Shown: piece after piece, positions 1 through 64,000 of the stretch | Numbering within the stretch: the stretch's first letter is position 1 | Layout of the letters: the number at the start of each line of letters is the position of its first letter | Assembly: GCA_934646835.1 (NCBI GenBank) | Contig: CAKUES010000005.1 | Coordinates: 12,860 to 76,859 of the forward strand | DNA length: 64,000 nucleotides | Reading direction: 5' to 3' | Source of the DNA: an uncultured Coriobacteriales bacterium | Lineage (GTDB): Bacteria > Actinomycetota > Coriobacteriia > Coriobacteriales > QAMH01 | Translations under genes and position numbers: made by a program | The notes under the pieces: generated by a model | Told to the model about the DNA's origin: nothing | Database searches by the model: none | Seen by the model: only the letters and a program-made list of their open reading frames with translations

Positions 1-277
1 CCAGGCAGCGATGAAGAAGGCCGGCATCAAGTACAGCGGCGTGGTGAGGTCGGAGAGCATGAGCGTGCTTTTGGCGCTGTGCAACGAGGGCCTTGGAGCG
101 GTCTTCTGTCCCAACGCGCTGCTCGACGCCTTCGAGCAGGACAACCGACGCCTCGCCCGCATCCACCTCACCGAGCCCGCGTCCTACCAGATCTCCATCG
201 GCCGCCCCTCCAACGCCGAGCCCTGGACCCCCGCTCAAGTCTTCGAGGATATCCTCGGCGCGCTGTACGGGGAGTAG
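1..277 (+). CDS. LysR-family regulator, C-terminal (effector-binding) fragment; the 5' end lies outside the window
   Basis: The reading frame of ORF 11..277 is open to the window edge. The translation (SESMSVLLALCNEGLGAVFCPNALL...ISIGRPSN) resembles the C-terminal lobe of LysR-type regulators. Recognised by eye only. Confidence 0.5.
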   Translation, partial: QAAMKKAGIKYSGVVRSESMSVLLALCNEGLGAVFCPNALLDAFEQDNRRLARIHLTEPASYQISIGRPSNAEPWTPAQVFEDILGALYGE

Positions 278-408
278 GCGGGAAACGGGGTACGCTGCAA
301 TCAGAACCACGTTTATCAAAAGATGCGGGTCTCCCCCTCTTCATGGCAAACCATCGCTTGCGACAACTCACACTCAACAGAGCCGCTATGTCTCGCCGGA
401 GGTCTGCC

Positions 409-555
409 ATCAAAAAGTGCACGAAGTGTTAAGGGTTGATGCAAGTTGTCGAGTAGCCACAAATCTGCAACGCTGTGACCTGCGGTTTTGCAAGCGTCAA
501 CTGCCGGCTACTCGCCTGCTCGCCGAAACCCTTAACACTTCGTGCACTTTTTGAT
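409..555. repeat. Foldback element family F, copy 1: 27-bp perfect inverted repeats around a 93-bp core
   Basis: ATCAAAAAGTGCACGAAGTGTTAAGGG (409-435) is the exact reverse complement of 529-555. The core is 436-528. A second copy lies at 1703-1849 with the core inverted. Confidence 0.9.
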
Positions 556-597
556 TCCAACGCGCGCTTGCGAGACGCCAACCCACCGCAACACGAT

Positions 598-619
598 GGC
601 GCCGACTTCGTCTGGCGCC
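598..619 (-). repeat. REP-like hairpin, class B (degenerate tail)
   Basis: GGCGCCGACTTCGTCTGGCGCC followed by CACA instead of TACG. Same hairpin as 8 other copies. Confidence 0.7.
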
Positions 620-817
620 CACATGGGGTTTCGCGCCCAAAGGCGCTAACGCGAAACTCGCCGCGAGCAGCAGCAAGGCAAGCAAATCATGCCACCCGAG
701 CCATTGTTGGCACCCTGCTTTTTAGCCACAAATACGTTTAAGGAAAGAAATGAACAGGGCCGCAAGTCGATGACCTGCGGCCCCTGCATATAAGTGATTT
801 CCATCTGACGGGAGCGA

Positions 818-1027
818 CTACTCATCTTCCTCATAGCGAATGATGTCTCCAGGCTGACAATCAAGCTCTTTGCAAATGGCCTCGAGCGTGGAGAACCTGA
901 TCGCCTTCACCTTCCCCGCTTTGAGGTTCGACATGTTGACTCGGCTGATGCCGACCTTCTTTGCAAGATCGGTGACCGTGATCTTTTTCATCCTCATCAA
1001 CTCATCTAGATGAACAGTGATTGCCAT
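818..1027 (-). CDS. XRE/YozG-type helix-turn-helix transcriptional regulator
   Basis: MAITVHLDELMRMKKITVTDLAKKVGISRVNMSNLKAGKVKAIRFSTLEAICKELDCQPGDII matches the short YozG-like HTH architecture. Start chosen at the internal Met (1027) of ORF 818..1060. Sits directly downstream of a DUF2975-like membrane gene, the usual pairing. Confidence 0.8.
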   Translation of the reverse strand: MAITVHLDELMRMKKITVTDLAKKVGISRVNMSNLKAGKVKAIRFSTLEAICKELDCQPGDIIRYEEDE

Positions 1028-1056
1028 ATGCGAGTCATCCCGCCCCGTGCCGTCCG

Positions 1057-1437
1057 TCAAACAATATATCTACCGACCAAAGCCAGAATCAGAGAGCAAA
1101 GATAACTGCAAATCAGCACGGAAACAAGGAGTCCCAGACCGGCAATCATAGGAAAAACTCTAAACACATATGCAAAGCCAGCACATACCGCCAAACCCAG
1201 CGCAAGGGCAATCGCATTCCCGCGCTTAGCCTGAAGCGCCCTCGAAGCCAACCATATAGAGGAAAGCGCCACAAGCAGAACAACAGCTATGCGCCACGCA
1301 CCAAAGAGGCTCATGCTGATCTCGAACCTCTGATACATAACCAGCAGATAGGGGTCAGCGAAATAAGCTGCGATCGACAGGCAAGGTATCACCAGCACCG
1401 TCAAACAATGGGACAGAGCCCCCTTCAGTTTTTCCAT
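1057..1437 (-). CDS. DUF2975-like multi-pass membrane protein, partner of the YozG-type HTH
   Basis: Four hydrophobic segments in the translation. Start at MEKLKGAL (1437), preceded by AAGGAGAG. Gene-pair context supports the call. Confidence 0.65.
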   Translation of the reverse strand: MEKLKGALSHCLTVLVIPCLSIAAYFADPYLLVMYQRFEISMSLFGAWRIAVVLLVALSSIWLASRALQAKRGNAIALALGLAVCAGFAYVFRVFPMIAGLGLLVSVLICSYLCSLILALVGRYIV

Positions 1438-1702
1438 GATGCTCTCCTTTCCCTTGGCAGCTAATCTCCAAACGTCATAAAGCAACATCTTTGCAAAACC
1501 AATGCATCATCACTGGCGCAAGTTAAGAATACTATGGAGTGTAATGATTGTCGATACATTATGTGCTTTATTCCATTAATTATTGAGCTGCGGTTGTAAC
1601 CTGGAAGATGTTAGCTGGCTCGAGTGAACTGTCACGCGACAACTGACCCTCAAACACGAAGCCCGACACGGCAAAGGTAATGTGTCTCGCCGGGGGTCTG
1701 CC

Positions 1703-1849
1703 ATCAAAAAGTACACGAAGTGTTAAGGGTTTCGGCGAACAGACGAGTAGACGGCGATTGAAGCTCGCAAAACCGCAGGTCACAGCGTTGCGACCTTGTG
1801 ACTACTCGGTATTCTGCTTTAACCCTTAACACTTCGTGCACTTTTTGAT
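1703..1849. repeat. Foldback element family F, copy 2 (core inverted relative to copy 1)
   Basis: Inverted repeats at 1703-1729 and 1823-1849 (one mismatch, GTACAC vs GTGCAC). The 93-bp core 1730-1822 is about 80 percent identical to the reverse complement of core 436-528, while the outer flanks stay collinear. Confidence 0.9.
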
Positions 1850-1891
1850 TCCGGCGCGCGCTTGCGAGCCGCCAGTTCTCTACAACCTGAT

Positions 1892-1917
1892 AGCGCCGAC
1901 TTCGTCTGGCGTCTACG
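1892..1917 (-). repeat. REP-like hairpin, class B, plus TACG
   Basis: AGCGCCGACTTCGTCTGGCGTC followed by TACG. Confidence 0.75.
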
Positions 1918-1971
1918 AAGGGTTTCGGGCTCGATGAGGCTGACGCACAGCGCATCGCAAGTTGCAACGGT

Positions 1972-1997
1972 GGGGCGGAATGAACTCCGCCCCTACG
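1972..1997 (-). repeat. REP-like hairpin, class C, plus TACG
   Basis: GGGGCGGAATGAACTCCGCCCC followed by TACG. Confidence 0.8.
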
Positions 1998-2095
1998 TAT
2001 TTGCGCTGTGAATCACATGCACTTGAGCGCCATCAATCCCAAACAAAGCGCAAGCAGAAAACCCCTAGGGAAGCGCCGATTAACGGGAGCTATAT

Positions 2096-2122
2096 GGGGA
2101 GGGACAGGGTCCCTCCCCTACG
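2096..2122 (-). repeat. REP-like hairpin, class A, plus TACG
   Basis: GGGGAGGGAC-AGG-GTCCCTCCCC followed by TACG. Confidence 0.85.
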
Positions 2123-2189
2123 AAGGGTCCCAGACCAGCAAAACATTCGTAGCGTCATGCGGATAGCCGCCGACACGCTGCAACCTGAC

Positions 2190-2211
2190 GGCGTCGACTT
2201 CGTCTGACGCC
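2190..2211 (-). repeat. REP-like hairpin, class B (degenerate)
   Basis: GGCGTCGACTTCGTCTGACGCC, with a compensatory C/G to T/A change in the stem. Tail is GAGG rather than TACG. Confidence 0.6.
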
Positions 2212-2266
2212 GAGGGGTTTCGAGCCCGATGGAGCTAACGCGCAGCACGCCGCGAGTTGCAGCGGT

Positions 2267-2292
2267 GGGGCGGAATGAATTCCGCCCCTACG
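2267..2292 (-). repeat. REP-like hairpin, class C, plus TACG
   Basis: GGGGCGGAATGAATTCCGCCCC followed by TACG. Confidence 0.8.
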
Positions 2293-2374
2293 AATTTGCG
2301 CCGCGAATCATACAGCGCACATGAGTCACCGATTCCTAGAAAACACAAGGAAGAATCCCCGCCAAGTTGCCCCA

Positions 2375-2552
2375 TCCACAGGCCGCAGCTCAACGACATC
2401 CGCCCCCACGGAACGAGCACGGCAACGCCCCGCACCCACAAGTTGCAACTCAACGTCACTCGCCCCGCGAAGCGAGCGAACCGATGCTGAGCGCCCACAG
2501 CCCGCAGTTCAACGTCACTCGCCCCGCGAAGCGAGCACAGCGATGCTTCGCG
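2375..2552. repeat. Tandem repeat, three units of about 59-60 bp
   Basis: Units at 2375-2434, 2435-2493 and 2494-2552 share CCACA..GCA.CTCAACG.CA..CGCCCC. The last two each carry the small hairpin CTCGC-CCCGCGAA-GCGAG. Confidence 0.75.
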
Positions 2553-2605
2553 CCAGCTGGCCGCAACCCCCAGCCCCGCCCTCCCACGCAACCACGGGGA
2601 GGGTC

Positions 2606-2796
2606 GGCGGGGGTGGAGGGGAGGCCGGCGAGGTGCGCTCGCGCAACCGCTTCTACTCTAGTTGCGCGTAGCGGAGCGCACGAGCATACAAGAAATCCCC
2701 CGGCAGGGCCGCGCATCGCGCAGGGACCCAACCGGGGGATTTCTTGTATGCGAGCAGCGGAGCGGCCACCTCGCCGGCCTCCCCTCCGCCCCCGCC
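2606..2796. repeat. Long composite palindrome (family H) directly downstream of glnR
   Basis: The 30-bp outer arms GGCGGGGGTGGAGGGGAGGCCGGCGAGGTG (2606-2635) and 2767-2796 are near-perfect reverse complements. Inner hairpins are GCGCAAC..GTTGCGC (2641-2668) and GCATACAAGAAATCCCCCGG (2684-2703) paired with 2732-2751. A related element lies at 36835-36948. Confidence 0.85.
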
Positions 2797-2813
2797 GCCA
2801 CGAGCAGCGGGCG

Positions 2814-3479
2814 TCACATACTCCACATGTACCCAACACCGCGCACCGTCTCCAGTCGCGCGGCAAGCTCCGTCCCGAGCTTTGCGCGCACACGGCGCAC
2901 ATGAACATCGACCGTACGGCTGCCGCCGTAGTACTCGAATCCCCAAACACGGCGCAGCAACGTGTCGCGGCTGTACGCATGCCCGGGATGCGTCACCAAA
3001 AACGCGAGCAGCGCATATTCGAGATACGTGAAGTCCAACGGCTCACCATCGACCTGCACCTGATAGGTCGACAGGTTGATCACCATAGAATCCACGGTGA
3101 TGAAATCGGAGGAAGCCGTCTCCTCGCCCGGCCACAGCAGATGGCGCAGGCGAACCTGGAGCTCCTCGGCACTTGCATCCACCAACGCGAAGTCCGCATT
3201 GAGCTTAGACGGCATGCGCAAGATCTTGAGCGCGTCGTGCTCAACGATGAGCAGCACGGAGTCCTGTCCTGCAAGCTCCATGTTCTTCTCGAAGTCTGCT
3301 ACCTGATCGGCTTTCGAGGTCAGCACCTTGTAGACGACGAGGTCGATATCCTGTGCGGCGCCGGGAAAATCGCGTGACGAGCACGAGACGCAATCGGCGT
3401 CGAGACTTGCAACCGCCGATGCGACGGCATCAGAAGCATGCAGCCCATCATGAACGTAGAGAACCTTTTTCCTATGCAT
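2814..3479 (-). CDS. glnR: GlnR-like orphan OmpR-family response regulator (nitrogen regulation)
   Basis: The C-terminal winged helix (SRTVDVHVRRVRAKLGTELAARLETVRGVGYMW) closely resembles actinobacterial GlnR. Lies 27 bp downstream of glnA on the same strand. The receiver domain looks atypical (DLVVYKVL where DLVLLD is expected). Confidence 0.8.
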   Translation of the reverse strand: MHRKKVLYVHDGLHASDAVASAVASLDADCVSCSSRDFPGAAQDIDLVVYKVLTSKADQVADFEKNMELAGQDSVLLIVEHDALKILRMPSKLNADFALVDASAEELQVRLRHLLWPGEETASSDFITVDSMVINLSTYQVQVDGEPLDFTYLEYALLAFLVTHPGHAYSRDTLLRRVWGFEYYGGSRTVDVHVRRVRAKLGTELAARLETVRGVGYMWSM

Positions 3480-3506
3480 GGTCTTGTACCCTCTCTGCCA
3501 AAACCG

Positions 3507-4850
3507 CTACAGAATCTCGAGATAACGATCGAGTTCCCACTTGGAAACCGTCTTGCAGTACTCGCTCCACTCAGCTTCCTTCGCCTTGAGGATATAGCTG
3601 TGCGTATGCTCGCCCAGAATGTCCTTCATCAGCTTGGAATCACGGAAGCTCTCGATTGCCTGGCCGAGGTCGCGGGGAAGTTGCTCGATGCCAGCCGCCT
3701 CGCGTTCCTCGCGCGTCATCGTGAAGATCTTGTCGTCGATCTCTGCCGGAAGCTCGAGCTTCTGCTCGACGCCCGCCAAGCCTGCGCCGAGCATGACCGC
3801 GAAGGCAAGGTAGGGATTGCAGGCAGGATCCGGGCTGCGCAGCTCGAAGCGCGTAGACTCCGCCTTACCGGGCTTGTACATCGGCACGCGGACGAGCGCA
3901 TTGCGGTTGCGGTTTGCCCAAGTGCAGTACACCGGTGCCTCGCGCCCCGCCTGCAGGCGCTTGTAGGAGTTGACGTATTGGTTGGTGATCAGCGAGAACT
4001 CCGGCGCGTACTTGATGAGGCCGGCGATATAGTGCTTGGCGACATCACTCAGGCCGTAGCCCAACGGGTCCACAGCGTCGAAGAAGACGTTGGAGTCGTC
4101 CATGTCGAACAGCGACTGGTGGACGTGCATGGCGCTGCCGGGCTGGTCGGCGATGGGTTTGGGCATAAAGCTCGCGTGGTAGCCGTGCTTAATCGCGATC
4201 TCCTTGACGATGATGCGGTAGGTCATCACCGCGTCTGCCATCGACATCGCGTCGTCGTAGCGCAGGTGGATCTCCTGCTGGCCGGCACCGACCTCGTGAT
4301 GCGAGTACTCGACGGGAATACCCATCTGCTCGAGGGTGAGGATGGTGTCGCGGCGCAGGTCGCTCGCGTTGTCGAGCGTGGTGAGGTCGAAGTAGGAGCC
4401 GTTGTCGATGGGCGTCGCGTGCTCCGTATCTGTGAAGTAGTAGTACTCAAGCTCCGGGCCGACGATCATGTTGTAGCCCATATCGGCCGCCTTATCGAGG
4501 CTGCGGCGCAGGATATGGCGCGGGTCTCCCTCGAAGGGCTTACCGTCGGGGGTAACGATGTTGCAGAACATGCGAGCGACGCCGTTGTCCTTGGGGCGCC
4601 AAGGCAGCGTCTGGAAGGTGCTTGCATCCGGGAAGGCGAGCATGTCGGACTCGCCGTTGCGACCAAAGCCCTCGATGCAACCGCCATCGAAGCCCATGCC
4701 CTCCTCGAAGGCAGTCGCAAGCTCGCTCGGCGTGATAGCAAAGGACTTCATCTGGCCCAAAGCATCGGTAAACCACAGACGGATGAAGTGGATGTTGCGC
4801 TCCTTGATCGTCTTGAAAACGTAGTCCCTGTTCGCGGCACCCATGTCCAT
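3507..4850 (-). CDS. glnA: Glutamine synthetase, type I
   Basis: Full-length GS-like translation (FIRLWFTDALGQMKSF..., GFDGGCIEGF, EVGAGQQEI, SFMPKP, NRNALVRVP). Start moved to MDMGAAN (4850), preceded by AGGAGG. Confidence 0.92.
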   Translation of the reverse strand: MDMGAANRDYVFKTIKERNIHFIRLWFTDALGQMKSFAITPSELATAFEEGMGFDGGCIEGFGRNGESDMLAFPDASTFQTLPWRPKDNGVARMFCNIVTPDGKPFEGDPRHILRRSLDKAADMGYNMIVGPELEYYYFTDTEHATPIDNGSYFDLTTLDNASDLRRDTILTLEQMGIPVEYSHHEVGAGQQEIHLRYDDAMSMADAVMTYRIIVKEIAIKHGYHASFMPKPIADQPGSAMHVHQSLFDMDDSNVFFDAVDPLGYGLSDVAKHYIAGLIKYAPEFSLITNQYVNSYKRLQAGREAPVYCTWANRNRNALVRVPMYKPGKAESTRFELRSPDPACNPYLAFAVMLGAGLAGVEQKLELPAEIDDKIFTMTREEREAAGIEQLPRDLGQAIESFRDSKLMKDILGEHTHSYILKAKEAEWSEYCKTVSKWELDRYLEIL

Positions 4851-5134
4851 GATGATCCTCCTATAACTAACTGCCATTCGAGCGATCTTGATTTCGTTTT
4901 ATAAGGTAAAGAGTATCGCAGCGTCAGATTGCAAACGCGTTACCGATTCCAAAAAGAAAACATAGCAGGGTGATAGGTCTGATTTCAAGCTCACTCACCC
5001 ATAAAGAGCTGGGCTTTTGCCGAATAATGACCGAGATGAAAAGAAGCTCACAACGACGGACGCCAGAGCTCTCCTGCATCACGTCCGCGCGCACAGCCAC
5101 AAGCTCGCGCAAGGACCTCTTCGATCGGCATAAG

Positions 5135-5252
5135 CTAGGGAGACACTGATTAATGCGAGGTTTATGGGGAGGGACAGGGTCCCTCCCCTACGTGACCAGC
5201 GGTTTTGCCAATCGTACGCAGCGGGCACTTGCTTTAATCAGCGTTTCCCTAG
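5135..5252 (+). mobile_element. MITE-like element (about 118 bp), copy 1, carrying a class A REP hairpin
   Basis: CTAGGGAGACACTGATTAATGCGAGG...GGGGAGGGACAGGGTCCCTCCCCTACG...GCTTTAATCAGCGTTTCCCTAG. Has terminal inverted repeats and CTAG at both ends. Four copies in the window. Confidence 0.85.
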
Positions 5253-5274
5253 GTGGGCTCCACCTGATTTCCGC

Positions 5275-5551
5275 GCGAACTGAGTGGGATCTACCGATTA
5301 CCGTGTCGAACTGGGTGATTTGCGCCTGACTCCTGCGCGAACTGGGTAGTTTTGAGTTTTGTTTTCACGAACTGGGTGGTTTTGGCAGAGCATCTCGATC
5401 TGGGCGAAAACTCGCAAGCCCCTGACCTGCGGCTTTACAGAGCAAGCTCTGAGCTTTCACTCCAAAGGACGAATCAAACCACCCAGTTCGCGAAATTAAC
5501 TTTGCAAACCACCCAGTTCGTCGCAGTTTTCGAGCACAATCGCCCAGTTCC
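5275..5551. repeat. Foldback repeat family G (CGAACTGGGTGGTT motif array)
   Basis: Four direct copies of CGAACTG(G/A)GT.. (5275-5382) face three inverted copies AACCACCCAGTTCG (5477-5551). A related element lies at 35081-35299. Confidence 0.8.
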
Positions 5552-5588
5552 CCACCTCGCAGGCGCAAGCCATCTCGCAGCAAGCTAT

Positions 5589-5614
5589 GGCGCCGACTAC
5601 GTCAGGCGCCTACG
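5589..5614 (-). repeat. REP-like hairpin, class B, plus TACG
   Basis: GGCGCCGACTACGTCAGGCGCC followed by TACG. Confidence 0.8.
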
Positions 5615-5687
5615 TGGGGTCCAGGGCTCACCGTCGCTAACGCGAGAGCGCCTCGTTCGCGGCAAGGACAGAGCGGCTCGCACCAGT

Positions 5688-5783
5688 GGCCAGTGTGCGC
5701 CAGTGACAAGATGACCAACATCGTTGAGTCGATGACATCGAGAGCGCTCTATGTTGGTCAACTTGTCACTGGCACACACTGGC
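5688..5783. repeat. Foldback element family D (GCCAGTGAC core), long form, directly downstream of metH
   Basis: GGCCAGTGTGCGCCAGTGACAAGATGACCAACAT (5688-5720) is nearly the reverse complement of 5751-5783. Confidence 0.8.
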
Positions 5784-5822
5784 CACACTGACCACTTCGA
5801 CCCCGTAACCCTGCAAACTCCC

Positions 5823-8429
5823 CTAGACCTCGTGGGCGGCGAAGTACTCCTCGGCGACGCGGGCAGAGGCGGCGGCATCCTTGGTGTAGTAGGTTGCGCC
5901 GATCTGCTTGGCGTAGTCCTCCGTGAGGACCGCGCCACCAACAAAGGTCTCGACCTCGGGCGCCTCCTTGGCAAGCAAGGCGATAGTCTCCTCCATGGAG
6001 CGCACCGTCGTCGTCATGAGGGCGGAAAGACCCACCAAGCCCACCTTGTACTCGCGCACCGCATCGAGCACCGCTTGCGGGGCCACGTCCTTGCCCAGGT
6101 CGATGATCGTGAAGCCGTAGTTCTCCATAAGCATCTTGACGATGTTCTTGCCGATGTCGTGGATGTCGCCCTTGACCGTCGCGAGGATCACCGGGCACTT
6201 GCCCGGCGGCGTCTCGCCCTGACCCATATGGGCCTTGACCACGTCGAAGCCAGCTTTGACGGCCTCCGCAGAAGCCATGAGCTGCGGCAAGAAGAACTTG
6301 CCGGCGTCAAAGCGCAGGCCCACCTCGTCGAGCGTGGGGATGAGCAGCTTGTTGACGACGTCGAGCGAATCGTGCGCGGCGAGCAGCTCCTCGGTCGCCG
6401 CGCCCATGGGTTCGGCGCGACCGGTGAGGATAAGGTCTTGGATCTGCGCGACGAGCGCGGCACTGTCGGCAAACTCGTCGGGGACGGGCAAGCTGGAAGC
6501 AGCAACAGCAGGCTGCACCGGCGCGGGTGCCTTGGCAGCCGCGACAGCGCCCTCCCCTGCCGCAAGACCCTCGATGCCGGCAGCCTGGCAGACGAGCGCG
6601 AGACCCTGGCGCATCAGCTCCTCGTCAACTGCAACGCCTTGGTTGTCGTAGGGGTCAGGCGTCTCGTTGCAGCGCTCGATATAGGCGCGCGCACCGGCGT
6701 CCTGGCCGGTGAGCACACGCTGACAGGCAACAACGTCGCGGTAGCGACCCGCATTGGGGTTGATAATCGGCAGATCGAGGCCGGCGCCAAAGGCCGCAGC
6801 CAAGAAACTCGAGCTCATGAGGTTGCGCTGGGGCAGGCCAAAGCTGATGTTGGAGACGCCGAGCGTCGTGCGGCAGCCGAGCTCCGCCTTCACGCGGCGG
6901 ATGGCGGCGAGAATCTCACTGGCCTCCGGTTGATTGGTCGCAACGGCCATGGTGAGGCAGTCGATGACGACATCGCAGCGCGGGATGCCGTAGGCCTCGG
7001 CCTCCTCCACGATGCGCTTGGCGATGGCGAAGCGACCCTCTGCCGTGGGCGGAATGCCGCCCTCGTCGAGCGTCAGGCCGATGACCGCCGCACCGTACTT
7101 CTTGGCGATGGGCAGGATGGCGTCGAGGTTGTCGCGCTTGCCGTTGACGGAGTTGATGAGGGGCTTGCCCGCGTAACCGCGCACCGCGCGCTCGACGGCG
7201 GCGGGGTCGCTCGAGTCGATGACGAGCGGCAGCGTGCAGGTCGACTGCAGGCGCTGCACGGCGGCGTCGAGGACAGCGGGCTCGTCGAGCTCTGGCAGGC
7301 CGACGTTGACGTCGAGGATATCCGCGCCAAAGCCCTGCTGGCCGACGGCCTCTCCCACCAGGTAGTCGAGGTTGCCCTCGCGCAGAGCCTCCTTGAGCTT
7401 GGGCTTGCCCGTCGGGTTGATGCGCTCGCCGATTACGGCGATGTCCGCGCTGCCAGCGGGAAGTATCAGCGCCTCCTGGGCGCTGGTGATGATGAAATCC
7501 TCAGGGAGCTCGCGCTTGAGGGGCGCTTTGCGCTCGCGCGTCAAGCGGACGAGCTCGGCGATGAAGGCAGGGCTGGTACCGCAGCAGCCGCCCACCACGC
7601 TCGCGCCGGCGTCGAGGATGCCCTCCATGGCGGCGGCAAAGTCCTGCGCCGTGACGTCATAGACGGTCTGCCCGTCCTCGATGCGCGGCAAGCCGGCGTT
7701 GGGCTGCACCATCAGCGGAACACGGCAGGTCGAGGCAAGCTCGCGCACGATCGGCTCCATCTGCGCGGGGCCGATCGAGCAATTCGCGCCGACCGCATGA
7801 GCACCGAGCGCGGACAGCACCGCGGTCGCCACCTGCGGCTTAGTGCCGAGGAAGGTGCGTCCGTCCTCCTCAAAGGTCATCGTGACGAAGACCGGCAGCG
7901 TCGAGTTCTCCTTGCAGGCGAGCACGGCAGCCTTGACCTCGCGCAAGTCTGCGACGGTCTCGATGAGCAGCAGATCGCAGCCAGCGGCCTGGGCGGCGAT
8001 CGCCTGCTCGGCAAAGAGCTCGTAGGCTTCCTCGAAGGAGAGCTCACCCATCGGCTGCAAAAGCGCACCGGTGGGACCGATGTCACCGGCAACGTAGCGC
8101 GCGCCGGCAGCGCGGGCGCACGCAGTCGCGGCGGCAAAGACCTCTGCGACAGTTGCGCGGCCCTCAAGCTTGCGGCTGTTGGCGCCAAAGGTGTTGGCGG
8201 TGATGACCTGTGCGCCTGCCTCGACATACTGCCGATGGATGGCGGTGATGTCGTCTGGATGCGTGATGTTGAGCAGGTCGGGGACCACACCGGGGCCGGC
8301 CAGGCCCGCAGCCTGCATCATCGTGCCCATCGCCCCGTCGAAGATGAGGAACTCCTCACCGCGCAGCACCGCCTCGAGGTATGCGTCCGCGATCGTCAGC
8401 CCTGCAAACGGGTCGTATGCCGTGGTCAT
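5823..8429 (-). CDS. metH: Cobalamin-dependent methionine synthase, short form (Hcy, pterin, B12-cap and B12 domains; no activation domain)
   Basis: LIFDGAMGTMMQ (Hcy domain), a pterin-binding region, and GDIHDIGKNIV (DxHxxG B12 motif). Start moved to MTTAYDPF (8429), preceded by GGAG. The upstream part of ORF 5823..8594 runs through a repeat. Confidence 0.92.
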   Translation of the reverse strand: MTTAYDPFAGLTIADAYLEAVLRGEEFLIFDGAMGTMMQAAGLAGPGVVPDLLNITHPDDITAIHRQYVEAGAQVITANTFGANSRKLEGRATVAEVFAAATACARAAGARYVAGDIGPTGALLQPMGELSFEEAYELFAEQAIAAQAAGCDLLLIETVADLREVKAAVLACKENSTLPVFVTMTFEEDGRTFLGTKPQVATAVLSALGAHAVGANCSIGPAQMEPIVRELASTCRVPLMVQPNAGLPRIEDGQTVYDVTAQDFAAAMEGILDAGASVVGGCCGTSPAFIAELVRLTRERKAPLKRELPEDFIITSAQEALILPAGSADIAVIGERINPTGKPKLKEALREGNLDYLVGEAVGQQGFGADILDVNVGLPELDEPAVLDAAVQRLQSTCTLPLVIDSSDPAAVERAVRGYAGKPLINSVNGKRDNLDAILPIAKKYGAAVIGLTLDEGGIPPTAEGRFAIAKRIVEEAEAYGIPRCDVVIDCLTMAVATNQPEASEILAAIRRVKAELGCRTTLGVSNISFGLPQRNLMSSSFLAAAFGAGLDLPIINPNAGRYRDVVACQRVLTGQDAGARAYIERCNETPDPYDNQGVAVDEELMRQGLALVCQAAGIEGLAAGEGAVAAAKAPAPVQPAVAASSLPVPDEFADSAALVAQIQDLILTGRAEPMGAATEELLAAHDSLDVVNKLLIPTLDEVGLRFDAGKFFLPQLMASAEAVKAGFDVVKAHMGQGETPPGKCPVILATVKGDIHDIGKNIVKMLMENYGFTIIDLGKDVAPQAVLDAVREYKVGLVGLSALMTTTVRSMEETIALLAKEAPEVETFVGGAVLTEDYAKQIGATYYTKDAAASARVAEEYFAAHEV

Positions 8430-8507
8430 CGTTGTTGCTCCTTCTATATGGTTCATGGCCCAAGGCCGTAGTCGGTGTATCAGTTTGCCACGCAAGACGA
8501 GGCGCCG

Positions 8508-8623
8508 TGACATCGTGACACACATTGTGCCAGTGACATTGTGTATCACGGACAAAACGCTCGGGCATATCGCATACCTAAACCAGTGACACACAATGTC
8601 ACTGGCACAATGTGTGTCACGAC
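8508..8623. repeat. Foldback element family D: inverted pair of 35-bp units between the activation-domain gene and metH
   Basis: GTGACACACATTGTGCCAGTGACATTGTGTATCAC (8515-8549) and GTGACACACAATGTCACTGGCACAATGTGTGTCAC (8586-8620) are reverse complements with one mismatch. Confidence 0.85.
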
Positions 8624-8648
8624 AAAGCTCGTGATCGAACGCCCAACC

Positions 8649-9347
8649 TCAACGCAGTTGCCAGTCGCGACAAGTGGTGCCGCGCTCGCGATAGCAGCAG
8701 TAGCCGCGCGCCGCGCAGACCTCGCATGGGTCCGCGGAGGCATCTGCGCAGCTCTCGTCAAAAAGCCCCACAACCGCTGTGACGCTCTTGCTCGGCAAGA
8801 GGAAGTTGCCGCTGGTGGTCGCCAAGCCGATCTTGCGCGTTGCATCGAGCGCAGACAAAAACGCCGGCTGCACAGCAAGCGGGAGGTCCCCATAGCCCGG
8901 GCTAAAGCGTGCATGGGCGCAAAGTCCCAGCCTGCGGGCCTCCTCGGCGATGATATCTTGCACCGCCTGCGCGCCGACCTCCGCCAAGGAGGAGGCGCAG
9001 CAGTCGAAGAGCAGGTAATCGAGCGCGTTGGTTGCGGCAAGCCTCTTGAGCTCGCGCTCGCAGCCCTGCCCCAGCGTCGCAGCGAAGACGGCAACCAGTT
9101 TGGCGCCGCCCAGATGGCGCGCGACATCCGCACCCTCAAGCACCAGACCGCTGCCTGCAAGCACCACCTGAGGCACGAGCTCGCCAAAGCGACGCGATGC
9201 GTCGACTTCCTCGATCCTCCATATATAGGAGACGTCGCAGCAGGACTCGCACTGGCAGGCGAGCCGCTCGAAGCGCTCCTCGAGAGTTGCGTCGAGCTCT
9301 TGGCCGGCATGGCCCACGTACCTGAGTGCATCGGCGCGATCAACCAT
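8649..9347 (-). CDS. Stand-alone methionine synthase activation (AdoMet-binding, Met_synt_B12-like) domain protein
   Basis: Translation (ALRYVGHAGQELD..., FSPGYGDLPL, LLPSKSVTAVVGL) resembles the reactivation-domain proteins encoded between metF and short metH genes. The start is uncertain; Met at 9347 was chosen, and the ORF extends to 9419. Confidence 0.75.
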   Translation of the reverse strand: MVDRADALRYVGHAGQELDATLEERFERLACQCESCCDVSYIWRIEEVDASRRFGELVPQVVLAGSGLVLEGADVARHLGGAKLVAVFAATLGQGCERELKRLAATNALDYLLFDCCASSLAEVGAQAVQDIIAEEARRLGLCAHARFSPGYGDLPLAVQPAFLSALDATRKIGLATTSGNFLLPSKSVTAVVGLFDESCADASADPCEVCAARGYCCYRERGTTCRDWQLR

Positions 9348-9411
9348 GCAGCTGGCCCGGCCAGCGCCCGTGGCAACGAGCCCCCTGTCGGAGGCAAACC
9401 CCACGATGCGC

Positions 9412-10335
9412 CTACCCACGCGCCGCGCGCAGCACGTTGAGGCGCTGCATGACGGACTCGGCGACGGCAGGGCGGTTCATCGTGTAGAGATGCAGGCCGT
9501 CGACCCCGTTTGCCTCGAGGTCCGCGAACTGCGCCGCCGCATACTCGCAACCGGCCTGCTGCAAGGCGTCCCTGTCGTCCTCGTAGCGTGCCACGAGCTT
9601 GACGATGGGAGACGGCAGACTCGCACCGCACATGAAGACCATGCGCGAGACCTGCTTCTTGGTCATGAAGGGCATGACGCCGCAGCTGATGGGCGCCTCG
9701 ATGCCGCCGGCCTGGGCGCGCTCCCGGAAGCGGTAGAACAGCTCGTTTTGGAAGAAGAGCTGGGTAATGAAGAAGTCCGCACCGGCGTCCTGCTTGGCCT
9801 TGAGATGCTCGATGTCGACACGCGGGTTGTCGCAGTCGATATGGCCCTCCGGATAGGCTGCTGCGCCAACGCAAAAGCCCTGGTCCTTGAGGTAGCCGAT
9901 GATGTCTTTGGCATAGCGGAACTCGCCCGGCACGGTGTTGGGCGTGATGTCGCCACGCAAGGCGAGCACGTTGGCGATGCCGAGCGCGCGCATGTCCTCG
10001 CACGCGGCCTCGAGGCTGGCCCTCGTAGCGTTGATGCAGGTGAGGTGCGCCATGGTCGGGCGGCTGAACTCGTCTTGGATGAGGGCGGAGACCTGGTTGG
10101 TCGCGTTGAAGGCGCGGCCTTGCGTCCCGCTGCCGCCGGCAGAGTAGGTGACGGAGATGAAGTCCGGGCCCAGCGGCGCGAGCTTGCCGGCGACCTCGCG
10201 CGCCGCCTCGTCGGAAAGCTCGCCGCGCGGCGGGAAGATCTCGAAGGAGACGACGGGCCTGCCTGCGTCGGCAGCTGCGGCGAAGATGTCTGTGATGCGC
10301 TTGCCGCGAGCGCTTGTCTGCGTTGTGTTAGTCAT
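9412..10335 (-). CDS. metF: 5,10-methylenetetrahydrofolate reductase
   Basis: VSFEIFPPRG, HLTCIN and YPEGH are MetF-like motifs. Start moved to MTNTTQ (10335). Confidence 0.9.
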   Translation of the reverse strand: MTNTTQTSARGKRITDIFAAAADAGRPVVSFEIFPPRGELSDEAAREVAGKLAPLGPDFISVTYSAGGSGTQGRAFNATNQVSALIQDEFSRPTMAHLTCINATRASLEAACEDMRALGIANVLALRGDITPNTVPGEFRYAKDIIGYLKDQGFCVGAAAYPEGHIDCDNPRVDIEHLKAKQDAGADFFITQLFFQNELFYRFRERAQAGGIEAPISCGVMPFMTKKQVSRMVFMCGASLPSPIVKLVARYEDDRDALQQAGCEYAAAQFADLEANGVDGLHLYTMNRPAVAESVMQRLNVLRAARG

Positions 10336-10593
10336 AGTTGTCCCATCATAGCAAGCGCCCTGAAAACGCGGCACCCATGTTTTGACGATGGTGCGCCATA
10401 GTTAATCCCCATAGCCAAAACGCCAGCTAAAGGGCCCAATGCTGCAATAATAGGCGACGCAAAGACGCACACATCATCGCAAGAGTTGATGGCAGGAATC
10501 CCAGCCACGCGAGCAGCCCGACAACCGCACCGCGCGAGCCAGCAACGAACCCTCCCATCACCTTGTCCACCCATAAGAAAGGTCGCACCAACC

Positions 10594-11727
10594 GTGGAGT
10601 TCTCTACCGCCTGTATCCACCACACGCCGCGCTTTGACGAGCCCACCGGCTCTGTCACCACGCCGATCTACCTCACCTCGACCTTTGCCCACCTAGGCCT
10701 GAGCCGCTCGACCGGCTACGACTACACCCGCACGCAAAACCCGACGCGCCAGTCCGTCGAGGACACCGTGGCGCAGCTCGAGCAGGGCGCCGACGCGCTC
10801 GCCTTCTCTACAGGCATGGCCGCCATCAGCTGCCTGATGGAGCTGTTCTCCCCCGGCGACCACATCGTCACCTCCTTCGACCTCTACGGCGGCTCCATCC
10901 GCCTCTTCGACGCCATCTCGAAGAAAAACGGGCTGAGCTTCAGCTCCGTCGACACGAGCGACCTTGACGCCGTGGCAGCGGCGATCACACCGGCCACCAA
11001 GGCGATCCTCATCGAAAGCCCCACCAACCCCACCATGGTCGTGAGCGACATCCGCGCCGTGGCCGAGCTCGCACACGAGCACGACGCACTGCTCATCGCG
11101 GACAACACCTTCTTGAGCCCGTACTTCTGCCAGCCGATCACCCTCGGCGCCGACATCATCGTCCACAGCGGCAGCAAGTACCTGGGCGGTCACAACGACG
11201 TTCTCTCCGGTTTCCTCGTCGCCGCGACGCAGGAGACCGCCGACGCCTTGCGCTACATCCAAAACACCACCGGCGCGACGCTGACGCCCTTTGACGCATG
11301 GCTCGTCGAGCGCGGCATCAAGACCCTGCCGCTGCGCATGGAGAAGCACCAGCAAAACGCGCTTGCCATCGCCGCATGGCTGCAGGAGCATCCCAAGGTC
11401 GAGCGCGTGCTCTACCCCGGCTTGCCCGAGCACCTCGGCCACGAGCTCTCGCTCGCACAAGGCCGCGGCTTTGGCGGCACCCTCACCTTCTATGTCGACG
11501 ACGCGCAGACCGCCCGCCAGCTCCTCGAGGGCGTGAAGCTCATCAAGTTCGCAGAAAGCCTCGGCGGTGCGGAAAGCCTCGTCACCTACCCGCTCACCCA
11601 GACACACGCGGACCTCTCCCTCGAGGAGCGCGCCACCAAGGGCATCGACGACAAGATGATCCGCCTGTCCGTGGGCCTCGAGGATGCCGACGACCTCATC
11701 GCCGACCTCGCGCAGGCGCTGGCCTAG
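10594..11727 (+). CDS. Cys/Met-metabolism PLP enzyme (cystathionine gamma-synthase / beta-lyase family)
   Basis: TPIYLTSTF, ADNTFLSPY and SGSKYLGGHND (PLP-lysine motif). A GTG start at 10594 after GAAAGG is proposed; the ORF track starts at 10486. Confidence 0.85.
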   Translation: MEFSTACIHHTPRFDEPTGSVTTPIYLTSTFAHLGLSRSTGYDYTRTQNPTRQSVEDTVAQLEQGADALAFSTGMAAISCLMELFSPGDHIVTSFDLYGGSIRLFDAISKKNGLSFSSVDTSDLDAVAAAITPATKAILIESPTNPTMVVSDIRAVAELAHEHDALLIADNTFLSPYFCQPITLGADIIVHSGSKYLGGHNDVLSGFLVAATQETADALRYIQNTTGATLTPFDAWLVERGIKTLPLRMEKHQQNALAIAAWLQEHPKVERVLYPGLPEHLGHELSLAQGRGFGGTLTFYVDDAQTARQLLEGVKLIKFAESLGGAESLVTYPLTQTHADLSLEERATKGIDDKMIRLSVGLEDADDLIADLAQALA

Positions 11728-11738
11728 GTGATGTGGCG

Positions 11739-12920
11739 ATGACCAGCTACGACTTCGACCGCATCATCGACCGCACGGGTACCGGCTGCCTCAAGTACGA
11801 CTTCCACGCCGCACGCGGCAAAGCGCCCGACCTCACGCCGCTGTGGGTAGCAGACATGGACTTCGCGCTGCCCGCAGAGGCCCTCGACGCCCTCAAGCAG
11901 CGCGTCGACCACGGCATCTTTGGCTACACCCAGCCCCTGCAGCCCTACTACGACGCCGTGCTCGGCTGGATTGAGCAGCACCAGCACTGGACGCCGCAGC
12001 AAGAATGGCTCGTCACGACGCCGGGCGTGGTCTTCGCGCTCGCATGCGCCGTGCGCGCCTTCACGCAGCCCGGCGCCGCCGTGCTCATCCAGCAGCCCGT
12101 CTACTACCCCTTCAAAAACGTCATCGTCGACAACGGGCGCACGCTCGTGAACGCACCGCTCAGCTACGCGGACGGCGCCTACTCCATCGACTTTGCCGCC
12201 TTCGAGGAGGCCATCGTCGAAAGCGGCGCCAAGCTCTTCATACTCTGCAACCCGCACAACCCCGCGAGCCGCGTATGGACACGCGACGAGCTCTCCCAGA
12301 TCGCACGCATCTGCACCGCACACGACGTCATCGTCGTCTCCGACGAGATCCACGCGGACTTCATCTGGGGCGAGCGCGCATTTTGCTCCTACGGCTCTCT
12401 GGGCGAGGAGGCAGGCGATCAGTGGGTCGTCTGCACGGCGCCGAGCAAGTCCTTCAACATCGCCGGTCTGCAGATCTCCAACATCTTCATCCCCAACCCC
12501 GAGCTGCGCCGCCGCTTTCGCAGCGCACGCGGCGCCACCGGCTACGACGAACCCTCGACGCTGGGGCTTGCCGCCACGCAGGCCTGCTACACGCTCGGCC
12601 AGGAGTGGTTCGCGCAGGCGTGCGACTACATCTACGCCAACATCTGCTTCATGCGCGACTACCTGGCCGCACGTGCACCGCGGCTGCGCATGGTTGAGTG
12701 CCAGGGTACCTACCTCACCTGGGTCGACTGCACGGCGCTCGGCCTCGATGCCGGGGGCATCCGAGAGCTTGTCGAGGATAAGGCGCGCCTGTGGCTCGAT
12801 TTGGGCGACATGTTCGGACAAGACGGAGCGGGCTTCATCCGCTTCAACGTCGCCTGCCCAAGAAGCACCCTCGAGCGCGCCCTCGAGCAGCTCTGCGACG
12901 CCGTGAGCGAGGTGCGCTGA
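11739..12920 (+). CDS. PatB/MalY-type aminotransferase-fold cystathionine beta-lyase
   Basis: [24 protein letters not shown] and SKSFNIAGL (PLP lysine). ATG at 11739. The N-terminal extension of ORF 11298 is Arg/Pro-rich out-of-context sequence. Confidence 0.85.
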
Positions 12921-13846
12921 TGCCCATCAGAATCCCCGACTCCCTACCCGCGACCTCCGAGCTCGAAGCGGAGAACATCTTCGTCATGACGGAGTACCGC
13001 GCGATCCACCAGGACATCCGTCCGCTGCGCGTGCTGCTCCTCAACCTCATGCCGACCAAGATCGTCACGGAGACGCAGATCTTGCGCAAGCTCTCCAACA
13101 CCCCGCTGCAGGTGGAAGTCGAGCTCTTGCGCCCGATTACGCACGAGGCAAAGAACACGCCAGCCGCACATCTCGAGACCTTCTACCGCAGCTTCGAGGA
13201 GGTAAAGGACAGCCGCTACGACGGCATGATCATCACCGGCGCGCCCGTCGAGCTCTACGACTTCGAGGACGTGGACTACTGGGGTGAGCTCACCCAGATC
13301 ATGGACTGGGCCGACACCCACGTGCACAGCACGCTCCACATCTGCTGGGGTGCGCAGGCTGGCATCTACTACCACTACGGCATCGCCAAGCGCGTACTGC
13401 CCGGCAAGCTCACCGGCATCTTCTCGCACGAGGTCATCAAGCCATCCTCGCCGCTCGTGCGCGGCTTCGACGACGTGTTCGACGCACCGCACTCGCGCTA
13501 CACCGGCGTCGTCGAAAGCGACATCGCTGCACACCCCGAGCTCGAGGTGATCGCCGACTCCGCGGAGGCAGGTGCCTACATCGTCAAAAGCGTCGACTCC
13601 AAGAACTTCTTCGTCTTCGGGCACCCCGAGTACGACCGCGGCACGCTTGCTGCCGAGTACGCGCGCGACGTCGCCCGCGTGAAGGAGGGCACACTCGAGT
13701 TTGCACCCATGCCCGCCCACTACTTCCCCGACGACGACCCGACGCGAACGCCGCACTCCAGCTGGCGCAGCCACGCCCAGCTCCTCTACACCAACTGGCT
13801 CAACTACTACGTCTACCAGACGACCCCGTACAACCTATACGAATAG
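12920..13846 (+). CDS. metA: Homoserine O-acyltransferase (MetA family)
   Basis: [11 protein letters not shown]..., [16 protein letters not shown]. The start overlaps the upstream stop (TGATG). Confidence 0.9.
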
Positions 13847-13863
13847 CAAGCAAGAGGACGACC

Positions 13864-13899
13864 GCCTCGCAGCCCTGCAGGCCGGTCGTCCCACAAACG
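13864..13899 (+). terminator. Stem-loop after metA (no U-tract)
   Basis: GGACGACCG (13864-13872) pairs with CGGTCGTCC (13891-13899). Confidence 0.4.
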
Positions 13900-14067
13900 A
13901 GCTAAGCTGCCCCTCCAGCACCCACATCCCGTCGGAACATGCTTGCCGTATGCGAGATAAGCAGATCAGCCTCGTAACCGAATCGAAACCGCAGTGTTAT
14001 CCTGACGCGATACTTCTAAAGGGTGGGTTATCGCAACCTGCATGGATAAAGCACTGGAGGGAAAATC

Positions 14068-15441
14068 ATGGCAACTGAAAGCCGCGCGACATGGTCAGGC
14101 AAGCTGGCCTTCGTGCTCTCTGCTGCCGCGTCTGCAGTCGGCCTGGGAAGCATGTGGCGCTTCCCGTATCTCGCTGCAAAGTACGGCGGAGGCGCGTTCC
14201 TGTTCGTCTACCTCGTTTTCGTGTTCACGATCGGCATCTCGCTGCTGCTGCTCGAAAATGCACTCGGTCGTAAGACCAAGCAGTCTGCAATCGGCGCCTT
14301 CAAGTCCTTTGGCAAGAAGTTTGCCTTCATCGGCATCTTCACGTCCTGCGTGCCGTTCATCATCGTGCCGTACTACTGCGTCATCGGCGGCTGGACGACC
14401 AAGTACATGTTCTCGTACTTCACCCAAAGCCCGGCTGCAATGGCAGACGGCGGCGCCTTCTTCACCAGCTTCATCACCGATCCCGTGGGCTCCACCATCT
14501 TCCTGTTGATCTTTGCCGCAGCGACTTGCGCCATCGTCGGCCTCGGCGTCAACAAGGGCATCGAGCGCGCCAACCTCATCATGATGCCCGCGCTCATCAT
14601 CGTCTCTGCAGCGCTGGCCATCTACGTGCTCACCATGCCCGGCGCAATCGACGGCCTGGCTTACTACCTGATCCCGGACCCGTCCAAGTTCTCCCCTGAG
14701 ATGATCATCTCCGCTTTGGGCCAGACCTTCTACACGCTCTCGCTCGCCATGGGCATCATGATCACCTACGGCTCCTACCTCGACAAGAAGGAGAAGCTGA
14801 CCAGCAGCGTCACGCAGATCGCCGGCACCACCTTTGGCGTCTCCCTGCTCGCTGGCATGATGATCATCCCGTCCTCCTTCGCGGCCCTCGGCAGCGGCGA
14901 GGCCGTGGCCGAGAACGCCGGCCCCTCCCTGATGTACATCGTCTTGCCCGAGGTCTTCAACTCCATGGGTTCCATCGGCGGCATCCTGGGCGGCATCTTC
15001 TTCATCCTGGTTATCTTCGCAGCGCTGACCAGCTCCATCTCTCTAGTCGAGACCTGCGTCTCCATCATCTCCGACGGCGCTAACATGACCCGCAAGAAGG
15101 CCCTGGCCATCGTCACCGCGTTCCTCCTCGTCGCAGCCTTCATCGTCAACATGGGCTACAGCGGCCTGAGCTTCATCCAGCCGCTTGGCGAGGGCAGCTC
15201 CATCCTGGACTTCCTGGACTTCATCTCCAACTCCGTGATGATGCCCATCGCAGCGATCATGACCTGCATCTTCGTCGGTTGGGTCATCAAGCCCAAGACC
15301 ATCATCGACGAGGTCCGCGAGAGCTCCAAGTTCAGGGCTGCAGGCGCATGGACCGCGATGATCAAGTACATCGCACCTGTCTGCATCGTCTTGATCCTCA
15401 TCACCTACGTCGCCCAGACATTCGGTCTTGTGAGCCTGTAG
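14068..15441 (+). CDS. Neurotransmitter:sodium symporter (NSS/SNF) family amino-acid transporter
   Basis: GLGSMWRFPYL signature and about 11-12 hydrophobic segments. Confidence 0.9.
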   Translation: MATESRATWSGKLAFVLSAAASAVGLGSMWRFPYLAAKYGGGAFLFVYLVFVFTIGISLLLLENALGRKTKQSAIGAFKSFGKKFAFIGIFTSCVPFIIVPYYCVIGGWTTKYMFSYFTQSPAAMADGGAFFTSFITDPVGSTIFLLIFAAATCAIVGLGVNKGIERANLIMMPALIIVSAALAIYVLTMPGAIDGLAYYLIPDPSKFSPEMIISALGQTFYTLSLAMGIMITYGSYLDKKEKLTSSVTQIAGTTFGVSLLAGMMIIPSSFAALGSGEAVAENAGPSLMYIVLPEVFNSMGSIGGILGGIFFILVIFAALTSSISLVETCVSIISDGANMTRKKALAIVTAFLLVAAFIVNMGYSGLSFIQPLGEGSSILDFLDFISNSVMMPIAAIMTCIFVGWVIKPKTIIDEVRESSKFRAAGAWTAMIKYIAPVCIVLILITYVAQTFGLVSL

Positions 15442-15467
15442 GCGACAAGCTGACACATAGCACGCAA

Positions 15468-15504
15468 AGAGCCGCTGCCCACTTTGGGCGGCGGCTCTTT
15501 TGTT
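15468..15504 (+). terminator. Intrinsic terminator after the NSS transporter
   Basis: AGAGCCGCTGCCC-ACTTT-GGGCGGCGGCTCT followed by TTTGTT. Confidence 0.75.
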
Positions 15505-15526
15505 GCCTGCAATGAGCTGTGCTGCC

Positions 15527-15644
15527 TTAAGGAGATGCTGACCAACGCAAGGTTTATGGGGAGGGACAGGGTCCCTCCCCTACGTAGGCGGCGATTTCCG
15601 CCTTGGGCATCTGCTCGACGCGAAGAGATAGTCCCTCCCCTACG
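15527..15644 (+). repeat. Degenerate MITE/REP-A composite with a duplicated right arm
   Basis: The left half resembles the 118-bp MITE (..GATGCTGACCAACGCAAGGTTTATGGGGAGGGACAGGGTCCCTCCCCTACG). GTCCCTCCCCTACGTAGGCGG is repeated at 15571 and 15631. Confidence 0.7.
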
Positions 15645-15775
15645 TAGGCGGTGTTTTCCTAAGTTCACGGAATTGCCAAGTGTGGTTGATTTCGCGCGCG
15701 ACCAGGCGCCGTTCAGCCGCACTTAGCGCACCCGCGCCTCAGCTCGCGCCCAGCAGCCCACGCTCTTCAACAAAA

Positions 15776-15805
15776 AGCGAGCCCCTGGTTTCCCAGAGGC
15801 TCGCT
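15776..15805 (-). terminator. Stem-loop with U-tract downstream of the polyferredoxin gene
   Basis: AGCGAGCC pairs with GGCTCGCT. The minus strand reads ...GGCTCGCTTTTTG. Confidence 0.6.
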
Positions 15806-15849
15806 TTGTCCGCTTGTTCACGCCATCCGTGCGGGCGAGCGACTCTACC

Positions 15850-17010
15850 CTACAGGCCGAACTTGCGCTGGTTCTTCTGCTTCTCGTTCTCGAAGAGGAC
15901 TACGAGCATGTCCGGGTCGAGGTAGTTTGCCGGGATGCGGTTGCCGATGACGATGGCCTTCCTAAAGCAGGAGTCTGCGCACAAACCGCACGCCATGCAC
16001 ATATCCGGCTGGAAGGCGAGCGTGCCGGGCGCCTCCTTGCGCTGGACGCGGGTGGGGTTTTCCGGCAGGTCCTGCACATAGAGCAGCGCGTGCGTGGCGC
16101 ACATGCTCGCGCAGCAGCCGCAGCAGATGCACTTGGTGTTGTCGATGTCGAGCGTCACCCAGAAGCGCGACTCGATGCTCGCGCCCTCCGGCAGCTCTCC
16201 CACGCGGTCGAGCATCTTCTTGATGCGCGGACCGCGGTAGGTGTCGGCGGGAAACACGTCCTCCGGTTTGACGACGACCTGCTTGTCGGAGTTGTCGACG
16301 TGCTTCTTCTGGCCGGTGACGGCCTCGTCGATGCTGTCCATGATGTAGCCCATGGCGCTTCCACCGGCATGCGCCAGCGCCTCGCGACGGTCGCTTTTGG
16401 CATGGCGCAGCTTGCCGCCGCAGTTGCAGATGTTGTCCGGGATGTTGCGGAAGATCTTGACCTTGCCGTCAGTGCCCCAAGTCTTCATCAGGTTGCGCGC
16501 GCTCTTAACCACAACAGGGAAGAACGGCTCGTCGCAGTCGACCTCGCAGCCCTCGCAGCTGGGACACAGCAGCGCCACGCGGTTGATACCGGTGGCGAGC
16601 AAGCCGCAGATGAGGTACTCGTCAAGGTAGTTGAGGCAGGGCAGGACCGTGACGCGGCCCTCGTCGATGTCGAGCGCGTCGGCATGACGGCGGCAGGTGA
16701 AGGCCGCGATGCCGCCGTAGTTGGCAGCCGTCGCCTTTGCCGCACGCACGATGTCGGTCTGGTTGGGCGCACTCGTGAGCATGGCGCTCGTCGGGCACGC
16801 TGCCGCACAGGCACCACAGTTGGTGCACAGCTCGGAGTCGATCTTGATCCTGCCGATCTTGCGCGAGATAGCCTCATGATGGCATGCGTTCATGCATGCC
16901 TTGCAGCTGCTGTTCCAGTTGCGGATATAGCTGCAGCGCTTGGGCAGGATGGTGATAGTGGCGGCGGTGACCTCTTGGGCCAGCGCCTCGATTTCGTCTA
17001 GTTTACTCAT
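15850..17010 (-). CDS. Polyferredoxin-like multi-[4Fe-4S] protein
   Basis: Several CxxCxxCxxxC(P) motifs (CTNCGACAAACP, CICCGCCASMC, CMACGLCADSC) plus CKACMNAC and CPSCEGCEVDC. Start moved to MSKLDEIE (17010). Confidence 0.8.
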   Translation of the reverse strand: MSKLDEIEALAQEVTAATITILPKRCSYIRNWNSSCKACMNACHHEAISRKIGRIKIDSELCTNCGACAAACPTSAMLTSAPNQTDIVRAAKATAANYGGIAAFTCRRHADALDIDEGRVTVLPCLNYLDEYLICGLLATGINRVALLCPSCEGCEVDCDEPFFPVVVKSARNLMKTWGTDGKVKIFRNIPDNICNCGGKLRHAKSDRREALAHAGGSAMGYIMDSIDEAVTGQKKHVDNSDKQVVVKPEDVFPADTYRGPRIKKMLDRVGELPEGASIESRFWVTLDIDNTKCICCGCCASMCATHALLYVQDLPENPTRVQRKEAPGTLAFQPDMCMACGLCADSCFRKAIVIGNRIPANYLDPDMLVVLFENEKQKNQRKFGL

Positions 17011-17082
17011 GGGTGACAGTATAGAACAGGGACGGCGCCCGCATGGGCGCCGTCCCTGCAAAGGGCGTCAATGTTGCGCTGG

Positions 17083-18057
17083 TTACTTGGCAAGAATCTC
17101 CGCAACGCGGGCCACGGTCTCCTTGCGGGCCTTGCCACGCACGTCGATGAGCTCGGCGATGATGGAGATGGCGATCTCCGCAGGGGTCTTGTCGGCGATC
17201 TTCACACCGATGGGAGCACTCAGGTTCTCCCAATCCTCCGCCGTACAACCGCGGGCTTCGGCGTTGGCCATGACGTCGGCGTTCTTGTGGGGGTTGCCCA
17301 TCATGCCCTTGTAGAAGGCGGGGCTCTTCACCGCATGGATGAGGGCGTCCATGTCATGGACGTGACCGCGGGTGACCACACAGCAGTAGTCATCCTTGGT
17401 GATCTCGAGCTTGTCTGCCAGATCGCTCCAATCCGCGTTAACGAAGATACGCTCGGACAGCGGGAAGCGCTCCTCGGTGAGGAAGGCGGCATCGTCGTCG
17501 AGCACGACGGTGTCGAATCCGCAGTCATGGCAGTAGCGCTCCATGAAGACGCTGACCTCGCCTGCGCCGTAGATGACGACGCGCTGCGTGGTAAACAGGG
17601 GGACGCTGCACCAGGTCACGCCGGCAAACTGGTCGACGTGCATGGAGGGGCCGCGCGTGCAGTCGAGCATCTGCTTGCGGTCGCGCTTGTTGTACGGGCG
17701 GCTGGCGACGATGTCCTTGCTCTCGTTTGCAAAGAACAGCGTGGACTTGTCGTCCTCGCTCGGGCCCATGTCGAAGCTCTGGTTGTCCGGGCGCATGCAG
17801 GCCTCGGCGTCGTAGACGATCTTGAAGCCGATCCAGGCCTGGTCGTTGAGGCGCAGCGAGACGATCGCGCGCTCGAGCGCGGGGATGTCATCCTCCGTCA
17901 GACCCTCGAGGATCTGAGCAAGGTGCTCAGGACGAATGATCGGCGAGTTCTCAAGCGCGGCTGCAGAGAAGCAGGGCACGAGCTCAGGGTCGACCTTGGG
18001 GGTCTCGCCGGCCTTGATGGCGTCGATGATGGACTGGATAGTGCTCTCGGTGATCAT
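17083..18057 (-). CDS. XdhC/CoxI-family (molybdenum cofactor insertion chaperone-like) protein
   Basis: The C-terminal Rossmann part (VVIYGAGEVS..., VVTRGHVHD, IGVKIADKTPAEIAISI) resembles the XdhC Rossmann domain. The N-terminal half is not recognisable by eye. Confidence 0.7.
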   Translation of the reverse strand: MITESTIQSIIDAIKAGETPKVDPELVPCFSAAALENSPIIRPEHLAQILEGLTEDDIPALERAIVSLRLNDQAWIGFKIVYDAEACMRPDNQSFDMGPSEDDKSTLFFANESKDIVASRPYNKRDRKQMLDCTRGPSMHVDQFAGVTWCSVPLFTTQRVVIYGAGEVSVFMERYCHDCGFDTVVLDDDAAFLTEERFPLSERIFVNADWSDLADKLEITKDDYCCVVTRGHVHDMDALIHAVKSPAFYKGMMGNPHKNADVMANAEARGCTAEDWENLSAPIGVKIADKTPAEIAISIIAELIDVRGKARKETVARVAEILAK

Positions 18058-18256
18058 ATGATCCCCCTTCGCGTTTAGGGCACATGCCAACGGACCGCTT
18101 GCGTGGGCTGCATTGCGTTAGGCGGCAAGACAGCACGGCACGCTGCAGCATCTACCCGATGTACAGACGACTCGAAGTATACGCCCCTGACAAGGATAAA
18201 TCCCGCAGAGAATAGAGTTTGTAAGATTGAATGCGAGCAGATAGCTCAAACTCGCT

Positions 18257-18355
18257 GTGCAATGTGTGCCAGTGACAAAGCGACCACGCCTTGAAGAGCC
18301 GATGACACCGGAACCCTTCATGGCGTGGTCGCTTTGTCACTGGCACACATTGCAC
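18257..18355. repeat. Foldback element family D, long form
   Basis: GTGCAATGTGTGCCAGTGACAAAGCGACCACGCC (18257-18290) is the perfect reverse complement of 18322-18355. Confidence 0.85.
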
Positions 18356-18697
18356 ACATTGCACTCCGGTGTACTTTATCTTGCTTGTGAATAATCCGCT
18401 CACGCGCGGCAAGCGGAAACCTCCTTGAATCGTGCGCCGCGCTCCGTATACTGCATAGCCGAGAGACGACCACTGTGGTCATTCTGCTATCTCTCGCGGC
18501 TCCGCAAGCCGGGGCAATTCTTCTGCAAAGGGTGCTGGTCACCCTCTCATATCGAGCCCACCGGCCCCTTCTGCAACGGGTTTGGGCATTACTGCACAAT
18601 GCCATACCGCTCACTCACATCAACTGCCTGCGCTTTGGTGCAGTCTCGCGCTGGCCTTCGCTCGCCCAGACGGCGACGCGAAAGAAAGGAATTTGCA

Positions 18698-19201
18698 ATG
18701 AAGAAGGTTCTCGTTATGGCTGCTGCTGCAGCACTGTGCGCTGGCATGCTCTCCGGTTGCGGTGCTTCCGGTGACAACAACAGCTCCAGCTCCAACGGTG
18801 GCTCCACCCCCGCAGCCGAGCAGACCAACGACGTCGCAATGGCATACAAGACCGTCGACGAGCTGAAGGCCGACCTCGGCAACGAGGATGTCGTCGTTGT
18901 CGACGTCCGCAAGGCAGACGACTTCGCCGCAGGCCACATCAAGGGCGCCGTCTCCGCTGACATGGACGCAGCCAAGGAAGGCGACGCAGCTGCAGGCGAG
19001 GCAGCCATGAAGGCAGCCCTCAAGGAGGCCACTGGCGACGAGAAGGGCGCTGGCAAGGAGCTCGTCTTGGTCTGCTACAGTGGCAAGTCCTACGCACAGG
19101 CTGGCACCAACGCCCTCAACGCCATCGGCGCTGACATGACCAAGGTCAAGACCCTCGAGGGCGGCATGCAGGCTTGGGGCTCCGACGACCTCGAGAAGTA
19201 A
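18698..19201 (+). CDS. Rhodanese-domain lipoprotein (predicted extracytoplasmic)
   Basis: MKKVLVMAAAAALCAGMLSGC is a signal peptide plus lipobox. The rhodanese active-site loop CYSGKS lies in VLVCYSGKSYAQAG. ATG at 18698 follows GAAAGGAA. Confidence 0.8.
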   Translation: MKKVLVMAAAAALCAGMLSGCGASGDNNSSSSNGGSTPAAEQTNDVAMAYKTVDELKADLGNEDVVVVDVRKADDFAAGHIKGAVSADMDAAKEGDAAAGEAAMKAALKEATGDEKGAGKELVLVCYSGKSYAQAGTNALNAIGADMTKVKTLEGGMQAWGSDDLEK

Positions 19202-19216
19202 TCGAGAGTATATTCG

Positions 19217-19972
19217 ATGACTAACCCCGAGAAGAAATCGGGCTGGGCAGGGCGCATCGCCGTAGTGGCATGCGCCCTTGCGCTGCTTGCGAGCTACTTC
19301 CTCGTCCCCGCCGTCCACGGCTGGGTTGACGAGGTCGTGAGGATGTTCGCCACAGGCGACTTCACCGTCGTTAAGGACTTCGTCGCCTCCTACGGCGTCT
19401 GGGCCGCGGCTGTCTCCTTCGCGCTCATGATCTTCCAAAGCGTCGCAGCCCCGCTGCCCGCCTTCCTCATCACCTTTGCCAACGCCAACCTCTTTGGCTG
19501 GTGGCAAGGCGCGTTGCTCTCCTGGACCAGCGCCATGGCCGGTGCAGCCGTCTGCTTCTGGATCGCGCGCCTGCTCGGTCGCGATGTTGTGGAAAAGCTC
19601 ATCACCAAAAGCGGCTTGGCAAGCGTGGAAGGCTACTTCGAGCGCCACGGCAACCTGACCATCCTCATCTGCCGCCTGCTGCCCTTTGTCTCCTTTGACT
19701 TCGTCAGCTATGCGGCAGGCCTCACCAGCATGTCCTTCGGCGGCTTCATGCTCGCAACGGGCATCGGCCAGCTGCCGGCGACCATCGTCTACTCCTACGT
19801 GGGCGGCATGCTCACCGGAGGCGCGAAGACCCTCGTGATGGCGCTGTTCATCCTGTTCGCCCTTGCAGGTGTCATCGTCTTGGCGCGCCAGCTCTGCACC
19901 GAGCGCGCCAAGAAGAAGCTCGCAGCACAAGAACAGCCCGCCAAGCTTAAGACCGACAACGCGGAGAGCTAG
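19217..19972 (+). CDS. TVP38/TMEM64 (DedA-superfamily, SNARE_assoc) membrane protein 1
   Basis: Multi-pass membrane protein with the motif RLLPFVSFDFVSYAAGLT, typical of TVP38 proteins. Starts 15 nt after the rhodanese gene. Confidence 0.8.
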   Translation: MTNPEKKSGWAGRIAVVACALALLASYFLVPAVHGWVDEVVRMFATGDFTVVKDFVASYGVWAAAVSFALMIFQSVAAPLPAFLITFANANLFGWWQGALLSWTSAMAGAAVCFWIARLLGRDVVEKLITKSGLASVEGYFERHGNLTILICRLLPFVSFDFVSYAAGLTSMSFGGFMLATGIGQLPATIVYSYVGGMLTGGAKTLVMALFILFALAGVIVLARQLCTERAKKKLAAQEQPAKLKTDNAES

Positions 19973-19978
19973 ACGCCG

Positions 19979-20692
19979 TTGACCAAGAACCCCAACAAGC
20001 AGCCCGGTTCCGCCGGCTTCAAGGCTATCGCGTTTTGCGCGGTAGTCTTGTTGCTGCTTGCCGTCAACGCGCTCCTCGGCCTGACAGATCGCCTCGATAC
20101 CTCGACGCTTGCCGCGCAGCTCAGCTCGCTGGTTGACGAGAACCTGGCACTGGCGCTTGCCGTCTACCTCGTCGCCGTGGTGATCGGCAGCACAGCACTC
20201 GCCTTACCCGGCGTACTCTTTGCCGTCGTCGCCGGCGCGTGCTTTGGCCCCGTGCTCGGCACCGCCGCCTGCGTTGTCGCCTCCTGCACCGGGGCAGTGG
20301 CGGCCTTTATCACCGGACGCTACTTCCTGCGCGACTGGGTCAAGCCGCGCGTTGAGCAAAACGCCTTGCTCGCCAAGTGGCTCTTTGGCAGCCAGGTCAA
20401 CGCAGTCACCTTGCTCGCCATCACAAGACTCGTCCCCATCTTCCCCTTCAACCTGCAAAACTTCGCCTATGGGATCACGGACATCAAGCTGAGCGTCTAC
20501 ACGATCTGCACGGCGGTCTTCATCGTCCCCGGCTGTGCCCTCTACGTCACCGCAACCGCCGGCATCGTCGACCCAACGCAGCGCATCACGTGCTTTGCCT
20601 GCGGCGCCGCATTGCTCGCCGTCACGCTTATGGCCAGCGCGTTTTTGCGCAAACGCTACCTTGGAAAGGAGGATGAACATGCTCTCTCTTAG
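19979..20692 (+). CDS. TVP38/TMEM64 (DedA-superfamily) membrane protein 2
   Basis: RLVPIFPFNLQNFAYGIT motif. TTG start 6 nt after the previous stop. Confidence 0.75.
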   Translation: MTKNPNKQPGSAGFKAIAFCAVVLLLLAVNALLGLTDRLDTSTLAAQLSSLVDENLALALAVYLVAVVIGSTALALPGVLFAVVAGACFGPVLGTAACVVASCTGAVAAFITGRYFLRDWVKPRVEQNALLAKWLFGSQVNAVTLLAITRLVPIFPFNLQNFAYGITDIKLSVYTICTAVFIVPGCALYVTATAGIVDPTQRITCFACGAALLAVTLMASAFLRKRYLGKEDEHALS

Positions 20693-21497
20693 CTCGCTCA
20701 GCGGATACCAGCAGCCACAGGAACACCGCCCCGGTCGCCTCTCCCTGCTTGGCATCGCCTTGGAAAAAGGACACTACCCCTTCAAGAACTACCGCCACGC
20801 AAAGGCGCAAAGCGTCCTTTTCCCAGGGTGCAACTTCCCTTCCCTCTACCCCAAGACTTGCGCCGCGCTCGTCGAGCTACTTGCCGAGCATAACGTCGGC
20901 GTTGCCTACGACTGCTGCGGCAAACCGCTGCGCATGATGCAGCGAGAGGATGACTTCCAGCGCATCTGCAAGCACATCGACGAGCGCCTTGCGCGCCTTG
21001 GCTGCACGGAGATCGTCTGCGTGTGTCCCAACTGCCTCTACGCCCTGCGCAGCAACGTCTCGCAAAGCGTCGTCAGCGTATACGCCAAGCTCAAGGAGCT
21101 GGGTATCGAACCTTGCGCTGACAGCACTGATGGCAGCGGCGATGCCGTCTACTTCCCGCCCTGCCCCGACAGGCGCGTGGGCGCCATCGCCCGCGACATC
21201 GAGGCTTTCCTGCCTGCAGGCACGCGCACGTTGCCCTGCGCCGGCCAGCTTGCCAGCTGTCGCAACGGGGACGAGTGCGGAGGTTGCAAGGCACTCCCCT
21301 GCTGCCGCCAAGACTGCAGCCATGTGCTGGACAGGAAGGACTCTATCCTCACCGCCTGCGCCTCCTGCAGCGGCTACCTCGCTGCAAAGGGCTACGACAA
21401 GGTCGACCTCGCGCTCACCCGCGCCCTCGGCATCGACGAGAAGCACGGCGAGTCCGGCATCCCCTTCATCAACCGCGCGAGAACGAAGCTCCTATGA
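20673..21497 (+). CDS. HdrB/GlcF-like cysteine-rich (CCG) domain protein
   Basis: FPGC...(27)...CCGKP...(35)...CPNC fits the CCG pattern CXnCCX35CXXC. A second degenerate copy follows (PPC...PCC...CASC). The start is ATG 20673 or 20679, directly after GGAAAGGAGG, and overlaps the TVP38-2 gene. Confidence 0.7.
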   Translation: MNMLSLSSLSGYQQPQEHRPGRLSLLGIALEKGHYPFKNYRHAKAQSVLFPGCNFPSLYPKTCAALVELLAEHNVGVAYDCCGKPLRMMQREDDFQRICKHIDERLARLGCTEIVCVCPNCLYALRSNVSQSVVSVYAKLKELGIEPCADSTDGSGDAVYFPPCPDRRVGAIARDIEAFLPAGTRTLPCAGQLASCRNGDECGGCKALPCCRQDCSHVLDRKDSILTACASCSGYLAAKGYDKVDLALTRALGIDEKHGESGIPFINRARTKLL

Positions 21498-22888
21498 GAC
21501 GCGCGGTAGTACTCTTCACCCGCGCACTGGCCAAAGACTGCGGCAAGTCGCGCATGGGGCACGCGCTCTCCTGCGAGCAGCGCGCTGCACTCCAGCACGC
21601 TTTCATCAGCGACCTCGCTGCAAGCATCATGAAAGCACAGTCTCAACGAGATGACATCACCATCATCCCCTGCAGTACCACCGAGGACATCCCCGCAGAA
21701 CTTGAGGCAGCCTTTGCCGGAAGCAACCACCGCTACTTGCAGCAGCGCGGGGACAGCTTTCGTGAGCGCATCGTCAACGTCTTCGCAGACGTGCTCGCAC
21801 AGGGCTTCGACTCCTGCGTGATGCTCGGCTCCGACTGCGTCGAGGCATCCGCACAAGATATCCTCGATGCCTTCGACATCCTCGAAGAGTGCCCGACGGT
21901 CTTTGGCCCTTCCGATGACGGCGGCTTCTACCTCGCAGGCCTGAGCGCTGCGCACCCAGAGCTTTTCGACATCGACGGCTACGGGACCTGCCTGGCGCTG
22001 CGCAACGTCGTGCAGCACGCAGGCGAGCTTGGGCTCGGCTGCGCTATGCTGCGCCCCTGCAGCGACATGGACACCCTCTTCGACCTGCAGCGCCTCTATG
22101 CGCGCGCCCAGCACGCAGGCGAGCATGGAGACGTCAGCACCCACATCCCCAGCGCTACTGTGGCGCTGCTGCGCGAGCTTGCCGAGCATGGCGCGCCCGT
22201 TGACGAGCATTCTATCTCCGTCATCGTCCCCCTCTACAACGAGGCCGATGTCGCGAACAAGCTTGCCAACCAGCTGCGCGAGCTCGCGCTCTTCGCAGAG
22301 ATCGTGCTCGTCGACGGCGGCAGCACCGATGGCACCGTCGAGTACTTCGAGCGCGAGTTCTGCATCGTGCGCTCGTCCAAGGGGCGCGGCCGCCAGCTCA
22401 ACGCCGGAGCCGCCGCCGCACACGGCGAGGTTCTCTTCTTCCTGCACGCAGACAGCGAGCTGCCGGAATACCCCCTCGAGCAGATTCGCGAGGTGCTCGC
22501 CAAATACCGTGCCGGTTGCTTTGGGATCCGATTCCCCCGCTCCACTATCGCCATGCGCTGCTGCCAGGCGCTGTCGAACTTCCGCGCGAGCCGGCGCAAG
22601 ATCATGTTCGGCGACCAGGGCATCTTCATCGAACGCGCACTGTTCGAGGAGCTGGGCGGATTTCGCGAGATTGCCCTCATGGAGGACTACCAGCTCTCGC
22701 TCGACTTGCAGCAACGGCGCATCCCCTTCGGCATGTGCCGCGAGCGCATCCTCACCTCCGACAGGCGCTACCGAGGCGACATCATCCGCCAGCTCGTCGT
22801 CATGAGGAAGATGGCCGTGCTGCGCAAGCGCTACCGAGGCAGCGAGGACCCCGAACAACTCGCCCGCGACTACCGCGACATCCGATAA
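21494..22888 (+). CDS. Fused DUF2064 (TIGR04282-like) / family-2 glycosyltransferase (TIGR04283-like) protein
   Basis: N-terminal half: VVLFTRALAKDCGKSRM...SCVMLGSDC...FGPSDDGGFYLAGL (DUF2064/CofC-like). C-terminal half: ISVIVPLYNE...VLVDGGSTDGT...GRGRQLNAGA...FLHADS...FGDQGIF...LMEDYQLS (GT2). The ATGA overlap with the upstream stop suggests translational coupling. Confidence 0.8.
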   Translation: MRRAVVLFTRALAKDCGKSRMGHALSCEQRAALQHAFISDLAASIMKAQSQRDDITIIPCSTTEDIPAELEAAFAGSNHRYLQQRGDSFRERIVNVFADVLAQGFDSCVMLGSDCVEASAQDILDAFDILEECPTVFGPSDDGGFYLAGLSAAHPELFDIDGYGTCLALRNVVQHAGELGLGCAMLRPCSDMDTLFDLQRLYARAQHAGEHGDVSTHIPSATVALLRELAEHGAPVDEHSISVIVPLYNEADVANKLANQLRELALFAEIVLVDGGSTDGTVEYFEREFCIVRSSKGRGRQLNAGAAAAHGEVLFFLHADSELPEYPLEQIREVLAKYRAGCFGIRFPRSTIAMRCCQALSNFRASRRKIMFGDQGIFIERALFEELGGFREIALMEDYQLSLDLQQRRIPFGMCRERILTSDRRYRGDIIRQLVVMRKMAVLRKRYRGSEDPEQLARDYRDIR

Positions 22889-22920
22889 GGGGACGGTTTG
22901 CCCTCGTCAGGATCGTCCCA

Positions 22921-22955
22921 TTGTCCCATTGTGGACCAGGTCCACAATGGGACAA
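22921..22955. terminator. Perfect 17-bp-arm palindrome after the transferase gene
   Basis: TTGTCCCATTGTGGACC-A-GGTCCACAATGGGACAA. No U-tract. Confidence 0.5.
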
Positions 22956-22959
22956 CCCA

Positions 22960-22986
22960 CGTAGGGGAGGGACCCTGTCCCTTCCC
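22960..22986 (+). repeat. REP-like hairpin, class A (CGTA head on the plus strand)
   Basis: CGTAGGGGAGGGACCCTGTCCCTTCCC. Confidence 0.8.
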
Positions 22987-23050
22987 ATAGGCCTCTCATC
23001 AATCAGCGCCTCCCTGGCACCGAATCGCCACCCATCCCCACCACATGAAA

Positions 23051-23094
23051 AGAGGGGGCTGACCCTAGACAGGTCAGCCCCCTCTTTGTCGTTT
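23051..23094. terminator. Bidirectional intrinsic terminator
   Basis: AAAAGAGGGGGCTGACC-CTAGACA-GGTCAGCCCCCTCTTTGTCGTTT, with an A-tract on one side and a T-tract on the other. Sits between convergent genes. Confidence 0.8.
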
Positions 23095-23108
23095 ATGTCA
23101 GCTCGCGC

Positions 23109-25034
23109 TTAAGCCTGGGTTTCCTCGCCCTGAGCGGCTTCGCCCTCAGCAGACGCGCCTGCCTCGGCGGAGGCGTCGGCACCAGACTGCTGGGAAGTCG
23201 TGGAAGCGAACTCACCCTTGGAGTTCGCGATGGCCGTGACTTCGCGAACCGTGCCATTCTCGTTGTAGCGGAGCTTGATCTTGTCGCCTGCCTCGATGAA
23301 GGGCAGGTTCTCGCTCACGGTGATAGCTGCGACGTAGATGCTCTTGTCGCCCTTGAGCTTGAAGTAGTAGTAGCTGTTGCCGTCCTTGACAACGCTCTCG
23401 AGCGCCTCGATGATGCCGGAGGTCTCAGCTGCGGACGCGTTCGCAATCTCGTTAGGATCGACGTCGATGTCCTTGTCGCTGCCCAAGGCGGTCACGTAAT
23501 TGGCCTGAGCCTGCTCGACGGTAGTGCCGGTACCGACGATCTGGTACTGCTGGACGTCGATGAAGGCGTACATCTTGACCAGGCCCGCGCTGTCCTTGAG
23601 GGACAGGAAGTAAGTCGGGCGGTTGGCGATATTGAGCAGCAGCGGGCTTGTCGCCTCGTACTTCATCTGCTGGACCTGGCCCTCTGCAGAGCGCATCGCG
23701 GAGGTCTCCGTCGCACCCGCGCAGGTGTAATAGCGCGTGTCCTTGGTGCGTAGGTTGGTGAGCACGAAGCCAACCAGGGACTCGTCGGTGTTGGCAGACG
23801 TCATGCCGGTGTACATGTAGACGTCGTCGTCGATGGCGAGGTAGTTGTAGCCGCTCGTGGAGCTAGTGGAGTCACCAACGGTGGAGCCGTCACCGCTGTT
23901 GGCGAAGAGGCTCGGTGCAGCAGAGCCGGTGGGGACGAGCACGCCAGACTGGCCAATCAGGCTGTTCCAGAAGCCGCTGCGGTACTTGCCGTAGGAGCCG
24001 AGCTGCTCGTAGACGAGATCGGCGGAGAAGACCTTGTCGCACCACTGCGGGATGCTGTCGAGGTCGTAGAACTGAGACTCGCCAGTCACGGCGTTGACAA
24101 GGACGGCGCCGTCATAGTCCTTACCGCCAAAGAGCATGATGCGGTACTTGACCGTGGGGACGATCCAGTAGGGGTTGCCGTCGTCGTCGATCTCGAAGGC
24201 GGCGTCGCCGAGGATCTTGGTCGGGAACTGGAAGCGCACATGGCGGTACAGGTAGTTGTTGAAGTGCTCGGCCGTGGAGTAGTGCATGTACTGGCCCTCG
24301 GGCAGGCGGACGAGCTTGGTCTCCTGGGTGGCCATGTTGACGGAGACATAGCCGGGCAGACCGTTGCGGGTGTTGGTGATCCACTTGATGATGTCAGCGT
24401 AGACCAGAGAGCTCACGCGGTAGGGAGCCTCCTTGTAGCTGATCTGGGTGTAGGCGTTGTAGGACTCGTCGACAGCGTACTGGGAGACGAGGTCGCTCAT
24501 CTCGCCGATGGTGCGGCTGCCCAGGCGCACTGCCGTGGAGCGGTCGACGACGGGAACGCTGTCCATGGAGATCTCTGCGATGTCCTTGGAGAACTCACCG
24601 TCCTCGACGTCGAGCAGAGCAGAATAGCTCTTCGCGTTGAAGAACGGGCAGGAGATGACGTTGCCGACGACGAGCACGACAGCACACACGACGACGATGC
24701 CGCCGGCCACGAAGGCAGAACGGGCGCCGTGGCCCTTCTTCTTGCCGGCCTTCTTCTCTGCCTTGGCTGCGGCGCGCTCCTCCTTGGACTTGAAGAGCTT
24801 GCCGGACTTGAGGCGCTCGCCAAAGCTGTCGATGTGGTCCTGCAGGTCCATGAGCAGGGAGGTCACGCCGTCGCTTGCGCGCGGAATGGCAAAGAGCACC
24901 GTCACGATGATCGTGCAGTAGATTACGAACCACCAAAACGCCGTGCTCTGGACGTTGATGGCAGGGATCATCACGTAATAGAGAATCGCGATGATCACAA
25001 TGGAGAGAATTGCGGGTATACCGAACTTCTTCAT
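23109..25034 (-). CDS. Membrane-anchored protein of unknown function (three N-terminal TM segments, Lys-rich linker, large extracytoplasmic domain)
   Basis: Long ORF with coherent composition, three hydrophobic helices and a Ser/Ala/Glu-rich tail. No family recognised by eye. Confidence 0.7.
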   Translation of the reverse strand: MKKFGIPAILSIVIIAILYYVMIPAINVQSTAFWWFVIYCTIIVTVLFAIPRASDGVTSLLMDLQDHIDSFGERLKSGKLFKSKEERAAAKAEKKAGKKKGHGARSAFVAGGIVVVCAVVLVVGNVISCPFFNAKSYSALLDVEDGEFSKDIAEISMDSVPVVDRSTAVRLGSRTIGEMSDLVSQYAVDESYNAYTQISYKEAPYRVSSLVYADIIKWITNTRNGLPGYVSVNMATQETKLVRLPEGQYMHYSTAEHFNNYLYRHVRFQFPTKILGDAAFEIDDDGNPYWIVPTVKYRIMLFGGKDYDGAVLVNAVTGESQFYDLDSIPQWCDKVFSADLVYEQLGSYGKYRSGFWNSLIGQSGVLVPTGSAAPSLFANSGDGSTVGDSTSSTSGYNYLAIDDDVYMYTGMTSANTDESLVGFVLTNLRTKDTRYYTCAGATETSAMRSAEGQVQQMKYEATSPLLLNIANRPTYFLSLKDSAGLVKMYAFIDVQQYQIVGTGTTVEQAQANYVTALGSDKDIDVDPNEIANASAAETSGIIEALESVVKDGNSYYYFKLKGDKSIYVAAITVSENLPFIEAGDKIKLRYNENGTVREVTAIANSKGEFASTTSQQSGADASAEAGASAEGEAAQGEETQA

Positions 25035-25069
25035 GTGATTCTTTCCTTGCTGTTAGTAGGACAAAAAAA

Positions 25070-25642
25070 CTATACGAACATATCGACGTAGTGCGCGATG
25101 ATCGCGGCGGAAGTGGGAGTGCAGAGCTCTCCGTCGAGCTTGTCCTCCACAACCGGGATCTGGTACTCGTCGAGAATCGCCTTAGTGGCGGGAGCGGGAA
25201 TGTCGAGGGTGCCGTGAGAGCACTCGACGGTGCCGCTACCCGTCTGGACAGCCGTTGCGGTGATCTTGTCCGGCGACAAGAACTCGATGGCCGTGCAGAT
25301 ACCCAAGATCTCGCGGACCGTGAGGCCCTTGCCGACCTCGTGGAAGTGAGTCTCCTCCACCGGGCAGCCGTGAACCTGGGCCTCGGCCTTTGCGAGAATG
25401 TTGTAGATGGCCTTGGCATGGGCCTTGGCGTAGTCGCCTGCAACGGTGATGTCGATGGCGCGCTCGACATCTGCGAGGTCATGCAGGTGCTGCTCTGCGC
25501 GGATAGAGTTGTCCCCTACCACGACGCCGACCTTGGCACGGGTGACATCGTCTGCCAGCAGGGGGATCAAAGTGCCAAAGATCGCCTTGCGCGTGGCAGC
25601 CTGGGTGAAATCAAAGTGGACGTCAGCCACAGCTTGCTCCAA
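25070..25642 (-). CDS. LarC/DUF111-like domain fragment (possible gene remnant)
   Basis: AKAEAQVHGCPVEETHFHEVG...LDIPAPATKAIL...GELCTPTSAAII aligns by eye with the central part of the LarC N-terminal domain. The N-terminal SGISGDM-type motif and the whole C-terminal domain are absent. The TTG start lacks an RBS, and a TGA lies immediately upstream. Confidence 0.5.
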   Translation of the reverse strand: MEQAVADVHFDFTQAATRKAIFGTLIPLLADDVTRAKVGVVVGDNSIRAEQHLHDLADVERAIDITVAGDYAKAHAKAIYNILAKAEAQVHGCPVEETHFHEVGKGLTVREILGICTAIEFLSPDKITATAVQTGSGTVECSHGTLDIPAPATKAILDEYQIPVVEDKLDGELCTPTSAAIIAHYVDMFV

Positions 25643-25778
25643 TCAGTGCTGAAGATACATACCCCTCCAGTGTAACCGATGGAAAAGACGCAAAAGACAC
25701 CGTCACCCTGTTGTGCGCAAGCCGTAAGAAGACGACGGGGTGTCATTCGGGCCTACATTCAACATGGCGGACCTGCAC

Positions 25779-25889
25779 CAGCGTGACACACTTTGTGCCA
25801 GTGACATTGTGTGTCATGCCATAGAATCGCAGGATTCCCGAGTCTTCTGCATGAAACACAATGTCACTGGCACAAAGTGTGTCACGCTG
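25779..25889. repeat. Foldback element family D: 41-bp inverted repeats with a 29-bp spacer
   Basis: CAGCGTGACACACTTTGTGCCAGTGACATTGTGTGTCATGC (25779-25819) against 25849-25889, one mismatch. Confidence 0.9.
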
Positions 25890-25906
25890 CCCTAATCCAA
25901 TGCCGC

Positions 25907-27265
25907 CTAGTGGATGAAGATGGGGATACCCACCTCGACGAGGTCGTAGAGCTCGACAACGTTCTCGTTGGCGAGGCGGATACAACCGTGGCTGGCTGCA
26001 GTGCCAAGCTGGCCGTAGTTGGTCGTGCCGTGGATGTAGATGCCTCCACCGCAGGAGACCGCGAGCGCGCGCAGGCCCAGGGGGTTGGTCGCGCCCGGAC
26101 CGATGGTCTCGGGCATGTTCTTGGACCAGTCGCTGTGCGGGTTATACCAAGTAGGAGACGGGTCCTTCTGAGACAGGGTCCAATCCCCGCTCGGGGTGTT
26201 GTAGCCGCTCATGCCCGGCGTGCAGGGGTAGTCCTTCTTCAGCTTGCCGTTGTCGTAGAAGTACAGATGGCAGGCGGAGAGGTTCACGAAGATGGCCTGA
26301 CCGGGCTTGGTCTTCTTGGGCTCGGTAACCGTATCGATGGCGTTGACCTCGGCCGCACCACTCTTGCTCGCAGAGAGGATGGCCTCCACAGTCGCCTGCT
26401 GATCGAGCTGGTAGCCGGTCTTCGCCTTGGTCGTCTTGACCTTGAACTTCGCCATGTCGAACTCGTAGCCGGCATCCTTCACCTCGACGTCGGCATCCTT
26501 GGCGATGTCGGCAACCTTGGCGGTAACCTTGTCCTCAAGCAGCTTGCCGGCAGTCACCAACTCGACAGGCTGCGCCGGCTCGGCCAAACCAAAGAGATCC
26601 ATAGCGCGAGAGAGGCAGCGTTTAGGCATGCTCGGCTCGATCATGGCCATGGCAGCATCAACTGTCGTCTGGACGTCGACGTTGCCAAGGCGCGCATAGT
26701 CGAGCCAATAGCTGTTGCCATTGGACAGCTTGAGCGTGATACCGCCGACCTTGCCGGAGAGCAAGTGCCTGTTGACCTCGGACTTCACCTCGTTGGCCGT
26801 GAATCCGCCGATATTGGCGCCGTCGAGCGTCACGCCCGCAGGGACATGACACGATGCGTTCTTGGAATCGTCGTAGACCAGCCAGCCGACAAAGCAGCCG
26901 ATTACAAGCACCAAGATGGCGAGCAAGGCGATGACGGCGTTGCGGACGGTGTGGGACTTCTCCCCGCCGTCGTCTTCGGCTGCGGCATCGGCAGCTGCAC
27001 CCGTATCCCCGCTTGTCTGCGGTGCAGCCGTCGCACGATCCTGCTGCAAAGCGGCAGCCTCGCCAGCAGGCGGCGCCTCGGCAGCGTCCGCCTCAACTGC
27101 AGCGTCCTCGGCTGCGGCGCCGATGACCGGTACGCTCACGATATCGAGACCAGAGTAGTCGTTGTCTGCACCGATCGCATCGACGATCGGCTCCTCGTCA
27201 GGCTGCCCTGCTGCAAGCTCGTCCTTGTCCTCAGCTGCCACGTTCCATCCCTTCAAAGGGCGCAA
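25907..27265 (-). CDS. L,D-transpeptidase (YkuD domain) with N-terminal membrane anchor
   Basis: C-terminal IYIHGTTNYGQLGTAASHGCIRL catalytic motif and a TM segment VIALLAILVLVIGCFVGWLV. The start is uncertain (TTG 27265 or GTG 27241). Confidence 0.88.
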   Translation of the reverse strand: MRPLKGWNVAAEDKDELAAGQPDEEPIVDAIGADNDYSGLDIVSVPVIGAAAEDAAVEADAAEAPPAGEAAALQQDRATAAPQTSGDTGAAADAAAEDDGGEKSHTVRNAVIALLAILVLVIGCFVGWLVYDDSKNASCHVPAGVTLDGANIGGFTANEVKSEVNRHLLSGKVGGITLKLSNGNSYWLDYARLGNVDVQTTVDAAMAMIEPSMPKRCLSRAMDLFGLAEPAQPVELVTAGKLLEDKVTAKVADIAKDADVEVKDAGYEFDMAKFKVKTTKAKTGYQLDQQATVEAILSASKSGAAEVNAIDTVTEPKKTKPGQAIFVNLSACHLYFYDNGKLKKDYPCTPGMSGYNTPSGDWTLSQKDPSPTWYNPHSDWSKNMPETIGPGATNPLGLRALAVSCGGGIYIHGTTNYGQLGTAASHGCIRLANENVVELYDLVEVGIPIFIH

Positions 27266-27488
27266 AGCCCGTAAACAATCCCATTCCCCCGAACTCTAAC
27301 AGAGCAAGGGGCGGGCATGCCGTCAATTCTCTTAATGATTGGTTAAGCGCAAGCAAATCTGCGCCGCTCAGCAATTGGTCTGCCGATTATCAGCTCTTCC
27401 GATTAAGCGGAGATTGAGTCCCCACAGACGAAACCTCACCTGCCACCTGCGATTAACCCGCTTGAAACACAGGGCGCACCGTGGCAAC

Positions 27489-28199
27489 ATGTCAATCCTT
27501 ATGGATATCAACGTGATCAAAGACGGACTCAAGGCAGCGCTGCCCATCATGGCAGGCTATGTCGTGCTCGGCCTGCCCTGCGGACTGCTGTGCCAGCAGG
27601 CGGGCATCAACGCACTCGAAGCCTTCATCATGTCCATCACCTTCTACTCCGGCGCAGGCCAGTACATGATTCCCAACATGTGGCTCGCCGGCAGCGGCCC
27701 GCTTGCCATCATCGCGAGCGTGAGCCTCGTCAACACCCGTCAGACGCTCTATTCCACGGCCCTGTCCCAGTTCTGCACGAACTGCTCCAAGCGCCTGGGC
27801 TTCCTGTTCTCTGCAACCGTCACCGACGAGAGCTTCGGCGTGAACCTCGCCCGCTTCCAAAACGGCGGCTGGGACGTGCATCGCGCCACCGCGGTCAACC
27901 TCTGCTCCATGTTCACCTGGGCGCTTGCCAACGCCGCCGGCGTCATCTTGGGCAGCCTCGTCTCCGTCCCCACGGTGCTGGCGTCCTTTGCCATGACCTC
28001 GATCTTCATCTGCCTGCTGTGCATGCAGAAAGTCAACCTCGTCAACCTGGTCACGATGGTCACCGCCGCAGCCGGCGTCTTCATCTGCAAGCTCGCAGGT
28101 CTGGGCGGCCCTGCCATCCTGATCGGCGCCGTTGCCGGTGTCGCCGTCGGCTACATCTGCTCGAGCGCCCTGCTCAAAAAGAACAAGGAGGCCGAGTAA
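27489..28199 (+). CDS. azlC: AzlC-family branched-chain amino acid exporter subunit
   Basis: AzlC-like polytopic translation (PIMAGYVVLGLPCG..., FYSGAGQYM), followed by an overlapping azlD. Confidence 0.8.
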   Translation: MSILMDINVIKDGLKAALPIMAGYVVLGLPCGLLCQQAGINALEAFIMSITFYSGAGQYMIPNMWLAGSGPLAIIASVSLVNTRQTLYSTALSQFCTNCSKRLGFLFSATVTDESFGVNLARFQNGGWDVHRATAVNLCSMFTWALANAAGVILGSLVSVPTVLASFAMTSIFICLLCMQKVNLVNLVTMVTAAAGVFICKLAGLGGPAILIGAVAGVAVGYICSSALLKKNKEAE

Positions 28200-28525
28200 T
28201 GAGCACTTCGTCCTTCCTCATCATCTTCCTGTGCTGCCTGGTGACGATGCTCGCCTGCCGCTGCATCCCGCTGCTCGCCCTCAAGGGCCGCGAGCTGCCG
28301 ATGTCGGTCGTGCGCGCGCTCAACCTCATCCCACCGGCAGCCTTTGCAGCGTTGGTCGCAAACGACCTGCTCTCCCCCACCATGTTCGCCGACGGCATGT
28401 GGACCGGCCTCATGCCGCTCATCGCCGCCGTCCTCACCATGGTCGCGGGCTACCTGCGCAAGTCGCTCGTGCTGTGCATCGTCGTGGGCGTCGGCTCCTA
28501 CGCCGCCATGATGTTCCTGCTGTAG
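28199..28525 (+). CDS. azlD: AzlD-family small membrane protein
   Basis: 108-aa hydrophobic protein. The start overlaps the azlC stop (TAATG). Confidence 0.75.
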   Translation: MSTSSFLIIFLCCLVTMLACRCIPLLALKGRELPMSVVRALNLIPPAAFAALVANDLLSPTMFADGMWTGLMPLIAAVLTMVAGYLRKSLVLCIVVGVGSYAAMMFLL

Positions 28526-28550
28526 AAGAGCGTGCCAAACCTGATAGTTC

Positions 28551-28624
28551 TGTACGTCTGAGACCTGGTCATTTCCGTTCAACGCCTTTGGCTTGAACGG
28601 AAATGACCAGGTCTCAGACATACA
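28551..28624. repeat. 32-bp-arm palindrome after azlD (terminator-like)
   Basis: TGTACGTCTGAGACCTGGTCATTTCCGTTCAA (28551-28582) against 28593-28624, one mismatch, 10-nt loop. Confidence 0.85.
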
Positions 28625-28636
28625 GAGCGTGGGGCA

Positions 28637-28739
28637 GCAATTCTCTGAACGATTAGTCGTTCAGAGAATTGCCGAAACAGCGCCTTTTGCCCTGAAACCC
28701 GTATTGTCTGAACGATTGGTCGTTCAGACAATACGGGTT
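28637..28739. repeat. Family E hairpins (CTGAACGA-NNNN-TCGTTCAG core), two units
   Basis: GCAATTCTCTGAACGA-TTAG-TCGTTCAGAGAATTGC (28637-28672) and AACCCGTATTGTCTGAACGA-TTGG-TCGTTCAGACAATACGGGTT (28696-28739). Same family as 49861-50140. Confidence 0.9.
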
Positions 28740-28851
28740 ACGGCACCTGTCCCATTCGAGACGCGGCTTTAGCACCGCGCATCTTCAGCTTGGCTTCAGA
28801 TAGCGCGCCTATAATGCTGCCAACAGGAAACAAGAACCGAAGGCAGGCCCC

Positions 28852-29529
28852 ATGAACATCCTCATCGCAGAAGACGAGCGCAGCTTGGCGGATGCGCTGG
28901 CGCAGATCTTGCGGCAGGAACGCTACCACGTCGACGTGGTCTACAACGGCAACGACGCTGCTGCCTACATCACCGGTGCCGATTACGACGCCTTCATCTG
29001 CGACGTCATGCTTCCCGGCAAGGACGGCTTCCAGATCGTGCGCGAGGCACGCGCCGCAGGCGTCAACACCCCCATCATCATGCTCACCGCGCGCACGGCG
29101 ACTATGGACAAGGTCCACGGCCTCGACGCCGGCGCAGACGACTACATGACCAAGCCCTTCCAGCCCATCGAGCTGCTCGCGCGCCTGCGCGCCATCACCC
29201 GCCGCCAGGGCGAGGTCGTCGTCGACGAGCTCTCTTTTGGCGACCTGCGCCTCAACCTCTCCACCTGCGACCTGTCATGCAACGACGCCGAGCCGGTCCA
29301 TCTCTCCTACAAGGAGTTCGAGGTCCTGCAGACACTCATGTCGCACGCTCCCGCGACCGTGAGCAAAGAGGCGATCATCGCACGCGTGTGGGGTTACGAG
29401 TCCACAGCAGAGGACAACAACGTCGAGGCCTACATCAGCTTTCTGCGCAAGAAGCTCAAGTTCCTCGGCTCCAAGAGCAAGATCGTCACGCAGCGCATGA
29501 TGGGCTACCGCATCGAGGAGGGCGATTAG
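28852..29529 (+). CDS. OmpR-family response regulator
   Basis: MNILIAEDE..., DAFICDVMLPGKDG (phospho-acceptor Asp context), and a winged-helix C-terminus ending MMGYRIEE. Confidence 0.92.
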   Translation: MNILIAEDERSLADALAQILRQERYHVDVVYNGNDAAAYITGADYDAFICDVMLPGKDGFQIVREARAAGVNTPIIMLTARTATMDKVHGLDAGADDYMTKPFQPIELLARLRAITRRQGEVVVDELSFGDLRLNLSTCDLSCNDAEPVHLSYKEFEVLQTLMSHAPATVSKEAIIARVWGYESTAEDNNVEAYISFLRKKLKFLGSKSKIVTQRMMGYRIEEGD

Positions 29530-29569
29530 GATTCTCAAGACCTTCAAGAGGCGCTTCGTCCTCATCACC

Positions 29570-30787
29570 ATGAGCCTGCTGGCGCTCGTCTCGCTCGCTG
29601 CGTTTTGCGTCATGGGCTACATGACCCAACAAAATATGCTGTCGAGCATCGAGGGTGCCTTGAGCAGCGCCATCGACGGCGACGCAAAGGGCTCAGACCT
29701 CCCCTTCATCGGCCACAACAACTCCGGCGAGCGCGGCAACAGCACTGCCGTGCCCGCATACAGCGTCACCGTGACCTGGGACGGCAGCATCTACGCCGAC
29801 AAGAACCTCGTCACCCAGATGGACGAGGACGTCTTGAAGAGCGCCGTCGCAACGGCGGTCAACAGCTGTCATGGCTCTGCCGTGCAAGGTTCCATCCCCG
29901 CCTACTCCCTCTACTTCAAGATCGTCCCCAAGGACTTGGGCTACCGCATCGCCTTCGTCGATTCGAGCTCGTATGACGCGGCCATCCAGGCAATCTTCAT
30001 CTCGTTTGGCCTGGCTTGGCTCGTCTTGATGGTCGTCCTCTTTGTCATCACCATGTTCTTGGCGCGCTTCGTCGCCCGCCCGGTCGAGGCCGCATGGGAG
30101 AACCAGCAGCGCTTCATCGCAGACGCGAGCCACGAGCTCAAGACCCCGCTGACGGTCATCATGGCCGACGCCTCCATCCTCCGGAAGAGCCCGGAGAAGA
30201 CCGTGGCAGAGCAGAAGGACTGGGTCGAGGGCATCTCGAGCGAGGCCGAGCGCATGCGCCGCCTGACCGAGGACCTGCTCGCGCTTGCCCAAGCAGACGC
30301 CGGCATCGACACCGCGCCGGTCATGACAGAGCTTGACTTCTCGCAGATGACCGAGCGCGCCGTGCTGCAGTTCGAGGCGGCTGCCTTCGAGCGCGGCCTC
30401 TTAATCGAGGACGAGATCGAGGAGGGCGTCAAGGTGAGCGGAGCCGCCGATAAGCTCGACGGTATGCTCAAGACCCTGCTGGAAAACGCCTGCAAGTACG
30501 GAGCAGGCAGCGGCGAGCCCGTGCGCGTCAAGCTAACACGCAACAAGACGCATGCCATCCTCTCCGTCTCCAACGGCGGCGTCTCCATCCCGCCCGAGGA
30601 CCTAGTGCACGTCTTCGACCGCTTCTACCGCTCCGACAAGTCGCGCACAAAGGAAGGCGAGAGCGCGAGCTTTGGCCTGGGGCTAGCCATCGCCAAGTCC
30701 ACCGCGGAGCTCCACCGCGGCAGCATCGCCGCCGCCTCCAGCAACGGCATCACGGCCTTCACCGTCAAGCTGCCGCTGGCAAAGTAG
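29570..30787 (+). CDS. Sensor histidine kinase; the true start is possibly upstream at a non-canonical ATT codon
   Basis: H-box ADASHELKTPLT, and ATP-lid motifs NACKYG and FGLGLAIAK. The frame is open from 29501 and encodes IRILKTFKRRFVLIT before the first ATG. Confidence 0.88.
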   Translation: MSLLALVSLAAFCVMGYMTQQNMLSSIEGALSSAIDGDAKGSDLPFIGHNNSGERGNSTAVPAYSVTVTWDGSIYADKNLVTQMDEDVLKSAVATAVNSCHGSAVQGSIPAYSLYFKIVPKDLGYRIAFVDSSSYDAAIQAIFISFGLAWLVLMVVLFVITMFLARFVARPVEAAWENQQRFIADASHELKTPLTVIMADASILRKSPEKTVAEQKDWVEGISSEAERMRRLTEDLLALAQADAGIDTAPVMTELDFSQMTERAVLQFEAAAFERGLLIEDEIEEGVKVSGAADKLDGMLKTLLENACKYGAGSGEPVRVKLTRNKTHAILSVSNGGVSIPPEDLVHVFDRFYRSDKSRTKEGESASFGLGLAIAKSTAELHRGSIAAASSNGITAFTVKLPLAK

Positions 30788-30979
30788 ACCAGAGAACCTG
30801 CAGGCATCCAATGCGCACCGCATCGCCTACATCAACGCTAGGGGTATTAGTCAGCCAATCCTAACCGCTTGCCGAGAGAGGTAAAACCATAGCCCCAGCT
30901 CAACCATGGCAAGGTATTTTTAGTGTCAGGAGCGGCGAGAAGCCGCGAGGAGAGTACCCACGAATCTGGAGGATTCATC

Positions 30980-31147
30980 ATGGCTGTAACTGTTGATACC
31001 GATGCCTGCATCGCCTGCGGTGCATGCGAGTCCGCTTGCCCCCTCGACGCCATCAGCGTTGAGGATGTTGCCGTCATCGACGAGGACATCTGCTGCGAGT
31101 GCGGCGCCTGCATCAGCTCCTGCGCCGTTGACGCACTGAGCCTGTAA
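30980..31147 (+). CDS. 2x[4Fe-4S] ferredoxin (55 aa)
   Basis: CIACGACESACP and CCECGACISSCA. ATG at 30980 follows GGAGGA. Confidence 0.85.
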   Translation: MAVTVDTDACIACGACESACPLDAISVEDVAVIDEDICCECGACISSCAVDALSL

Positions 31148-31174
31148 GCTCACAGCGCAAGCAACATGCTCTGC

Positions 31175-31205
31175 AAAGGGGACCCGTCGGGGTCCCCTTT
31201 CTTTT
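31175..31205 (+). terminator. Intrinsic terminator after the ferredoxin gene
   Basis: AAAGGGGACCC-GTCG-GGGTCCCCTTT followed by CTTTT. Confidence 0.85.
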
Positions 31206-31321
31206 GCCGCAACGTCGATACCGGCACTTGGCACAGCCCTATCCCGACACAAATCACACAGCCATCCCCTGCCTGGGGCAAGTACAATAAAAAGCTACGC
31301 AATCTACCACAAGGAGCAAAC

Positions 31322-32659
31322 ATGATCAGCGAGGAAGTGACGATCGAGTCTTTGGCCTACGGCGGCGACGGTGTCGCGCATCTCGCCGACGGCCGCGCGG
31401 TGTTCGTCCCCATGAGCTGTCCCGGCGACAAGGTCCTCATCGACGTCAAGGAGTCCAAGGACCGCTTTGCGAAGGGCACGATCGACCAGATCGTCGAGGC
31501 TTCCGAGCACCGCGTCCAGCCCCGCTGCGACGAGGCCTGCACCGGCCGCTGCGGCGGCTGCCCTTGGGCACAGGTCGCCTACGAGCAGCAGCTCTACTTC
31601 AAGCGCCGCGCCGTCGTCGACGCCCTGACCCGCACCGGCAAGATCGAGGGCGCAGAGGAGCTCGTTGGCGAGTGCATCCCGAGCGCCAAGCAGTGGAATT
31701 ACCGCAACAAGGTCGAGTTCGTCGTGGGCCAGGATGTCGCAGGGCGCTTCAGCCTGGGCATGCACGCCGCCAACAGCTCCGCCTTCGACCCGCTGGCCAG
31801 CTGCCTGCTCGCCACCAAGCAGTACGAGAAGTTCCCCAAGCAGATGACCGGCGCGCTGCGCTTCCTTCAAGGCGCAGACAACCTGGGCATCGAGCGCGTC
31901 GGCGTGCGCGTCTCCACCCGCACAAGCGACGTCGAGCTCGCCATCTGGACCCGCACGGGGCGCTTCCCTCGCGCGCAGGCGGCAAAGATCCTCACCGACG
32001 CCGTGCGCACCAAGCGTCCCGCCATCACCCGCGTGCTTCTCAAGGACGACACCAAGACCAAGGCCCGCAAGGTGACCGGCACGGAAAACCTCGCCGGCAA
32101 GGGCCATTGGACCGAGGAGATCGACGGTCGCATCATGATCTTGTCCGCGCCGAGCTTCTTCCAGGTAAACACCCCGGGTGCGGAGACGCTCATCAAGCTC
32201 GTCATGGAGGGTCTGCAGCCCGACAGCGAGGACGTCGCACTCGACCTCTACTCCGGCGCCGGCACCTTCACACTGCCGCTTGCTGCCGCTGCAGGTGACG
32301 TCGTCGCCGTCGAGAGCGCCGGAAGCTCCGTACGCGACCTGCGCCGTAACCTCGAGCGCAACAACCTCTACGCCGACGTCATCGGCGGAGACGTCGGCCG
32401 CGAGCTGCCCGAGCTCGGCTACGCGGACGTCGCCGTCGTCGATCCGCCGCGCTGCGGCCTGGCACCGGAGGCGCTGTCTGCCCTGCTCGATACGGAGGCA
32501 CGCCGCATCGCCTACGTGAGCTGCGACCCACAGACGCTCGCACGCGACCTCAAAGCCGTGCTGGCCGATGGCCGCTACGTCATCAAGAGCGTCCAGCCCG
32601 TCGACCTCTTCCCCCAGACCTACCACGTCGAGACCGTGACGATCTTGGAGAAGCGCTAG
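31322..32659 (+). CDS. RumA/TrmA-family RNA (uracil-5)-methyltransferase with TRAM domain and Fe-S cysteines
   Basis: N-terminal TRAM-like region, CDEACTGRCGGCPW cluster, DLYSGAGTF SAM motif, and C-terminal VSCDPQTLARD. Confidence 0.85.
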   Translation: MISEEVTIESLAYGGDGVAHLADGRAVFVPMSCPGDKVLIDVKESKDRFAKGTIDQIVEASEHRVQPRCDEACTGRCGGCPWAQVAYEQQLYFKRRAVVDALTRTGKIEGAEELVGECIPSAKQWNYRNKVEFVVGQDVAGRFSLGMHAANSSAFDPLASCLLATKQYEKFPKQMTGALRFLQGADNLGIERVGVRVSTRTSDVELAIWTRTGRFPRAQAAKILTDAVRTKRPAITRVLLKDDTKTKARKVTGTENLAGKGHWTEEIDGRIMILSAPSFFQVNTPGAETLIKLVMEGLQPDSEDVALDLYSGAGTFTLPLAAAAGDVVAVESAGSSVRDLRRNLERNNLYADVIGGDVGRELPELGYADVAVVDPPRCGLAPEALSALLDTEARRIAYVSCDPQTLARDLKAVLADGRYVIKSVQPVDLFPQTYHVETVTILEKR

Positions 32660-32761
32660 GGCGCCACCGCTGCAATCAGGCGGCGACATGCCGCTATAAT
32701 GAAGAATTGACTTGCCGCAAGACGGCACACACGCATTAATCAGAAGAGGAGAGATGAGCCC

Positions 32762-33490
32762 GTGGAGTTTATCATCACCAAGAACTACGAGGAAATGAGC
32801 CGTAAGGCCGCCGATGTCATCGCCGAGCTGGTCGCCGCAAAGCCCGACTGCACCCTGGGTCTGGCAACGGGCTCCACGCCCGAGGGCCTCTATGCCCAGC
32901 TGGTCAAGGACTACGAGGACGGCAAGATCTCCTTCAAGGATGTCACCACCTACAACCTGGACGAGTACCGCGGCCTCGACCACGACCACGTCCAGTCCTA
33001 CCACTACTTCATGGCCAAGCACCTTTTCGACCACGTCGACATCGACAAGGCCGCAACCCACGTGCCCGACGGCTCCAACCCGGATGCAGGCGCAGCGTGC
33101 GCCGAGTACGAGGCAGCCATCAAGGCTCACGGCGGCGTCGACATCCAGCTGCTGGGTCTGGGCCACAACGGCCACATCGGCTTCAACGAGCCCAACAGCG
33201 AGTTCGTCAAGGAGACCAACTGCGTGAAGCTGACGCAGTCCACCATTGAGGCCAACAGCCGCCTCTTTGACTCCATCGACGAGGTCCCGACCGAGGCCTA
33301 CACCATGGGCATCGGCACCATCATGCGCGCCAAGAAGGTGCTCGTGGTCGCCAACGGCGAGGGCAAGGCAGAGATCGTCAAGAAGGCGTTCTTCGGCCCC
33401 GTCACCCCGGAGGTCCCCGCCTCCGTGCTGCAGTTCCACCCCAACGTCGTCGTCATCGTTGACGAGGCGGCAGCATCCAAGTGCGAGTAA
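32762..33490 (+). CDS. nagB: Glucosamine-6-phosphate deaminase
   Basis: LGLATGSTP, LDEY, LLGLGHNGHIGFNEP. GTG start. Confidence 0.92.
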   Translation: MEFIITKNYEEMSRKAADVIAELVAAKPDCTLGLATGSTPEGLYAQLVKDYEDGKISFKDVTTYNLDEYRGLDHDHVQSYHYFMAKHLFDHVDIDKAATHVPDGSNPDAGAACAEYEAAIKAHGGVDIQLLGLGHNGHIGFNEPNSEFVKETNCVKLTQSTIEANSRLFDSIDEVPTEAYTMGIGTIMRAKKVLVVANGEGKAEIVKKAFFGPVTPEVPASVLQFHPNVVVIVDEAAASKCE

Positions 33491-33519
33491 TCATCTAACT
33501 CGCAGATAGGCTAAACTGG

Positions 33520-33553
33520 CAGGATAGGCTTTTTAAAGCCTATCCTGTTTTTG
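33520..33553 (+). terminator. Intrinsic terminator between nagB and nagA
   Basis: CAGGATAGGC-TTTTTAAA-GCCTATCCTG followed by TTTTTG. Confidence 0.8.
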
Positions 33554-33597
33554 TATTCGAGAGGGCAATGCCCCCTCACGCTACCAAGGGGTTTTAC

Positions 33598-34719
33598 ATG
33601 AGGATCACCAATGGCCGCGTGTTCAATGGCCAGGGTTTCGAGGACGCAGACGTCCTCGTCAACGGCGATCGCTTTGTCGCCGAGTACGACTACGTCGACG
33701 ACGGCATCGTCATCGACGCAGCAGGCTGCATCGTGGCACCGGGTCTGATCGACCTGCACTTCCACGGCTGCATGGGCCAGGACTTCTGCAACGCGACAGA
33801 TGAGTCCATCGACACGATTGCCAGCTACCAAGCCTCGCAAGGCATCACCGCCATCTGCCCGGCGACGATGACTTTCCCGGAGGAGATCCTCAGCCCCATC
33901 ATGGACACGGCAGCCCGCTTCAAGCCGAGCGACGGCCAGTCCGCGCTCGTCGGCATCAACATGGAGGGCCCCTTCATCAGCCCGCACAAGGTCGGTGCCC
34001 AAAACCCCGCCTACGTGCAGGCAGCAGACCTCGCCATGCTCGAGCGCCTGCAAGAGCGCAGCGGCGGGCTCGTGAAGCTCGTCGACATTGCCCCGGAGGA
34101 GCCGGGCAACCTCGAATTTGTCAGCCAGGCGGCTGGCAAGGCCCGCATCTCCATCGCGCACACCTGTTGCAGCTACGAGGATGCCAGCGCCGCCTTCGAG
34201 GCCGGCGCGCGCCACATGACGCACCTCTACAACGCGATGCCCGGCTTGCACCATCGCGAGCCCGGCCCCATCGCTGCAGCGGCAGATCGCGACGACGTCA
34301 CCTGTGAGATCATCTGCGACGGCGTGCATATCAAGCCGAGCATGGTCCGCCTTGCCTTCAAGATCTTTGGCGCAGACCGCATGATCCTCATCAGCGACAC
34401 CGTCGAGGCCTGCGGCCTAGCCGATGGCAAGTACCACCTGGGAGGCCAGGAGATCTTCGTCAACGGCAACCGCGCGACGCTTGCAGACGGCACGCTGGCC
34501 GGCGGCGCGACGAACCTCGCCCGCTGTCTCGCCGTCGCTGCCAACGAGATGGGTATCCCGCTGGCAGACGCCCTCAAGGCCGCGACCATCAACCCTGCCC
34601 GCGCGCTGGGCATCGACGCCGAGCGCGGCAGCATCGAGCCCGGCAAGATCGCAGACTGCATCCTACTCGACGCCAACAACGCCGTCGCCAAGGTCATCCT
34701 GCGCGGCAAAGAGCTGTAG
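33598..34719 (+). CDS. nagA: N-acetylglucosamine-6-phosphate deacetylase
   Basis: PGLIDLHFHG, NMEGPFIS, THLYNAM, ISD.V amidohydrolase motifs. Start at MRITNGRV. Confidence 0.92.
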   Translation: MRITNGRVFNGQGFEDADVLVNGDRFVAEYDYVDDGIVIDAAGCIVAPGLIDLHFHGCMGQDFCNATDESIDTIASYQASQGITAICPATMTFPEEILSPIMDTAARFKPSDGQSALVGINMEGPFISPHKVGAQNPAYVQAADLAMLERLQERSGGLVKLVDIAPEEPGNLEFVSQAAGKARISIAHTCCSYEDASAAFEAGARHMTHLYNAMPGLHHREPGPIAAAADRDDVTCEIICDGVHIKPSMVRLAFKIFGADRMILISDTVEACGLADGKYHLGGQEIFVNGNRATLADGTLAGGATNLARCLAVAANEMGIPLADALKAATINPARALGIDAERGSIEPGKIADCILLDANNAVAKVILRGKEL

Positions 34720-34741
34720 AGAGGCGCGGGAGCCCGCACGG

Positions 34742-34800
34742 GTGACACACAATGTACCAGTGACGGTGACACACAATGTACCAGTGACAAAGTGTGTCAC
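34742..34800. repeat. Family D hairpin unit with a partial tandem duplication
   Basis: GTGACACACAATGTACCAGTGAC-G-GTGACACACAATGTACCAGTGACAAAGTGTGTCAC. Confidence 0.85.
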
Positions 34801-34821
34801 GCCGGCCCGCTGTTACCTAAT

Positions 34822-34847
34822 GGCGCCGACTTCGTCTGGCGCCTACG
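34822..34847 (-). repeat. REP-like hairpin, class B, plus TACG
   Basis: GGCGCCGACTTCGTCTGGCGCC followed by TACG. Confidence 0.85.
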
Positions 34848-34902
34848 TGGGGTCCGGGGCCCGCAGATGCTAACGCGAAGCTCACGGCGAGCAGCAAGGT
34901 TT

Positions 34903-34928
34903 GGGGCCGAATGAATTCGGCCCCTACG
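34903..34928 (-). repeat. REP-like hairpin, class C variant, plus TACG
   Basis: GGGGCCGAATGAATTCGGCCCC followed by TACG. Has a compensatory G:C to C:G swap relative to 2267-2288. Confidence 0.8.
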
Positions 34929-35027
34929 CATTCCAAAGCGCAAGGTTATTGGGTGTTGCTGCCTGCATTGCATAGCGATGGGGAGACATCGCGTTAGCGC
35001 CATCGAGCCACAAGGGCACGTAGGCGC

Positions 35028-35053
35028 CTGACGAAGTCGGCGCCATAGGTCGC
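35028..35053 (+). repeat. REP-like hairpin, class B (CGTA head on the plus strand)
   Basis: CGTAGGCGCCTGACGAAGTCGGCGCC. Confidence 0.85.
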
Positions 35054-35080
35054 AGCGGGATGACTGGCGCCTGCGAGGTG

Positions 35081-35299
35081 CCGGAACTGGGCGGTTCGCG
35101 CTCGAAGACGCGACGATCTGGGTGGTTTAAGGCTTTTATTTCGTGAACTGGGTGGTTTTGGCGATGCTCGGCGAGGACGCCTCCGAGTGACGGCGCTCTG
35201 ACCTGCAGTTTTACAAATCGGATTCTGACGCATCGCTTCAACGTGCGAACCAGACCACCCAGATCGCGAAATAAAAGCCTTAAACCACCCAGATCGTCG
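35081..35299. repeat. Foldback repeat family G with 33-bp perfect terminal inverted repeats
   Basis: CGACGATCTGGGTGGTTTAAGGCTTTTATTTCG (35111-35143) is the exact reverse complement of 35267-35299. Additional GAACTGGG.GGTT motifs occur at 35081 and 35142. Confidence 0.88.
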
Positions 35300-35310
35300 C
35301 GTCAGCCGAC

Positions 35311-35394
35311 CGGTCAACACTCTAGTCAGGCTGATTTGTTGACCATGCCAGGCCTGGCATGGTCAACAAATCAGCCTGACTAGAGTGTTGACCG
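35311..35394. repeat. Perfect 84-bp palindrome (42 + 42 bp, no loop)
   Basis: CGGTCAACACTCTAGTCAGGCTGATTTGTTGACCATGCCAGG followed directly by its exact reverse complement. Confidence 0.95.
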
Positions 35395-35528
35395 TGCCCC
35401 AAGACAGCGCGGCGCCCCATTCGGGACCAGCAAGTTAGAGAGCCCGTTCACGGCGAACAGCCGATGGATTCGCAAGCCCCTCCCCGGCGGCTCGGGCTGC
35501 AGGTTTACGCCATCTCGTTGCAACCCGT

Positions 35529-35554
35529 GGCGCCGACTTCGTCTGGCGCCTACG
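35529..35554 (-). repeat. REP-like hairpin, class B, plus TACG
   Basis: GGCGCCGACTTCGTCTGGCGCC followed by TACG. Confidence 0.85.
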
Positions 35555-35629
35555 AGGGGTCGGGGCCCACCGGTGCTGACGCGAGGCTCACGGCGAGCAG
35601 CAGAACCCGGCCCCCGGCACGCGTCGCAA

Positions 35630-36697
35630 TCAAAGCAGCTCGAGTGAGAGACCGTCGGTCTTCAGCACCGCGCCATCGCGCGTGAGGAGGACCGCCTCAA
35701 TCCCCGGCAACGCCCGCGCAAAGACCAACGCCCTGGCAGATCCGAGCGCCAGCAGGGTCGTGCTGTAGCCGTCTCCGTCGATTGAGTGCTCGCTGACGAC
35801 TGTCGCGCTGACAAGGTCCGTCTCAACCGGCAAACCCGCCAAAGGATCGAGCACATGGTGGTACACGATGCCGTCTTTCTCGAACGCACGCTCGTAAACG
35901 CCGCTCGTCACGACTGACTTGCCCCTCACCTCAACAACAGCGAAGGATCCCGAACCCTCGGCGCTGGGGCGCGGGGAGCGGATGCCGATTCTCCACGGCC
36001 TGCCCCCTTCCTTGCTCCCTAACGTCAGGATATTGCCACCCAAGTCGGTAATCGCCCGCTCAACCCCACGCGCGTGCAGCAGTTCGCCGAGTCTATCGGC
36101 GATATAACCCTTCGCTATCCCGCCCAGGTCGATCCATGCGCAGGGGTCGCCCAGCCATGCTACGTCACCGTCGACGTGAACCCTACGCCAATCGACATGC
36201 CGCAAGGCCTCGGCCAGCTCGGCTGCCTGCGGTACGCGACTCTCATGAAAGTCCCACAGCCTGCAGACAGAGCCCATGGTGATGTCGAAGCAGCCCTCGC
36301 TGCGCGCGCAATAGCCAAGCGCCTCCTCGATGAAATCCGCCAACTCCTGCGGCAGCGCCACATGGCGCCCGCAAGCATGGTTAAGCGCCCAAAGCGGTCC
36401 TTGCTCGTCAAAGCGGGAGAGCAAGCGCTCGTAATGCGTGCAAGCGGCACGGCAGGCCTCGAGCACAGAAGCATCATCCGTATCTGCCGTTATCTCGACA
36501 ACCGTGTCAAACGCCGTGAAGCAAATCGACTCCACAAGTCCCTCCCTCACTCGATGAGCCTCAAAATAACACGAGGGGCAGGACTCATGCCCCACCCCTC
36601 GCAAAACGCATTTATCGCAGACGAACCACTGCTCGATCTCCTTCTGGATGTCGTCAAGCGTAACGCTCCCGCGGTCTTCACTATGAGTTGTAGACAA
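35630..36697 (-). CDS. apbE: FAD:protein FMN transferase (ApbE family) with an N-terminal Cys-rich extension
   Basis: ApbE-like core (FDITMGSV, IDLGGIAKGY, HHVLDP, TVVSEHSIDGDGYST). There is no ATG near the 5' end, so TTG at 36697 is proposed. The upstream part of ORF 35630..36865 runs into a REP. Confidence 0.8.
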   Translation of the reverse strand: MSTTHSEDRGSVTLDDIQKEIEQWFVCDKCVLRGVGHESCPSCYFEAHRVREGLVESICFTAFDTVVEITADTDDASVLEACRAACTHYERLLSRFDEQGPLWALNHACGRHVALPQELADFIEEALGYCARSEGCFDITMGSVCRLWDFHESRVPQAAELAEALRHVDWRRVHVDGDVAWLGDPCAWIDLGGIAKGYIADRLGELLHARGVERAITDLGGNILTLGSKEGGRPWRIGIRSPRPSAEGSGSFAVVEVRGKSVVTSGVYERAFEKDGIVYHHVLDPLAGLPVETDLVSATVVSEHSIDGDGYSTTLLALGSARALVFARALPGIEAVLLTRDGAVLKTDGLSLELL

Positions 36698-36762
36698 ACT
36701 TCGCTGCGCACAATCGCCCTCAAGAGCGAGCTGTAGACACCCGCCAGCTCGACGCAACCTAT

Positions 36763-36788
36763 GGCGCCGACTGCGTCTGGCGCCTACG
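36763..36788 (-). repeat. REP-like hairpin, class B, plus TACG
   Basis: GGCGCCGACTGCGTCTGGCGCC followed by TACG. Confidence 0.85.
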
Positions 36789-36834
36789 TGAGGTCCGGGG
36801 CCCACAGATGCTGACGCGAAGCTCGCAGCGCTGG

Positions 36835-36948
36835 CGGGGAGGGGTCGGCGAAACGCCTCGCGCAACCGTCCCTCGTATAGTTGCGCGGAGCGCAGCGCAC
36901 GAGCCCGCAGGGCGAGCAGCGAAGCGGGCTTTCGCAGACCCCTCCCCG
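36835..36948. repeat. Family H composite palindrome
   Basis: CGGGGAGGGGTC (36835-36846) pairs with GACCCCTCCCCG (36937-36948). The inner GCGCAACC...GTTGCGCG.AGCG.AGCGCACGAGC is shared with 2641-2685. Confidence 0.75.
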
Positions 36949-36990
36949 ACGGCGCGGGCCACAGGTCTCTGCAGGCTCGATGCGACCTAT

Positions 36991-37016
36991 GGCGCCGACT
37001 GCGTCTGGCGCCTACG
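36991..37016 (-). repeat. REP-like hairpin, class B, plus TACG
   Basis: GGCGCCGACTGCGTCTGGCGCC followed by TACG. Confidence 0.85.
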
Positions 37017-37073
37017 TGTCCCCGCGGATCGATGATGTTGCTGCGAAAGCAGTCGAGGATTTGCGGCTGTGGG

Positions 37074-37119
37074 GCAAAGCAAAAAGGGCGAGACTTGCGT
37101 CTCGCCCTTTTTGCTTTGC
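37074..37119. terminator. Bidirectional intrinsic terminator
   Basis: GCAAAGCAAAAAGGGCGAGAC-TTGC-GTCTCGCCCTTTTTGCTTTGC. Confidence 0.85.
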
Positions 37120-37154
37120 AGATCTCGTTGAAGGGTCCGCATGTCTTTGAGGGG

Positions 37155-37330
37155 TTGGATCTCTAAGAAGAGAGAAGCCCCAGGCGCCGAAGAGGAGGGG
37201 CGCGCCTGGGGCTAACACCGTTGGTTTCCAAAGAGGAAAGGAAGAAGGAAACCGGTGTTATGAGGTGCCGGGTTGTTGAAGAGGGGACCCGGCGGTCGGG
37301 TTGTTGAAGAGAGGGGACCCGACCAAGTCA
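37155..37330 (-). ncRNA. Candidate structured sRNA with C/U-rich hairpin loops (6C-like architecture)
   Basis: The minus strand reads four consecutive hairpins: GGTCGGGT-CCCCTCTCTTCAACA-ACCCGACC; GCCGGGT-CCCCTCTTCAACA-ACCCGGC; TAACACCGGTTTCC-(CU-rich loop)-GGAAACCAACGGTGTTA; and GCCCCAGGCGC...GCGCCTGGGGC followed by TTCTCTCTTCTT. Structure only; no homology search was run. Confidence 0.4.
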
Positions 37331-37483
37331 GCTGCTTGATTTCTGACACTGAGCACTTTACGCAGAAACCCCCGGTAGAGCATCACACAAAAATGGTGAT
37401 TGCCTATTTACCCATTAACAGGCGAGCTTTTTACACCCTGATAGAGGGTAATTGGGGAGAAAACCGCCCAAAAAGGACGTGCG

Positions 37484-38232
37484 TTAATCAGCGACAGTGA
37501 TTCTGGCATGGTTGAGAAGATACTCAGACGCCACATGGCGCTCTGCAGTCTCTCGCAAAATAAACTTGCGACCCGTCTCCTCAAGAAGTTTGCGAGTCTG
37601 CGCAGAGTCCGCCTTGGGGTTGATCTGTCGCGCCGCCTCGTCAAAATCGCTCTCGTCGACCTTGAGACCCTCGTATACAAACAGCGCATCGAGCACGTAG
37701 CCCTCGACCAACTTTCCATCTCGAGCAGCACTGCGTCCCCGCTCTCGACCGCGCGATCCTGATCAGCAGCGCGCACGTACTCCGTGTTGCGCTTGGCGAT
37801 CTCCTCGATCTGGCGGTCGATGAGCGTCGTGTCCATCTCGAACTTTGGGACAGTGACCTCGACGGGATCATAGGAGGACAGCTCGTAGCGCTGCTTGGGC
37901 TGCACTTCGAGCGTGAAACTCGCTTCCTGGCCGCGGCGCAAAGCGGAGCACTCGGTCACTGCAGGCGGATAGGCCGGCATGAGGCCACTCTTGTCAATCG
38001 CATAGGGAATGAGCGCCTCGAGGGCGGAGTTGCGCACGGCGCTGTAAAGGTCCTTGATGCCAAGCTGTTCCTCGACAGCCTGGTTCACGGTCTTTCCATG
38101 CTCGGGCTTGAGGCCCATGCTGTTCACGAAAGTCAGATACGCAGTCGCGAAGGCGTCTTCGACTTCCTTTACCGTCGCTCGTGCGCTCAACGCGATCTTG
38201 CCCTAATCAAGCTTCTTCTCGGTGAGTTTCAT
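37484..38232 (-). pseudogene. Trigger-factor-like (N- and C-domain, no PPIase) gene inactivated by an in-frame TAG and a 1-nt frameshift
   Basis: The frame reads MKLTEKKLD-TAG(38205-38203)-GKIALSARATVKEVEDAF.... It breaks after ...AVLLEMES near 37712 (GAAAG run) and continues in the -1 frame as LVEGYVLDALFVYEGLKVDESDF (ORF 37484..37711). Confidence 0.75.
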
Positions 38233-38334
38233 AGCCAGCCTCTCTCTCGAAGGTGAATCTCATGAACTCGATACTAGGGAGAAGCGCGCGCCATACCACC
38301 ACCGCAAGGAGTGAAATACACTCTAAAAGCAGCG

Positions 38335-38367
38335 GCGCCCTCTCATACCAATGGCATGAGAGGGCGC
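38335..38367. terminator. Stem-loop with flanking A- and T-tracts downstream of the flavoenzyme gene
   Basis: GCGCCCTCTCAT-ACCAATGGC-ATGAGAGGGCGC, flanked by AAAAGCAGCG and TTTG. Confidence 0.65.
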
Positions 38368-38430
38368 TTTGACCTGCAGAAACACAAAACTAGCTATACC
38401 GCTCGCCCCTCTTAGAGCGAGCTTGGTCTC

Positions 38431-38549
38431 CCAGGGAAATGCTGATTAATGCGAGGCTTATGGGGAGGGACTTCGGTCCCTCCCCTACGTAACCAGCGGT
38501 TTTGCTAATCGTATGCGGAAAGCATCTCCCTTAATGAGCGTTTCCCTAG
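38431..38549 (+). mobile_element. MITE-like element, copy 2 (loop variant TTCG); abuts and supplies the stop codon of the adjacent gene
   Basis: CCAGGGAAATGCTGATTAATGCGAGG...GGGGAGGGACTTCGGTCCCTCCCCTACG...CTTAATGAGCGTTTCCCTAG. The terminal CTAG contains the TAG stop of CDS 38546..40498. Confidence 0.85.
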
Positions 38550-40498
38550 ATGTCCAGCGCGGCGTGAAAGGCTTCATAAGTCGCGTCGGTAATGGTGCGC
38601 GCCGACACCGCATCGCCGACAACGCGGACGAAGGGCGCGCTGTAACGCAGCTGCTCGACGACATCCTCGCGCGAGCGCTGGCCGAGCGCGCAGACCACGG
38701 TGTCTGCCTCGACAAAACGTTCCTCGCCCTCGGCATTGGACAGCAAGACACCATCAGCCTTGACCTCCTTGCCGCGGAAGCCCTGGTGCACGTGGATGCC
38801 CGCCTTCTCGATCTCTGCGAGCAGGATGGGGCGCTGGCGGATGTTGCAGTCCTTGGCAAGCGGGCTGCGCTGGGCGATGTGGACCTCCTTGCCCTTCGAT
38901 GCCATGAGCAGCGCGCACTCGCAGCCGGTCAGGCCTCCACCCATGATGAAGACCCTCTCCCCCACCTCGGCGCCATCGAGGTAGATGTCGTCAACCTGCA
39001 ACACCTGAGCGCCATCTGCAACGGGCATGGGCGGCTTCACGGCTTCGCTGCCCACCGCGATGATGACCGCATCGGGGTTGACTGCCTCGACATATGCCTC
39101 GCCAACCTCCGTATTAAGGCGGATCTCGACGCCCTCGCGTTCACACAGGCGCGCATAGGTCACGCCAAGCTCGTACATGTCGTGCTTGAAGGGAATCGCC
39201 CACTCGGCGCGCAGGATGCCGCCGAGCTCGCCTTCGGCCTCGCACAGAATCGTCTCATGGCCTCGCTGCTTGGCAGTGATCGCCGCCACCATGCCAGCAA
39301 TACCACCGCCGATGACGAGCACGCGCTTGCGGCGGTGCTGCGACACGGGGATGACCTCGTAGCCCTCGAGCTCGCGGCCGATGAGCGGATTCACCGCGCA
39401 ACGACGCGTCTGGGTCATCGCGCGCTCCGCCATGCACACATAGCAGCGCAGGCACTTGACGACCTCGTCGCCCTTGTTCGCCATCACCTTGTTGGGGAGC
39501 ATGTGGTCGGCAAGCAGGGCGCGGCCCATGTAGATGAGGTCAGCCTGACCGGAGGCGATGATCTCCTCCATCTGAGCGGGGTCGCTCAGACCGCCGAGCG
39601 TGGCGACGGGTTTGGAGACGTGCTTCTTGATCTCTGCCGCAAGGTAGACGTTGCAGCCGTGCTCGCGGAACATGCTCGGATGGGTGATGCCAAAGCCAAA
39701 CTGGTAGCTGCCGGCGGAGACGTGGATGAGATCGCAGTAGTCCTCGAGCGCCTGGGCGATGCGCACGCCTTCGTCGAGGTCGTAGCCGCCGTCGAAGAGC
39801 TCGCTGCCGCTCATGCGGATCTCGATCGGGAAGTCCTTGCCGCACTTCTCGCGAATGGCGATAAGCACCTCGCGAGCAAGGCGCGTGCGGTTCTCAAAGC
39901 TGCCGCCGTACTCGTCGGTGCGCTTGTTGAAGTACGGGCTCAAAAACTGGTTGATCAGCCAGCCGTGGCCGCAGTGCAGCATGCACATCTGAAAACCAGC
40001 GCGCTCGGCAAGCGCCGCTCCCTCGGCATAGGCAGCGACGATATCGTCGATCTGCTCCTTGGTGAGGGCCTTGACCTTCATGCCGTCGGGACGCACGCCG
40101 TCGCTGGGTCCGTACTGGCACAAATCGCCCTTGCCGTCCTTGTCGACCATGTAGGTGCCGGCATACTGACCGGAGTGTGACAGCTCAATGCTGGGGATGG
40201 AGCCGTGACGGCGGATCGCATCGGCAACGTAGGTGAAGGCGCCGAGCTGGCCGATGTTCTTAAGGTTGAGATGCAACATCTGCGAGCCGTCGGTCTCAGG
40301 GTGGACGACAAGCTCTGAGACGGTGACGATGGCGGCACCGCCCTTGGCGCGGGCTTCGTAAAAGCCCTGCGTGCGCGGCCCGGGTGTTCCGTCCTTGTCG
40401 ATGTCAGTCGCACCCATAGGCGCCGAGCACATGCGGTTGTGCAGGGTCAGGTTGCCGACCTTAAGCGATTTGCACAGATTTGGGTAGTCAAGCTTCAT
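38546..40498 (-). CDS. OYE-family NADH:flavin oxidoreductase fused to an FAD/NAD(P) domain (2,4-dienoyl-CoA / enoate reductase type)
   Basis: N-terminal TIM-barrel OYE motifs (HNRMCSAPMG, ELSHSG, HCGHGWLINQFLSP), the Fe-S motif CLRCYVCM...C, and the dinucleotide motifs VLVIGGGIAGM and VFIMGGGLTGCE. Confidence 0.88.
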   Translation of the reverse strand: MKLDYPNLCKSLKVGNLTLHNRMCSAPMGATDIDKDGTPGPRTQGFYEARAKGGAAIVTVSELVVHPETDGSQMLHLNLKNIGQLGAFTYVADAIRRHGSIPSIELSHSGQYAGTYMVDKDGKGDLCQYGPSDGVRPDGMKVKALTKEQIDDIVAAYAEGAALAERAGFQMCMLHCGHGWLINQFLSPYFNKRTDEYGGSFENRTRLAREVLIAIREKCGKDFPIEIRMSGSELFDGGYDLDEGVRIAQALEDYCDLIHVSAGSYQFGFGITHPSMFREHGCNVYLAAEIKKHVSKPVATLGGLSDPAQMEEIIASGQADLIYMGRALLADHMLPNKVMANKGDEVVKCLRCYVCMAERAMTQTRRCAVNPLIGRELEGYEVIPVSQHRRKRVLVIGGGIAGMVAAITAKQRGHETILCEAEGELGGILRAEWAIPFKHDMYELGVTYARLCEREGVEIRLNTEVGEAYVEAVNPDAVIIAVGSEAVKPPMPVADGAQVLQVDDIYLDGAEVGERVFIMGGGLTGCECALLMASKGKEVHIAQRSPLAKDCNIRQRPILLAEIEKAGIHVHQGFRGKEVKADGVLLSNAEGEERFVEADTVVCALGQRSREDVVEQLRYSAPFVRVVGDAVSARTITDATYEAFHAALDI

Positions 40499-40606
40499 TG
40501 ATTGCAGTCCTTCCTCTCCTCAAAAAAGACAACGCATGCATTTTAGTTCGCATGCGTTGTCTTGCCGAGCACCCAAGTTGGGTGATTTTGTGGTTATAGG
40601 GCTGCG

Positions 40607-40642
40607 TGTGACACACTTTGTGCCAGTGACATTGTGTGTCAC
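40607..40642. repeat. Family D hairpin unit (type 1: TT/TT bubble, loop GCCAGTG)
   Basis: GTGACACACTTTGTGCCAGTGACATTGTGTGTCAC. Confidence 0.85.
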
Positions 40643-40699
40643 CAAATCCGTCATTCTGAGCGTTGACCCGCAGAACAACCTTTGATTGTGTGCTGTGCT

Positions 40700-41374
40700 T
40701 TAGATAGCGTCGACAAACCAGCGGGTGATGCTGGTGGGATGGGTGATCGCCGTGCCGACGACGCAGGCAAAGGCGCCGTTCTCGAAAGCCTCGTGCAGCT
40801 GAGCGGGCGTGTGGATACGACCCTCGCAAATGACGGGGGTGTCGCCAGCGATAGCGACGGCCTCGCGCAGCAGCTCGAAGTCCGGGCCCTCGGTCTTCTC
40901 GCGGCCACCGGGCACGTAGCCGGCCATGGTCGTGGAGACAATGTCGCAACCAGCAGCAAGACCGCGCTTGATGTCCTCGATGCAGGAGCAGTCGGCCATC
41001 GTCAGGATGCCCTCCTCCTTGCACTGGGCGACGATCTCCTCGAAGGTCTCGCCGTTGGGGCGGGGGCGGTCAGTCGCGTCGAGTGCGACAACATCAGCGC
41101 CGGCAAGGCTGCAGGCGCGCGCATGGCGCATGGTCGGGGTGATGTAGACACCCTCGTGGCCCTCCTTCCAGATGCCGATAATCGGCACCTCGACCTGGCC
41201 CTTGATCGCGGAGATGTCAGAGAGGCCCTGGCAACGGATAGCAGCAGCACCACCCTGCTCAGCAGCAAGCGCCATCTGGGCCATGGTCTCAGGATGGCGC
41301 ATGGGCTCGCCAACGTATGCCTGGCAGCTCACCACGAGCTTGCCACGGAACTGCTCGATAATCGGATGAGTCAT
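40700..41374 (-). CDS. nanE: N-acetylmannosamine-6-phosphate 2-epimerase
   Basis: LVVSCQA, PIIGIWK, DATDRPRP and STTMAGY are NanE-like motifs. Confidence 0.9.
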   Translation of the reverse strand: MTHPIIEQFRGKLVVSCQAYVGEPMRHPETMAQMALAAEQGGAAAIRCQGLSDISAIKGQVEVPIIGIWKEGHEGVYITPTMRHARACSLAGADVVALDATDRPRPNGETFEEIVAQCKEEGILTMADCSCIEDIKRGLAAGCDIVSTTMAGYVPGGREKTEGPDFELLREAVAIAGDTPVICEGRIHTPAQLHEAFENGAFACVVGTAITHPTSITRWFVDAI

Positions 41375-41449
41375 CGTTTTCTCCTATCGCTTGCTACCGC
41401 ACACGCGGCAGATTGATTTGATTCCAAGATAATGCAGGACCCTGCTCTT

Positions 41450-41580
41450 CGTAGGGGAGGGACCCTGTCCCTCCCCTTGAACCCTGCAGGTTCATAGCGG
41501 CAAAGCCCCAATACGCTACGTTGCACGATTCCCGCTGTCATCGCATGGGATATGGGGAGGGACAGGGTCCCTCCCCTACG
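41450..41580. repeat. Inverted pair of class A REP hairpins (about 131 bp unit)
   Basis: CGTAGGGGAGGGACCCTGTCCCTCCCC (41450-41476) and GGGGAGGGACAGGGTCCCTCCCCTACG (41554-41580) face each other across 77 bp. Confidence 0.9.
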
Positions 41581-41610
41581 AAGGACAACGCCCCGCAAGC
41601 AGCCTCATCC

Positions 41611-42561
41611 CTACGCGATTGCGTCGAGGAGGTTTTCCGCTGCGCCGATGAGCGGGGCGTCACCCCCGAGCTCAGCCTCGAGGATGGGCGTGTCGAGCAT
41701 GGGGACCATCGCCTGCGCGCGGTAGCCTTCCTCGAGCGCCGCGCGCCAGATGGGACCTGCCTTGGTAACGGTGCCTGTGAGGACGATTGCCGCAGGGTCG
41801 AGGATATTGACCATGGAAGCGATTGCCTCGCCAAGGGTGCGACCAGCAAGTGCGAGCGTCTCGCGCGCTTTGTCCTCCCCTGCCTGCGCCCTACGGGAAA
41901 CCTCGCCACCGTCGGTTGCGGGGTCGAAGGCAGGATCCATCATGGAAACACCCTGGTAGAGCGCGCCGATGCCCGTGCCGCTCGTCACAGACTCGACATG
42001 ACCGTCAGCACCACATGCACAGGTGTAGCCTGTCGCCGCAGGGTGCGTGATGTGGCCGATGTGGCCAGCCGCACCGTGCGCGCCGCGCATGACCCTGCCG
42101 TCAACCACATAGGCACCGCCCATGCCGGTTCCAGCAGCGACAAACAGGCAGCTTGAGAGCCCCTGAGCGCCGCCCCAACGCGTCTCGCCGAGCGCATGGC
42201 CGTGGACATCGCCCATGGCCGCAACGGGAAGACCGCATGCCTCGCGCACGGCAGCTGCCAGAGGTTGACCGCTCCAGCCAGGCATGATCTCGTTGGCGTA
42301 GAAAACGCTGCCGTCATCGGGGCTGATGCAGCCCGCTGCCGCGATGCCGATGCCTACAGGCGCCCCCTCGCTAGCTGCGATCATCTCGCGCACGACGTCG
42401 ATGACAGATGCCAAGACAGCCTCGCCTCCGCGACGGGCATCTGTCGGAGTCGAGGTACGCGCAATGACCTGCGGCGCAGCACCGTCAGCCTCATAGTGCA
42501 CCAGCGCGCCGGCGATCTTCGTGCCGCCCAAATCGACAGCCACAACATTGCAGGGCTTCAT
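41611..42561 (-). CDS. nanK: ROK-family sugar kinase (N-acetylmannosamine kinase by context)
   Basis: VAVDLGGTKIAG, the ROK zinc motif CACGADGHVE, and a position between nanA and nanE. Start at MKPCNVV (42561). Confidence 0.8.
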   Translation of the reverse strand: MKPCNVVAVDLGGTKIAGALVHYEADGAAPQVIARTSTPTDARRGGEAVLASVIDVVREMIAASEGAPVGIGIAAAGCISPDDGSVFYANEIMPGWSGQPLAAAVREACGLPVAAMGDVHGHALGETRWGGAQGLSSCLFVAAGTGMGGAYVVDGRVMRGAHGAAGHIGHITHPAATGYTCACGADGHVESVTSGTGIGALYQGVSMMDPAFDPATDGGEVSRRAQAGEDKARETLALAGRTLGEAIASMVNILDPAAIVLTGTVTKAGPIWRAALEEGYRAQAMVPMLDTPILEAELGGDAPLIGAAENLLDAIA

Positions 42562-42683
42562 TGCCACCATCCTTACCGTTACTTGCTTACACATCGCAGC
42601 CCCTTGCAGGCTGCCACTTCACTCGCAGGAGAGGAGCTAGCTAAACATACGCTAACTGCACACGAGCATCGCCACCACTCCAC

Positions 42684-42821
42684 CGTAGGGGAAGGACCCT
42701 GTCCCTCCCCATATGCCATGCAACAATCCGAAAGCCCACACACAAGACAAGCACGCTTCAAAACAGCATGGCTCGTTGACAACACAGCACTCCCAGGGAG
42801 GGACAGGGTCCCTCCCCTACG
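42684..42821. repeat. Inverted pair of class A REP hairpins
   Basis: CGTAGGGGAAGGACCCTGTCCCTCCCC (42684-42710) and GGGAGGGACAGGGTCCCTCCCCTACG (42796-42821). Confidence 0.9.
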
Positions 42822-42978
42822 AAATCAAGCTCCCAATCTGGTGCTTCTGCGCAGGCGCCGCAGCACCGATAACGTCACGGCGCGCCCAATCGGACACGGC
42901 GCGCTCTGGCGCAAAGAAGGGGCATACCAATCGGCACGCCCCTCCCCTAATGAATCATATGGACTTTGCTCCCGCAGC

Positions 42979-43926
42979 TTACATGCGGGGAGCAGCAGCG
43001 ACGTCCATGAGGCCGGCGCGCTTGAGGACGCGAACGATCTCGACGACGTCGTCGCCAACCAGCGGCTGAACCGGCTCGCGCATCTGGTTGGTGTTGAAGA
43101 TACCCATCTGCCACAGCGCGGTCTTGAAGGCGCCGACGCCAGCGCCAAAGCCGACGGTGGCCTGAACGCGGCGGGTGACGAACATCAGGCGTGCGAGGTA
43201 GTCCTGCTTCTCGCGGACGGTATCCCAGTCGCCAACCTGAGCGGCATTCCACATCTCGACGTACTCCTTGGGAGCCAGGTTTGCGAGACCGGGGACGGAG
43301 CCGTCAGCGCCGCCGAGGTATGCGCCGTCGACGACGACCTCATGGCCGGTGAGCAGCTGCAGGGGATGACCGGCGTCCTCGTTCTCCAACATCAGCCAGC
43401 GGAAGGAGACGTCATCACCAGAGGAGTCCTTGACACCGGCGAGGACGCCGTCGTTGCCCAGACGGACGAGCATGGTCGGGTCCAGCTTGGTGTGGACGCA
43501 AACGGGCAGGTCGTAGGCGAACAAGGGAATGTCGTTGGTGTGCTCGCGCAGAACGCGGAAGTGGCGCTCGTTCTCCTTGGGGCCGCCCAGGGCATAGAAG
43601 GGAGCGGTTGCAACGAGGCCGTCGATGTCGAAGTCGCGGGTGCGCTCGATCTGCTTGATGACGCGGTTGGTCTCCATGTCGATGACGCCGGCCAGGACCG
43701 GGACGCGATGGTCGACAATACGCACGGCCTCCTCGAGGACCTGGTAGCGTTGCTCGTCGTTAAGGAAGGCGACCTCGCCAGAGGAACCGAGGAAGAACAG
43801 ACCGTGGACACCGCCGTCGATCATGTGGTTGATGGAGCGCTCGAAAGCCTCGACATCCAACTGGCGGTTGGCATCCAGGGGAACGACAACCGGCGGGATA
43901 ACGCCGCGGAACTTAGAATCTGCCAT
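42979..43926 (-). CDS. nanA: DapA-family aldolase, N-acetylneuraminate lyase by context
   Basis: IPPVVVPL, FFLGSSGEVAFL, and a DHDPS/NAL-like fold pattern. Clustered with nanK and nanE. Confidence 0.75.
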   Translation of the reverse strand: MADSKFRGVIPPVVVPLDANRQLDVEAFERSINHMIDGGVHGLFFLGSSGEVAFLNDEQRYQVLEEAVRIVDHRVPVLAGVIDMETNRVIKQIERTRDFDIDGLVATAPFYALGGPKENERHFRVLREHTNDIPLFAYDLPVCVHTKLDPTMLVRLGNDGVLAGVKDSSGDDVSFRWLMLENEDAGHPLQLLTGHEVVVDGAYLGGADGSVPGLANLAPKEYVEMWNAAQVGDWDTVREKQDYLARLMFVTRRVQATVGFGAGVGAFKTALWQMGIFNTNQMREPVQPLVGDDVVEIVRVLKRAGLMDVAAAPRM

Positions 43927-44057
43927 GAGGCGACCTCTCTCTGTTTAGTCAAAATCACTGCGCGAAAACGCGCTCACAAAAGTATGACGCTCGAGCCGCC
44001 AAATGCAAGAACCGATTTGCAGAACTTGCCCCATACGACCAGCTGAGACGCACTTTT

Positions 44058-44423
44058 CTAAGCTTCAGCCTCAGCTGCTGCCTGCTCGGCAGCCGCCTTA
44101 TCCTCGCCAATGCTCATCAACGCGATGCCGGCGACGACTGCCACCATGCCAATGCCGATGACCAGCGAGAACGGGTCGTCCCAAATGACGATGCCCACGA
44201 CGGTGGTGAGCATCGTGCCGGCGCCTCCCCAGATGCCATACACCAGGCCTAGGCTCATCTCCTTGAGCATGAGGGTGAGCAAGGAAAAGGACACAACGTA
44301 GCCGACAATCGTCAACACCAAGAAGCTGGGATGCGTAAAACCCTCAGAAAGCTTGAGAGAGGTTGTGGCGATAAGCTCAGAGATGATTGCCACAACCATG
44401 TAGAGAACACACTTGCCATGCAT
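44058..44423 (-). CDS. SMR-family (EmrE/Qac-like) small multidrug efflux subunit
   Basis: 121 aa with four TM segments. The conserved membrane Glu lies in ISELIATTSLK. Confidence 0.8.
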   Translation of the reverse strand: MHGKCVLYMVVAIISELIATTSLKLSEGFTHPSFLVLTIVGYVVSFSLLTLMLKEMSLGLVYGIWGGAGTMLTTVVGIVIWDDPFSLVIGIGMVAVVAGIALMSIGEDKAAAEQAAAEAEA

Positions 44424-44743
44424 TAGAGCACTCCCATTCGCATACAGACAACGCCAAAGATAATCAAGCCGACGCCGACGACCTTCATCGCGTTGAACTT
44501 CTCTTTCCAGATAATGCGGCTCACTACCGCCGTCAGGGCGACCGCCGCGCTCGTCCAGATTGCATAGGCCAAGCCCAGGGGCAAAGCTTGCAGGACCTTG
44601 GAGAGCATGGTGAAGGATACGGCGTAGCCGATGACGATGCCCACGATGGGCAGCTTGCGCGCGAAACCGTTCGAGAGCTTCATGCAGGTGTCTGCAAACA
44701 CCTCGAAGATGACGGAAACGCTCAACAACAGGTACGGACTCAT
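44423..44743 (-). CDS. SMR-family small multidrug efflux subunit (paired)
   Basis: 106 aa with FEVFADTCMKLS. Overlaps its neighbours by 1 and 4 nt. Confidence 0.8.
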   Translation of the reverse strand: MSPYLLLSVSVIFEVFADTCMKLSNGFARKLPIVGIVIGYAVSFTMLSKVLQALPLGLAYAIWTSAAVALTAVVSRIIWKEKFNAMKVVGVGLIIFGVVCMRMGVL

Positions 44744-45174
44744 TGGGTCAAACCCTCCTCAAACGCTTTCACATACTGGCGCGCCACCTTGAGAAAGACA
44801 GCGGCCTCCCAATCGGCGATTCCCTTGGCGGAATCGTGCTCGAGCTTCCTCATGCGCTTCACCGGGTCATCCCAGCGCGTGTACCCCTCGTCGGTGAGGG
44901 TGATGATGCGCTCGCGCTTATCGACAGCACCCTGTTGAGAGCTGATGCAACCGTCAGCCGCAAGGCGCTTGCACGTCGCGCTCACGGTCTGCTTGTTGAG
45001 GTCGCACAGATCGCATATCTCTCGCTGTGTCAGGCCGCCGCCCTTCTTCCAGAGCGCGTCGACAACGTAGAGCTCGTTCTCGTCGACCGTCTCCATCTTC
45101 GCGAAGGTGCGGTAGGCAACGTTGAGGTCGCGCCAACAGGACCACAGCTCATTGCCAAAATCGTCGTGTTCCAT
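44740..45174 (-). CDS. MarR-family transcriptional regulator
   Basis: Winged-HTH region LTQREICDLCDLNKQTVSATCKRLAADGCI. First gene of the marR-SMR-SMR operon. Confidence 0.85.
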   Translation of the reverse strand: MEHDDFGNELWSCWRDLNVAYRTFAKMETVDENELYVVDALWKKGGGLTQREICDLCDLNKQTVSATCKRLAADGCISSQQGAVDKRERIITLTDEGYTRWDDPVKRMRKLEHDSAKGIADWEAAVFLKVARQYVKAFEEGLTQ

Positions 45175-45194
45175 AGCATTCCTTACTAGTACAG

Positions 45195-45235
45195 ATAGTC
45201 CATTTTTGGACTATTATAGTCTACAAATGGACTAT
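45195..45235. promoter_or_regulatory. Two tandem 20-bp palindromes upstream of marR (candidate MarR operators)
   Basis: ATAGTCCATTTTTGGACTAT (45195-45214, perfect) and ATAGTCTACAAATGGACTAT (45216-45235, one mismatch), 21-61 nt upstream of the marR start. Confidence 0.6.
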
Positions 45236-45320
45236 TGCCAGCGATTCAGGGTTACGTCAAGGCAACGAGCAGACACAAAGAGAGGCGAGCCCCTAAGGAC
45301 TCGCCTCTCTTCTCATTGCA

Positions 45321-45456
45321 CGTAGGGGAGGGACCCTGTCCCTCCCCATGAACGATGCAAAGTCAAGAGTGTCGTAAGCCCTGACGATGCCTCGCACAGT
45401 CGCAATGTAACTTAACACGCCTGTCATATGGGGAGGGACAGGGTCCCTCCCCTACG
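45321..45456. repeat. Inverted pair of class A REP hairpins
   Basis: CGTAGGGGAGGGACCCTGTCCCTCCCC (45321-45347) and GGGGAGGGACAGGGTCCCTCCCCTACG (45430-45456). Confidence 0.9.
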
Positions 45457-45467
45457 CTCGACATAGC

Positions 45468-45499
45468 AGGACCTCTGCAATCAGCATTGCAGAGGTCCT
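45468..45499 (-). terminator. Stem-loop downstream of the ABC operon (no U-tract)
   Basis: AGGACCTCTGCAAT-CAGC-ATTGCAGAGGTCCT. Confidence 0.5.
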
Positions 45500-45530
45500 A
45501 ATCTACGACCAACACGCACAGCGCTCGCTT

Positions 45531-46481
45531 CTAGATGAAGCTCTCCTCGCCGGGATGCAGCAAGGACGGAGCAGCGCCGAGCAGCAGCTTGGTGTAGGGG
45601 TCCTTCGGGTTCTCGAAGACCTCCTTGGCATTGCCGCGCTCAACGATGACGCCCTTGTTCATGACCACGATGCGGTCGGAGATATAGCGCACGGTGGAGA
45701 TGTCGTGGCTGATGAAGACCATTGCCAGGCCAAGCTCCTTCTTGAGGTCCATCAGCAGGTTGAGGATCTGCGCGCGAACGGAGACGTCGAGTGCGGAGGT
45801 AGGCTCGTCGGCGATGATGACCTCGGGGTTGAGAGCCAGGGCGCGGGCGATTGCCACGCGCTGGCGCTGACCGCCGGACATCTGGCCGGGCAGTGCCTCG
45901 AGGCAGCTCATGGGCAGGCCGACGAGGTGAATGAGCTCCTTGACGCGAGCCTCGCGCTCCTCAGGGGTGCCGACCTTGTGGACAATCATCGGATCGAGCA
46001 GCTGGTCATGCACAGACATGCGGGCGTTGAGCGCGGTCGCAGGATCCTGGAACACGACGCTCAGCACGCGGCCGATGGTCTTGCGGTCCGCCGCAGTGCG
46101 CTGCGTGACATCCTTGCCCTTGAAGTACACATGTCCGCTCGTGGGTGCTTGCAGGCCGCAGAGCACGTTGGCGGTGGTGGACTTGCCGCAGCCGGACTCG
46201 CCGACGATACCGATGGTCTCGCCGGGAAGCAGCTTGAGCGACAGGCCGCGGACGGCCTTCACCATGTTGGGATGCAGCAGCGAGCCGGTGCGCGTCTTGA
46301 AGGTGACGTGGATGTCGTCCAAGAAGACGATGGGCTCGCCAGCGTCTGCGGGCGTGTCGTCGGGGACGGAGGTCTCCGGCACGGGGATGGCCTGGAGCTG
46401 CTCGCGCACATCGCGGCGGCCAGCCATAGGAGCGGCGTAGACGTCCTCCTCGATGGGGACAACCTTCTTATCTTCAGCCAT
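45531..46481 (-). CDS. Peptide/nickel ABC transporter ATP-binding protein (OppF/DppF-like)
   Basis: Walker A GESGCGKST, signature MSGGQRQR, Walker B IIADEPTSALD. Confidence 0.9.
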   Translation of the reverse strand: MAEDKKVVPIEEDVYAAPMAGRRDVREQLQAIPVPETSVPDDTPADAGEPIVFLDDIHVTFKTRTGSLLHPNMVKAVRGLSLKLLPGETIGIVGESGCGKSTTANVLCGLQAPTSGHVYFKGKDVTQRTAADRKTIGRVLSVVFQDPATALNARMSVHDQLLDPMIVHKVGTPEEREARVKELIHLVGLPMSCLEALPGQMSGGQRQRVAIARALALNPEVIIADEPTSALDVSVRAQILNLLMDLKKELGLAMVFISHDISTVRYISDRIVVMNKGVIVERGNAKEVFENPKDPYTKLLLGAAPSLLHPGEESFI

Positions 46482-48511
46482 TATTCCCTCCCCTCTGCCG
46501 GCACCAGCGGCGTCAAGCCGATGCGGGTCAGCTCGCTGTCAGGCAGCTCTGCATAGTAGTGGTCCGTGCCCTTGAGGCGCTTGAGCATCGGGCGGACGTT
46601 GGAGACCTTGTCCGGGTGGCTCGAGCGCGGGCAGAAGCGGTCGCCCTCGGGGAAGTCCTTGGGGCTGGGAACGCTGCCGGGAACCTGGTGCAGGCGGTCG
46701 CCGCCGGCCTCGATGGAGAGGACAGAGCCGAGCAGGCCGCGGGTGTACTCGTGGACCGGGTTGGTCATGATCTCGCGCACGGGACCCTGCTCCACGACCT
46801 GGCCGGCGTACATGACGGTGATGGAGTTGGCGACCTCTGCCACGAGGGCGAGGTCGTGGCTCACGAACACCATCGCGAAGCCAAGCTCGTGCTGCAGGCG
46901 GTTGAGCAAGTCGACGACCTGCTTTTGGACCGTGACGTCGAGAGCCGTGGTGGGCTCGTCGGCGATGATGACCTTGGGGTCGCGGGTCAGGGCCATGGCG
47001 ATAAGGACGCGCTGGCGCTGGCCGCCGGACAGCTCATGCGGATAGGAGTCAAGCACGCGGGCAGGATCAAGGCCGACGAGCTCGAGGAGCTCCTCTGCCG
47101 TACGGGTACCGCCGCGCTTGGTCAGCTGCTTGAACTGGGCCTTGATCAGCATGGACGGGTTGAGCGAGGACAGCGCGTCCTGGTAGATCATCGCGATCTC
47201 CTTGCCGCGCAGCTCGTTCATCGCCTTGTTATCGAGGTCGAGCAGGTTCTGGCCGTTGTAGATGATCTCGCCGGAGATCTGGGCCTTGGGGTCGAGCAGA
47301 CCCATGATCGCCATGGAGGAGATGGACTTGCCGCAACCGGACTCACCCACGAGACCCATGGTCTGGCGCGGGCGCACCACGAAGTTGAGGTGGTCGACGA
47401 CGTTGACCTCGCCGTGGCGCGGGAAGCGGATGCAGAGGTCCTTGACCTCGAGGATGGGCGGAACATCGGTGCGGGCCTCGAAGCGGTCCGTGCGCTTGAG
47501 CTCAACCTCGCGCAGTGCCGCGAGGCGCTTCTCCAGGGACTCGGCCTGAGCGGCGTAAGCCAGCTTGGGGTCGGCGACGAGGCGGTCTGCCTCGCGGTCG
47601 GAGGAGAGGTTGGAGTCGGATGCCTCCATGGGAGCGCTCGGGGCGGCGGCCATGGCGTCAGTCACGCCCTCAGCCAGGATGTTGAGGGCAAGGACGGTGA
47701 TCATGATAGCCAGGCCGGGGAACAGCGCCTGCCACCAGCGGCCGGCAAGGACGCCGGCGCGGGCATCGGCGAGAATGTTGCCCCAGGTGGGGTTGGGCTC
47801 GGGGATGCCAGCGGAGATGAAGGCGAGGGATGCCTCGAAGACGATCGCGTCTGCCGTCGCCGTGATAGCGAAGACGAGGATCGGGGCCAGGCAGTTGCGC
47901 ATGACATGCTTCCACAGGATCCACGGAGCACGGTCACCTGCGACCATGCAGGCACGGACGTAGTCGCGGCCGTACTCGGACATGATGTTCGCGCGCACGA
48001 CGCGGGCGACCTGCGGCGCGTACATGACGCCGATGGCGATGATCAAGGAACCGACAGTGCGGCCAAAGACGATGACCAGGGTGGCTGCCAGAGCGATGCC
48101 GGGGAAGGACATGACGATGTCCATGATGCGCATGATGACCTCGGACACCCACTTGCGGCTGACCGCGGCGATGGCACCGAAGATCGCACCAAAGACCAGT
48201 GCGAAGACGGTTGCGCCCAGACCGATGGTCAGGGAGTACGCGCCGCCGTAAATCATGCGGGACAAGACGTCGCGGCCCTTGTCGTCCGTGCCGAAGATGA
48301 ACTCAGAGCACGGGGCGAGGCGCGCGGTGAAGATCTGCAGGGGATCATAGGGCGCGATGAACTGCGCCGTGGCGGAGACCAGGACGATCAAGACCAGCAC
48401 GACAAGGGAGATCTTGCCGCCGATGCTCATGGCCTTGAGATGCTTGGCCTTCATCGGCTTGCCGGCCTGGGCCTCCAGCTTCTTGGTTGTATTCTCACGA
48501 AACGCCATCAC
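46481..48511 (-). CDS. Fused ABC permease (DppC/OppC-like) and ATP-binding (DppD/OppD-like) protein
   Basis: N-terminal six-TM permease half, then GESGCGKSIS, LSGGQRQRV, IIADEPTTALD. Confidence 0.9.
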   Translation of the reverse strand: MMAFRENTTKKLEAQAGKPMKAKHLKAMSIGGKISLVVLVLIVLVSATAQFIAPYDPLQIFTARLAPCSEFIFGTDDKGRDVLSRMIYGGAYSLTIGLGATVFALVFGAIFGAIAAVSRKWVSEVIMRIMDIVMSFPGIALAATLVIVFGRTVGSLIIAIGVMYAPQVARVVRANIMSEYGRDYVRACMVAGDRAPWILWKHVMRNCLAPILVFAITATADAIVFEASLAFISAGIPEPNPTWGNILADARAGVLAGRWWQALFPGLAIMITVLALNILAEGVTDAMAAAPSAPMEASDSNLSSDREADRLVADPKLAYAAQAESLEKRLAALREVELKRTDRFEARTDVPPILEVKDLCIRFPRHGEVNVVDHLNFVVRPRQTMGLVGESGCGKSISSMAIMGLLDPKAQISGEIIYNGQNLLDLDNKAMNELRGKEIAMIYQDALSSLNPSMLIKAQFKQLTKRGGTRTAEELLELVGLDPARVLDSYPHELSGGQRQRVLIAMALTRDPKVIIADEPTTALDVTVQKQVVDLLNRLQHELGFAMVFVSHDLALVAEVANSITVMYAGQVVEQGPVREIMTNPVHEYTRGLLGSVLSIEAGGDRLHQVPGSVPSPKDFPEGDRFCPRSSHPDKVSNVRPMLKRLKGTDHYYAELPDSELTRIGLTPLVPAEGRE

Positions 48512-49467
48512 TACACCGTCCTAATCCTGGGGTCGATCAGGATGTAGAGCATGTCGACGATGATGTTGATCACGATGAAGGACAGTGCGACGACAAGCAC
48601 GCAACCCTGGATGAGCAAAACATAGTTGGCCTGGATACCGGAGAGGATGGCCATGCCCATACCGGGGAGGTTGAAGATGACCTCGATGACGACGGCACCG
48701 CCGATGAGGTGGGCGATCTTGAGGCCGATAACCGTAACCGGGCTGATGAGGGCGTTGCGCAGGACATTGCGTGCGATGACGGTGCCCTTGGGAATACCCG
48801 CGCCGAGTGCGGTGCGGACGTAGTCCTTGTCAAGCTCCTCGACCATGGAGGTTCGGATGACGCGAATCATCTGACCGGCGACAGGCACGGCAAGCGCAAA
48901 CGCCGGCAGCGCCATGCGAGCCATCCATCCGCCTGGATCGGAGAAGAAGGCAGGCAGCGGACCAGAAGAGGGCAGCAGGCCCATATTGAAGGTGAAGACC
49001 AAGATCAGCAGGACTGCCAGCCAGAAGGAAGGCATTGCCAGGAAGACGATGGAGATGACGCGGATCACCTGGTCGGGCCACTTGTCGCGATAGACAGCGG
49101 AGATGACGCCCAAGACGACGGAGATGACCAGCGCGATGATCAAGCCGAAGAAAGTCAGCTCCAAGGTGACGGGCAGGGACTCGGCGATACGGTCGAGAAC
49201 GGATGCGTTGGCCGCACCGTAGGTACCAAAATCACCATGGCAGATGTTGACCAGGTAGCGTCCGTACTGGACGAGGAGCGGGTCGTTGAGACCGTGTGCC
49301 TCGCGGTAGGCGTCAGCCTGCTCTGCCGTTGCGCTCTCGCCCAAGACGGAGTACGCCTGGTCGATCGGCGAAAGCGCCATAATGAAGAACACGAGGATGG
49401 TTACGCCCAAGACCATGATGGGCAGCGCAACAAGGCGCCTTCCGATGAGGCGCAGCAGATTATTCAC
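48511..49467 (-). CDS. ABC transporter permease (DppB/OppB-like)
   Basis: BPD-type permease translation with a typical N-terminus (MNNLLRLIGRRLVALPIMVLGVTILVFF). Confidence 0.9.
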   Translation of the reverse strand: MNNLLRLIGRRLVALPIMVLGVTILVFFIMALSPIDQAYSVLGESATAEQADAYREAHGLNDPLLVQYGRYLVNICHGDFGTYGAANASVLDRIAESLPVTLELTFFGLIIALVISVVLGVISAVYRDKWPDQVIRVISIVFLAMPSFWLAVLLILVFTFNMGLLPSSGPLPAFFSDPGGWMARMALPAFALAVPVAGQMIRVIRTSMVEELDKDYVRTALGAGIPKGTVIARNVLRNALISPVTVIGLKIAHLIGGAVVIEVIFNLPGMGMAILSGIQANYVLLIQGCVLVVALSFIVINIIVDMLYILIDPRIRTV

Positions 49468-49718
49468 CCTTGTCCTCCTTTCTTGCCCGGGACCACGCGG
49501 GCCCCCTCTTTAGTACTAACTGCTCTGCAAATAAACACAGCAGAGCCCCTCCTGCGAAAAAACGCATAGTCAGAAGTATATGGGCAAATCACTATGCAAG
49601 CGGTGAAATTAACCGATAAATGGCCACTAATGCAGCAGCCTTGCAAGTACTCAGCATACGGCGGCGCGAGATTCCAAGCGCGCGTTGCCCCCGCGGACAA
49701 GCTTGCCGGTCGCCGTTG

Positions 49719-49836
49719 CTAGAGAAACGCTGATTAAAGCAAGTGCCCGCTGCGTACGATTGGCAAAACCGCTGGTCACGTAGGGGAGGGACCCTGTCCC
49801 TCCCCATAAACCTTGCATTAATCACTGTTTCCCTAG
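49719..49836 (-). mobile_element. MITE-like element, copy 3 (inverted orientation)
   Basis: CTAGAGAAACGCTGATTAAAGC...CGTAGGGGAGGGACCCTGTCCCTCCCC...GCATTAATCACTGTTTCCCTAG. Confidence 0.85.
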
Positions 49837-49860
49837 ACACCGCCCTGTCATCCCAGGAGC

Positions 49861-50140
49861 AATTGTCTGAACGAAATTTCGTTCAGACAATTCGTGAAAC
49901 CGCTGCCACAGGCCCTTTTCTGCGATTATCTGAACGATTTGCCATTCAGACTTTTCTCGAAATCCTCACTGTAGGCGCTTTTCTGCAATCTTCTGAATGA
50001 TTGGTCGTTCAGAAGATTGCAACCCTCGCTGCACGACCCTTCCCCAATTGCCTGAACGATATTTCGTTCAGGCAATTGGGGAAACCTCCGCCGCAAGCCC
50101 TTTTCCATAATTGTCTGAACGGATAATCATTCAGACAATC
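49861..50140. repeat. Tandem array of five family E hairpins, period about 62 bp
   Basis: Hairpins at 49861-49892, about 49924-49956 (degenerate), 49985-50020, 50042-50081 and about 50109-50140. Related linkers follow the pattern GAAAC.(G/T)C..C....GC.CTTTTC.GC. Confidence 0.9.
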
Positions 50141-50186
50141 ACAAAAGGCACCCCGCGCTTCTGCAATCCTCCCCTACTCACACCAA

Positions 50187-50222
50187 CAAAAAGAGCCGCA
50201 GGCGAATACCTGCGGCTCTTTG
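50187..50222 (-). terminator. Intrinsic terminator immediately after the substrate-binding-protein gene
   Basis: The minus strand reads AAGAGCCGCAGG-TATTCG-CCTGCGGCTCTTTTTG. Confidence 0.8.
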
Positions 50223-50258
50223 AGATATACGAGCTTGTCGCGCTATGCGGCTATCAGC

Positions 50259-51854
50259 TTACTTGGAGGTAGCGGATGCACCGAGCATGAACAGACCGGT
50301 GGTGCCGATGGGGCTGAAGCCGGTGATCATGTCCTCGCGATGTGCGGTTGCAACCTGGCGATGGAACAGGCCGTACAGGGGCACTTCCTCTGCGATGATG
50401 TCGCAGATCTCCTTGTAGGCTGCCTTCTTGGCGTCGCCAGCCTCCATCTTGACAGCCTCGGCCATCTTGTCCTGGACGGACTGCCAGGTCTTCTTGTCGC
50501 CCTTGGCCCAGCAGCTGCGGCCGTTGGTCCAGACGTTGTCGCCGTACCACCACTTGAGGAGCATGTCTGCATCCTTGCCAAAGCAGGTGGGGTCGCCCGG
50601 GGTGAGCATGACGTCGTAGGGCAGAACCTTGTCAGAGGGGTTCATAGTTGCCCAGTCGATGGTGGTGACGTTCAGCGTGCACTCCAGACCGACGGCGTCG
50701 AGGTCCTCCTTGATCTGTGCGGACAGGTTGGAAACCCAGTTGTTGTTGCACATCAGCTCGAACTTCAGGCCCTCTGCACCGGCCTCCTTGAGCAGGGCCT
50801 TGGCCTTCTCGGGGTCGTAGGTGTAGACGGTGGAAGCCTCGGAATAGTTCTCGGAGTCCTTGGGCAGGTAGCCCTTAATGGCCTCTGCATGGCCGACGAG
50901 CTGGTTGGAGATCAGCTTCTCGACGTCGATTGCATAGAAGAATGCCTGGCGGACGCGCTTGTCGTTGAAGGGCTTCTTCTCGCAGTTGAACATGAAGAAG
51001 GCCTGGTTGAAGCCGTCGACGTAGTCAACAGCAGCGCCTGCTGCAGTGATCTGGTCGGCGTTTGCGTCGGGCACGTTCTCGACGACGCCCACGGTGCCCT
51101 CGACGATGGAGGTGGTACGGGAGGTGTCGTCCTTCAGGACATGCCACTGCATGGTGTCAGCAGTTGCAGCCTTGGGGCCGTTGTAGTGCTCGTTCTTGAC
51201 GAAGTCGATCTCGCCGCCCTCGTCGCCGTTGATGGCGTCGTATGCCCAGGGACCGGAGCCGATGGGCTTCTTTGCCAGCTCGTCTGCAGTAGCGGCCTTG
51301 GGGAAGACCTTGCACAGAGCCAGGCGGGGCTTGACCAGGTCATCGCATGCGTATTTGGCGGTGACGACGACCTTCTCGCCGTCTGCCTTGACGTCCTTGA
51401 TCCAGTCGAGCATTGGGCCGATGGTCGGAGCGGCCATGTTGGTCTTGATGGCGTTGACGACGTCAGCAGCGGTGACGTCGGTGCCGTCGGAGAACTTGGC
51501 GCCGTCGCGCAGGGCGATGGTGTAGACGCCGTCCTTGGCCTCGGGGTCGCCGGCAGCCAAAGCTGCATAGGGCTGGTAGGTTGCCATGTCGAGGTCGTAC
51601 AGACCCTCGAAGACATGCCAGGTTGCACCAATCATCAGTGCAGAGCCGCCGCACATGTCAACGGGAGTGTAGTTAGTGGAGCTGTAAGCAGTAGCTGCAG
51701 TCAGGGTACCGCCCTCGACTGCTGCAGCAGAGCCAGCGCCCTCCTGCTTCTTGTCGCCGCCACCGCAGCCGGCCAGGCCAAGTGCCAGAGCGCCTGCAGT
51801 TGCAGCTGCGCCACCAGCGACGAATGCGCGGCGGCTCACGTTCTTCTGTGCCAT
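50259..51854 (-). CDS. ABC transporter substrate-binding lipoprotein, family 5 (peptide/nickel), Tat signal
   Basis: MAQKNVSRRAFVAGGAAATAGALALGLAGCGG has a twin-arginine motif plus lipobox. The mature part is SBP_bac_5-like. Confidence 0.88.
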   Translation of the reverse strand: MAQKNVSRRAFVAGGAAATAGALALGLAGCGGGDKKQEGAGSAAAVEGGTLTAATAYSSTNYTPVDMCGGSALMIGATWHVFEGLYDLDMATYQPYAALAAGDPEAKDGVYTIALRDGAKFSDGTDVTAADVVNAIKTNMAAPTIGPMLDWIKDVKADGEKVVVTAKYACDDLVKPRLALCKVFPKAATADELAKKPIGSGPWAYDAINGDEGGEIDFVKNEHYNGPKAATADTMQWHVLKDDTSRTTSIVEGTVGVVENVPDANADQITAAGAAVDYVDGFNQAFFMFNCEKKPFNDKRVRQAFFYAIDVEKLISNQLVGHAEAIKGYLPKDSENYSEASTVYTYDPEKAKALLKEAGAEGLKFELMCNNNWVSNLSAQIKEDLDAVGLECTLNVTTIDWATMNPSDKVLPYDVMLTPGDPTCFGKDADMLLKWWYGDNVWTNGRSCWAKGDKKTWQSVQDKMAEAVKMEAGDAKKAAYKEICDIIAEEVPLYGLFHRQVATAHREDMITGFSPIGTTGLFMLGASATSK

Positions 51855-52010
51855 GTGATTCTCCAAATCATCCTGTCGGGCCAAGCAACCCGAATGGGCA
51901 TTACGCACGCCGTTCCTCATATACGGCGCACCTATTCATTGTGCACTATTTTGCGCAAAGTTGACCCATGATTAACGCATTTGCAAATCAAGAATGATAG
52001 GGATTGCAAT

Positions 52011-52043
52011 ACAGGAGGACGGGAGCTGGCCCCGTCCTCCTGT
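52011..52043 (-). terminator. Stem-loop downstream of ffh
   Basis: ACAGGAGGACGGG-AGCTGGC-CCCGTCCTCCTGT. No clear U-tract. Confidence 0.45.
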
Positions 52044-52120
52044 AGCTGATGTGTATTCGTTTCAAGCGCAGGCTGTTAGACTCGCCAGCCATGGCAACCG
52101 CTCGTAAAGCGAGAGGCGCG

Positions 52121-53560
52121 CTATTTCAGGTCGATGCCGCCGTCCTTCATCATGGAGGCGATCGCCTTCATATCCAGGCCTTCCATGCCGGGGATGCCGC
52201 CTCCGCGACCAAACATGCCGCGGCGCTTCTTGCCCTTCTTGCCCTTCTTGCCGGACTGCTGCTCCATCTGCTTGGCCTTGGCGGTGAGCTTCTTGACCAT
52301 CTTGCGGGTCTCGTTGAACTTCTTGATGACCTGGTTGACCTCGGTCACGGTGAGGCCGCAGCCCTTGGCGATGCGAGCGCGGCGGCTGCCGTTGATGACC
52401 TGCGGCTTGCGGCGCTCCTCCGGGGTCATGGAGTTAATCATCGCCTCGACGCGGTCGAGCTCCTTCTCGTCCACGCGGCCCTCGGCCTGTGCCTTGGCAC
52501 CGCCGGGCAGAGCCTCGACGAGCTTTCCCAGACCGCCCATCTTGCGGGTCTGGCCGATAACCGTGTAGAAGTCCTCGAAGGTGAACTCCGCCTTGGCGAG
52601 GCGCTCCGCCTCCTCGGCGTCAATCTCTTGCTGCTGGACCTCGACGGCCTTCTCGATGACGGAAAGCACATCACCCATGCCGAGGATGCGGCCGGCCATG
52701 CGATCGGGGTGGAAGATCTCGAGGGAGTCGGGCTTCTCGCCTGCGGAGATGAAGGCAATGGGCTTGCCGGTGACCTCGCGGATGGACAGGGCGCCGCCGC
52801 CACGGGCGTCGCCGTCCATCTTGGACATGATCACGCCGTCAAAGTCGACGCGCTCGGCAAAGGCAGAGGCCGTGGTCACGGCATCCTGACCGGTCATGGC
52901 GTCGACAACGAGGAAGATGTAGTCGGGCTTGACGGCATCGCGGATGGCGACGGCCTCGTCCATCATCGCGTCGTCGATAGTCAGGCGACCTGCGGTGTCG
53001 ACGATGACCACGTCGCGCATGTTGTCGATTGCATCTTGGATCGCGCCCTTGGCGATGGCGACGGGGTCTTGGCCGTCACCGCGGTAGACGCGCACGCCCT
53101 GCTCGTCGCCGAGGGTCTGCAGCTGATCGGCTGCGGCGGGACGGTAGACGTCGCAGGCTGCCAGCAGGGGCTGGTGGCCCTGCTTGGCCAAGCGGTAGGC
53201 GAGCTTGGCCGTTGCAGTCGTCTTACCAGAGCCCTGCAGGCCGAGCATCATGATGACGCCGGGGATGCGGCTGCCAAAGTCCAGACGCACCGTCTCGCCG
53301 CCGAGCAGCGCCGTGAGCTCCTCGTTGACGATCTTCACGACGTTTTGCGCCGGCGTGAGGCTTTCCATGACGTCTGCGGTCAGGCAGCGCTCCTTCGTGC
53401 GCTTGATGAAGCCCTTGACGACCTTGAAGTTGACGTCGGCCTCGAGCAGCGCCATGCGGATTTCCTTCATGGCGGCGTCGATGTCGGCCTCCGTCAGGCG
53501 ACCTTTGCTCTTAAGGCCGCCAAAGACGCTCTGGAGTTTTTCGGACAGGTTCTCAAACAT
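52121..53560 (-). CDS. ffh: Signal recognition particle protein
   Basis: MFENLSEKLQ..., GLQGSGKTTT, DTAGRL, and a Met-rich M domain. Start at 53560. Confidence 0.95.
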   Translation of the reverse strand: MFENLSEKLQSVFGGLKSKGRLTEADIDAAMKEIRMALLEADVNFKVVKGFIKRTKERCLTADVMESLTPAQNVVKIVNEELTALLGGETVRLDFGSRIPGVIMMLGLQGSGKTTATAKLAYRLAKQGHQPLLAACDVYRPAAADQLQTLGDEQGVRVYRGDGQDPVAIAKGAIQDAIDNMRDVVIVDTAGRLTIDDAMMDEAVAIRDAVKPDYIFLVVDAMTGQDAVTTASAFAERVDFDGVIMSKMDGDARGGGALSIREVTGKPIAFISAGEKPDSLEIFHPDRMAGRILGMGDVLSVIEKAVEVQQQEIDAEEAERLAKAEFTFEDFYTVIGQTRKMGGLGKLVEALPGGAKAQAEGRVDEKELDRVEAMINSMTPEERRKPQVINGSRRARIAKGCGLTVTEVNQVIKKFNETRKMVKKLTAKAKQMEQQSGKKGKKGKKRRGMFGRGGGIPGMEGLDMKAIASMMKDGGIDLK

Positions 53561-53691
53561 ATGATCTACCTCGCGGTTCACAGGTATCGGTCAGTGATCG
53601 GACCAGATGCGGCTGTGCATCTTGCAATCGATCACGAAAGATGTCGATGGTCAGCATAGCAAGCAAGCCGGGCAGCTGACCACCAACAGGT

Positions 53692-54912
<1,221 letters not shown>

Positions 54913-54988
54913 CGCCAACGCACCTCCTTTTCTCATCTGCAAACCCCGGGTTCGACCTCGGGGCTCTAAAGCTCTCCGCTTCTCTTTC

Positions 54989-57900
54989 CTACTTCGCGCC
55001 GGTGAACGAATCCACGTCGCGGGCGTTGGAGACGTTCCTGATCGCCTGGTCGAGCTTTTGGCTCACCAGCTTGGAGACACCGTCGCTGCGCATGGACACG
55101 CCATAGAGCAGGTCTGCCATCTCCATAGTGCGGCGCTGGTGACTGATTATGATCACCTGCGTCGTGCCGCGGATGCTGTCGAGGTAGGACAGCAGGCGGC
55201 GCAGGTTGGTGTCGTCAAGCGCCGCCTCGACCTCGTCGAGGATGTAAAACGGCGTCGAGCGCACGCGGTAGACCGCAAACATCAACGCCAAACTCACCAG
55301 GCTCTGCTCGCCACCGGACAGCAGGCTTTGCTTGCGCACCGTCTTGCCGCGCGGCTGCACGTGCACCTCGACGCCTGTCGTCTCCGGGCTCTCCGGGTCC
55401 GTGAGCTCGAGATAACCCTGACCGCCGGGGAAGAGGCTTTCGACAATCTCCTGGAAGTTGCCGTTGACCTGGTTGAAGGTCTCCATGAAGCGGTTGCGCA
55501 TCTTGCGGTCGATCGCCGCGACGATACGCTCGAGCGCCTTTGCCGCGCTTTGCAGGTCGTCGACCTGGATGGCGATGAAATCGCGGCGCTCCTTGAGCTT
55601 GCGGTACTCGTCCACGGCAACGGGGTTGACGCTGCCGAGGTTCTTGATGCGGCGGCTCAGACGGTCGCGCTGCTGCTCCATCTCGCGACGGTCCTCAGGC
55701 GCGGGCAGCTCGAGCGCGATCTCGAGCAAGACACCGCTTTCCTCGGTGATCGCCTTGATTGCTTGCTCGACGCGGACCTCGAGCTTGGACTTCTCGATGC
55801 GGATCTGCACCAGGCCCTCGCTCGCCTCGTCGACCTGCCTTTGGCGCTCGGCCACCGCCTTGCGCACCAAGTCGATGGTGTTGCGCAAGTCGCCTTGGCC
55901 GGCCTGCTCGAGCTGGGCGCGGTCGCGCAGGGCCTCCGCCTTCTCCATCACAAGCTCGCGCAGCTCCGTGAGCGTGCTGTAGAGGGGCTGGACCCTCTGA
56001 CGCAAGAGCTCGAGGTTGCGCTCGGTCTGACGAGAGACCTCGAGGGACTCGTCGAGCTGGCTGATGACACGCGTGGCACTGTCTACCGTCGCGCGCAGGT
56101 GGCGCTCGCGCTCGCGGGTGCCCGCCATCTCGACTTGAAGCTGCTGGATGCGGTTCGAGAGAACCGTCTCGTCCTCGAAGAAGCGGCGGCGCTCGTCGCG
56201 CACCTTGGCGAGCTCGTCGTCGAGCTCGACCTTCTCCTTCTCGAGAGCGGCCTTCTTCTCCTCGAGCTCGCCGATGCGCTTGCGTGTGGCCTCCGTGTCG
56301 GCGGCGACCTTGGCACGTCGAGCCTCGATCTCGCCTTGCTCCTGCATGAGGCCGGCGATGCTCGACTCGAGGCGCCCGGCTTCCTCGCGCAGAGAGTCTC
56401 GCTCGCCGCTGAGCTGGGCAATCTGCTGCGAGAGCTCGAAATCGTCAGCCTGCGCAACCTGCAAGCGCTCCTGCGCTTGCGCGGCTGCGGCCTGGCACTC
56501 CTCAACGGCCTGCTCTGCCGCCGGTTGAGCATCGGCAAGCGCGTTCATGCGACGCTTGCGGGCGAGCACGCCCTCCGCATCTGCCGTGCGCTGACCGTAG
56601 CTGATCTTGCCGCTCGGCCAGACGACGACGCCCTCGCGCGTGACAAAGCGTGCGCCGGTCGTATCCGCAGCACTCGCCTCTATCGCCTGCTCGATGCTGT
56701 CGACTAGGTAGATATCGCCCAGCAGCGCATATGCCACGTGGGCGTTGGCCTCGTCGAAGTCGAGCTTGTCGATCAAGCGCTCGCCTGCCGCTGCGCGCTG
56801 GCCTTGCTGCGCCTTGCCAGACGCCGGCACGAGGGCGAGCTCGCCGCGCTCGATGTCGCTGGCGATGATGCCGTTGACCAGGCTCGCCGCGCTTGCCGCG
56901 TCCTGGACCGCAAGGCCAAAGAGGTCTCCACCCATCAGGTGCTCGACCAGTGCCTCGAGCTCGCTTGGAGCGGTGAGCACCTCGGACAGCGGAGCGACGA
57001 TACCGTCAAACTGCCCCTTGCGCTCCATCACCCAAGACAGCAGCGGGCTTGCTGCGTCGAAGGCGCGATCGACTTCCTCGAGGCCCTTGAGCTCTGCTTT
57101 GAGCTGGGAGAGCTCGTCTTGCTTGACGTTGAGCGCCTTGCGCGCGTCGTCCAAGAGGCGCACGCGCTTATCGATATCGCTTTTAGCAAGCGCAGACTCG
57201 CGCTGCAGCTTGGAGAGCTGCTCCTCGAGCTCCTCGATGCGGCTGCGTCGTGATGCGAGCGTGGCCTGCGTCGCAGAGAAGCTGTCCTCGATCTGCTGCG
57301 CACGGCGCTTGAGGAGGTCCTCCTCGACATCAGCCGTAGACAGCGACTCCGTCGCCTTGACGATGGCCAGCGTCGCCTCGTCGATCTGCTTGCCGCGGTT
57401 GCGCACCGAGCCGTTGAGGCGGCCGATCTCGCTGTCGAGCTGCTTGCGCTCCTTGCGCGTCTCCTCCATCTTGGAGCGGACCTCGTCGACCTGCGCGGTG
57501 ACGGCCTCGAGCGACGCCGCGGCCTCGACCTGCTCGACACTCGATTTCTCGAGCGCCTCGCGGTTCTCGACCAGGCGCTTCTCGTTTTGGTGGATGCTCT
57601 GGCGCAGCTCCGACAGGCGGGTCACCATGTTGTGGCCCTTCTCCTCCAAGAGCAGCATGCCCGCATCGAGCTGGGAGAGCACCATCTGGCAGCGGCGGCG
57701 CTGCTCGGCCAAATCGCCGGCGAACAGGCCCTTCTCCTCGAGAAGGTGTTGGAGCTTCTCAAGCTCGCGCTGCTTTTCCTCCAGGCGGAAGCGCACCAGC
57801 TCGACAGAGGCATCCGCCTCGCGCTCGCGGCGCTCGATGTCGTTCCATGCACCCTGAAGCTGGCGCAAATCGTCCACGGCGAGCGTGAGCTCGATCTCCT

Positions 57901-58567
57901 TGAGCTCACCGGAGAGCAGCTCGTACTGGCGAGCGCGGCTCGCCTGGCGCTCGAGAGGCTTGAGCTGGCGGTCGATCTCTGCAGCGATGTCGTTCACACG
58001 CGCGAGCTCGACATCCATGTTCTTGAGCTTGCGACCAGCGCGCTCTTTGCGCTTCTTGTGCTTGAGGATGCCCGCAGCCTCCTCGATAAGGACGCGGCGG
58101 TCCTCGGGGCGGGCCTGGAGCAGGGACTGCAGGGAGCCCTGCGAGATGATGGAATGCGTGTCGCGGCCCAAGCCGGAGTCGTTGAGGACATCAAGGATGT
58201 CCATAAGGCGGCTGGGGCTGCCGTTGATGAGGTACTCGCTGTCACCGCTGCGGTACATGCGGCGCGTGATGACGACCTCCGTGAAGTCGAGCGGGAGCGT
58301 GCCATCGGAGTTGTCGAGCACGAGGTCGACCTCCGCGAGGCTCACTGCCTGGCGCGCGGAGCTGCCGGCAAAGATGACATCCTCCATCGCCTGACCGCGC
58401 AGCTGCTTGGCGCTTTGCTCGCCCAGTACCCACAGGACCGCGTCGCTCACGTTGGACTTGCCACTGCCGTTGGGGCCCACGACGACGGTCATCCCCGGCT
58501 CGAGCTTGAGCACGGAGCGATCGGCGAAGGATTTGAAGCCCTTGAGGACTAGTGATTTGAGGTACAC
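54989..58567 (-). CDS. smc: Chromosome segregation protein SMC
   Basis: VYLKSLVLKGFKSF, GPNGSGKSN, long coiled coils, hinge, LSGGEQSL, and Walker B ILDEVEAALD. GTG start at 58567. Confidence 0.95.
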   Translation of the reverse strand: MYLKSLVLKGFKSFADRSVLKLEPGMTVVVGPNGSGKSNVSDAVLWVLGEQSAKQLRGQAMEDVIFAGSSARQAVSLAEVDLVLDNSDGTLPLDFTEVVITRRMYRSGDSEYLINGSPSRLMDILDVLNDSGLGRDTHSIISQGSLQSLLQARPEDRRVLIEEAAGILKHKKRKERAGRKLKNMDVELARVNDIAAEIDRQLKPLERQASRARQYELLSGELKEIELTLAVDDLRQLQGAWNDIERREREADASVELVRFRLEEKQRELEKLQHLLEEKGLFAGDLAEQRRRCQMVLSQLDAGMLLLEEKGHNMVTRLSELRQSIHQNEKRLVENREALEKSSVEQVEAAASLEAVTAQVDEVRSKMEETRKERKQLDSEIGRLNGSVRNRGKQIDEATLAIVKATESLSTADVEEDLLKRRAQQIEDSFSATQATLASRRSRIEELEEQLSKLQRESALAKSDIDKRVRLLDDARKALNVKQDELSQLKAELKGLEEVDRAFDAASPLLSWVMERKGQFDGIVAPLSEVLTAPSELEALVEHLMGGDLFGLAVQDAASAASLVNGIIASDIERGELALVPASGKAQQGQRAAAGERLIDKLDFDEANAHVAYALLGDIYLVDSIEQAIEASAADTTGARFVTREGVVVWPSGKISYGQRTADAEGVLARKRRMNALADAQPAAEQAVEECQAAAAQAQERLQVAQADDFELSQQIAQLSGERDSLREEAGRLESSIAGLMQEQGEIEARRAKVAADTEATRKRIGELEEKKAALEKEKVELDDELAKVRDERRRFFEDETVLSNRIQQLQVEMAGTRERERHLRATVDSATRVISQLDESLEVSRQTERNLELLRQRVQPLYSTLTELRELVMEKAEALRDRAQLEQAGQGDLRNTIDLVRKAVAERQRQVDEASEGLVQIRIEKSKLEVRVEQAIKAITEESGVLLEIALELPAPEDRREMEQQRDRLSRRIKNLGSVNPVAVDEYRKLKERRDFIAIQVDDLQSAAKALERIVAAIDRKMRNRFMETFNQVNGNFQEIVESLFPGGQGYLELTDPESPETTGVEVHVQPRGKTVRKQSLLSGGEQSLVSLALMFAVYRVRSTPFYILDEVEAALDDTNLRRLLSYLDSIRGTTQVIIISHQRRTMEMADLLYGVSMRSDGVSKLVSQKLDQAIRNVSNARDVDSFTGAK

Positions 58568-58699
58568 GCGAATCCTTTTGCTCGCAGGTGGGCACAACTG
58601 ATTGATTTTAGCATGACGACGATGCGCCGATGGCAGGGATGGCCAGCAAGGCGGCGCAGGCCTGCATGGTACGGTTGACGAACCATCGCCTCACTGTCG

Positions 58700-58738
58700 C
58701 GGTCAACACTTCCGTCAGACTGTTTTGTTGACCACGCC
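58700..58738. repeat. Single-arm relative of the 84-bp palindrome
   Basis: CGGTCAACACTTCCGTCAGACTGTTTTGTTGACCACGCC resembles one arm of 35311-35394. Confidence 0.6.
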
Positions 58739-58747
58739 GCGACTACT

Positions 58748-58866
58748 CTAGGGAAACGCCGAGCAATGCGAGGTTTATGGGGAGGGACAGGGTCCCTCCC
58801 CTACGTAACCAGCGGTTTTGCTAATTGCAGATATTGGGTATCTGCTTTAACCGGCGTTTCCCCATG
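58748..58866 (+). mobile_element. MITE-like element, copy 4 (right end degenerate)
   Basis: CTAGGGAAACGCCGAGCAATGCGAGG...GGGGAGGGACAGGGTCCCTCCCCTACG...CTTTAACCGGCGTTTCCCCATG. Confidence 0.8.
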
Positions 58867-58903
58867 ACAGCAAAAAGGCGCCCACAGGGAGCGCCTCTCA
58901 TTG

Positions 58904-59650
58904 CTATTTGTCTGCGCCGAGCGCTTTGAGCGCTTGGGCGGCAGCTGCGGCCTCCGCGGCCTTCTTGCTGTGACCCTCGCCCACACCAAGCGTCTCATCG
59001 TCGCAGTAGACCTCGGCCTGGAAGATGCGGTCGTGCGGCGGGCCGATGATGTCGGTGATCCTGTAGTACGGCTTCTTGCGGCGCGCCTGCAGGTACTCCT
59101 GCAGCGAGCTTTTGGGGCTCTCGGGCTCGGTCGCAATGTCGCGGCTGATGTGCGGTCCCAGCGTGCGCAGGACCCACTCGCGCGCGGCATCGATACCGCC
59201 ATCGAGATAGAGCGCGGCGACAAGCGCCTCGTACACGTTCTCCAGCGCGCTGTGCAAGCCGCGGCCCTTGGTACCGGCCTCGGAGTCGCCAAAGATGATG
59301 CACTCGCCCAGGCCCTCGTCACCGCAGACCTTGGAGAGGCTTGCGCCGGAGACGAGGCTCACCTTGATGCGGGTGAGACCGCCCTCTTCCAGATCCGGGA
59401 AGCGCCCGAAGGTCTCCTCGGCGATGATGAAGCCGAGGATGCTGTCGCCCAAAAACTCGAGGCGCTCGTAGTTGTTGGTGCTGCGTGTGTGCTTGCCGTA
59501 GCTGGGATGCGTGAGCGCTACCTGTAGCAAGCCGCGGTTGAAGAACTCGCGGCCAATGATCTTTTCCGCCTTGTCGAGGTTTGCCAGATGGCACTCCTCG
59601 ATCTCCGGGATGTCGAGGTGCTCGATGAGCTTGCTTGGCCTACGTGCCAT
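58904..59650 (-). CDS. rnc: Ribonuclease III
   Basis: ERLEFLGDS catalytic signature and a C-terminal dsRBD. Confidence 0.93.
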   Translation of the reverse strand: MARRPSKLIEHLDIPEIEECHLANLDKAEKIIGREFFNRGLLQVALTHPSYGKHTRSTNNYERLEFLGDSILGFIIAEETFGRFPDLEEGGLTRIKVSLVSGASLSKVCGDEGLGECIIFGDSEAGTKGRGLHSALENVYEALVAALYLDGGIDAAREWVLRTLGPHISRDIATEPESPKSSLQEYLQARRKKPYYRITDIIGPPHDRIFQAEVYCDDETLGVGEGHSKKAAEAAAAAQALKALGADK

Positions 59651-59652
59651 GG

Positions 59653-60645
59653 CTACTCCTCCTCGCCGATCGCCGCTGCGAGCTTGACAGGCATGTCCTG
59701 GCGGATCGCCTGCGCCGTCGCGAGCACGCCGCTGCAGATGGCCTGGGCGTTGGAGCTACCATGGCCGATGAGGCACACACCCTTCACACCGAGCAGCTGC
59801 GCGCCGCCGTACTGGTCTGCGTCGACCTTTTTCATCAGCTCCTTGAGCGCGGGCTTGATGAGCAGCGCGCCGAGCTTGGTCCTCGTGGAGGACAGCAGCG
59901 CCTCCTTCAGGCTGCCGAGCAGCGCCTTGCCGACGCCCTCGAAGGTCTTGAGCGCGACGTTGCCGGTGAAACCGTCGGTAACGATGACGTCGAAGCCGCC
60001 GAGCGCGATGTTCTTGCCCTCTGCGTTGCCGATGAATCCGGGGCACTCGGCCTTGAGCAGTTGGTGGACCTCCTGGGCGAACTCGGAGCCCTTCGTCTCC
60101 TCCTCGCCGATGTTGAGCAAGCCCACGGTGGGGTTGGCGACACCCAAGGTCTCCTGAGAATAGACGCGGCACATCTTGGCAAACTGCAGCAGGTACTCGG
60201 GGCGGCAGTCGGCGTTAGCGCCCATGTCGGCCAGAATGCACTTGGTCACCGGGCTCGGGACGACGCTTGCGATGCAGGGGCGCTTGACGCCCTTGATGCG
60301 GCCCATGACAAGCGTGGCTGCAGACATGCAGGCGCCCGTGCTGCCGGCGCTGAAGAAGCCCGCGGCCTCGCCGTCGCGCACCATGCGGCAGCCGACGACG
60401 ATGCTGGAGTCCTTTTTCTTGCGAACGGCCATCGCGGGGTGCTCCCCCATCTCGATGACCTGCGTTGTTGCCACGGCGCTGCAGCGCTCGTGCTTGGCGG
60501 CAAAGGGCTCGACGACCTCTGCCGGACCGGTAAGAATCACATGGATGTCGTCTGCTTGGGCAAGCGCCATCTCCACACCCTCGAGCACCACGCCGGGAGC
60601 GTCGTCGCCGCCGAGGGCGTCGACCACCAGTTTGACCATCTCCAT
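59653..60645 (-). CDS. plsX: Phosphate acyltransferase PlsX
   Basis: VDALGGDDAP, GFTGNVALK, and an overall PlsX-like translation. Start MEMVKLV (60645) follows GAGAGGAGA. Confidence 0.92.
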   Translation of the reverse strand: MEMVKLVVDALGGDDAPGVVLEGVEMALAQADDIHVILTGPAEVVEPFAAKHERCSAVATTQVIEMGEHPAMAVRKKKDSSIVVGCRMVRDGEAAGFFSAGSTGACMSAATLVMGRIKGVKRPCIASVVPSPVTKCILADMGANADCRPEYLLQFAKMCRVYSQETLGVANPTVGLLNIGEEETKGSEFAQEVHQLLKAECPGFIGNAEGKNIALGGFDVIVTDGFTGNVALKTFEGVGKALLGSLKEALLSSTRTKLGALLIKPALKELMKKVDADQYGGAQLLGVKGVCLIGHGSSNAQAICSGVLATAQAIRQDMPVKLAAAIGEEE

Positions 60646-60820
60646 TGACGGTCTCCTCTCATGATGGATCGCACACGCTTGCACCAGCCGCGGCTTCGGC
60701 TTGCGCAAGCTTATGCGATGCGAACACATACAGCCAACAGAATAGCCGCTTGAAAGAAGCGCGCGAGATCACGTGGCCTATTTGACGCAAAAGAGCACAA
60801 ACGACAGGAGGTGCGGCCTG

Positions 60821-60860
60821 CGTGACACACAATGTGCCAGTGACAAAGTGTGTCATGGCC
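60821..60860. repeat. Family D hairpin unit (type 2: AA/AA bubble, loop GCCAGTG)
   Basis: GTGACACACAATGTGCCAGTGACAAAGTGTGTCAT. Confidence 0.85.
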
Positions 60861-60867
60861 TTGCACG

Positions 60868-60898
60868 CAAAAGAGCCGACTCCAAAGAGCCGGCTTTT
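60868..60898 (-). terminator. Intrinsic terminator after rpmF
   Basis: The minus strand reads AGCCGGCTC-TTTG-GAGTCGGCT followed by CTTTTG. Confidence 0.65.
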
Positions 60899-60930
60899 CA
60901 TGCAGCTATATGTTGTAGCTAACGATCGAT

Positions 60931-61110
60931 TTACTCGACGTCGAGAACCTCGCGGTTCTTGTAGAAGCCGCAGCTGGGGCACACGCGGTGCGGAAGCTTG
61001 ACCTCGCCGCACTGAGGGCAGACAGAGCGGGACGGAGTAGCGCAACGATCGTTTGCAGAGCGACGAGCATGGGTAACTGCTCGACCGGTTTTCCTTTTGG
61101 GTACAGCCAT
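60931..61110 (-). CDS. rpmF: 50S ribosomal protein L32 (59 aa; below the ORF-track cutoff)
   Basis: Hand translation of the minus strand gives MAVPKRKTGRAVTHARRSANDRCATPSRSVCPQCGEVKLPHRVCPSCGFYKNREVLDVE. This has the canonical MAVPKRKTS-type N-terminus and a CxxC...CxxC zinc ribbon. Confidence 0.9.
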   Translation of the reverse strand: MAVPKRKTGRAVTHARRSANDRCATPSRSVCPQCGEVKLPHRVCPSCGFYKNREVLDVE

Positions 61111-61251
61111 GTTCCTAATTACCTTTCGTACACGGCCCTCCGTTTGGGGAAGCCGTAAATCCTAAACACGCGAATTGGTATTCTAACACCGTAAAAGCTT
61201 TCTGTGAAGCCTTTTCTGCTTTTCGTCGAAAGTCGTCGAGAAAAAGCAGGC

Positions 61252-62502
61252 TTACTTCCTCACCAGCAGCGCAACCGTCTCCGCATGCTTGGTGTGCGGG
61301 AACATGTCGACCGGAATGATGCGCTTGAGGGTGTAGGCATCCCCCATCATCTGAATATCGCGCACCTGGGTCTCCGGGTTGCAGCTGATGTAGACGACGC
61401 GCTTGGGCGAGGCAGCAAGCAGGCCCTCGATGAACTCCTCGGAGGCGCCGGCTCGCGGCGGGTCCATGAGGACCACGTCAAAGTGCCTGCTACAGCTATG
61501 CAGGTACTCGCCTGCATCGCCCTGTATAAACTGAGCGCGCTTAACGTTGTTGATGCGCGCGTTCTCGGAGGCGATCTCCACCGCAGACGGGGTCATCTCC
61601 ACGCCGGTGAGCTCGACGGGCTTGGGCTGGGCTTCCTTGCCCTTCTTCTTCGCCTTGGCAGCGGCCTTGGCAGCCTTCTTCTTGTGAACGGGTGCCGTGC
61701 CGGCGCGCTGTTGCTCGATGCTGCGATTGGCAGCGACGATGCCGATCGTGCCGATGCCGCAGTAGGCGTCCAGCACGCTCTCGCCGCCCTGAAGCGCCGC
61801 AAGCTCGACCGCGGTGTTGTAGAGCACCTCGGTCTGCTTGGGGTTGGTCTGGTAGAAGGCAGGGCTCGGGATCCTGAAGGTCTGGCCGCACAGCTTGTCC
61901 TCGATCCAACCCTGGCCGTAGGCGACGCTGTCGCGGTTGCCGAGCACGGCGTTGGTGTTGCGCGTGTTGACGTTGAAGACAACGGTCGAGATCTCCGGGT
62001 GCTCCGCCCTCAAAGCGCGCACGAACTCCTTCTTGTGCGGGAACTCCTTGCTGTTGCACACGAGCGTGACCATGACCTCGTCCGTGTTGGCAGCGCAGCG
62101 GATGATCGCATGGCGCAGCAGACCGCTGCCGCGGTCCTCGTCGTAGGCCTTGAGCTTGAACTCGCGCGCGAGCTTGGCGATGCTGTCGAAGATGGGACGC
62201 GCCTGCGGGTCTTCCACCAGGCAGCTGGGGCAGGCGATGAGCTTGTGGGTTCCCGGCTTGTACATGCCGTGGACGAGCTTGCCCTTCTGCCCGGGCTGAA
62301 ACGGCGTCATGCTCTTGGCACGGTAGGCCACCGGCTCGTCCATGCCGACGATGGGCTCCGGCTCGACGCCCAGCGGCTCGAAGAGCTCCTTGAGGGCCTC
62401 CTGCTTGCGCTCAAGCTGGATCTCATAGGGGACCGCCAGCCACTCGCAGCCACCGCAGTCCTTGGCCTGCGGACAAGTGTAGGTTTTGTAGTACTCAGAC
62501 AA
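61252..62502 (-). CDS. RlmD/RumA-family RNA (uracil-5)-methyltransferase with a Lys/Ala-rich insertion
   Basis: CPQAKDCGGCEW Fe-S cysteines, LDAYCGIGTIG SAM motif, DPPRAG, ISCNPET. An insertion QQRAGTAPVHKKKAAKAAAKAKKKGKEAQPKPV follows motif I. The start is uncertain (TTG 62502 after GGGAAGGAA, or GTG 62541). Confidence 0.82.
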   Translation of the reverse strand: MSEYYKTYTCPQAKDCGGCEWLAVPYEIQLERKQEALKELFEPLGVEPEPIVGMDEPVAYRAKSMTPFQPGQKGKLVHGMYKPGTHKLIACPSCLVEDPQARPIFDSIAKLAREFKLKAYDEDRGSGLLRHAIIRCAANTDEVMVTLVCNSKEFPHKKEFVRALRAEHPEISTVVFNVNTRNTNAVLGNRDSVAYGQGWIEDKLCGQTFRIPSPAFYQTNPKQTEVLYNTAVELAALQGGESVLDAYCGIGTIGIVAANRSIEQQRAGTAPVHKKKAAKAAAKAKKKGKEAQPKPVELTGVEMTPSAVEIASENARINNVKRAQFIQGDAGEYLHSCSRHFDVVLMDPPRAGASEEFIEGLLAASPKRVVYISCNPETQVRDIQMMGDAYTLKRIIPVDMFPHTKHAETVALLVRK

Positions 62503-62648
62503 CGGGGTTTCCTTCCCAACTGCATCTGCCGTCGACTTCACACGAATGCGACCTGGCCCAAAACGCTCGAACCTGCCAGCAGGCGAGGCCGGGCATCTCA
62601 GACCAGGTCGCATCCCATCAAAAGCAACACACATCCGAAGAATCGGTA

Positions 62649-63407
62649 TTACTCGGCGTCCTTATCCTCATCTTGAGCGTCGTCCTCGATGAAGACGAGG
62701 TTGCCTTCGTCGTCGAACTCGAGAGTGCCGGCGGCTCCATCGGCGAAGATAGCGTCGAGCGCGCGCTCCAGCTCTGCCGCCTCCTCAGGCGTGAGCTCAG
62801 GGGCGTCGTCGGCTGGCGCCTCGTGGGCGGCAGCGTCGCCGAACTCGTCCTTGGCAGCCTGGCCGCGGGCGACGTCATCGTCGCTGAAGTTCAAGCCGGC
62901 AAGCGCGGCAAAGGGATTGGTCGGGTCCGGCTTGCTCGAGCAGTCGCAGCTCTCCTCGTTGAGGTTGCAGCCGCAATGCGGGCACAGGCCCTTGCAATCG
63001 TCCTTGCACAGCACCACGAACGGAGTCGCGTAGCAAACGGCAGCCAGGATGTTGTAGGAGATGTCGAAGTCGCCGTTGGCGTCGATGACATCGACCTCGT
63101 CTTCCTCGTAGCCCTCTGCGAGATCTGCCTCGTTGAGGAGGAAGTAACCCTGGACCTCCGCTTCAACCTCGACCGTGGCGGGCTCGAGGCAGCGAGCACA
63201 CTCCGTGTTGCCGGTGGTGCGCACCTTGCCCTGGAGCAAGATGGCCTCGCCGGTATTGGTGAGCGTCAACTCGTACTCGAAGCCGCCCGGGGTCTCCACC
63301 TGCATGCCGCCGACCTCGTACGACTTCTCGTCGAGGGTGCCGGAAAGCTTGCGGATACCGCCGAAGTTGACGAGCTCAGGATAGATTGACTGGGGAAATG
63401 CCTGCAT
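62649..63407 (-). CDS. yceD: YceD/DUF177 family protein with an acidic C-terminal extension
   Basis: CARCLEP...CKGLCPHCGCNLN is the DUF177 cysteine pattern. About 90 acidic residues lie at the C-terminus. Confidence 0.85.
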   Translation of the reverse strand: MQAFPQSIYPELVNFGGIRKLSGTLDEKSYEVGGMQVETPGGFEYELTLTNTGEAILLQGKVRTTGNTECARCLEPATVEVEAEVQGYFLLNEADLAEGYEEDEVDVIDANGDFDISYNILAAVCYATPFVVLCKDDCKGLCPHCGCNLNEESCDCSSKPDPTNPFAALAGLNFSDDDVARGQAAKDEFGDAAAHEAPADDAPELTPEEAAELERALDAIFADGAAGTLEFDDEGNLVFIEDDAQDEDKDAE

Positions 63408-63444
63408 CGGCCCTCCTTCGCTTATCTGCGCGAGCGCAATGCGC

Positions 63445-63909
63445 CTAGTCTGCAGAGCTGTTGTTCAGACGTGCGCGGCAGCGCGTGACGTTCTTGAGCA
63501 GGTTGTCGAGGTTGGTCTCGAGGTTCGCGAAGATCTGGTCTGCGTAGTCCTCTGCGCCGACGCGCATCTCGCGCTCGCGGACCATGGCCTCCTCGACGAT
63601 CTCCGTGGCCTTGGCCTCGGCGATGCGGACGACCTCCTGCTCGCTGGCGATCTGGTCTGCCTGGCGCTCTGCGTCCTCGAGGATGCGGTTTGCGTCGATC
63701 TCCGCGGCCTCGATCATGCCCTGACGGTCGCGAACGATGATGCGCGCCTGGCGCAGCTCCTCCGGGAGGATGTCGCGAATCTCGTCCAAAATCTCGAAAA
63801 CAGGCCCGATCTCGACCTGACGCTTCTGGCTGTTACCCAGGACAGGCTTGGAGTTCTCGATGCGCTCTGCAAGCTCGTCAAGCAGCTCCTCGATGCCGGC
63901 TTCGTCCAT
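63445..63909 (-). CDS. Coiled-coil protein of unknown function
   Basis: Charged heptad-like translation. Start MDEAGIEE (63909) follows GAAGGAGGTG. No family assigned by eye. Confidence 0.6.
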   Translation of the reverse strand: MDEAGIEELLDELAERIENSKPVLGNSQKRQVEIGPVFEILDEIRDILPEELRQARIIVRDRQGMIEAAEIDANRILEDAERQADQIASEQEVVRIAEAKATEIVEEAMVREREMRVGAEDYADQIFANLETNLDNLLKNVTRCRARLNNSSAD

Positions 63910-64000
63910 GGGGCACCTCCTTCGTTGGTGTGTTTGATTGCTACGTTTGAGATGCGGGTGCAATGCACCCACAGGTGTAAAACATACTAGCAGATAGCAA

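Follow-up and report, generated by a model that had tools for sequence, protein, structure and literature searches.

Organization of the locus

The element analysed here lies on the minus strand of a 64-kb stretch of DNA (the window) with a G+C content of ~62%. Reading along this strand, a gene for a flavin reductase of the enoate/2,4-dienoyl-CoA type comes first and is followed by a terminator, a damaged copy of the trigger-factor gene tig, the element itself, a palindromic terminator, a spacer of ~540 nt and a gene for ApbE (Table 1). The tig copy is a deletion pseudogene: in comparison with the intact 432-aa gene of L058, the close relative of the window, it has lost 544 nt, which removes residues ~179-357 including the PPIase domain and shifts the frame. 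The same truncated tig is called in L001 and L002, two contigs near-identical to the window that come from two ENA metagenomes.

Table 1. Coordinates of the RNA element and its surroundings in the window, in minus-strand order.
Feature	Position	Strand	Description
Flavin reductase gene	40498-38546	-	650 aa
tig pseudogene	37484-38232	-	Trigger-factor gene with deletion
Palindrome over the -35 position	37382-37400	-	ATCAC-N9-GTGAT; shared with L058; conserved block
Candidate -10 box	37355-37360	-	TAAAGT; 7 nt before the first conserved base of the RNA
RNA element	37347-37165	-	~183 nt
P0	37327-37347	-	5'-terminal hairpin GUCAG[AAAUCAAGCAG]CUGAC; 21/21 identical in six of seven homologues
P1a	37294-37324	-	First C-loop hairpin GGUCGGGU[CCCCUCUCUUCAACA]ACCCGACC with loop CCCCUCUCUUCAACA; extra, duplicated copy
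P1b	37267-37293	-	Second C-loop hairpin GCCGGGU[CCCCUCUUCAACA]ACCCGGC; corresponds to the one P1 hairpin of the other lineages
P2	37215-37258	-	Bipartite hairpin ACACC-GGUUUCC[UUCUUCCUUUCCUCUUU]GGAAACC-aac-GGUGU
P3	37213-37176	-	GC-rich terminator hairpin AGCCCCAGGCGC[GCCCCUCCUCUUCG]GCGCCUGGGGCU, 12 bp; 37165-37213 including the tail
P3 tail	37176-37165	-	UUCUCUCUUCUU
Back-up terminator	37074-37119		Bidirectional, intrinsic; perfect 21-bp inverted repeat with A-/T-run flanks; 55 nt after P3
ApbE gene	36535-35630	-	Downstream of the RNA

Hairpin architecture

Direct reading of the minus strand between 37347 and 37165 revealed a row of five hairpins, designated P0, P1a, P1b, P2 and P3, and RNAfold reproduces all of them. 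The minimum free energy of this segment is -75.5 kcal/mol, against -48.1 +/- 3.7 kcal/mol in dinucleotide shuffles (z = -7.48), and none of 200 shuffled sequences is as stable. The fold, the z-score and the reading of the sequence together confirm the hairpins reported in the original prediction and shift the boundary of the RNA to 37347; the real start lies 17 nt upstream of the one first proposed, and P0 had been missed. Both the pair of adjacent hairpins with nearly the same C-rich loop (P1a and P1b), on which RNAfold agrees, and the closing GC-rich hairpin with its UUCUCUCUUCUU tail are present as described. For the hairpin with the CU-rich loop (P2) the loop length of 17 nt was correct, but the stem had been put at 14-17 bp and has in fact 12 bp in two segments of 5 and 7 bp, split by an AAC bulge and closed by the polypyrimidine loop UUCUUCCUUUCCUCUUU. 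The loop of P3 (L3) is CCCCUCCUCUU across the homologues, and the loop of the window hairpin is written GCCCCUCCUCUUCG. We found no second copy of the C-loop motif at 0-1 mismatch anywhere in the 64-kb window, in agreement with the uniqueness claimed for it, and searching the window with a covariance model of the entire RNA gave no second copy either.

Homologues and their distribution

To search for homologues we used the neighbouring proteins, ApbE and trigger factor, as anchors. The conservation in related genomes that had been proposed as a check on the element was found in six other contigs, in all of which the RNA lies directly downstream of tig, and the lineages amount to five in all. 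The ApbE anchor led to L004 as its sole syntenic locus, and the trigger-factor anchor to L010, L056 (NCBI MAG GCA_963600995.1), L058 and L059; the sixth contig, L022 (GTDB record CAVAPV010000018.1), which carries the RNA together with tig, was recovered by a pattern scan of GTDB species genomes. At the other ApbE-anchored loci (L003, L006 and L007-L009) the gene context is paralogous and the RNA is missing. The RNA is likewise absent after tig in L011, L013 and L014, in which identity to the L004 trigger factor drops to 68%, 63% and 57%; every locus that has it shows at least 79% identity in this protein.

The neighbours of the RNA across these loci are nanA/nanK/nanE, enoate reductase, tig, ApbE and Mo-oxidoreductase genes. 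The RNA-bearing lineages with upstream sequence (window, L004, L010 and L056) show the order nanA(DHDPS), ROK kinase, nanE, (enoate reductase), tig, RNA, and the RNA-less L011, L013 and L014 have other genes upstream of tig.

The pattern scan, which required exact matches to the loops of P2 and P3 (L2 and L3), returned 23 loci from 185,579 species genomes, of which 22 are chance matches in unrelated taxa and one, L022, is real. Since this pattern is too strict and would miss loop variants of the L056 and L059 types, the absence of the RNA elsewhere is weak evidence. A scan of JGI metagenomes with a 19-mer of the 5' hairpin gave 18 loci, all chance matches, among them L050, which has the full 21-mer of P0 but in a low-GC coding context. 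The viral contigs that were scanned contain no match to the RNA. When trained on the seven sequences, a covariance model recovers just those seven in the 223 kb searched, the whole window included, and this lone copy per locus indicates a single-copy RNA as opposed to a repeat family, as the original prediction had held. Other GC-rich inverted repeats do lie near it in the window, as would be expected of non-functional hairpins or of a dispersed REP-like repeat, but this explanation is scarcely credible given the lone copy at each locus, that of the window included, the one true match among all the species genomes with none in viral contigs, and the compensatory changes and invariant loops described below.

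As far as could be seen, the RNA is confined to one narrow clade of uncultured gut Coriobacteriia. The nearest named kin of its ApbE and trigger-factor neighbours are from Arabiibacter, Raoultibacter, Adlercreutzia and MAGs of Coriobacteriales/Eggerthellaceae, with only 48-56% identity. The L022 contig (37 kb) is filed as 'Agathobacter rectalis', and its G+C content of 59% (56-61%), its Eggerthellaceae-type tig and the RNA were noted; this contig has almost certainly been mis-binned into a low-GC Lachnospiraceae genome.

Covariation, strand and non-coding character

All seven homologues, each folded alone, adopt the same architecture. In a structure-registered alignment of these seven sequences from five lineages, 236 of the 236 stem cells are canonical, with no disruption, and eight pairs vary, four of them by double compensatory changes and four by a change to a G.U wobble. 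The compensatory changes are U-A<->C-G both at position 2 of P1 (stem G[U/C]CGGG/CCCG[A/G]C) and at position 3 of P2, C-G<->G-C at position 2 of P3 and G-C<->A-U at position 8 of P3. The P2 stem has in addition two U-A>U.G changes, and P3, with 11 conserved bp, combines its two compensatory pairs with two wobbles. Because the four G.U wobbles would become A.C mismatches if the other strand were read, they fix the strand as minus.

The covariation score, calculated on the unrefined CM alignment, was higher than in 500 of 500 shuffles and in all slid registers. A MAFFT-based covariance model (R1) found no additional copies; it mis-registered P1 in three sequences, so that its pair counts understate the pairing, and the structure-registered alignment was used instead. 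At the level of the aligned sequences we regard the covariation as persuasive, in a qualitative sense because it comes from just seven sequences and five lineages.

The linkers between the hairpins drift both in sequence and in length (2-3, 6-9 and 3-4 nt), and the length differences are not multiples of three (2/3 nt in lk1, 6/7/9 nt in lk2 and 15/17/18 nt in the P1 loop L1), so that neither strand can carry a conserved ORF; the substitutions track base-pairing, not codons. The loops L0 (AAAUCAAGCAG), L2 and L3 are nearly invariant among the homologues, the sole exception in L2 being one inserted A in L056 and the sole deviation in P0 a single A>G change in the loop of L058. L1 keeps the core CCCCU...CAAC in all sequences and varies in the rest, reading CCCCUCUUCAACA, CCCCUUCCUCAACA or CCCCCUAGACAAC. 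Between the lineages with a single P1, identity is 82-89% in the RNA, which equals or exceeds the 74-88% at the 3' end of tig, and is far lower in the flanking intergenic DNA. The element is a conserved structured RNA that is predicted to be transcribed from the minus strand.

Lineage-specific duplication of P1

Two P1 hairpins are restricted to the window (with L001 and L002) and L058, and the other four lineages have one, so the twin hairpins that had been put forward as the headline feature of the element are limited to a single pair of close relatives. The stem of P1a is of the type found in L004 (GUCGGG/CCCGAC) and that of P1b of the type found in L010 (GCCGGG/CCCGGC). From these sequences, the most plausible origin of P1a and P1b is a tandem duplication of one module specific to this lineage, and the pair is not a trait that defines the family. 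The RNA is ~150 nt long in most relatives, compared with ~183 nt in the window with its two P1 hairpins, and the duplicated hairpin would provide one extra pairing module in the lineage of the window.

Promoter-like and terminator signals

Upstream of P0, all seven homologues share CGTA(A/G)AGT, set apart from the invariant GTCAG by exactly 7 nt of low conservation. The actinobacterial -10 consensus is of the TANNNT type, and the onset of conservation coincides with the transcript start expected from such a box, which points to a putative promoter. Transcription would begin ~7 nt past the TA(A/G)AGT box, at or beside G37347, and P0 is likely to be the 5' end of the transcript. A scan with the E. 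coli-type sigma-70 promoter pattern gave no match at the 5' side of the RNA, because the -35 region is weak or absent.

In place of the window and L058 version of the palindrome over the -35 position, L010 (~5377-5398), L022, L056 and L059 have TTCATC-N10-GATGAA, and L004 retains just a 5-nt TCATC and a 4-nt GATG on either side of N10. Further upstream we observed a GGGATTAATC-like motif, which in L056 is the perfect palindrome GGGATTAATCCC. Both the palindrome and this motif are possible binding sites of regulators.

At the 3' side, P3 was flagged by the terminator scan, and its GC-rich stem of 11-12 bp together with the U-rich tails identifies it as an intrinsic terminator. The tail is UUUCUUUU in L004, GUUUUCUUUUU in L010 and L022 and UUCUUUUUUU in L059, and it is weaker in the window, L058 and L056. 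The weak-tail loci L058 and L056 also bear a second, canonical terminator, and in the window the strong bidirectional terminator that had been reported just beyond the element is present as a perfect 21-bp palindrome with A- and T-runs at its flanks. The transcript would end at P3 and its U-rich tail, near 37165, and where this tail is weak any read-through would be halted by the strong terminator at 37119-37074. With its conservation in relatives, its compensatory stem changes, a -10-like box of its own and a terminator, the element agrees well with the candidate sRNA of the original prediction.

These signals also bear on whether the RNA serves a neighbouring gene. A role in cis as leader or attenuator of the next gene (ApbE in the window and a molybdopterin oxidoreductase in other lineages) would fit an element that ends in a terminator-like hairpin and that has a gene on the same strand downstream of it in all loci. 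Such a role is very unlikely, as the downstream genes differ by lineage, the distance to the start codon is ~320-830 nt and not conserved, a second strong terminator is present in three loci and the folds show no sign of an alternative antiterminator pairing.

The relation to tig is closer, since the RNA is always found directly downstream of this gene and on the same strand. In L010, L056 and L059 it starts ~140 nt after the tig stop codon with no clear terminator between them, which makes co-transcription with tig possible in these three loci, and the RNA could be a 3'-UTR element made from the tig promoter, with or without processing, that serves the stability or the termination of the tig mRNA. 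We consider this improbable. In L004 a strong terminator stands right after the tig stop and the RNA follows ~350 nt from tig; conservation sets in sharply at the -10-like box and its 7-nt spacing, and the stretch from the tig stop up to that point is poorly conserved. Moreover, despite the deletion in the tig gene of the window, its RNA differs from that of L058, where tig is intact, at 2 of ~185 positions (99% identical). The intact RNA beside the deleted gene and the terminator in L004 argue against a mere 3' UTR of the decayed tig, which had been left open at the outset.

Comparison with known small RNAs

The element had been likened to the 6C family of actinobacterial sRNAs (Rfam RF01066), with B11/ncRv13660c in M. 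tuberculosis, scr3558 in Streptomyces and cgb_03605 in Corynebacterium as members. The family is widespread among Actinobacteria and is defined by two hairpins, each with a run of at least six C in the loop, at a distance of 200-300 nt from chromosome-partitioning or pilus-assembly genes (PMC1950547), and the 6C RNA of M. tuberculosis is ~93 nt long (PMC6486639). The comparison with Rfam that had been suggested, covering 6C and the other families of release 15, gave no family match for the RNA of the window or for any homologue. The 6C model had no match at the gathering score in the 64-kb window, at E<=10 in the segment 36800-37800 or at E<=1 in the six homologous loci, and the sole permissive Rfam matches were chance miRNA-like ones on the palindromic terminator.

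The RNA resembles 6C in its actinobacterial host, its serial hairpins exposing C-rich loops, its covarying stems and its 3' terminator hairpin, and likely also in its action, by analogy with the chaperone-free pairing of 6C loops with G- or purine-rich RBSs (PMC6486639). It differs from 6C in several respects. Its loops are mixed C/U loops, in which the longest C runs are 4 (window, L010 and L022) or 5 (L004, L056 and L059) instead of at least 6, and most lineages have a single P1. It has extra conserved modules, the invariant 5' hairpin P0 and P2 with its 17-nt polypyrimidine loop, and measures ~150-185 nt against ~93 nt in M. tuberculosis. It lies after tig and not beside partitioning or pilus genes, and it has so far been seen in one narrow uncultured clade, in contrast to the occurrence of 6C across Actinobacteria. 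With the host, the C-rich-loop hairpins, the covarying stems and the terminator on one side, and the lack of a model match, the short C runs, the mostly single P1, the tig neighbour and the greater length on the other, a divergent member of RF01066 is highly improbable. Membership in 6C was rejected on the model, the C runs and the location; the covariation of the stems is as in 6C.

The RsaE/RoxS-type sRNAs of Firmicutes expose unpaired UCCC/CCCC motifs as redundant anti-SD seeds and are stand-alone genes with an intrinsic terminator. The RNA described here belongs to another phylum, resembles them neither in sequence nor by covariance model (it has no Rfam match) and differs from them in the number and the arrangement of the hairpins. 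Our best reading is that it is an analogue of 6C and RsaE by design and no member of the 6C family.

The likeness to CsrB/RsmZ is architectural only and consists in a modular row of hairpins with a repeated loop motif, the number of modules varying by lineage; the motif is pyrimidine-rich here, not GGA, and no CsrA-like partner is known or linked to the locus. A sponge of this type, in which the pyrimidine loops (CCCCUC... in P1 and P3, and the loop of P2) bind a protein such as ribosomal S1 or a KH-domain protein, would account for the similar motifs in several apical loops and for a module count that varies by duplication, as is typical of sponge RNAs. It would also explain why loop conservation goes beyond what a short seed requires (17/17 nt in L2). 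We nevertheless judge it unlikely, for there is no candidate partner protein at the locus, where the neighbours are tig, ApbE and oxidoreductases, and to our knowledge no bacterial system of that kind exists for C/U-rich loops. Moreover, 6C, the nearest analogue studied experimentally, works by base-pairing (PMC6486639).

Loop pairing and proposed function

Within the row P0, P1, P2 and P3 (with P1 doubled in the window), stems are kept by compensation and apical loops in sequence. Three or four of the loops are C/U-rich, and the motifs CCUCC, UCCUUUC and CCCCUCU, which occur here in L3, L2 and L1, respectively, resemble the anti-Shine-Dalgarno tail at the 3' end of 16S rRNA. Every MFE fold of the homologues leaves the loops CCCCUCU..., ...UUUCCUCUUU and CCCCUCCUCUU unpaired. 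The RBSs of these genomes are strongly purine-rich, as seen in tig (GAGAGAGAGG), the enoate reductase (GAGGAGAGGAAGGA), the Mo-oxidoreductase (AAGAAGGAGGAAG) and ApbE (GAGUGAGGGAGGGA). In a duplex-energy search with local RBS regions, the loops formed duplexes of -13 to -23 kcal/mol with them, which supports the complementarity to purine-rich RBSs noted originally; this complementarity is generic, since every strong SD is a pairing partner for every polypyrimidine loop. The best non-self complement of L2 in the window is the enoate-reductase RBS GAGGAGAGGAAGGA (40534-40505, -23 kcal/mol). The duplex-energy target search of the window returned ordinary purine-rich RBSs or GGGGAGGGG repeats and no specific conserved target.

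For the C-rich loops of M. tuberculosis 6C, chaperone-free repression of translation by base-pairing has been demonstrated with two targets, the G-rich RBS of panD and dnaB (PMC6486639). By analogy, the best-supported mechanism for the RNA described here would be chaperone-free pairing of its loops in trans with purine-rich RBSs, which would block translation initiation or alter mRNA stability and would need no Hfq-type chaperone, as in mycobacterial 6C. On balance, we lean towards an independent, single-copy sRNA gene on the minus strand after tig whose anti-SD-like loops pair with purine-rich RBSs in trans. It would represent a previously uncatalogued sRNA family with a predicted function and a predicted expression.

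There is an outside chance that the RNA acts more globally, imitating the 16S anti-Shine-Dalgarno tail in multivalent form, with three to four exposed loops of the CCUCC/UCCUUUC type as a sponge for strong SDs or for an S1 or KH pyrimidine-binding protein. If this is true, it would amount to CsrB-like global translational control in an Hfq- and CsrA-less actinobacterium, with its strength tuned by hairpin duplication.

Bearing on gut Coriobacteriia

Eggerthellaceae and other Coriobacteriia are gut bacteria known for the metabolism of drugs and diet compounds by means of extensive flavin and molybdopterin reductase families, and reductases of these families flank the RNA locus. A full-text literature search on the genus Eggerthella returned no report of sRNAs in that genus. 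A conserved sRNA with anti-SD loops, as favoured above, would give a first handle on post-transcriptional control in gut Coriobacteriia and add a further, apparently independent case of the chaperone-free design known from 6C and RsaE, in which C-rich loops face purine-rich RBSs. Its value would be incremental and not conceptual, given a design that is already known, a narrow and uncultured clade and a predicted function, and a specialist would not be surprised.

Other structured elements near the locus

Two further elements were observed around the RNA. A hairpin, AACGCAUGC...GCAUGCGUU, with a U6 run at its 3' side is present in the leader of the enoate-reductase gene (40558-40522, minus strand), immediately before the purine-rich RBS; it is conserved (~3925-3965 in L004) and serves either as an attenuator or to terminate the nanE unit that precedes it. 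In the spacer that separates the back-up terminator from ApbE, GC-rich inverted repeats whose core is CGGGGAGGGG(U/C) occur at 36828-36853 and 36930-36955; they recur beyond ApbE (~35500) and appear to be members of a dispersed repeat family. These repeats are among the best complements of L3 in the window, at about -27 kcal/mol.

Follow-up and report, generated by a model that had tools for sequence, protein, structure and literature searches.

A tandem array of palindromes, probably an untagged REP-like family, between the solute-binding protein and permease genes of a coriobacterial ABC importer operon

Genomic context of the array

The window (the whole stretch of 64,000 nt analysed here, from contig CAKUES010000005.1 of an uncultured Coriobacteriales bacterium) carries on its minus strand an ABC importer operon which, according to Pfam, is composed of a family-5 solute-binding protein (SBP) gene, a permease gene, a permease-ATPase fusion and a second ATPase gene. 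The closest named homologs of the SBP were encountered in Eggerthella lenta (62 %), Gordonibacter and Arabiibacter, along with others from unnamed Eggerthellaceae/Coriobacteriia MAGs; and exact-protein matches of the locus came from human-gut metagenome contigs of the Hadza and other cohorts. The gap between the SBP gene and the first permease gene harbors five hairpin units. Two further units of the same family were located in an unrelated intergenic gap, between azlD and a response-regulator gene, where Pfam assigned the plus-strand genes to azlC, azlD, an OmpR-type response regulator and a histidine kinase, in this order. A long palindrome is also present on this azlD side, at 28550-28625. 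The features considered below are the following.

51920->50259, minus strand: family-5 solute-binding protein gene (SBP_bac_5), the upstream gene
50190..50221, minus strand: intrinsic terminator of the SBP gene, GAGCCGCAGG-TATTCG-CCTGCGGCTC plus a T run; 5' of the array in the transcript
49855..50146, no strand: five-unit head-to-tail array, ~63 bp per unit (hairpin and 27-31-nt linker)
49861..49892: unit u1, perfect 14-bp stem, core CTGAACGA-AATT-TCGTTCAG
49924..49955: unit u2, degenerate, two core transition mismatches, outer stem lost; CATTCAG defect in common with u5
49984..50021: unit u3, 17-pair stem with one G·T (CTGAATGA / TCGTTCAG), outer stem ATCTT/AAGAT
50040..50083: unit u4, perfect 20-bp stem, outer stem CCCCAATTGC/GCAATTGGGG
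50110..50139: unit u5, ~13 pairs, two core transition mismatches
49719..49837: 118-bp MITE with a GTAG-tagged hairpin, beside the array
49468..49660, minus strand: conserved leader 5' of the permease gene, containing CCATATACTTCTGACTATGCGTTTTTT and common to relatives without the array
49467->48511, minus strand: first permease gene, GTG start, AGGAGG ribosome-binding site
28637..28672: unit a1, gap between azlD and the response-regulator gene, perfect 16-bp stem, outer stem ATTCT/AGAAT
28696..28739: unit a2, same gap, perfect 20-bp stem

Along the transcribed strand, the SBP stop codon is followed by the terminator, the five units, the MITE, ~250 nt of leader and the permease start. This agrees with the sequence-only reading, a first description made from the letters of the window, which had placed the array after an intrinsic terminator of the SBP gene and before the permease genes, with a MITE copy adjoining it. 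The terminator hairpin (50221-50190) displayed 14 pairs, eight of them G-C, and a T-rich tail; and the MITE (118 bp, 49719-49837) was 97 % complementary to positions 5135-5252. A terminator-type G+C-rich hairpin directly 3' of the SBP stop codon was kept by every relative compared. The CCATATACTTCTGACTATGCGTTTTTT block of the leader, located ~130 nt 5' of the permease start, was also found in closer relatives, and the leader (49468-49660) may comprise a promoter and 5' UTR belonging to the permease genes themselves. The MITE is an independent and later insertion beside the array; two of the relatives compared below (L148 and L140) are devoid of it. Several GTAG-tagged palindrome families occur in the same window.

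Organization of the units

The hairpin core CTGAAYGR-N4-YYRTTCAG was found in seven units of the window, five in the gap of the ABC operon and two after azlD, which are the number and the sites announced by the sequence-only reading. When CTGAACGANNNNTCGTTCAG was searched with up to three mismatches, the window yielded seven matches where 0.34 were expected, a count that no shuffle out of 100 attained. Units of the ABC array lie within 49867-50134, their cores starting at 49867, 49930, 49993, 50052 and 50115 (spacings of 63, 63, 59 and 63); the two azlD-side cores start at 28645 and 28708.

The palindrome CTGAACGA-N4-TCGTTCAG is the basis of all seven units. Stems ranged from 13 to 20 bp across units, with loops of 4 nt and hairpins of 30-44 nt. 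Perfect Watson-Crick stems were displayed by u1 at 49867 (14 bp), by the unit at 28645 (16 bp) and by those at 28708 and 50052 (20 bp each), so that the stem lengths of up to 20 perfect bp reported earlier were recovered. The core had also been called invariant, which was an overstatement: it was exact in only four of the seven units, mismatches being present in the other three. One such mismatch affected the unit at 49993 (u3), whose 17 pairs include one G·T, while two transitions each were found in the units at 49930 and 50115, where the outer stems are degenerate. Each of the four quoted outer-stem variants (ATTGT/ACAAT, ATTCT/AGAAT, ATCTT/AAGAT and ATTGC/GCAAT) was present in the window.

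Every hairpin is followed by a linker of 27-31 nt with the loose motif GAAAC...GCCCTTTTC. As a shared element this motif stood in part, being clear in four units (49867, 49930, 50052 and 28645) and weaker in the remaining three. Linkers within the array were more alike in direct (identity 0.61-0.77) than in reverse (0.48-0.58) comparison, which indicates that all array units are arranged head-to-tail. The unit linker is also partly symmetric in itself. All units were extragenic: the seven of the window, as well as seven others from relatives L140 and L148, lie between genes.

An array of intrinsic terminators was rejected, since no T run follows any of the five units on either strand; the terminator scan retrieved the SBP terminator only. 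MIRU-like, translationally coupled mini-ORFs were rejected as well, since no frame stays open: stop codons or the 59-nt unit interrupt each of them. We know of no operator that matches the core. The Gram-positive LexA box reads GAAC-N4-GTTC; a LexA/Cheo-box reading was discarded, as the core corresponds to GAAC-N8-GTTC, with a half-site spacing of eight instead of four.

The period of 59-63 bp, together with a GAAAC located 3-4 nt after the hairpin in four of the seven units, recalls a degenerate or orphan CRISPR-like array, in which hairpin and GAAAC would constitute a repeat with its 3' handle. This is highly improbable: the "repeats" were 60-81 % identical, the "spacers" were related to each other and the variable part, once hairpin and handle are set aside, is just ~22 nt long. 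Moreover, no cas genes were present among the neighbouring ORFs checked and no leader was seen, the array had no Rfam match, and at one locus the units are antisense to the operon.

Distribution among relatives

The sequence-only reading had called for a comparison of unit numbers in the SBP-permease gap, and zero, two or five units were found among relatives. Flank identity was computed over 770 nt at the 3' end of the SBP gene together with 600 nt at the 5' end of the permease gene.

L136, L137: flank identity 77-80 %; gap ~216 nt; 0 units
L135: flank identity 82-88 %; gap ~280 nt; 0 units
L154: flank identity 87-91 %; gap 326 nt; 0 units
L140, L141: flank identity 93-94 %; gap 497 nt; 2 diverged units; no MITE
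L148: flank identity 98 %; gap 672 nt; 5 units; no MITE
Window, L149-L153: flank identity 99-100 %; gap 790 nt; 5 units and MITE

Contigs L001-L006, L142-L147, L149-L153, L158 and L159 are near-identical and belong to the same species, and were uninformative on copy number. As unit number follows a graded 0/2/5 series, the array is evidently, from this comparison, a recent lineage-specific insertion and expansion and not an ancestral part of the operon. The SBP-permease spacer which contains it lies between two conserved functional elements. Being absent or variable (0, 2, 5) in relatives, it is to be regarded as an add-on repeat cluster and not as a built-in regulator of the SBP:permease ratio. 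The understanding of ABC operons is left unchanged, since this operon also works in relatives that have no array.

Divergence of the array

The arrays of the window and of L148 align unit by unit. Identity amounted to 98.1 % and 98.7 % for their flanking genes and to 91 % for the 112 nt that follow the stop codon, and the last ~190 nt of the leader displayed about four differences. The arrays, in contrast, were only 71 % identical overall, with 81 % for stems, 50 % for loops and 67 % for linkers. The array thus diverges several times faster than its flanks.

Positional orthologs were often not nearest relatives. Unit C of L148 differed from the azlD-locus unit a1 at three of 36 positions, two of which formed one compensated pair, and from its positional ortholog u3 at seven of 36. 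Two other pairs of orthologs, u4/B and u2/D, displayed 13 differences out of 36 each. This argues for replacement or conversion of hairpins among copies, also between loci. Whole hairpins appear to be exchanged between family copies, those of the two loci included. Within the array of the window, u1 and u4 were 81 % identical, the CATTCAG defect is common to u2 and u5, and the two-unit blocks 49860-49951 and 50045-50136 were 79 % identical; growth of the array by duplication of unit blocks is suggested.

Covariation of the stems

Among the first nine units considered, 78.9 % of cells were paired, 11 pairs had changed on both sides and the covariation score was matched by none of 500 shuffles. 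The complete set of 14 units (the seven of the window and those of L140 and L148) displayed 86.6 % of paired cells, versus 29-43 % when partners were slid. Its covariation score was 0.253 versus 0.137 after shuffling, none of 500 shuffles being as high, and double changes were found in 17 cells where 7.5 were expected. Covariation was confined to the eight outer pairs; the eight core pairs hardly varied.

The same was visible between orthologs. The 80 stem pairs of the five hairpins shared by the window and L148 included eight compensated double changes, against a mean of 0.67 upon partner shuffling, and none of 10,000 shuffles reached eight. One-sided stem changes between the two arrays left the pair intact through G·U in six cases and broke it in six others. 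Within the species, stem SNPs were single and uncompensated, e.g. ATTGT to ACTGT in L142.

The paired stem changes, which the sequence-only reading had taken as a sign of selection on structure, are thus real and far above chance; selection on RNA structure is not proven thereby. Templated correction of quasipalindromes, through template switching during replication, is a known non-selective source of compensatory changes (PMC7202029). As template switching or replacement of whole hairpins can mimic covariation, the step from covariation to structural selection is insecure.

The 16 core bases remained near-constant while loop, outer stem and linker drift fast. A core kept so constant requires selection, or else a process with a strong bias, and, beside such freely varying parts, it suggests that the hairpin or palindrome is recognised by its sequence. 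The units might be phased double-stranded sites for a dimeric DNA-binding protein reading CTGAACGA-N4-TCGTTCAG, the symmetry of the outer arms being a legacy of their origin. Regulators, nucleoid proteins and partition-type proteins are candidates for such a protein. The nearly invariant core bases next to a variable loop, outer stem and linker, the 63-bp spacing (six helical turns) and mismatches without strand bias would all suit this reading. It is nevertheless quite improbable: paired changes were also found at outer-stem positions which such a protein would not read, the same promoter regions of relatives are devoid of sites, and the sites lie behind a terminator, not over a promoter.

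RNA or DNA level

Read on the transcribed strand, the 14 units comprise 182 stem pairs, of which 163 were Watson-Crick, seven G·U, five A·C and seven other mismatches. An A·C on the transcribed strand is a G·U on the opposite one, and G·U-type mismatches therefore displayed no strand bias (seven sense versus five antisense), so that nothing points to one transcript strand as the selected molecule. Predicted RNA stabilities ranged from -18 to -27 kcal/mol for intact units, and the gap taken as a whole had a z-score of -12; the hairpins were computed as stable in DNA form too. Rfam 15 gave no match in the window at gathering threshold and, at a permissive threshold, only sub-threshold miRNA-like noise in the gap.

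Such highly stable RNA hairpins with covarying stems, inserted at the same kind of site, i.e. from an SBP gene to permease genes, could be taken for a REP-type RNA element tuning the operon. Transcribed either along with the SBP message or in the 5' portion of the permease message, such an element would stabilise the upstream mRNA or attenuate read-through and thereby set the SBP:permease stoichiometry, like the REPs of malE-malF in E. coli and of hisJ-hisQ in Salmonella. Only a small chance is given here to this reading. The array is located 3' of a canonical terminator which is universal in relatives and already is a 3' stabilising hairpin, and the same operon in close relatives is found with zero or two units. 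The second locus is the unrelated gap between azlD and the response-regulator gene, the G·U and A·C mismatches lack strand bias, and the hairpins have no U-tracts on either strand. A dedicated role of the array in SBP:permease stoichiometry is thus unlikely, this role being already filled by the terminator hairpin that every relative keeps. The sequence-only reading had itself doubted a malE-malF-type role, rightly so, as the array stands behind a terminator and is missing in relatives.

Searches for further copies and for a partner gene

Two loci of the family were encountered in ~73 kb of this genome, and a covariance model built on the 14 units retrieved no extra copy in the window, in ~75 kb of relatives or in ~9 kb past the right end. 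Searching CTGAACGANNNNTCGTTCAG over genome contigs returned at least 111 scattered single matches; most of them corresponded to terminator-like hairpins or to stretches of coding sequence from unrelated phyla. With ATNNNCTGAAYGANNNNTCRTTCAGNNNAT, 17 single chance matches were obtained over metagenome contigs (JGI set, apparently without this species), none of them from this lineage. Two adjacent units had no match over viral contigs, and the array had none against plasmids by distant blastn.

As 63 nt correspond to 21 codons, spurious ORFs could run over such arrays, which is why the translated array was compared with 5.8 and 1.84 billion proteins. The same locus alone was recovered, L148 included, which implies that long arrays of this family are either rare or left out by ORF calling. 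A literature search found no account of such repeats for Eggerthella or Coriobacteriia.

Neither a transposase nor a RAYT or cas gene was detected among the 20 ORFs of the window that were scanned. GTAG and CTAC were absent within 14 nt of any unit, and CGTC occurred once, by chance. No flanking direct duplication was visible at the ends of the array or of the azlD pair. By comparison with MITEs, the hairpin arms could be read as abutting terminal inverted repeats.

Relation to known repeat families

REPs are defined as palindromes of 20-50 nt which follow a conserved tetranucleotide, usually GTAG, and reach high intergenic copy numbers; they are often arranged as BIMEs of inversely oriented REPs and accompanied by a RAYT gene, and a second REP superfamily has CGTC as its tetranucleotide (PMC8266576; PMC3733652). 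This tetranucleotide is essential to binding and cleavage by TnpAREP (PMC8266576). Strict REPs have tens to hundreds of copies scattered across the genome. The units described here have the palindrome size and the extragenic location of strict REPs and lack the tetranucleotide tag; with respect to BIMEs, they display tandem repetition without inverse REP/iREP pairs. Untagged REP-like families are known, however, and REP clusters can be reiterated in tandem along with flanking DNA (PMC3733652). The best fit is an untagged REP-like family with tandem clusters.

Like the present units, the untagged families of Di Nocera et al. 2013 (PMC3733652) consist of short palindromes outside genes whose stem is conserved; they occur singly or in tandem, and vary between strains in copy number and layout as observed here. 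Compared with these families (PMC3733652), the present units belong to a host class (Coriobacteriia, Eggerthellaceae) that does not figure in the papers searched, and have unusually long perfect stems, up to 20 bp. REPINs share other traits, as compensatory changes are common among them and ordered tandem clusters occur (PMC3116915). Those of Pseudomonas fluorescens SBW25 have, as here, a long hairpin whose variable part is kept paired by compensation, and clusters in which hairpin and flank are repeated in tandem, as a population of sequences evolving within the genome (PMC3116915). A REPIN, however, consists of two inverted REPs with a spacer of tens of bases and is RAYT-linked (PMC3116915), whereas the present units have a simple 8-N4-8 core with extended arms.

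The REP-BIMEs of E. coli and Salmonella (malE-malF, hisJ-hisQ) are also tandem hairpins between SBP and permease genes. The array differs from them in being devoid of the GTAG tag, of the conserved stem bulge and of the alternating REP/iREP orientation; furthermore, it stands behind a separate intrinsic terminator and the orthologous operon of close relatives is found without units. Newbury et al. in 1987 and Stern et al. in 1988 reportedly described REPs as having the potential to protect upstream mRNA, a potential which the present hairpins share. Mycobacterial MIRU-VNTRs are tandem units of ~50-100 bp in actinobacterial operon gaps, with strain-variable copy number; MIRUs are direct repeats, often with small ORFs for translational coupling. 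Tandem units in an operon gap are common to both, while long perfect hairpins are found only in the array.

Membership in the REP/RAYT system proper would imply that a RAYT encoded elsewhere in the genome disperses the units as single-stranded DNA hairpins. In its favour, the units are palindromes outside genes whose core is conserved and whose stem covaries; they are found at two unlinked loci, and tandem clusters are known among REPs and REPINs; the GTAG-tagged palindrome families of the window also imply REP-type biology in this genome. Still, none of GTAG, CTAC, CGTC or GACG is conserved beside the hairpins, all units are head-to-tail instead of alternating as REP and iREP, and no RAYT gene was detected among the 20 window ORFs scanned, which leaves this reading unlikely, if with some chance of being right.

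Proposed origin and maintenance

The array is probably a head-to-tail cluster of small, lineage-restricted and untagged REP-like palindromes, maintained at the DNA level and represented by two loci in ~73 kb. The cluster was gained recently between the SBP terminator and the conserved permease leader. It would have grown through tandem duplication of unit blocks, via slippage or unequal exchange, while gene conversion among family copies, between loci too, would homogenise or replace units. The palindrome would be upheld as a single-strand hairpin or cruciform of DNA; templated correction of quasipalindromes and/or a hairpin-specific protein, e.g. a RAYT-like HUH transposase, are likely routes for its upkeep. 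Any effect on the operon would be of a secondary nature. When present in a read-through transcript, the hairpins might serve as additional barriers to 3'-exonucleases or as targets of double-strand RNases.

A bolder proposal, and an improbable one, is that the hairpins are the sites of an undescribed GTAG-free system of Coriobacteriia based on a hairpin-specific protein, the array being a strain-variable read-through insulator. Candidates would be a transposase or recombinase of single-strand DNA, either a new HUH enzyme or one of another kind, or else an RNA-binding or RNA-processing factor, which would spread the repeats and enforce the 8-N4-8 core. If this were true, a strain-variable insulator located between terminator and leader would tune read-through into the permease genes.

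With the array read as a cluster of untagged REP-like palindromes, REP-like repeat biology would reach gut Coriobacteriia. The locus offers a natural case of co-evolving hairpin arms over a short distance, with eight compensated pairs at 98 % flank identity, and could help to part structural selection from templated palindrome correction and gene conversion. The polymorphism of zero, two or five units, along with the neighbouring MITE, is a possible marker for strain typing. Long gap palindromes such as that at 28550-28625 break metagenome assemblies.

REP-like palindromes and an associated MITE

A perfect GTAG-tagged palindrome, CGTAG-GGGAGGGAC-(CCTG)-GTCCCTCCCC, was found in 13 copies in the window, in both orientations:

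Copies of the first GTAG-tagged palindrome
2097-2128, 5167-5198, 15559-15590, 22960-22998, 38464-38495: copies 1-5
41450-41488, 41555-41586, 42684-42722, 42796-42827: copies 6-9
45321-45359, 45431-45462, 49779-49817, 58780-58811: copies 10-13

Their architecture is that of classical REP-like elements of the GTAG superfamily, here in an Eggerthellaceae genome, and implies a putative RAYT-type system in the host. The hairpin of this family also sits inside a 118-bp MITE, the terminal inverted repeats of which read CTAGrGAAACrsTGATTAA:

Copies of the 118-bp MITE
5135-5252, 15527-15641, 38432-38546, 58748-58862: copies elsewhere in the window
49719-49837: copy adjoining the array of five hairpin units

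The copy adjoining the array displayed 97% identity to copy 5135-5252 and was absent from the orthologous gap in two relatives' contigs, L148 and L140. A single CTGG occupied the empty site in L148 while CTAG was found on both sides of the MITE in the window, which suggests a target duplication of four bp.

Permease leader

On the minus strand, the region ahead of the permease start (49468-49660) contained a conserved block, CCATATACTTCTGACTATGCGTTTTTT, and then two small hairpins. Among the orthologous operons compared, the block was common to the window, L148, L140, L154 and L135 and was not found in L136 or L137. The leader resembles a -10 box (TATACT) followed by a structured 5' leader, and the permease genes may therefore have a promoter of their own. 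It had no match in Rfam.

Two-unit array of L140

The two diverged units that make up the array of L140 (4775-4857) were complementary to each other across their facing sides: unit a with its right arm and adjoining flank, unit b with its left arm and adjoining flank, matching at 20 of 21 positions (CGTTCAGACTCTTCGCCAAAC / GTTTGGCGAAGAGTCTGAGCG). Owing to this complementarity, two alternative folds are available to the pair: two small hairpins, or a single long one, the latter being REPIN-like.

Palindrome at the azlD locus

A near-perfect palindrome of 76 bp with 33-bp arms (28550-28625), occurring once in the window, lay immediately 3' of the azlD stop codon and upstream of two further hairpin units of the array's family. 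It is an assembly breakpoint and possibly an unstable site, since several metagenome contigs terminate within it and its left arm carried a 9-nt deletion in the same-species contig L159. A perfect TATAAT was located at 28810-28815, ~40 nt before the start of the response-regulator gene; a promoter consensus scan called no full promoter there. Given this hexamer, the two azlD-locus units, like the ABC array, lie in the interval from where one transcription unit ends to the probable promoter of the following one.

Other inverted-repeat families

A second GTAG-tagged palindrome family (CGTAG-GCGCC-AGACGAAGTC-GGCGCC, reverse-strand reading) displayed seven copies embedded in longer repeats of 70-146 bp, and GTGACACACAATGTnCCAGTGAC formed the basis of a further family, with frequent facing pairs giving hairpins of 40-50 bp:

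Sites of the other families in the window
596-665, 1890-1959, 2185-2254, 5587-5656: second GTAG family, copies 1-4
34820-34889, 35527-35596, 36761-36830: second GTAG family, copies 5-7
8510-8621, 18256-18356, 25778-25889: GTGACACACAATGTnCCAGTGAC family, first three sites
34737-34801, 40603-40643, 60817-60857: GTGACACACAATGTnCCAGTGAC family, last three sites

Another GTAG-tagged hairpin, GGGGCGGAATGAACTCCGCCCC-TACG, was contained in a 100-bp segment present twice (1916-2015 and 2211-2310). The window's initial 2.4 kb consisted almost entirely of repeats and had low coding potential.
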